Source of the DNA: an uncultured Muribaculaceae bacterium
GTDB lineage: Bacteria > Pseudomonadota > Alphaproteobacteria > Rs-D84
Direction: 5' to 3'
Length of the DNA stretch: 32,000 nt
Assembly: GCA_965231035.1 (NCBI GenBank)
Contig: OZ246409.1
Location: 211,101 to 243,100, forward strand
The notes beneath the pieces were generated by a model that saw only the letters and a list, made by a program, of their open reading frames with translations, ran no database searches and had not been told where the DNA came from. Of this stretch, positions 1 to 32,000 are shown one piece after another. How positions within the stretch are numbered: position 1 is the first letter of the stretch; every line of letters begins with the position of its first letter. Both the position numbers and the translations under genes were made by a program.

Positions 1-731
1 CGAATCAATACGGAACCTGGGACCAGTCTTAATGAACCTTCAAACGATGAATAAAGTCTGGAATTAAATTCTTCTTGTTCTTCTTTGGTTACTTTTTCTT
101 TTGGTAAAGTCAACCTATCTACTATCACAAAAATATTATGTTTTTTATTTTTATCCAAAGCCGGAACCGAATGCAAATCATATACATCTCCGTCAACGAT
201 TGCGCGCTGGTATCCTTGCTTGATTAGAAAAGCTATTTCTTTTCTGTATTCACCTTTGCGGTCACGAACCAAAGGCGCCATAACATAAATCTTGGTTGCG
301 GCTGGCAGCTTCAAGGTCCAATCAACCATCTCAGCAATTGTTTGTGATTTAATTGGCAATCCTGTCACAGGCGAATAAGGAACACCAACGCGTGCCCACA
401 ATAATCTGAAATAATCATAAATTTCGGTAACTGTTCCAACTGTGGAACGCGGATTTTTCGAAGTAGTTTTTTGTTCAATTGAAATTGCAGGAGATAAACC
501 TTCGATAATATCTACATCAGGTTTTTTTTGCATATCCAAGAACTGACGCGCATAAGAAGATAACGATTCAACATATCTACGTTGACCTTCGGCATAAATC
601 GTATTAAATGCCAACGACGATTTGCCCGAACCAGATACGCCAGTAAAGACCACCAATTTGTTTTTTGGTATGTCCAAGTCAATATTCTTAAGATTATTCT
701 CACGTGCGCCGCGAATTTTAATTGTGTTCAT
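1..731 (-). CDS. uvrA: Excinuclease ABC subunit A (UvrA), N-terminal part; the gene runs off the left edge
   Basis: Absent from the ORF track because there is no stop in the window. Reverse-strand translation from the ATG at 731..729 reads [65 protein letters not shown]... This is the canonical UvrA N-terminus with Walker [10 protein letters not shown]. Confidence 0.9.
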
Positions 732-773
732 AGCAAAGATTAATATAAAGAAAAAATTGAAGAATTCAATAAC

Positions 774-798
774 AAAGGGGCGATTTTTTCGCCCCTTT
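774..798 (-). terminator. Rho-independent terminator hairpin downstream of the rodZ-like gene
   Basis: AAAGGGGCG-atttttt-CGCCCCTTT stem-loop just after the stop at 803. It is T-rich on both sides, so it may act in both directions. Confidence 0.55.
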
Positions 799-802
799 GT
801 TT

Positions 803-1666
803 TTAGTCTTCTGTTGGTGCAGCTGGCTGCTGAGGTTCTGCAGCTGGCATCAAACCATTCGGATTCATCAAAACACCAGATTTTCTGGCATTCACAGCAC
901 CCAATTTTGGTGCCAATTTACCATTAACCCAAATATCTACACCGCCTGCGTTTCCAAATGTTCCCTTGTAAATATCGCCACTTGGAACATAATAAACGTC
1001 ACCAGCAACCAAAACACGACTGAAAACAGTGTTTCCACGAGCATCTTCAATCTTAACCCAAGATTCTTGGCTTGCTTGGATTATAACGTTTGCTGTTGTT
1101 GCATTTTCTGTTCCGAATTTTTCACGAACTTTTATGTTGTATTCTGGTTCTTTTACAACTGCTTCTGCGGCTTCTTCTGATTTATATTCATCAGATTGTC
1201 TTCCCAGTGACAAAACAAAAGACAAACCTGCAATCAGAATCACAAGACCTATGATTATTGAAACAATCCATCTCCAATGTTTATATGCATAAGTTGTAGT
1301 TTTTTCCAACGCCTTGCGTCCAATAGCTTTCATTTTTTTAACGCTATCGTCTGAATCTTCCATCATTTCTTCTTCGGCTTCTTCGTCAGATTCCGATTCG
1401 AATTTATCTTCGATTCCCATTTCTTTTTTTATTTTGTTAACTATTTCATCAGGGTTTAATCCCAATTCTATTGCATAGTTACGTGCAAAACCCAAAGCAT
1501 AAACTGGTTCTGGTATAGATTTATAATCGCCCTTTTCCAGCGCAGTCAAATATTCTTCGCGGATACACAACAATTTAGCAATTGTTGGAATTTCACGTTT
1601 ACGACGACCGCTGGTTCTGGCTTCTAAAAGCATCTGGGCAGCTGTTACTTCTTTACGTTCTGGCAT
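803..1666 (-). CDS. rodZ: RodZ-like cytoskeleton protein (N-terminal HTH, one TM helix, C-terminal DUF4115-like domain)
   Basis: N-terminus [45 protein letters not shown] matches the RodZ HTH pattern. A TM segment [22 protein letters not shown] follows. The C-terminus [27 protein letters not shown]...[14 protein letters not shown] matches the DUF4115 pattern. Confidence 0.75.
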
Positions 1667-1712
1667 TTGTTTTCATCCTTGGTGTGTAATTTATGATTAT
1701 TAATAATAGAAA

Positions 1713-2660
1713 TTATGTGTTATCAAAGCAATTGAAAAATTCATCAATTATATATTTCAAGGCGGTTGCCTCGGTTACTTGGTTAACGCGTATTCTGAAG
1801 TCGGCAGAATTTTTAAGCCCGGCAGAATACCAAGCCGCATGCTTTCTGAACAATGGAATTCCTGCCTTTTCGCCGTAATATTCTAGAACCAGATCCAAAT
1901 GTTCCAGTATAACTGCCCTTATATCTATTGATTCAGGTAACTTTTTTCCACTTAATTGACCCAACAACCAGGGTTTACCCAACAAAGCTCGACCTATCAT
2001 TATCCCGTCATATCCCAGTTTTTCTATTTTCAGGACATCTTCTGGGGTACCGATATCACCATTTCCGATTATTGGGATTAAACCAGCTGGTTTTTCTTCC
2101 AGAACTGCATGTCCAGAATACAATTGTGCGCGTGTTCTGCCATGCAAGACCGCAAATTTTGCCCCTTCGTTCCCAGCAATACGAATCAGGTCTTGCCAAT
2201 CCCGATGAGAATCGTCCCACCCCAGCCTTGTTTTTACAGAAACAGGTATTTTTACAGCCGAAACAACTTCTTTGATTATTCGCCCAGCCAAAGCATGATC
2301 ACGCATTAACCAAGCCCCCGCCCCTGCACGTGTTGCAACCTTTGGCACGGGACAGCCCATATTTATATCAATCCACTTGGCCCCTTGGGATTCCAAGATT
2401 TTTGCCGCATCTGCCATTAATTCTGGCCTGGCACCAAAAATCTGGGCACCAATATTACCTTCATATGAATAATCGTCAAAATTTCTGACACAATTCTTGT
2501 GCCGCCCGACCAAAGAATGACAAGATATCATTTCCGTTACCAAAGAAGCCTTTGGTGCGTACTTTCGCAAAATCTTACGAAACGGCTTGTCAGTAATGCC
2601 TGCCAGCGGTGCTGCAAAAATTTGATTATCTTTGAACATTTGTGGTATAATTGCACACAT
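1713..2660 (-). CDS. dus: tRNA-dihydrouridine synthase (Dus family)
   Basis: FAAPLAGITDKPFRKILRKY, DINMGCPVPKV, VSVKTRLGWDD and AVLHGRTRAQLYSG are Dus family motifs. The start is uncertain (Met at 2660 or 2639). The 383-aa track ORF extends upstream over the ftsB-like gene, and that extension is probably not translated. Confidence 0.85.
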   Translation of the reverse strand: MCAIIPQMFKDNQIFAAPLAGITDKPFRKILRKYAPKASLVTEMISCHSLVGRHKNCVRNFDDYSYEGNIGAQIFGARPELMADAAKILESQGAKWIDINMGCPVPKVATRAGAGAWLMRDHALAGRIIKEVVSAVKIPVSVKTRLGWDDSHRDWQDLIRIAGNEGAKFAVLHGRTRAQLYSGHAVLEEKPAGLIPIIGNGDIGTPEDVLKIEKLGYDGIMIGRALLGKPWLLGQLSGKKLPESIDIRAVILEHLDLVLEYYGEKAGIPLFRKHAAWYSAGLKNSADFRIRVNQVTEATALKYIIDEFFNCFDNT

Positions 2661-2985
2661 GTGGGATAAAATCAAAATTTTATTTGGATTCTTGGGCCGT
2701 GCTTGGTCTGGTGGAATTCGTGGGAAAATTGGCGTATTGGCTGCATTTTTTGCATGCTTTATGTTTATCAGAATATTCTTTGGCGAAGTAAGCCTGCAAA
2801 AATTTGTTATAAATATCTGGCGACTGAATTCTGAACAGCAACAATTGGTCGCGGAACAGAACAAACTGCATATGATTGAACGTCATATCCAGTTGATACA
2901 AAATTATTCGCCCGATTATCTTGAAGAAATCGGATTAAAATATCTGAATATCGGCGACCCAAATGCAAAAGTTTTAAAAGTCTAA
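2659..2985 (+). CDS. ftsB: Septum formation initiator (FtsB/DivIC family)
   Basis: Small bitopic protein with a TM segment (VLAAFFACFMFIRIFF), then a coiled-coil LNSEQQQLVAEQNKLHMIERHIQLIQ, then the tail SPDYLEEIGLKYLNIGDPNAKVLKV typical of FtsB. The start codon is uncertain (2632 or 2659). Confidence 0.65.
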   Translation: MWDKIKILFGFLGRAWSGGIRGKIGVLAAFFACFMFIRIFFGEVSLQKFVINIWRLNSEQQQLVAEQNKLHMIERHIQLIQNYSPDYLEEIGLKYLNIGDPNAKVLKV

Positions 2986-3005
2986 CCCCATAAAAAGGAG
3001 ATGAA

Positions 3006-3476
3006 ATGAAAGTATTTAAATTCTTATTGGCATTGGCTTTGTCATTTATCCCAGGCGCACTTGGAATACTTTGGACACCAACCAGTGGCGGCAGTGCTTG
3101 GTATTCTACATTGGCACACCCTATTCTGACACCACCTTCTTGGTTCTTTGGCGTTATGTGGACAACATTGTATTTGTTGCTGGCGGTTGCTTTTTATTTG
3201 GTAATAAGAACAGCAAAAGCATCTCGAGAAAAATTACTTTCTATTGAATTGTTTGTTACTCATATAATTTTGAACGCATCATGGAGCTATGTATTCTTTG
3301 GTGAACACCTGATAACATTTGGTGCAGTAATGATTATTGCATTGATAATTGTCGCATTTATGATGTCCCAAGAATTTGGTCGTTCACACAGATACGCCAG
3401 AATATTGGTAATTCCATACATAGTTTGGTTGTTCTGTGCATTGTATCTGAACACTGGTATTTATTTCTTGAATTAA
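3006..3476 (+). CDS. tspO: TspO/MBR family tryptophan-rich sensory protein (paralog 1, the most canonical)
   Basis: Five-TM protein of 156 aa with WYSTLAHPILTPPSWFFGVMWTTLY, NASWSYVFFG and IPYIVWLFCALYLN. A good RBS AAAGGAG lies upstream. Confidence 0.85.
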   Translation: MKVFKFLLALALSFIPGALGILWTPTSGGSAWYSTLAHPILTPPSWFFGVMWTTLYLLLAVAFYLVIRTAKASREKLLSIELFVTHIILNASWSYVFFGEHLITFGAVMIIALIIVAFMMSQEFGRSHRYARILVIPYIVWLFCALYLNTGIYFLN

Positions 3477-3480
3477 AATA

Positions 3481-3500
3481 AAATCCCGAATTCGGGATTT
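3481..3500. terminator. Bidirectional terminator hairpin between convergent genes
   Basis: AAATCCCGAATTCGGGATTT is a perfect palindrome flanked by A-runs and T-runs. It overlaps the stop codon of the minus-strand gene. Confidence 0.65.
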
Positions 3501-4246
3501 TATTTTTGTTTTGCATTTATAAAGTTTAACTTATATGCATTACTTGGTATATCACCTTCACATTTGCCACCATAACTAAATCCCGTAACAGCTCCATCCA
3601 GGTACAATGCGTTTTTGATCCCCTGATTCTGCAAATATTTTGCCAACTCTGACATAGTCACATCATCATAAACATAAACAACTATAAGTTCGGAACCTGG
3701 CTTATTATAACCTATTACAACCCTAGAATATCTTGCACCTTTTGCTTTTTCTATATTTGTCGGAATTTTACCGTTTTGAATAAGCATAGGACCATTTTGA
3801 AAAGCTCTTGTTATTCCATTTTTATCTTCTTTTCCATAATCTTCTTCTATAAATTGTTCCGTTGATTTTATTACACACGAATCACCTCTATAAATTATGA
3901 AAACGCCTGATAATCCAAAAAGATTAAAATTATTGTTACCCAATATTCCTTCTTTCATTATGCTTGTTTCTGGTTTTACAATCGCTGGATCCCATTTCTT
4001 AGTTAAACTATGATAAACACCTCCTACTGGATTACCATTTTCATAATATAATGGTCCATTTATTGTAAGCCCGGGATTACCGCACAAATTTTTAACAAAA
4101 CACATTTTTGATTTTTTTAGATTAATTTCAAAGATGCTATATTTAGATTCTGCAAAATTTTTAGAATTTTGTGCATCAGCAGAAACTGCATATAAAATGC
4201 AAGTTCCGAATAAAGCAAGTTTTAAAGAAACAAAAATTCTATTCAT
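3500..4246 (-). CDS. Secreted protein resembling the phosphodiester glycosidase (DUF2233/NAGPA) family
   Basis: Signal peptide MNRIFVSLKLALFGTCILYAVSADA. The C-terminal half AFQNGPMLIQNGKIP...SRVVIGYNKPGSELIVVYVYDDVTMSELAKYLQNQGIKNALYLDGAVTGF follows the DUF2233 pattern (QxGPxLxxxG...R..iG...l.lvv.....t..ela......G...AlnLDGG). The final DGG motif is degenerate. Confidence 0.5.
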   Translation of the reverse strand: MNRIFVSLKLALFGTCILYAVSADAQNSKNFAESKYSIFEINLKKSKMCFVKNLCGNPGLTINGPLYYENGNPVGGVYHSLTKKWDPAIVKPETSIMKEGILGNNNFNLFGLSGVFIIYRGDSCVIKSTEQFIEEDYGKEDKNGITRAFQNGPMLIQNGKIPTNIEKAKGARYSRVVIGYNKPGSELIVVYVYDDVTMSELAKYLQNQGIKNALYLDGAVTGFSYGGKCEGDIPSNAYKLNFINAKQK

Positions 4247-4347
4247 AATAATCTAGTTTTTTTCAAAACGTACTACAGTTTATTAAATTTTCAAGTTTTT
4301 TGATTATTTCAACATCATAAAAAACCTAAGAATTCGTTCTTATAATC

Positions 4348-4392
4348 AACTCCTGTGATTTTTGTTAAAATTCAGAGCAGAACACAGGAGTT
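4348..4392 (+). promoter_or_regulatory. 10-bp perfect inverted repeat whose 3' arm contains the Shine-Dalgarno sequence of TspO paralog 2
   Basis: AACTCCTGTG (4348..4357) and CACAGGAGTT (4383..4392) are separated by 25 nt. AGGAG at 4386..4390 sits 6 nt before the ATG at 4397. A TATAAT hexamer lies at 4341..4346. Confidence 0.4.
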
Positions 4393-4396
4393 TAAA

Positions 4397-4870
4397 ATGA
4401 ATCCCGTAAAACTTTTATTTGCATTATTTTTATCATACTTCCCAGGTATTGTTGGATTTTTCTGGTTACCCACCGGTGGAATTGATCCATGGTATTCTGC
4501 TTTGATAAAAAGTCCTTTTACGCCTTCTTTGAATATGGTTTTTTTAATATGTTTTCCAATAATTTATTTTCTTTTGGGCTTTGCATTTTATATGATAATA
4601 AAGCCTAAATATACCAAACGCAGCATAGACACAGCTGTTGCATTGTTCGGCATTAATATGTTTCTACAATCTGTTTGGAATTTTGTCTTTTTTAAACTTC
4701 ATATGGTTATAATATCAGAATTAATTATCTTAGGGTCTATAACCATAGCTTTTTTAATGCAAAGAAAATTTTCGCTTGAAAACAAAAAAGCTGGTTATTT
4801 AATTTTCCCCTATATTTTCTGGCTGATGTTTTCATTTTACTTGGTTGGCAGCGTAATTTTCTTAAATTAA
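4397..4870 (+). CDS. TspO/MBR family protein (divergent paralog 2)
   Basis: Same length and five-TM layout as paralog 1: LSYFPGIVGFFWLPTGGIDPWYSALIKSPFTPS, QSVWNFVFFK, FPYIFWLMFSFYL. The start is set at the Met preceded by AGGAG. The track ORF begins at an upstream GTG. Confidence 0.75.
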   Translation: MNPVKLLFALFLSYFPGIVGFFWLPTGGIDPWYSALIKSPFTPSLNMVFLICFPIIYFLLGFAFYMIIKPKYTKRSIDTAVALFGINMFLQSVWNFVFFKLHMVIISELIILGSITIAFLMQRKFSLENKKAGYLIFPYIFWLMFSFYLVGSVIFLN

Positions 4871-4897
4871 GAAAACAATTTTATTAAAGGATTTAAA

Positions 4898-5368
4898 ATG
4901 ACAGTAATGAAATTTATATTTTCCATGATTTTGTCTTTTATGCCAGGCTTAGTTAATCTTTTTTGGCTGCCAAGTGGTGTAGGAACCGAATGGTATGCCA
5001 GTTTGGCAAAATTTCCATTTACCCCAGAAATTCATGTATTTAGTTTTTTGTGGGCAGCAGTGCATGTGTTGCTGGGTATAGGGTTGTTTTTGGTTATCAA
5101 GGGCGACGAAGAAACGGACAATATAAACAAAGCCGTTGGTTTATTTTTAACAGATATAGTTGTAAGTGCCAGCTGGCCATTTATACTTTTTAAATATCAA
5201 ATAATACCATTAAGCACAATCAGCGCTGTTGCGCTGCTGTTGATTGCAATTTTTATGCAGAAAACTTTTACCAAAGAAAACAAAATTGCTGGCAATATCG
5301 TACTTATTTATATAATTTGGTTATCGTTTTCTTTGTATTTGAATTTGGGATTATTAATATTAAATTAA
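4898..5368 (+). CDS. TspO/MBR family protein (divergent paralog 3)
   Basis: LSFMPGLVNLFWLPSGVGTEWYASLAKFPFTPE, SASWPFILFK and LIYIIWLSFSLYLN. An RBS AAAGGA lies upstream. Confidence 0.75.
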   Translation: MTVMKFIFSMILSFMPGLVNLFWLPSGVGTEWYASLAKFPFTPEIHVFSFLWAAVHVLLGIGLFLVIKGDEETDNINKAVGLFLTDIVVSASWPFILFKYQIIPLSTISAVALLLIAIFMQKTFTKENKIAGNIVLIYIIWLSFSLYLNLGLLILN

Positions 5369-5370
5369 AA

Positions 5371-5386
5371 ACCGCCAAATGGCGGT
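5371..5386. terminator. Terminator hairpin ACCGCCAAATGGCGGT (member of a recurring hairpin family)
   Basis: Perfect 6-bp stem with A-run and T-run flanks. It sits between the 3' end of the tspO paralog 3 gene and the 3' end of the tRNA-Arg gene, which are convergent. Confidence 0.7.
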
Positions 5387-5400
5387 TTTTAAATTTATTT

Positions 5401-5446
5401 TGGTGCGCCCAACAAGATTCGAACTTGTGACCTGCAGATTAGAAAT
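5401..5446 (-). tRNA. 3' portion of an interrupted tRNA-Arg(UCU): anticodon loop copy, 3' anticodon stem, variable loop, T-arm, acceptor 3' strand, CCA
   Basis: The minus strand reads ATTTCTAA-TCTGC-AGGTC-ACAAG-TTCGAAT-CTTGT-TGGGCGC-A-CCA. The acceptor strand TGGGCGC pairs perfectly with GCGCCCA at 5850..5844. Confidence 0.85.
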
Positions 5447-5553
5447 TTATGGGCACAAACTATAAATCACCTTGATTTCTAACGGTTATACGACTTACAA
5501 TTTTTTGTGGCTAACCTATGGATAACTTTTACCATAAAAACTCTGATTTTACT

Positions 5554-5630
5554 TGGTGTGGTCGGTGGGAATCGAACCCACACTCTATGGATTAGAAATC
5601 CATTGCATTATCCAGTTATGCTACGACCAC
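5554..5630 (-). tRNA. tRNA-Arg(UCU), intact, nested inside the interrupted tRNA-Arg gene
   Basis: Manual cloverleaf: GTGGTCG-TA-GCAT-AACTGGATA-ATGC-A-ATGGA-TTTCTAA-TCCAT-AGAGT-GTGGG-TTCGATT-CCCAC-CGACCAC-A-CCA. All stems are Watson-Crick and the total is 77 nt with an encoded CCA. Confidence 0.9.
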
Positions 5631-5646
5631 TTAGCGAACTTGACGG

Positions 5647-5675
5647 ATTTTACACTATATTTTTTCAAATTTCAA
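5647..5675 (-). promoter_or_regulatory. Sigma70-type promoter for the nested tRNA-Arg
   Basis: The minus strand reads TTGAAA-N17-TAAAAT. The -10 ends 16 nt before the tRNA 5' end. Confidence 0.6.
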
Positions 5676-5811
5676 TTTGTTTTATTCAGTTTTTGTTTCT
5701 CTAATAATTAAATCATTAAATTCTTCTGATTTAAACTTATCTTGAGCCAAACAATGTATTTTGATAAGCGACGCCCATTCCGTTGAAATTTTTCCGATCT
5801 CTTGCATAATT

Positions 5812-5850
5812 TTAGAAATCTGATGCTCTATCCAGCTGAGCTATGGGCGC
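5812..5850 (-). tRNA. 5' portion of the interrupted tRNA-Arg(UCU): acceptor 5' strand, D-arm, 5' anticodon stem, anticodon loop copy
   Basis: The minus strand reads GCGCCCA-TA-GCTC-AGCTGGATA-GAGC-A-TCAGA-TTTCTAA. Joined to 5438..5401 it gives a 77-nt cloverleaf with a single U-C mismatch at the top of the anticodon stem. Confidence 0.85.
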
Positions 5851-5859
5851 ATTGCGAGC

Positions 5860-5888
5860 ATTTTATACTATAAAAGTCCAAATTTCAA
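5860..5888 (-). promoter_or_regulatory. Sigma70-type promoter for the interrupted tRNA-Arg
   Basis: The minus strand reads TTGAAA-TTTGGACTTTTATAGTA-TAAAAT, ending 9 nt before the tRNA 5' end. It is very similar to the promoter at 5647..5675. Confidence 0.6.
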
Positions 5889-6016
5889 GCCCAGGTTATA
5901 AAAAAACTCCTGAATCCAAAGTGCCCCATCAGAAACACCCCTGCAAAAATTATTCACCATAGGCAGTAAATATGATGAATTTAAAGAACAAGAAAAAGTA
6001 TTCTATGGAGTATAAA

Positions 6017-6664
6017 TTATTCCCCACCTTTTGGGGTTTGGTTTGATTTAAGCCAATCTGGCAAATCCTTTAAAGACAACTTTTCTCCGTCCCAATCAAG
6101 TTTAAAATAAGTTGCATTAGGCATTCCGCCTGTTGGTATATCAAAATTTATAAATTTTGATATTAAAGATCTTGCTACACCACCATGAGTAGATATTCCA
6201 ATTTTAAATTTATCACAGTTTTTAGCTATGCCTAATATTGCAGCAACTGAACGAGATACTAAATCATTATGGCTTTCTCCATTTTCAGGAACAAAATCAG
6301 GATTCCACATTCTACTAGATTGCATAACTATTAAATCTTTGGACAAATCTAATTGTTCTTCTTCTGGCTTATCTGTTAAATGTACAATTTTACCACCCAA
6401 AACACCAAAATTTCTTTCTCTTAAATCATCATTCGTTAAAATTTTTGTATCATTAATCTTTGCAACTATATTTGCTGTTTCTAATGCTCTAAGTAAAGGC
6501 GAAGAATAAATTATATCAAGTCCAATAGGCTCTAAAACTTTTGCCAAATCATTAGCCTGTTCAATACCACTATGGTTTAATGGAATATCTATCCAACCTT
6601 GAGTACGCCTTTCCACATTCCAGTCTGTTTCACCGTGTCTAAAAATATATAAGCTTTTATTCAT
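6017..6664 (-). CDS. Histidine phosphatase family protein (phosphoglycerate mutase-like)
   Basis: N-terminal LYIFRHGETDWN catalytic motif and a later ISTHGGV motif. Confidence 0.8.
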   Translation of the reverse strand: MNKSLYIFRHGETDWNVERRTQGWIDIPLNHSGIEQANDLAKVLEPIGLDIIYSSPLLRALETANIVAKINDTKILTNDDLRERNFGVLGGKIVHLTDKPEEEQLDLSKDLIVMQSSRMWNPDFVPENGESHNDLVSRSVAAILGIAKNCDKFKIGISTHGGVARSLISKFINFDIPTGGMPNATYFKLDWDGEKLSLKDLPDWLKSNQTPKGGE

Positions 6665-6703
6665 TTTAATATACAGTTCGTGTTTAAATTTGTTTTAATA
6701 TAA

Positions 6704-7300
6704 TTATTTCTTTATTGGAGGGTCTGTTCTTCTTCCTCTTTTATTAATTTTATTATATGCCCGTCTTTGTTTAGTTATTTCATACAAGACTATTCCTGTT
6801 GAGGTTGCCAAGTTCAAACTTTCAACAATTCCGTATTGTTCAATTGCAACACAAGCACAGCTTCTTTCTACCGCACGGTCGCTTATCCCCCTTGATTCAG
6901 TCCCGAACCAAACCGCCAATCTTTTTTGCGTAAAATCCCCATCTTGAAGTATTACATTCATCTTTCCTTTGATGTGTGGAGATGTTACAACTGATACGAA
7001 TTTATTTTTTTCAAGATGATCCATGCATTCATCAGTTGTTTTGAATTTCTTTACAAAAGTCCATCTGACCGACCCAACCGATGGTTTAAGCAAATCTCTT
7101 TTATCACGCATAGAATCCCAATTTTTTGGAATAACACCTTGGCTATCGACAATATAAACTTTTTCAACACCCAGTGCATTTACATTTCTTATAACTGTAC
7201 CGATATTTTTTACATCGCTTGGTTCTTCCAAAACAGCGATAAGATTTTTGCATCTACCAATTTTGGCTTTGTCTGCTTTTTGTCTTAATGGTGTTTTCAT
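6704..7300 (-). CDS. SpoU/TrmH family RNA 2'-O-methyltransferase
   Basis: VKNIGTVIRNVNALGVEKVYIV, LAVWFGTESRGIS and ESLNLATSTGIVLYE are SPOUT-class motifs. Confidence 0.8.
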   Translation of the reverse strand: MKTPLRQKADKAKIGRCKNLIAVLEEPSDVKNIGTVIRNVNALGVEKVYIVDSQGVIPKNWDSMRDKRDLLKPSVGSVRWTFVKKFKTTDECMDHLEKNKFVSVVTSPHIKGKMNVILQDGDFTQKRLAVWFGTESRGISDRAVERSCACVAIEQYGIVESLNLATSTGIVLYEITKQRRAYNKINKRGRRTDPPIKK

Positions 7301-7360
7301 AACTATTCCTTATTAATTTGTTATTAAATAATACGATAATAATTTAATCTTATCAACCAT

Positions 7361-15597: not shown

Positions 15598-16611
15598 ATG
15601 AGAAAAGTTTTTGCATTTTTAATCGTTTCTTTGTTTACCGGTGCATCGTTTGCGGCGACCGTTGCAGCATCTGATTTTATGGGTACCCAAGCATATCAAA
15701 ATCTCTATCCGTACATGAATAACAAAATGCGAGTTTCTTTGAATTCTGGTACGGATACTACAAATTCACGGGATACCGTTTCGGTTCTTGCCAGAACAAG
15801 TAATTTATCCGGTGGCACCAGACGCGTTGTCGCAAGGTCAGCAAATTCAAGTGGTGGAATAAGTGCTCGCTCTGCAACTGTTGGACAAACAAATAGCGGC
15901 GTTACAGCCAGATCAGCTTCTACGCAAACATCTTATGAAAATTCTGATATTTCTTATACAAACGCTCGTTCGGCCGCAACATCAAATCGTAGAGTTGTCG
16001 CACGTAGAGGTTCTTCTGATATTGATACAGTTTCCAGAGCTTCCAGATTAAATGGGTCTTATGTTTATAAAACAACCCAGGCGGCAGAAACTGATGCGGC
16101 CTCTTCTACCACAGAATCTATTTCAACCGCCAGATGTTTGGCTGATTATGTAACATGTATGAATGGTTATTGCGAACGCGATACAACAAGTTACAACCGT
16201 TGCTATTGCAGTTCGAAACTGGCGCAGATAGACGCAGAATATCAGCCAGAAATTGATTCATTGACCAAGCAAATTATTGTTTTGAAAAATGAAGGGACCT
16301 ATACTGATGCAGAAATGCAAGAATATTGGGAAGAAAAAGTCGGACAATACACTGGTGATGATTCTTGGACTAAACTTGATAATGCTTTGGATATTGATTG
16401 GTCAGACACAGAAAGTCGTGTTCGAGGACAACAAGCTTTTTTGACCGGACATGAATATTGTATCCAGCATTTACAGGCCTGCTCTTATATGTCTGCAAAT
16501 ATGCGTGACGCTTATGTTTCACAAATAAATCGTGACTGTGCAACTTATAAAACCAGCCTGCAAACTGTGAAAGACGCTGCTGAAAGTATTATCGAAAACC
16601 TTAGCGATTAG
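15598..16611 (+). CDS. Secreted hypothetical protein with N-terminal ARS(A)-type short repeats and a Cys-rich C-terminal domain
   Basis: Signal peptide MRKVFAFLIVSLFTGASFAATVAAS. Repeats: VVARSAN, ISARSAT, VTARSAS, NARSAAT, VVARRGS, VSRASR. C-terminus: ARCLADYVTCMNGYCERDTTSYNRCYCSS...CIQHLQACSYM...DCATY. The start is uncertain (15535 in the track). Confidence 0.55.
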   Translation: MRKVFAFLIVSLFTGASFAATVAASDFMGTQAYQNLYPYMNNKMRVSLNSGTDTTNSRDTVSVLARTSNLSGGTRRVVARSANSSGGISARSATVGQTNSGVTARSASTQTSYENSDISYTNARSAATSNRRVVARRGSSDIDTVSRASRLNGSYVYKTTQAAETDAASSTTESISTARCLADYVTCMNGYCERDTTSYNRCYCSSKLAQIDAEYQPEIDSLTKQIIVLKNEGTYTDAEMQEYWEEKVGQYTGDDSWTKLDNALDIDWSDTESRVRGQQAFLTGHEYCIQHLQACSYMSANMRDAYVSQINRDCATYKTSLQTVKDAAESIIENLSD

Positions 16612-16798
16612 TTTCTTCACAAGTTCTGTTGTGCTTGTAAATATTTCGAGCCAAATCATCACTGATTTTATTCCAATCCGAATCACGACCATAAATTGGG
16701 TCACAAATTATTTTTGCACAATCATTAATCTTTGATTGTGTATTTGTCGTGCAAGCGGCGACGAATGTCAACAGTGGCAGTATGATTAGTTTCTGCAT
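16601..16798 (-). CDS. Small lipoprotein (65 aa) whose start lies inside the upstream gene in another frame
   Basis: Lipobox LTFVAAC. RBS AAAGGAAAAATAAATG. It overlaps 16725..16952 by 74 nt out of frame. Confidence 0.55.
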   Translation of the reverse strand: MQKLIILPLLTFVAACTTNTQSKINDCAKIICDPIYGRDSDWNKISDDLARNIYKHNRTCEETNR

Positions 16799-16952
16799 TT
16801 ATTTTTCCTTTTAGTTCGATTATTGTTTGAATATTTGCATTATTTTCGGTAACAAATTTCGCCCTGCACTTTTCCGTTGCGATTCGTGAACCAAAAAAAT
16901 ATGCAGTAAACAAGGCGAACACAGCACCCAAAATTAAATAAATTTTATTCAT
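16725..16952 (-). CDS. Small bitopic membrane protein (75 aa)
   Basis: N-terminal TM helix IYLILGAVFALFTAYFFG followed by a charged, probably helical, periplasmic tail. RBS AAAGGAAAAATAAAATG is almost identical to that of the overlapping lipoprotein gene. Confidence 0.55.
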   Translation of the reverse strand: MNKIYLILGAVFALFTAYFFGSRIATEKCRAKFVTENNANIQTIIELKGKINAETNHTATVDIRRRLHDKYTIKD

Positions 16953-16977
16953 TTTATTTTTCCTTTTTATTAAAAAA

Positions 16978-16996
16978 ACCGCACAAAATGTGCGGT
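16978..16996 (-). terminator. Rho-independent terminator of the rho gene
   Basis: ACCGCAC-AAAAT-GTGCGGT hairpin, followed on the minus strand by TTTTTTTAAT. It lies about 25 nt after the rho stop. Confidence 0.75.
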
Positions 16997-17020
16997 TTTA
17001 ACAATAATTTTTTTTAATAT

Positions 17021-18289
17021 TTATGAATTCATAGAACTGAAAAAATCATCATTTGTTTTTGTCGTGCGCAATTTATCTAACAAAAATTCCATTGCTTCTA
17101 ATGTTCCCATAGGATTAATTATGCGGCGCAAAACATACATCTTGGACAAGATTTCTTTGCTGACCAATAAATCTTCTTTACGTGTTCCAGATTTTGTAAT
17201 ATCAATCGCTGGGTAAACACGTTTGTCAGATAATTTTCTATCCAAAATAATTTCGCTGTTTCCGGTTCCTTTGAATTCTTCGAAAATAACTTCGTCCATT
17301 TTGGATCCAGTATCAACCAGCGCGGTTGCAATAATCGTCAGACTGCCGCCGCCTTCGATATTACGTGCAGCACCAAAGAAACGCTTTGGACGTTGTAATG
17401 CATACGCATCAACACCACCAGTTAAAACCTTACCCGAGCTTGGGACAACTGTATTATATGCACGACCCAAACGTGTAATAGAGTCCAACAGAATTACAAC
17501 ATCTTGACCTGCTTCGACCAAACGTTTTGCTTTTTCAATAACCATTTCGGCAACTTGGATATGACGTGAAGCTGGTTCATCAAAGGTACTGGATATAACT
17601 TCACCCTTAACACTACGTTGCATATCTGTAACTTCTTCGGGACGTTCGTCAATCAGCAGAACAATCAATTTTACATCTGGATAATTGGTCGCAACAGAAT
17701 TTGCAATGTTCTGTAACATTACTGTTTTACCAGTACGCGGAGGCGCAACAATCAAAGAACGCTGTCCCTTACCTGTTGGTGAAATTAAATCGATAACACG
17801 AGCAGAAAGCGAACGACCCTTGTCTTTTTCGTTTTCAACTTCCATCTTTAATCTTTCATCCGGATACAGTGGTGTCATGTCGTCAAAAGAAACACGATGA
17901 CGCAAATTTTCAGGATCACCAGCATTTACACGTTCAATTGTTTCCAAAGCAAAATATCGTTCGGATTCATTTTGTGGAGCCTGAATTTGACCTTCGATAT
18001 AATCGCCAGTTTTTAAACCATATTTTTTTATCAAGTTTGGAGAAACATACAAATCGTCTGGTCCAGCCAAATAATTGCTTTCTGGTGCACGCAAGAATCC
18101 AAAACCATCCTGCATACGTTCCAAAACACCATCGCCAATTAATGTTGTTTTTTTATCTATGGCATAAACACGCAGCACAGCAAATCTTAATTGCTGTACA
18201 TTCAGCTGAGATGGGTTTTCAATTCCCAAGTCTTCAGCCATTTTCAAAAGTTGTTGCGGCGTTTTTGCCTTTAATTCATTTACGTGCAT
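17021..18289 (-). CDS. rho: Transcription termination factor Rho
   Basis: 422 aa. [15 protein letters not shown] (Walker A), [10 protein letters not shown] and [16 protein letters not shown] are present, and the N-terminal [23 protein letters not shown] matches the Rho_N domain. Confidence 0.97.
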
Positions 18290-18349
18290 AGTAAAACCTT
18301 AGTTTGGAAAATTTTGAAACGAGAGAACTCCCGTCTTTTGGTTAATTGT

Positions 18350-18378
18350 AATATAATGTAAAAACCTTAAAAAGTCAA
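18350..18378 (-). promoter_or_regulatory. Candidate rho promoter
   Basis: The minus strand reads TTGACT-N17-TATATT. The roughly 55-nt leader contains the small hairpin ACGGGAG/CTCTCGT followed by a T-rich tract. Confidence 0.45.
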
Positions 18379-18386
18379 GCTTTCTG

Positions 18387-18776
18387 CTAATCCATTTCCA
18401 GATTCCATAAACCCTGATGACCAGAAATTGACAAAGGTTGCGTCAAAACTTGAATATTTGATAGTTTCCAAGCATAACGACCAACACACCAATCTCCAAA
18501 ATCTTTTTCGGTCTGCGGTTGGGAATTGATAAATTCCGGGGTCATTAAAATACAATCTTCTAAATCACAAATCAATAAAACCTGACCCAATGGTAATTCA
18601 AGAATACCATACTTTGTGGCCAATTCTTTTGAAGAAATTGTTAACGGCTTTAATGACGCATGTATTGCCAATTTTCCACGATATTTGGTCGCCCAAGAGC
18701 GCGTTTCATAACGTTTCAAACCCAATGCAATTGCTGTTGCGTATGGTTGCCACAAAGTAAGTGCTTTTACAGACAT
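18387..18776 (-). CDS. ASCH domain-containing protein
   Basis: The N-terminus ALTLWQPYATAIALGLKRYETRSWATKYRGKLAIHAS follows the common ASCH-like pattern (lWQPWA..i..G.K..E.R.w.t.yrG.l.IHA). Confidence 0.6.
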   Translation of the reverse strand: MSVKALTLWQPYATAIALGLKRYETRSWATKYRGKLAIHASLKPLTISSKELATKYGILELPLGQVLLICDLEDCILMTPEFINSQPQTEKDFGDWCVGRYAWKLSNIQVLTQPLSISGHQGLWNLEMD

Positions 18777-18817
18777 ACAATAAGATTAACAAATTTCAAC
18801 GGATTTACAAAGAAAAA

Positions 18818-18840
18818 ACTGCGAAGAATCCCTTCGCAGT
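18818..18840 (-). terminator. Rho-independent terminator after the 48-aa ORF
   Basis: ACTGCGAAG-aatcc-CTTCGCAGT has a 9-bp stem and is followed on the minus strand by TTTTTCTTT. Confidence 0.7.
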
Positions 18841-18863
18841 TTTCAATATATGCGAAAATATAA

Positions 18864-19010
18864 TTATTTTTCGTTTTCTGAACCAGATTTCAGCGTAACC
18901 CCAGCCTGTTTTAACGCTGCGGCTATATCGACAACCTCTTGACCCTTGCCAAAAACACGACCTTTTGAACCCGGTACTTTTTTAATAGCTTCACCAAACT
19001 TATTGTTCAT
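18864..19010 (-). CDS. Small hypothetical protein (48 aa), below the ORF-track cutoff
   Basis: MNNKFGEAIKKVPGSKGRVFGKGQEVVDIAAALKQAGVTLKSGSENEK. RBS AAAGGA lies 7 nt upstream, a TTGACA -35-like hexamer is at 19068..19073 (minus strand), and its own terminator is at 18818..18840. Confidence 0.45.
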   Translation of the reverse strand: MNNKFGEAIKKVPGSKGRVFGKGQEVVDIAAALKQAGVTLKSGSENEK

Positions 19011-19117
19011 TTAAATTCCTTTTAAATAAACATTCTCAAATCAGAGAATATACTAATAATCTATTTTTGTCAAGTATTATTATAAGAACAAAAACTTAAC
19101 AAAAACGCTCTTTTTTA

Positions 19118-20503
19118 CTATTTGTCGCAACCATACATTCCGCAATCTGGTTCTGGCTGTCCCATTGGTTGTTTTTCAACCTGGACAGCAGCAACCGGAA
19201 CAGTTTTACCCGGTTCTGTATAATGAACTTCTTTGACAACACGAACACGGCGATTTTCTGCATTCGGCGTATTATCACCTGTTGTAACTTTGTTATCTTT
19301 TTCGCCAGCAGATACGGAAACTATCTGTGTCGCAGGAATTCCATATTTTACTAACATTTTTTGAACCGCTTCGGCACGGCGTCCACCCAAGGCATAATTA
19401 TATGAACTGCTGCCTGCGGTATCTGTATGACCAATTACAGAAACCTTGATATTCTTATTTTCTTGGGTTGCTGTTGCCAATTTACGGATTAAATCTTGGT
19501 ATTCTGGTTTTATGGTTGCCTTGTTAAAATCAAAACGAACTTCGAAAATTTCTTCCATTACATGCTGTTTTGGTTCCAATGGAATTTGTTGAACTTTCAA
19601 AATTGTTTTTTCGCCACTGGCTTCTTGCATTTTATCTAATCTGGAATTAATTGCTGTCAATTCAGAACGCATTGCCATCATCATATTGATAAATTCATCA
19701 CGGCTAACCATTTCTTCGCCAACAGTAGGGGTTTCTTCGGTCGAAGCATCTGTTGATTTATCATTGCTGTAAATATTCTGATTAAATATCATTGGTTGAA
19801 CAGGAACAGGATTTATTAAATGTTCTGGAATATTAACATTGTTGACGATTATAACACTTTCACGTTCACGACCAACACCATTCATCGCAGACATTTTATC
19901 GGTTTCTGGATAATAAGTTTCCGCAACCTGGGATTTAACAATCTTTGATTCTTTGGTTTCGGTTTTTGTTTGAACAGTCTTGCCATCACAATTCAAAGCG
20001 GCCATAGCCTTTACAAAACGGTCATGACATTCATTTGCAGTAGCTGTCTGTTCACTGGCAGTTGCAGACAACCAGCAATCAAATTTCGCCTGGGCTTCGG
20101 CAGCAACTTCTGGATTATTTTCCGAAGCATCATTTTTCAAAGCATCCAACAGTTTGTTGTATTCATTATGAAATTCGAATGATGTCTTTTCATCAATAAT
20201 TTTCCAATTATCCAAACTTTCTGGGAAAGGTAATTCACCTGAAAAAGCCGCAACAGCCTTTTGAGCAAATATTTCACCCATATCTGGATGACCACTGGTT
20301 CTGGCATTATAAATTGCATAAGAACGATAATTCATAGCCAACTGGTTCAAAAAAGAATCTTTGTGCGGGGCGGAATAAACGTCCAACGATTCAACATAAT
20401 CAACCGTAGGAGTTGCAACCGGTGTATTTTGAACATTTTTATCAGTTCCAGCACAAGCGGTCAGCAACAAAACAGACAATAAAACATAATATTTATTCTT
20501 CAT
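19118..20503 (-). CDS. OmpA-family lipoprotein (C-terminal peptidoglycan-binding OmpA domain)
   Basis: Lipobox LLLTAC after MKNKYYVLLSV. The C-terminal FDFNKATIKPEYQDLI...VIGHTDTAGSSSYNYALGGRRAEAVQKMLVKYGI...NRRVRVV is the OmpA_C pattern. The start is set at the Met with RBS AGAGGG; the track ORF begins 28 codons upstream. Confidence 0.85.
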   Translation of the reverse strand: MKNKYYVLLSVLLLTACAGTDKNVQNTPVATPTVDYVESLDVYSAPHKDSFLNQLAMNYRSYAIYNARTSGHPDMGEIFAQKAVAAFSGELPFPESLDNWKIIDEKTSFEFHNEYNKLLDALKNDASENNPEVAAEAQAKFDCWLSATASEQTATANECHDRFVKAMAALNCDGKTVQTKTETKESKIVKSQVAETYYPETDKMSAMNGVGRERESVIIVNNVNIPEHLINPVPVQPMIFNQNIYSNDKSTDASTEETPTVGEEMVSRDEFINMMMAMRSELTAINSRLDKMQEASGEKTILKVQQIPLEPKQHVMEEIFEVRFDFNKATIKPEYQDLIRKLATATQENKNIKVSVIGHTDTAGSSSYNYALGGRRAEAVQKMLVKYGIPATQIVSVSAGEKDNKVTTGDNTPNAENRRVRVVKEVHYTEPGKTVPVAAVQVEKQPMGQPEPDCGMYGCDK

Positions 20504-20615
20504 TAAAAACCCTCTTTCGAACTTTTGTCTAATTATAACGAATTTTATGCACGCGAGTAAAGGGAAAAAGTAATCAAGAGAACACAAAAATCAATTATTT
20601 CCAAACAAAAGATTT

Positions 20616-21425
20616 TTATTTGTTCATTAATTGACTTGCAACATTACCCAAGGAACCTATGGCACCAATACCACCACTGGAACTTATATTGCCAACCTGT
20701 TGCATAATCGAGCTGGTATCTGTTTTTTTGCCCAATCCCCCAGCAGTGCTAACCAAGAAATCACCCCACAGTGCTTTTTTCTTGGCACTTAACTTCGAAG
20801 GAGAGCAACTTTCTATCTTACTTAGCAGTTTTGCAGCCATCGTAGCCTCGGACTGAGTATAATCCGCCGGGTCAAAATCAATAACGTTAAACAAGTCATA
20901 CATATTAGAAACTGTGACTTTATTTTTGCCAGAACAACCATTATTAGGCGTACCATCTTTACAATATGTCCCCTTGCCTGTTCTTGGAAACTCGTTCCAA
21001 ACCATTCCTTTGTCATTAAAAAAGTTATAACAAGGTGTTATTCCCGAAGTTTGAAAACTATTTTCCTTATCGTAACCATCAAAATTTCTGCATGGACCAG
21101 AAAAGTTCTTCTTTGTCATTTCACCTTGAATTTCTTTCAATGTCATTTGGCCAGTTTTTGCCCATTCTTTCATTGTATTATCGACAAAATCCATTTCTTG
21201 TTTTGTTGGTTCACACTCAGCTGACATCTCATTCTGCTTTGCATTAATTGTCATAATACCAGAAACCAATCCAATAGCATTTGGAACCAAGCTGGCCGTG
21301 CTGGAAGATCCAGAAGAACTGGACGATGCAACTGGGGTTGCCTTTTTAATTTGAACAGCTGCGCCCGCCGAAAACATCGGTGCAATACAAAAAGTAGCAA
21401 TAAAAAATCTAAAAGTTCTATTCAT
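20616..21425 (-). CDS. Secreted hypothetical protein (Ser-rich linker, 8 Cys, Gly/Ser-rich C-terminus)
   Basis: Signal peptide MNRTFRFFIATFCIAPMFSAGAA. I recognise no family. Confidence 0.5.
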   Translation of the reverse strand: MNRTFRFFIATFCIAPMFSAGAAVQIKKATPVASSSSSGSSSTASLVPNAIGLVSGIMTINAKQNEMSAECEPTKQEMDFVDNTMKEWAKTGQMTLKEIQGEMTKKNFSGPCRNFDGYDKENSFQTSGITPCYNFFNDKGMVWNEFPRTGKGTYCKDGTPNNGCSGKNKVTVSNMYDLFNVIDFDPADYTQSEATMAAKLLSKIESCSPSKLSAKKKALWGDFLVSTAGGLGKKTDTSSIMQQVGNISSSGGIGAIGSLGNVASQLMNK

Positions 21426-21510
21426 TCTCTCTTGCTTTATTATAACACAAAAAACAACATTATAAAATATAAAAATTGCTTTTTGATTTCTATTACTTTA
21501 AACTGGGCGC

Positions 21511-21990
21511 ATGGATTATGATAAACGCAGTTTTATAATTTTCGACAAGCAAAGACGATTAAAACGCTGGTGGCAGTTCTTTTTTACAGGATGGGGACTG
21601 GTTATGATTACTGCATTGGTTGCTGGAACATTGTTTACCAGACAGCTTTTGTGGACACCAATATCTGCCATAAATATGAAAGAAATCGTTAATAATCAAT
21701 TTCAGATGACTAATGCTGCTTTTGCTGGAACTGACAAGAATGGTAATCCTTTTAAAATTAATGCTGCTGTTGCCAGACAAGAATACACTAACCCTGATGT
21801 ATTATATATTGAAAAAATTTCAGGAACCGTGGTTCGTATATCCGATAATAAAAAAATTACGGATAAAATCAATGCAAATACAGGTAAATACAACAGCAAA
21901 GATAATACAGTCACTTTAATCGGAAATGTCCGTGTGGACTCTGATAATGGTGATAAAATATTAACAGATGAATTGGTGATACAATTATGA
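21511..21990 (+). CDS. lptC: LptC-like LPS export protein (membrane-anchored OstA-fold)
   Basis: Single N-terminal TM helix (FFFTGWGLVMITALVAGTLF) followed by a beta-rich domain: QMTNAAFAGTDKNGNPFKINAAVA...NTGKYNSKDNTVTLIGNVRV. It overlaps lptB by ATGA. The call rests partly on position. Confidence 0.6.
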   Translation: MDYDKRSFIIFDKQRRLKRWWQFFFTGWGLVMITALVAGTLFTRQLLWTPISAINMKEIVNNQFQMTNAAFAGTDKNGNPFKINAAVARQEYTNPDVLYIEKISGTVVRISDNKKITDKINANTGKYNSKDNTVTLIGNVRVDSDNGDKILTDELVIQL

Positions 21991-22715
21991 AGCAAAGCGT
22001 TTTATATGTTAAACACTTGTCCAAAACATATGGCGAGCGTATGGTGTTGAAAGACATCTCTATGGAAGTAAAGCAAGGTGAATCCGTTGGGCTTTTGGGA
22101 CCAAATGGTGCCGGTAAAACTACGGCTTTTTATTGCATTATGGGATTACTTGGTGCGACTGGTGGTCAAATATTTTTAAATTCCCAAGATATTACTCATT
22201 TACCTTTTTATCAACGCGCACGCATGCACATTGGATATTTACCCCAAGAAAACAGTGTGTTTCGTGGGTTGACTGTTGAACAAAACATTATGGCAATTTT
22301 GGAAGTAGTAGAACCAGATAAAAATAAACGAGAAAAGAAACTTGATTCATTATTAAAAGAATTTGCTATTAAAGATCTGCGAAACAGTCAGGCTACTGCA
22401 CTTTCTGGTGGTGAACGCAGACGCGTTGAAATTGCACGCGCATTGGCAAATGATCCTAAATTTATATTGTTGGATGAACCATTTGCTGGGATTGACCCAA
22501 TTGCTGTTAATGAAATCCGCGGCTTGGTATCACAATTAAAAAATCGTGGTTTGGGCGTTATTATTACCGACCATAATGTTCGTGAAACCTTGGGTATTAC
22601 AGACCGCAGTTATGTACTGCACGATGGAAAAATATTAAAGCAAGGAACCACAGAAGAAATTGTAAAAGATAAAATGGTTAAAAAAGTTTACCTGGGCGAA
22701 GATTTTGTGATGTAA
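21987..22715 (+). CDS. lptB: LPS export ABC transporter ATP-binding protein LptB
   Basis: GLLGPNGAGKTT (Walker A), LSGGERRRVEIARAL (signature), ILLDEPFAGIDP (Walker B), and the LptB-typical YLPQE and DHNVRETL. Confidence 0.93.
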   Translation: MKQSVLYVKHLSKTYGERMVLKDISMEVKQGESVGLLGPNGAGKTTAFYCIMGLLGATGGQIFLNSQDITHLPFYQRARMHIGYLPQENSVFRGLTVEQNIMAILEVVEPDKNKREKKLDSLLKEFAIKDLRNSQATALSGGERRRVEIARALANDPKFILLDEPFAGIDPIAVNEIRGLVSQLKNRGLGVIITDHNVRETLGITDRSYVLHDGKILKQGTTEEIVKDKMVKKVYLGEDFVM

Positions 22716-22720
22716 AAAAA

Positions 22721-22742
22721 ACGGTTTGAATTTTCAAACCGT
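22721..22742. terminator. Bidirectional terminator between convergent lptB and the autotransporter gene
   Basis: ACGGTTTGAA-tt-TTCAAACCGT has a 10-bp stem flanked by A8 and T6 runs. Confidence 0.75.
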
Positions 22743-22753
22743 TTTTTATTTTA

Positions 22754-25700
22754 TCAGAATCTGTATGCACCGTACAATTTAACCTTGTGAATCTGTAAAT
22801 CAGCATTGTACTGATAACGATAATCAACACCAAACTGCCATCCGGATGCAGCCAAACATTCAATTCCACCGCCTGCATTTGCCCACAAAGGATCAATTTC
22901 AGTTTTATAATCTGTCATTTCCTTGGCAACTGCAAACTTAAACTGTGATTCAGGGATACCCAACAAATCATATTCAACACCAAATGACAAATTAGGACGA
23001 ATCTGGAACCACGGTGATGTATAAATTCTTTTCTGGGCAATCAAAGAATATCCTGGAGTCAAGCTGGCATAACCATCTGACTGCAATCTCATATAATTAT
23101 TTTCTTTGATTTTTTCATCAATTGTGTACCCAAAGTTATATCCAGCACGAACATAAGCATTTCCGACAATGTATTGATTCAGCCAGTCGTGCATCAAACC
23201 CCATTCTGATGTCAGACTTAAAGATGTTCCACTTCCCTGTATTGAGTCTAAATAATTTTGATCACGTGATATATCTAACATATAGGCATCCAAGAATGCA
23301 TTACCATAAAAACGTGTCTTTTCATTCATTGTCCCCATCAAATATCCACCAAATCCAAAGTTAGTGTTTGTAACCTGGGTCTTGGAACTGACCGGAACAG
23401 ATGCTCCATTTTTATAACCCAAATCAATATTATCTACATTGTCGTTTGTTGTATGTGACATACGTCCAGACAGTCCAACAATCAAAGTATTTGATGCCTG
23501 CCAATCAAAACCACCACTGATCGAGAAACGATTACCCTTTGCCCTATTCTCGGTTCCCAATTGTTGTGTCATCATTCCAAAATCTGTATCAACCCAAGAA
23601 TTTCTTATCTTGCGATTTCTGTTCCAAACAAATTCATCAAACATATGATCTTCGAAATCACGAGCAAATGTGTGTTCGTTCAAACTGATAGTTCCTGTAA
23701 TTTGATTCATTTCACGTGGTTGCATCAATCTGCTGAATTGTGCCAAACGATAACCATCATGATCCAATTGGTATTGTTCCATCAAATTATAAAGTTCATT
23801 TCCAAAATCTTCCAAATATGTGCCATCAAACGCAACAGGTATTGTTTCAATTGGATTGCGACCTGTGAATCCAAGATCTGCAAATCGTCCTGCGATTAAG
23901 TTATCCAAAGCACCTGCAGCAGAATATTCACCATCGGTATGATAATTTTCATTACCAACAATTGGTTGGATTTTGAATACTTCTACTGGACCACCGAAAC
24001 GTGGATCAAACACTACATAAATACTGTCCGCTGTTCCATCATCGTTTGTGTCACGCAATGAAAGATATATTGGTGTATCATTTGTATCTGTGCTGCCATT
24101 GCCCAAAGCATCTAAATAGTTATAACAAATGCTGCCATCTGAATTACAGAATTTTACGAACAAGTTTCTGGTCTTTAATCCCAATTCTTCGATACCATCA
24201 TCTGCATGCAATAACCATATTGCAGATCCAGGGTTAACTATATCAAATATATCAACACCAAACTGAGATGTTTCCAAAGAACCAACAGCAGCAGAACCCA
24301 AAGTTGTAACATTAGAAATAAATTTACCATTTATATCAATCAAAGGTTCCCCAGATGCACCATTAATAATCTGACCAAAACTGTCATCATTTGTTAAGCT
24401 GATACCGGACCAATAATTAACAGGTGCGCCGACTCTTGGTAAAACAGCCGCGTGCAACATACTGGTGTCATCAAATAAATAATCACCACCAACAGTCATT
24501 CTGGATAAACCTGTGAATCTGACATTGCTGCCGATATTTCCATCAACATTTGCGGTCAACCAATTTGGACCAGTTGCAACTATTTGTAAATCTTGAACAT
24601 CAATATCACCACCAACATCCAAGTCACTGGTATTCAAAACTATTGTTCCTGATTCTTGATAAATTTTTGATGCAGCAATACCATCAGCATTTATAACCAA
24701 ATCTGTGGTTGCGATATTTATATCACCATTTGAAACTGTGCCAGAAGAATTCTGTAACAAACCACCAAACAAATTAACCTGACCCGTTACATCCAATTGG
24801 TTTGCATAAATATAAGCTGAACCACCCGTTGTTGCAAAGCTGTCAAAATAAACAACGTCATCTGTATTAATTGTCAATGACCCAGAGTTTGTAGCATTTC
24901 CTAATTCAATATCTGTTGAATCCAAAGACAATGTTCCAGCACTGTTCATTCCACCAAGAACAATACTATTTGCAGATATTGTAACGTCAGCAGTGCTGCC
25001 AGTTACCAAATCACCACCCACGGTTAGATTTGCCAAACCATAATTTCCTGTATAACGAACAGCATTAAAATCACCACCAACATTCAAATCTGTTGTTTTG
25101 AAGTTTGTATTATCTTGTGTCAGGTTCAACATTCCAGAAGTTGCACCTTGGTACAAATCACCAGTAACATCGGTATTACCAGAAACATAAATACTGTTTG
25201 AATTCAGATTTGCATAACCACCAGTTACCGACAACAATGCAGCATCGATTGAATTTCCTGTTATATCCAGACTGTTTGCAGTCGAAGATATATTATTTAA
25301 TGTAATTGAATTACCAGCAACAAAAGTTACATGACCACTGTTTGTTAAATCATTTAAGTCAATATCTGTATCACTATTAACTGAAAAAGAACCAGTATTT
25401 ATCAAATCAATTACTGTGAAATATGATGATGCAATATTCATAGTACCAGAATTTGTGATATTGTTTAAAAATGCTAATTCGTTTGCTGCATCCATATCCA
25501 GTTCACCAGAAATATTAACATCACCGGAAACATTTATTTGATCCGCTGCGTTCATTGTTAATTTGTTTCCAGTTGAAATTGACATACCATTTGAAACAGC
25601 AATATCTGCACCAACACCAGTTGTTTCCAATGTTAAATCATGTGTCGTTCTGATTACAAATCCAGTTGATGGATCAGTACCATCAAACCAAACACCATTA

Positions 25701-27745
25701 GAAAGGTCAATAGCATTATCCGATGAATCTGTTGCCAATATATTTGATCCACGTGCAATAAATTTTCCGTCTCCGGATAAAGTGGCTGCAGTGACATTAG
25801 ATGTATTCAAATCAACCAAACCGCCAGTTGTAGAAGTTATGGATCTTGTAACATTTAAATTCAAAGTTGAACCATTACCAAAAACTAAAACACCTTTGTT
25901 CGAAGCGGCAACAACACCACCAATATCAATTTCATTCGCATCCAAAGTAAGCATTCTGGTAACATCACTCAAAACCGCCATTACATTGCCACCAACAGTT
26001 ATATTTCCGCCATCTGAATGTAATGTCAGACCCAGAACACCATCAGCCATTGCAGAAACATTTCCAGCTGGTGCAGCAGCTGAAGTAGCACCTAAACTTC
26101 CAGAAATTGATAAAACACCGCCAATATTAACACTGGTTGTATTCGGAGCAAAAATCAGAGAGCCAGCGGTTACAGAAATATCATTATCAATAAACATTGG
26201 TCCTGATACTGAATTCAAAGCCACAAATCCGCCCTGGGCAGCAACACCACCAATTCCAAGAGAATTTGTAGCGTTTATAAATGTTGTTCCAGCAATATTA
26301 ACCAGATTTCCACCAATATCAACGTCACGAATATCTATCGAAATTGCGCCATTTTGATTTGTCAAATTTGATGCAATATTCAATATGCCGTTCGCAGTCG
26401 GTGAAGATATATCCAAGTTTCCATTATTTGTTATTGAATCTAAATTATTATTAACACCGTTTATAAGTATTGATCCATCATTTGTAATCGCACCTGCAAT
26501 ATTAATAGCGCCATCGGAATACAAATTAGAGGTAGAAACAGAACTGTTATTCAAAACACCTGTCAAATAAATTCCACCAAAGGAATCTGTTGCCGTTATA
26601 TTTAATGTATTACCTTCGTTTTGAACCAAAGCAGCATGCACAGATTCACCAATCAAATCCATATTTGCTGATGTATTTCCCCCAGAACCATTTCTTATAT
26701 TTCCAAAAGAAACTGAACCATTATTTACAGTTATATTAAATGAATTCATATTATTAGAAATAAGTTGAGTCCAGCCTGTTCCAAATGTCAAAGTTCCTGT
26801 ATTTAAACTGAAAGTATTTGTTGTTCCCATAGTACTGGTATCGAAACCATATTCAAAATGTGTTACACCTGAAACACTTGCATCAAAATTACCTGTGTTT
26901 ACAAACGAAGCATTTGAAATATCGCCACCGCTTACGTTCAAACTGGCAACACTCAAAGATAAAGTTCCCAAAGAACTATCATTCTTCATTGTTCCCGCAA
27001 CAGATACATTACCAGCATTTACATCCAGTAAAGTGCCTGAATTCTCAAGATTTCCAGTTGATGTTAAATTACCAGATAAATTTATATTTGTTGTCCCAGC
27101 ATTATTTTGAACATCACCAGCATTTAAAGAAGACGCTGTTACATTCGCTGTTCCAGTACTGTCATTTGCAAAGTCACCCATCGTAATTGAACCAACAGAT
27201 GTTAAATTAATATTTCCACTGCTGTTGGTGACAGAACCCGCAGAAACAGTCTGGGCAGAAACAATTAAATCACCATAATTAAAAATCGTACCAGTTGTGT
27301 GAAAATTATTTATATTTTCTATGGTTGTTATTCCAGAATTTGAAATACTGCCAAAGCTGGAATTAATTGTTCCACTGGATGTTTTAATTTCAAAAATTTT
27401 TCCAGAACTTATATCCAAAGCACCACCAACAGTTATATCACTGCTGGAAATAATAGAAAATGGAGAATCAATTGTAGTTTCTGCATAAAATTGATTTGTT
27501 ACCGAACCTGGATCGTTCTTGTTTATATACATATTTCCAGAAATGCTGACACCACCAGCACCGACAATAATACCTTTGCCAGATTTAACTATTATCGATC
27601 CTATGGATGCATCTAAACCAGAAACACTTTCGGTGTTTCCAGTACCAGGATCAATAGTTTGTACAGCCATTGCCGTTGCCGGAGCAAGGCATAATATAAA
27701 AGATAGTAGCTTTTTTATCATATTTATGTTTATTTTAGATGACAC
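22754..27745 (-). CDS. Autotransporter (type Va) with a large Gly/Asn/Ser/Thr-rich beta-helical passenger and a C-terminal beta-barrel
   Basis: Signal peptide ...LLSFILCLAPATAMAVQ. About 1300 aa of degenerate G/N/S/T/I-rich repeats typical of passenger beta-helices. The C-terminal roughly 280 aa has alternating aromatic and hydrophilic residues and ends ...KVKLYGAYRF (terminal Phe). Confidence 0.85.
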   Translation of the reverse strand: MSSKININMIKKLLSFILCLAPATAMAVQTIDPGTGNTESVSGLDASIGSIIVKSGKGIIVGAGGVSISGNMYINKNDPGSVTNQFYAETTIDSPFSIISSSDITVGGALDISSGKIFEIKTSSGTINSSFGSISNSGITTIENINNFHTTGTIFNYGDLIVSAQTVSAGSVTNSSGNINLTSVGSITMGDFANDSTGTANVTASSLNAGDVQNNAGTTNINLSGNLTSTGNLENSGTLLDVNAGNVSVAGTMKNDSSLGTLSLSVASLNVSGGDISNASFVNTGNFDASVSGVTHFEYGFDTSTMGTTNTFSLNTGTLTFGTGWTQLISNNMNSFNITVNNGSVSFGNIRNGSGGNTSANMDLIGESVHAALVQNEGNTLNITATDSFGGIYLTGVLNNSSVSTSNLYSDGAINIAGAITNDGSILINGVNNNLDSITNNGNLDISSPTANGILNIASNLTNQNGAISIDIRDVDIGGNLVNIAGTTFINATNSLGIGGVAAQGGFVALNSVSGPMFIDNDISVTAGSLIFAPNTTSVNIGGVLSISGSLGATSAAAPAGNVSAMADGVLGLTLHSDGGNITVGGNVMAVLSDVTRMLTLDANEIDIGGVVAASNKGVLVFGNGSTLNLNVTRSITSTTGGLVDLNTSNVTAATLSGDGKFIARGSNILATDSSDNAIDLSNGVWFDGTDPSTGFVIRTTHDLTLETTGVGADIAVSNGMSISTGNKLTMNAADQINVSGDVNISGELDMDAANELAFLNNITNSGTMNIASSYFTVIDLINTGSFSVNSDTDIDLNDLTNSGHVTFVAGNSITLNNISSTANSLDITGNSIDAALLSVTGGYANLNSNSIYVSGNTDVTGDLYQGATSGMLNLTQDNTNFKTTDLNVGGDFNAVRYTGNYGLANLTVGGDLVTGSTADVTISANSIVLGGMNSAGTLSLDSTDIELGNATNSGSLTINTDDVVYFDSFATTGGSAYIYANQLDVTGQVNLFGGLLQNSSGTVSNGDINIATTDLVINADGIAASKIYQESGTIVLNTSDLDVGGDIDVQDLQIVATGPNWLTANVDGNIGSNVRFTGLSRMTVGGDYLFDDTSMLHAAVLPRVGAPVNYWSGISLTNDDSFGQIINGASGEPLIDINGKFISNVTTLGSAAVGSLETSQFGVDIFDIVNPGSAIWLLHADDGIEELGLKTRNLFVKFCNSDGSICYNYLDALGNGSTDTNDTPIYLSLRDTNDDGTADSIYVVFDPRFGGPVEVFKIQPIVGNENYHTDGEYSAAGALDNLIAGRFADLGFTGRNPIETIPVAFDGTYLEDFGNELYNLMEQYQLDHDGYRLAQFSRLMQPREMNQITGTISLNEHTFARDFEDHMFDEFVWNRNRKIRNSWVDTDFGMMTQQLGTENRAKGNRFSISGGFDWQASNTLIVGLSGRMSHTTNDNVDNIDLGYKNGASVPVSSKTQVTNTNFGFGGYLMGTMNEKTRFYGNAFLDAYMLDISRDQNYLDSIQGSGTSLSLTSEWGLMHDWLNQYIVGNAYVRAGYNFGYTIDEKIKENNYMRLQSDGYASLTPGYSLIAQKRIYTSPWFQIRPNLSFGVEYDLLGIPESQFKFAVAKEMTDYKTEIDPLWANAGGGIECLAASGWQFGVDYRYQYNADLQIHKVKLYGAYRF

Positions 27746-27820
27746 TTGTGATTACATTGTAACATAAATTGGAACTAAGACCAAGCAAAACAATATGAAT
27801 GTTTTGTGTTTTTTTAGTAA

Positions 27821-29098
<1,278 letters not shown>

Positions 29099-29140
29099 AA
29101 AACGCTGGGAAAATATACCAAGGGCCCGATTAACAAACAA

Positions 29141-29347
29141 ATGTTTACTTTGTTTAATATTTTACCAATCATAAAATCCATTTTGTGCATTTGTATTGTG
29201 TTGGTGATTTTTCTGGCCCCTTCGTATTTGGCTGTCAAAAATGGCAAAGGTGACTATGACGCAGTTATCGTCAGATTTTCCAGCTGGCTACTTGGCTGGA
29301 CAGGTTTGGGATGGATTTTTGGATTATTTTGGGGAACTAGAAAATAA
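29141..29347 (+). CDS. Small membrane protein resembling the superinfection-immunity (Imm_superinfect) family
   Basis: Two TM helices. FLAPSYLAVKNGKGDYDAVIVRFSSWLLGWTGLGWIFGLFWG follows the family pattern (P..iA........I...N.llGWT.iGWi.al.WA). Confidence 0.5.
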   Translation: MFTLFNILPIIKSILCICIVLVIFLAPSYLAVKNGKGDYDAVIVRFSSWLLGWTGLGWIFGLFWGTRK

Positions 29348-29349
29348 AA

Positions 29350-29366
29350 ACCGCCTTGTCAGCGGT
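29350..29366 (+). terminator. Rho-independent terminator
   Basis: ACCGC-cttgtca-GCGGT followed by TTTTTT. Confidence 0.65.
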
Positions 29367-29427
29367 TTTTTCTTGCTTTTTCTGTGTTTACTCGCGATAA
29401 TCGGCATATACTAAAAAAGGAAAAACT

Positions 29428-29883
29428 ATGGCAGGCAGCATAAACAAGGTTATTCTCGTTGGAAATCTGGGTCAAGATCCCCAGGTTAAAACCCTACAAA
29501 GTGGTCAAAAAGTTGTCAGTTTTTCTTTGGCAACCAGTGATCGATGGAAGGACAAATCCACTGGCGAACAAAAAGAACAAACAGAATGGCATCGTGTCGT
29601 AGTATTTAATCCTAACTTGGCCGAAGTTGCAGAACGCATGTTACAAAAAGGAACCAAACTTTATTTGGAAGGTTCTTTAAAAACTCGTAAGTGGCAAAAC
29701 CAACAGGGTGTTGATGTTTTCACAACCGAAGTCGTTTTGAATCCATTTATGGGTCAGATGGTTATTTTGGCCGGTGCCAAAGGTGTTGATGGCGCAGCTG
29801 GTGAATCCGCACATCATCAATCTCCAACACATGCCGCACCAGAAATTTCTGTTACCGAAATCGGCGATGATATTCCATTTTAA
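29428..29883 (+). CDS. ssb: Single-stranded DNA-binding protein
   Basis: INKVILVGNLGQDPQVK, TEWHRVVVF and the C-terminal acidic tip IGDDIPF. Confidence 0.95.
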   Translation: MAGSINKVILVGNLGQDPQVKTLQSGQKVVSFSLATSDRWKDKSTGEQKEQTEWHRVVVFNPNLAEVAERMLQKGTKLYLEGSLKTRKWQNQQGVDVFTTEVVLNPFMGQMVILAGAKGVDGAAGESAHHQSPTHAAPEISVTEIGDDIPF

Positions 29884-29905
29884 TAATAACAAGTTAAAAT
29901 TAAAA

Positions 29906-29921
29906 ACCGCCATTTGGCGGT
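29906..29921. terminator. Bidirectional terminator ACCGCCATTTGGCGGT (reverse complement of the hairpin at 5371..5386)
   Basis: Perfect 6-bp stem with A5 and T7 flanks, between convergent ssb and carD-like genes. Confidence 0.75.
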
Positions 29922-29925
29922 TTTT

Positions 29926-30492
29926 TTAAGTTTCTTCTTCGTCTTCTTCCAGTTCTTCGCCCTCTTCTTCTACTGCATTAAGGTCGATTTCTTTTGGAAT
30001 CCCCAGAATATCTTCAATTTTATCAGACGCTTCTTCAATATCTATTTTGTGTAAAACAGCAAATTCTTGGGCCATACGCTCTAAAGCGCGCAGATACAAT
30101 TGACGACCGGAAAAAGTCATAGTGTCCGCTGCACTTCTGCGTTGCAAATCACGAACAACCTCGGCCAACTTCATCAAATCGCCAGAATTAATATTTTCTT
30201 CGTACTGTGCGGCACGGCGCGCCCAAATCATGCGTTTTGCACCTGCTTTGCCATGCGCAGACGCGATTGCTTCGTCCATTTTCTTGGTTGTTGTCAAAGG
30301 ACGCAAACCAGAAATTTCAGCACGATCCAACGGAACACGCAATGTCATATGATTTTTTTCAAAATCAATTACCAGCATTTTAATTTTTTGACCGCCGATA
30401 ACCTGTTCTTCGGTACGAACAAGCTTTCCAACGCCTTGGGTTGGATAAACCACGAACTGTCCAGTTCTAAAATCTAATTTTTTAGTCGGCAT
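29926..30492 (-). CDS. cdnL: CarD/CdnL family transcriptional regulator with an acidic C-terminal tail
   Basis: FRTGQFVVYPTQGVGKLVRTEEQVIGGQKIKMLVIDF and the helical C-domain ...VVRDLQRR...RQLYLRALERMAQEFA. The start is set at the Met with RBS AAGGA. Confidence 0.85.
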   Translation of the reverse strand: MPTKKLDFRTGQFVVYPTQGVGKLVRTEEQVIGGQKIKMLVIDFEKNHMTLRVPLDRAEISGLRPLTTTKKMDEAIASAHGKAGAKRMIWARRAAQYEENINSGDLMKLAEVVRDLQRRSAADTMTFSGRQLYLRALERMAQEFAVLHKIDIEEASDKIEDILGIPKEIDLNAVEEEGEELEEDEEET

Positions 30493-30582
30493 AAAAGTGC
30501 ATCCTTTAACTGCCATTCTCTCTGTGAGTATAATTATATCATAAAAATAGGAAAAAACAAACGGCTAAAACAATAATTTTTA

Positions 30583-31140
30583 TTATTTAACCAGTCGACC
30601 GGCTGACCCTGTTCTGCGGATACTAGAGCTGTATATTCCAGTATTACTACCAACTGACTTTGCACAAATCCATTCCCCGTTTTTCAATACCGAGGTTTCG
30701 TCACTTGCACAGCTAGTAGGCTTTTCCAGGCGCCAAGTGTAACAACTGCCTTTTTGATACGATCCATAGGTTGCAGTATCTGCCCCACCACGAGTATAAG
30801 CACCATAGTCAGGATTCCAAACACCAGCTGATTCGCCAGAACACCACTTTCTGTCACCAAAGCAAGTTACACATGTATTTTCAGCATCACATAATTCAGC
30901 AGGTGACGAAGTCGATTTATACCCACTGGCAGCCAAATCGGCATTTCCCATAGTTTTGCCATTTTCCAAGTCACGACACCAAAGCTTTTTACATTCATAT
31001 GCTGTCACACCATCAACCTTGGACGTTGTGTTCAAAACATAGCCAGGTCCGCAATAAAAGAATTTTTCATCAGCAGCATAACCTGCACCAATCGAAAAAA
31101 CGATGAATGACAAATAACAAATTGTAAATATTCTTCTCAT
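30583..31140 (-). CDS. Secreted Cys-rich hypothetical protein
   Basis: Signal peptide MRRIFTICYLSFIVFSIGAGYA. The mature part has many Cys (FFYCGPGY, YECKKLWCRD, LCDAENTCVTCFGDRKWC, GSCYTW, SCASD, WICAK). I recognise no family. Confidence 0.5.
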   Translation of the reverse strand: MRRIFTICYLSFIVFSIGAGYAADEKFFYCGPGYVLNTTSKVDGVTAYECKKLWCRDLENGKTMGNADLAASGYKSTSSPAELCDAENTCVTCFGDRKWCSGESAGVWNPDYGAYTRGGADTATYGSYQKGSCYTWRLEKPTSCASDETSVLKNGEWICAKSVGSNTGIYSSSIRRTGSAGRLVK

Positions 31141-31242
31141 GTTTCTAATTTTATATTTTTTTGTACAGTTTAGCAATCTGATTTTATCAGTTTATATAAT
31201 TTATTGCGAGTTTTTTATTCATAAGGTTGAAAAATAGATTTT

Positions 31243-31686
31243 TTATTGTCCCAAACCGGCAGGTGTAAATCTGCCGATATTATTAAACAATTCTTGGACT
31301 GCATTCAATTCCACAGCTGCTGGAACCTGGGTTTCGCCCTTGGCAATTTTTACATCTTTGAAATCCTGGTCATGCATAACTTTTGTCTTTTTTATATTAC
31401 CAGCGGAATCAGGCCAGACCAACAGCGCCATTTTATTATCATAAGTCAAAGGTGTTGGACCATGATAATTTTCATCTGCGCTGAAATAAATCCACACAGG
31501 TTCACCATATACCGTTTTAACCTGGGGGCTGCCTAATTTGTCTTCTAATTGCGCAGTGGTCTTTACACTTTTGATTTCAGTTTCCAAATTTTCAGGAAAA
31601 ACATACCCGCGATGTTTGGTTTGAAACGTACACGCAGAAAGTGTCGTTAACACAGAAAAACTTAAAGCTATCGCGGATATTTTCAT
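31243..31686 (-). CDS. bamE: Outer membrane protein assembly factor BamE (SmpA/OmlA family lipoprotein)
   Basis: Lipobox LTTLSAC followed by HRGYVFPENLETEIKSVKTTAQLEDKLGSPQVKTVYGEPVWIYF, typical of alphaproteobacterial BamE. Confidence 0.8.
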   Translation of the reverse strand: MKISAIALSFSVLTTLSACTFQTKHRGYVFPENLETEIKSVKTTAQLEDKLGSPQVKTVYGEPVWIYFSADENYHGPTPLTYDNKMALLVWPDSAGNIKKTKVMHDQDFKDVKIAKGETQVPAAVELNAVQELFNNIGRFTPAGLGQ

Positions 31687-31696
31687 TTTTATACCT

Positions 31697-32000
31697 TTAA
31701 CCTTCGCCTTTGCTTTTTACAGTATTGCGCATCAGGGCAAATTGTGCAATATGCTTTTTCAAATTAGTTTTATAAGCATTATTTATTTTTGCTGATTCAA
31801 CTAATTTTCCAAAGTTTTCATTTACACTTTTTGCTGCCCCAAAACGGCTTTCGGTTTTTAGAAACTCTTCCAGTTCCAGCGGATTATTGTCATGATTAGA
31901 ATCCATAACTAATGGGTTTTGACCCTTGTTAATCATATCAGGATTGAAACGGTAAAGGGGCCATGCGCCGGTTTGAACCATTTTCATCTGATGATCTGGT
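31697..32000 (-). CDS. nifJ: Pyruvate:ferredoxin (flavodoxin) oxidoreductase, C-terminal end; the gene runs off the right edge
   Basis: ...PDHQMKMVQTGAWPLYRFNPDMINKGQNPLVMDSNHDNNPLELEEFLKTESRFGAAK matches the conserved PFOR C-terminus (sGYWPLyRynP....GkNPf.LDS......eFl..E.RF). The frame stays open to position 32000, so the Met at 31987 is internal. Confidence 0.75.
   Translation of the reverse strand, partial: PDHQMKMVQTGAWPLYRFNPDMINKGQNPLVMDSNHDNNPLELEEFLKTESRFGAAKSVNENFGKLVESAKINNAYKTNLKKHIAQFALMRNTVKSKGEG

Follow-up and report, generated by a model that had tools for sequence, protein, structure and literature searches.

[quoted passage not shown] In these phages, the integrases bind arm-type sites through a domain at the N-terminus, and such sites lie on either side of the core (PMC10865867). 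Sinorhizobium meliloti prophages like Mesorhizobium phage Lo5R7ANS integrate within tRNA-Leu(UAG), where mid-gene integration inactivates the tRNA and an equivalent tRNA is carried by the prophage (PMC11476347). The Lactobacillus johnsonii prophage Lj965, as it is cited in PMC10865867, combines the same mid-tRNA integration with a replacement tRNA. Canonical tRNA islands and prophages of the anticodon-loop sublocation use a P4-type tyrosine integrase with crossover in the loop (Williams 2002; Islander, PMC4383910). The attP of such canonical elements carries the 3' part of the tRNA (a common core of 30-45 bp), so that integration restores the gene and leaves behind no more than a displaced 3' fragment.

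CIMEs, such as those of Streptococcus thermophilus, are ICE-derived elements that are flanked by attL and attR and have no recombination or transfer genes; they are thought to be products of internal deletion and to be open to mobilization in trans. Known CIMEs are kilobases long, carry cargo and sit at sites that stay functional. To our knowledge, they need carry no replacement for a destroyed essential gene. Anticodon loops may also be interrupted by group I introns, as in the tRNA-Leu(UAA) gene of cyanobacteria, the tRNA-Arg(CCU) gene of Agrobacterium and a tRNA-Ile gene of Azoarcus.

The locus described here was identified in 32,000 nucleotides of DNA from an uncultured alphaproteobacterium (hereafter, the window). 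The original prediction was that a 77-nt tRNA-Arg(UCU) gene on the minus strand is split in its anticodon loop. The 5' half of this outer tRNA (5812..5850; minus-strand letters 5850..5812, GCGCCCATAGCTCAGCTGGATAGAGCATCAGATTTCTAA) comprises the acceptor 5' strand, D-arm, 5' anticodon stem and anticodon loop, and ends with the left copy of an 8-bp core repeat. The 3' half (5401..5438) comprises the 3' anticodon stem, variable loop, T-arm, acceptor 3' strand and CCA; together with the right copy of the core, it corresponds to minus-strand letters 5446..5401, ATTTCTAATCTGCAGGTCACAAGTTCGAATCTTGTTGGGCGCACCA. When the halves are fused via a single copy of the 8-mer, the resulting 77 nt are called as tRNA-Arg(tct) by ARAGORN, and pairing is complete in the acceptor stem (7/7), D-stem (4/4) and T-stem (5/5), in agreement with the prediction. 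The description of this tRNA as textbook holds for these stems but not for the anticodon stem, in which there is a U27/C43 mismatch. The same mismatch is found in a Candidatus Enterousia tRNA, the closest intact one among the matches listed (71/77 identical to the outer tRNA), and it is thus native to the outer tRNA. Each half alone is sub-threshold with the Rfam tRNA model (26.7 and 22.6 bits).

In the 5' half, 38/39 positions agree with the corresponding section of the intact Enterousia tRNA. Pair 7:66, which spans both halves, is A:T vs T:A relative to this tRNA, a compensatory change. With Enterousia as a reference, this covariation confirms on sequence grounds that the two halves were formerly one gene, and it speaks against their being unrelated fragments, a possibility raised at the outset. 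Given the 71/77 identity and the compensatory changes, the outer tRNA is, judging from its sequence, of native alphaproteobacterial type. Promoter P1 of the split gene (5860..5888, minus strand) consists of TTGAAA, a 17 nt spacer and TAAAAT (10/12 consensus match), and an intrinsic terminator with a 12-pair stem and a T-run lies 3' of the outer tRNA (5365..5392, minus strand). Both outer halves, P1 and the terminator are undecayed.

The halves are separated by 373 bp, made up of 365 unique bp and the 8-bp anticodon-loop repeat ATTTCTAA found at both sides, as predicted. The left core (5812..5819, minus strand) is an attL-type junction consisting of nt 31 and the 7-nt anticodon loop; the right core (5439..5446, minus strand) is an attR-type junction that aligns with the TTTCTAA junctions of two related loci, L135 and L133. 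Both junctions fall inside nt 31-38 of the outer tRNA-Arg(UCU), and neither rebuilds a tRNA: the 5' half runs into non-tRNA letters, and arm sequence precedes the 3' half. The third copy of ATTTCTAA (5592-5599, minus strand), in an inner tRNA, and an inverted fourth copy (5475..5482, plus strand) are present where they had been reported; the fourth copy has no conserved counterpart at the aligned position of L135 or L133. The 8-mer occurs four times within 450 bp, against an expectation of approximately 0.05 at the rate in the whole window (3.5 per 32 kb). At the insert ends, the inverted match is 5 nt at most (TTATG/CATAA), with no longer terminal inverted repeats.

The 365 bp contain a tRNA, a promoter and an orphan 41-codon open reading frame (ORF), with no recombination or transfer genes. 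The left arm contains this ORF (5682..5807, minus strand), which gene callers report in L001 and L003, contrary to the statement that the insert has no ORF. The ORF is probably not a real gene: its sole match among 5.8 billion proteins is itself. As an orphan, it was of no use as a handle on full-length relatives. No integrase is encoded in the insert, as originally noted, and no tyrosine recombinase in the 32-kb window; no phage genes are present in the insert.

The inner gene, tRNA-B (5554..5630, minus strand), is a complete tRNA-Arg(UCU) according to ARAGORN and Rfam (74 bits), and it is clearly different from the outer tRNA, as had been proposed. Its promoter, P2 (5647..5675, minus strand), consists of TTGAAA, 17 nt and TAAAAT; as a small correction to the claim of a strong promoter in the insert, it matches the consensus at 10/12 positions. 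P2 is 79% identical to P1 over 29 nt (repeat family D1) and 18/19 identical to the promoter ahead of a split tRNA in L108. The D-arm of tRNA-B, GCATAACTGGATAATGC, is like those of the element tRNAs in L131 and L135, and overall tRNA-B is closer to these element tRNAs (59/77 identical) than to the outer tRNA (48/78). It lies 107 and 181 bp from the two cores. An exact 33-mer scan of JGI metagenome contigs revealed no further copies, and none turned up in the viral collections. AGA accounts for 98/286 (34%) of the Arg codons in the window's genes; tRNA-B is presumably a functional replacement for the split outer tRNA, and we infer that it is the only functional tRNA-Arg(UCU) of this genome.

A genome scan by degenerate pattern produced at least 120 loci (the pattern is very common), with L108 and intact relatives among the matches listed. 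A tyrosine integrase is present in relatives L108, L131, L133, L135, L141 and L142. The relatives are not recognisable as phages but are islands whose cargo is of defence type, including restriction and helicase genes, and no annotated phage integrase is more than 30% identical to their integrases. An HTH_17 protein adjoins integrases of the L135, L133 or L141 type. The hosts concerned are uncultured low-GC Alphaproteobacteria.

The right arm, 107 bp between tRNA-B and the right core (5447..5553, minus strand), is homologous to an arm of approximately 125 bp in L135 and L133. These two loci were retrieved through integrase homology, not through the arm motif described below. In the alignment of the three loci (alignment A1), tRNA-B, the arm, the core and the 3' half all align with L135 and L133, and a 30-nt motif, ATGGTAAAAGTTAKCCATAGGTTAGCCACA, has equal spacing from the tRNA 3' end in each. 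In the window, this arm motif (ATGGTAAAAGTTATCCATAGGTTAGCCACA; 5506..5535, minus strand) contains a direct repeat, GTTATCCA (5526..5519) and GTTAGCCA (5515..5508), with copies 11 bp apart; the GTTAKCCA pair represents putative arm-type integrase binding sites. Using blastn-short, the motif matches L135 (E = 3e-10), L136 (5e-9), L137 (5e-6) and L133 (2e-5), and an exact 16-mer from it is found only in L133 and L135 among 135 loci. In L135 and L133, P4-type integrase genes are found at a distance of 0.8-2.8 kb from modules with this same arm; both loci look composite. In L137, a tRNA-Arg(CCG) is followed by the same arm, the core CTCCGAA and then the 3' half of tRNA-Arg(CCG), which is the same design on a second tRNA.

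On the left side, a core-proximal family motif, TTATGCAAGAGAT (5797..5809, minus strand), lies 2 nt from the left core. It matches TTATGCATAGAGAT of L138 at 13/14 positions with a 1-nt gap, and looser versions occur in L131, L108 and L141. The motif score was reached by 0/3000 shuffles in the first 40 nt and by 30/3000 over the whole arm. In the relatives the motif is 13-14 nt from the core; that of the window is approximately 12 bp nearer, and impaired excision would be expected if a core-type site has been lost in this way. Beyond this 13-nt motif and the promoter, the left arm aligns with no relative. Its layout recurs in L108, L141 and L142: host promoter, 5' half, YTTCTAA, approximately 200 bp with a TTGAAA..TAAAAT promoter, and a whole tRNA-Arg(UCU). 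In each of these loci the layout adjoins a P4-type integrase (Arm-DNA-bind_3 + Phage_integrase). The 5' half, core and non-tRNA junction are also found in L131 and L133, such that a YTTCTAA junction adjoins integrases in L108, L131, L133, L141 and L142.

The organization of these relatives is variable. The tRNA halves are convergent in L133, the position of the element tRNA with respect to the integrase differs among L131, L141 and L135, and several integrase loci have a composite or rearranged appearance. In no single locus were both junctions of a full-length element recovered. The left boundary of the L135 element, sought as a test for an intermediate-sized relative lacking an integrase, was not found; the exact L108 integrase is absent from the protein collection, and the far junction of the L108 element was not recovered.

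No second copy of the insert was detected in the window, in 142 loci, in viral contigs or in metagenome contigs. All contigs seen carry the occupied site, and an empty site at the syntenic locus was not found because synteny is lost at approximately 70% protein identity: homologues of the flanking phosphatase at this level of identity lie in unrelated contexts, and in a tblastx comparison of the window with the closest tRNA-bearing loci, synteny is no more than partial, with TspO and tRNA-Pro shared by L076 and Dus by L051. A comparison of the region and insert with 50,697 phage records (megablast and sensitive blastn) produced only generic tRNA and AT-rich matches, and three scans of viral contigs produced no match. 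An origin from a temperate phage was rejected, based on the lack of phage genes in the insert and of any real match in phage records or viral contigs.

Before a mechanism is proposed, other explanations for this arrangement should be weighed. A chimeric join at repeated tRNA sequence is conceivable in principle, as tRNA genes are repeat-like and the data are metagenome assemblies, but its probability is close to nil: the 648-bp intergenic region is 100% identical in ENA ERZ27257449, ENA ERZ27257423 and Logan SRR4236661, three independent assemblies from different pipelines (contigs of 129 kb, 373 kb and 7.6 kb) in which the flanks are identical too, and the two tRNAs have only the loop in common. 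Decay of a tandem array, in which independent deletions in two or three tRNA-Arg(UCU) genes left a 5' fragment, an intact gene and a 3' fragment, is improbable, although several observations fit it. Immediately ahead of the right 8-mer, GTGCCCATA is similar to nt 1-9 of the outer tRNA (family D6); in Rfam, 5404-5456 align as a complete tRNA containing a deletion (26.7 bits); L031 has a truncated tRNA-Arg pseudogene directly ahead of an intact gene; and P1 and P2 are similar to one another. However, the two fragments have exactly the 8-bp loop in common and complete each other perfectly, pair 7:66 covaries across the halves, and both the right arm and the left motif are homologous to integrase-linked sequences. 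Moreover, GTGCCCATA aligns to the L135/L133 arm with an 11-nt gap and is therefore arm sequence, not a tRNA start, which rules it out as the beginning of a third, internally deleted tRNA.

It had also been suggested that the insert is a MITE-like non-autonomous transposon that entered the anticodon loop with an 8-bp target-site duplication. The small size (365 bp), lack of a transposase and exact 8-bp flanking direct repeats agree with this suggestion, which is nevertheless very improbable: the terminal inverted match does not exceed 5 nt, other copies are absent from all collections searched, and the supposed duplication is the YTTCTAA core at the junctions of integrase-bearing relatives (CTCCGAA in the tRNA-Arg(CCG) variant). 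The remaining proposal was a non-canonical intervening sequence; more broadly, the insert might be removed at the RNA level, as a self-splicing or non-canonical intron or by trans-joining of a split tRNA, such that the outer tRNA would still be made. Group I introns do occur in bacterial tRNA anticodon loops, the undecayed state of both halves, P1 and the terminator is compatible with continued use, and the 450-nt transcript has a possible fold in which all three outer stems (acceptor, D and T) are paired (z = -2.2). This z-score is accounted for by the tRNA stems, however, and thus the fold provides no evidence for splicing. The intron checks recommended with the original prediction were also negative: no group I or group II model matches at the Rfam gathering threshold in the window or at E <= 10 in 5300-5950, and ARAGORN does not report the outer gene when introns of up to 600 nt are permitted; the tRNAs were all that these searches returned. 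In addition, bacteria are not known to have the tRNA splicing endonuclease, and the insert has its own promoter, a whole tRNA and an arm homologous to the DNA recombination arms that adjoin integrases. Removal from the RNA is thus most improbable.

The insert is probably a miniature, non-autonomous derivative of a tyrosine-integrase island with tRNA-dependent integration in uncultured Alphaproteobacteria. Members of this island family would recombine via a common core of 7-8 bp, the anticodon loop of tRNA-Arg(UCU). As the attachment site lacks the 3' part of the tRNA, the host gene would be left in two pieces, a 5' half with the promoter and a 3' half with the terminator; the element would compensate with its own promoter-driven tRNA-Arg(UCU), located 100-200 bp from the core. 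The insertion was presumably made by an integrase, and the rest of the element was presumably removed by deletion. Integrase, excisionase and cargo would have been lost from the window, leaving the tRNA module and both attachment arms, such that tRNA-B would be the working AGA decoder and the outer halves an undecayed split pseudogene. Excision of the unit is predicted to produce the empty site ...GAGCATCAGATTTCTAATCTGCAGG... and the circle junction ...GTTTGTGCCCATAAATTTCTAAAATTATGCAAG....

This interpretation corresponds to the first of the readings originally offered, a CIME-like remnant of an element targeting the anticodon loop, for which the comparative evidence argues (integrase-linked arms, layout and core). 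In common with CIMEs, the unit has a core at both ends, an integrase-linked right arm, a family motif on the left and no recombination or transfer genes. The insert may be only a deletion remnant. Alternatively, the 373-bp unit could be a working minimal element, consisting of attachment site and tRNA, that is moved in trans by the integrases of full-length islands present in the same community and held as a tRNA-based addiction cassette, retained because no other working copy is left of the essential tRNA that was destroyed by the insertion; we regard this as unlikely, if clearly less so than the rival explanations above.

It was initially stated that no comparable bacterial case had been described, but there are precedents in the actinobacteriophages (PMC10865867), in Lj965 as cited there and in the S. 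meliloti prophages (PMC11476347). The mechanism itself was thus already published for actinobacteriophages in 2024, and what is new here is the unusually small form. Similar to tRNA-dependent lysogeny, the site in the window is in the anticodon loop, the core is 8 bp, no tRNA is rebuilt and the element carries a tRNA-Arg(UCU) with a promoter; unlike it, the unit has no integrase or phage genes and is only 373 bp long. In further contrast to the actinobacteriophages, the relatives of this unit are defence-cargo islands with no match in phage collections, and its tRNA immediately adjoins the attachment arms. Like the window, the S. meliloti case is alphaproteobacterial, but both it and Lj965 involve whole prophages that have an integrase and other tRNA targets, with no miniature derivative described. 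Canonical islands differ in that they regenerate the target gene, whereas here this happens at neither junction and the sequence after the left core is not tRNA-like. The unit is flanked by attL and attR and lacks recombination genes as CIMEs do, but it is much smaller and carries a replacement tRNA. It resembles group I introns in interrupting an anticodon loop with a few hundred bases, but it has no ribozyme core and instead has an internal promoter, a tRNA, the 8-bp repeat and recombination arms.

Integration-proficient 'attP plus tRNA' vectors have been described by the Hatfull group, and the 373-bp unit is their natural counterpart. Its organization has consequences for annotation: tRNA finders report the inner gene only, so that the host-type tRNA seems absent and the foreign one is taken for native, and island finders that expect a regenerated tRNA and a displaced 3' fragment will miss such elements altogether. 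It is conceivable, if unlikely, that the tRNA-arm-core module is an exchangeable targeting cassette, with versions for Arg-UCU, Arg-CCG and perhaps Gly-CCC, that could retarget islands between tRNA genes. The locus suggests that the strategy of splitting a tRNA gene and bringing a replacement is used by a non-phage island family in uncultured Alphaproteobacteria, and that it can collapse to two attachment arms and one tRNA. Because the foreign tRNA would be irremovable once the body of the element is lost, a core tRNA gene could in this way be replaced horizontally and permanently.

The tRNA-Arg(UCU) gene on the minus strand is split at its anticodon loop into a 5' half (5850..5812, GCGCCCATAGCTCAGCTGGATAGAGCATCAGATTTCTAA) and a 3' half (5446..5401, ATTTCTAATCTGCAGGTCACAAGTTCGAATCTTGTTGGGCGCACCA). 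Joined via a single copy of the 8-bp core, ATTTCTAA, the halves form a 77-nt tRNA-Arg(UCU) that is accepted by ARAGORN, with the perfect acceptor, D and T stems of the original prediction and, additionally, one anticodon-stem mismatch, U27/C43. In the unjoined native sequence, ARAGORN and Rfam call only tRNA-B, the complete tRNA-Arg(UCU) within the insert (5554..5630, minus strand, 74 bits); the outer halves give sub-threshold matches to the Rfam tRNA model (26.7 and 22.6 bits). All matches listed in a genome scan for relatives are host-type tRNA-Arg(UCU), and the closest intact tRNA among them, from Candidatus Enterousia, is identical to the outer tRNA at 71/77 positions and has the same anticodon arm, mismatch included. 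These two tRNAs differ by a compensatory change at pair 7:66 (A:T versus T:A), which bridges both halves and shows that they derive from one gene.

As predicted, the core is present at both junctions, in tRNA-B and in a fourth, inverted position (four copies in the 450-bp locus), although across the whole window it shows no enrichment (6 copies versus 3.5 expected). The inverted copy (5475-5482), separated from the right core by 28 nt, is not conserved at the aligned positions in L135 and L133, two of the loci (L-numbers) fetched from other genomes and metagenomes for comparison; it is either a chance occurrence or a window-specific site. Three assemblies (ENA ERZ27257449, ENA ERZ27257423 and Logan SRR4236661) contain contigs with the same 648-bp intergenic region and flanks at 100% identity, ruling out an assembly artefact.

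The window comes from the chromosome of an uncultured, low-GC alphaproteobacterium. The neighbours of the split tRNA are housekeeping genes: Dus, three clustered TspO/MBR paralogues (3006..3476, 4355..4870 and 4898..5368, with a NAGPA-like gene between the first two), a histidine phosphatase and a SpoU methylase, with Rho, enolase and CarD genes farther away. Two giant ORFs are also present (1630 aa, 7766-12658; 1663 aa, 22754-27745), the former having an N-terminal M48 peptidase as its sole match. No tyrosine recombinase is encoded in the 32-kb window, and the insert has no integrase, as first reported. A large serine recombinase (550 aa; 13155..14807, plus strand) and a DUF2924 gene (12727..13062, minus strand) lie 7 kb from the split tRNA and about 600 bp from tRNA-Pro(UGG) (15425..15501, minus strand). 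This locus is a separate matter: another integrative element, unrelated to the first, or what is left of one, may occupy 12727-15501. In L007, a relative's locus, a large serine recombinase is also found near the phosphatase homologue; in L006 (3628-3948), from a relative of the window's organism, a 79-aa GIY-YIG domain ORF ends 5 bp before tRNA-Pro(UGG).

The 373-bp insert (365 unique bp plus one core copy) is best read as the integration of a member of an island family into the outer tRNA, later reduced to its arms and a tRNA. Two of the readings first proposed, an intron and a MITE-like transposon, are rejected. No match to group I or group II intron models was found in the locus even at E <= 10, and the insert has its own promoter: P2, which drives tRNA-B, matches the consensus at 10/12 positions, in agreement with the strong promoter predicted. 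The ends of the insert share an inverted match of only 5 nt, and no further copies were found in any collection searched. The proposal of a CIME-like remnant is supported by homology of the right side to integrase-linked modules and by recurrence of the left-side layout beside integrases.

L135 and L133, both fetched by integrase homology, have the order promoter-driven element tRNA-Arg(UCU) (with a D-arm, GCATAATGGATAATGC, similar to that of tRNA-B), arm of roughly 125 bp, TTTCTAA and tRNA 3' half. The stretch comprising tRNA-B, the 107-bp right arm, the core and the 3' half can be aligned to both. The right arm contains ATGGTAAAAGTTAKCCATAGGTTAGCCACA, a GTTAKCCA direct repeat spaced 11 bp apart, as expected for arm-type integrase sites; its distance from the tRNA 3' end is equal in all three loci. 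Among 135 loci, the exact 16-mer of this motif occurs only in the window's own copies, L133 and L135. A metagenome scan with the motif found L136 and L137 (blastn-short E values: L135, 3e-10; L136, 5e-9; L137, 5e-6; L133, 2e-5). In L137 (505-773), the same GTTAGCCA-repeat arm follows tRNA-Arg(CCG) and precedes CTCCGAA, a core that is the anticodon loop of tRNA-Arg(CCG), and then a tRNA-Arg(CCG) 3' half. In L136 (1380-1552), the GTTAGCCA-repeat arm follows tRNA-Gly(CCC), with no recognisable core after it. Since one arm is found beside three different tRNAs, the design is modular across tRNA targets, which can apparently exchange the unit of tRNA plus arm. In L135 (12300-12370) and L137 (835-900), the element-tRNA promoter is immediately preceded by a conserved GC-rich stretch of ~60 nt (GGCGGCGGG..TTTTTGACCC..CGGCGCGACCCGTCCCC), which is absent from the window.

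The left-side layout is the same as in L108, L141 and L142. In L108, from another alphaproteobacterial MAG, a homologous promoter precedes a 5' half that ends in TTTCTAATC and continues into foreign DNA; about 200 nt downstream is a complete, different tRNA-Arg(UCU) with its own promoter, followed by a SocA-like gene, a tyrosine integrase of the P4 type with Arm-DNA-bind_3, SAM-like and catalytic domains, and DUF6291 and DUF6362 genes. L141 and L142, whose integrases are 92% identical to that of L108, show this arrangement in compact form: host promoter, 5' half, TTTCTAA, a 204-nt stretch with a TTGAAA..TAAAAT promoter, whole tRNA-Arg(UCU) and terminator lie within about 700 bp, with the integrase gene convergent on the tRNA. 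Integrase homologues at 62-70% identity occur in islands with a conserved HTH_17, DUF6291, HTH_17, integrase module and defence-type cargo (restriction-modification genes, a HamA homologue, a KAP NTPase and an OLD-family nuclease). The L131 and L133 islands have additional junctions of 5' half, core and non-tRNA sequence.

The left arm itself is a weaker link to this family than the right side: its 181 bp, from the left core to tRNA-B, show no overall alignment to relatives. It is still tied to the family by layout, by the likeness of P2 to the L108 promoter (18/19) and by its first bases, TTATGCAAGAGAT, which match the family's core-proximal motif (TTATGCATAGAGAT in L138, TTATTGATAGAGAT in L131). 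The score of this match was reached by 0/3000 shuffles in the first 40 nt and by 30/3000 over the whole arm. Motif and core are separated by 2 nt in the window versus 13-14 nt in relatives, and about 12 bp beside the core may therefore be missing. Although the insert had been described as lacking an ORF, the left arm contains one of 41 codons; it has no homologue and is probably not a gene.

Among the loci fetched, no full-length element with both ends was recovered, and no empty site (an uninterrupted outer tRNA at this locus) was found. Several integrase loci appear nested or rearranged, and L131, L141 and L135 differ in where the element tRNA lies with respect to the integrase. In L133 (13950-15400), the cognate 5' half (15391..15353, minus strand) of one tRNA-Arg(UCU) faces its 3' half (14225..14270, plus strand) 1.1 kb away, with a second, element-type 3' half one arm-length upstream, which suggests nested integrations, inversion, or both. 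In L138 (10001-14833), an OLD-family nuclease gene is flanked by two family integrases at a spacing of 2.4 kb. The first of these integrases converges on an intact tRNA-Arg(UCU) (11605..11529); either integration by some members leaves the gene unsplit, or the tRNA could belong to the element itself. L139 (4250-4314) and L140 (4040-4078) have near-identical element flanks, with an integrase 91% identical to that of L108, and the tRNAs at the flank ends differ in their acceptor 3' strands (TGGGCAC versus AGGGCGC), suggesting that the element-side tRNA was swapped or converted between strains.

In two Verrucomicrobia MAGs (L078, 115-153, plus strand; L048, near 1263, minus strand), a tRNA-Arg(UCU) 5' half stops at the anticodon loop and is followed in both cases by AGCCTAACGA. 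The fetched stretches have no complete tRNA and no intron match; L078 has no integrase within about 8 kb and encodes a NusG paralogue and TPR proteins downstream. A different type of element may have split this loop in these genomes. In L031 (5908-6085, uncultured bacterium), a truncated tRNA-Arg pseudogene (the 5' two-thirds, without the T-arm) precedes an intact tRNA-Arg(UCU) by 60 nt within a Pro-Arg-His tRNA cluster.

The original prediction knew of no described bacterial case, but precedents exist. In tRNA-dependent lysogeny (Guerrero-Bustamante & Hatfull 2024, PMC10865867), the tyrosine integrase has arm-type sites and uses a common core of just 8-10 bp at the anticodon, the host tRNA is not reconstructed, and a phage tRNA of the same isotype is needed for lysogen survival; Lactobacillus prophage Lj965 is cited alongside it in that source. 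In a bioinformatic study, S. meliloti prophages are reported to inactivate tRNA-Leu(UAG) and bring a replacement (PMC11476347). The mechanism is already published. In contrast to tRNA-dependent lysogeny, the window unit is a 373-bp miniature without an integrase, resembling a cis-mobilizable element in form; the members of its family are islands that carry defence-type cargo and are not recognisable as phages (integrases <=30% identical to any annotated phage integrase); and its tRNA is directly beside the attachment arms.

By this mechanism, an island of the family would integrate via a 7-8 bp core at the native tRNA-Arg(UCU), within its anticodon loop, leave the host gene unrebuilt and provide its own tRNA-Arg(UCU); later loss of integrase, excisionase and cargo would leave the arms and the tRNA. 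Of the Arg codons in genes of the window, 34% are AGA, and a tRNA-Arg(UCU) is therefore indispensable; tRNA-B has its own promoter and a normal tRNA score. The outer halves are undecayed, which suggests either that the event is recent or that selection has continued to favour a site that can be excised.
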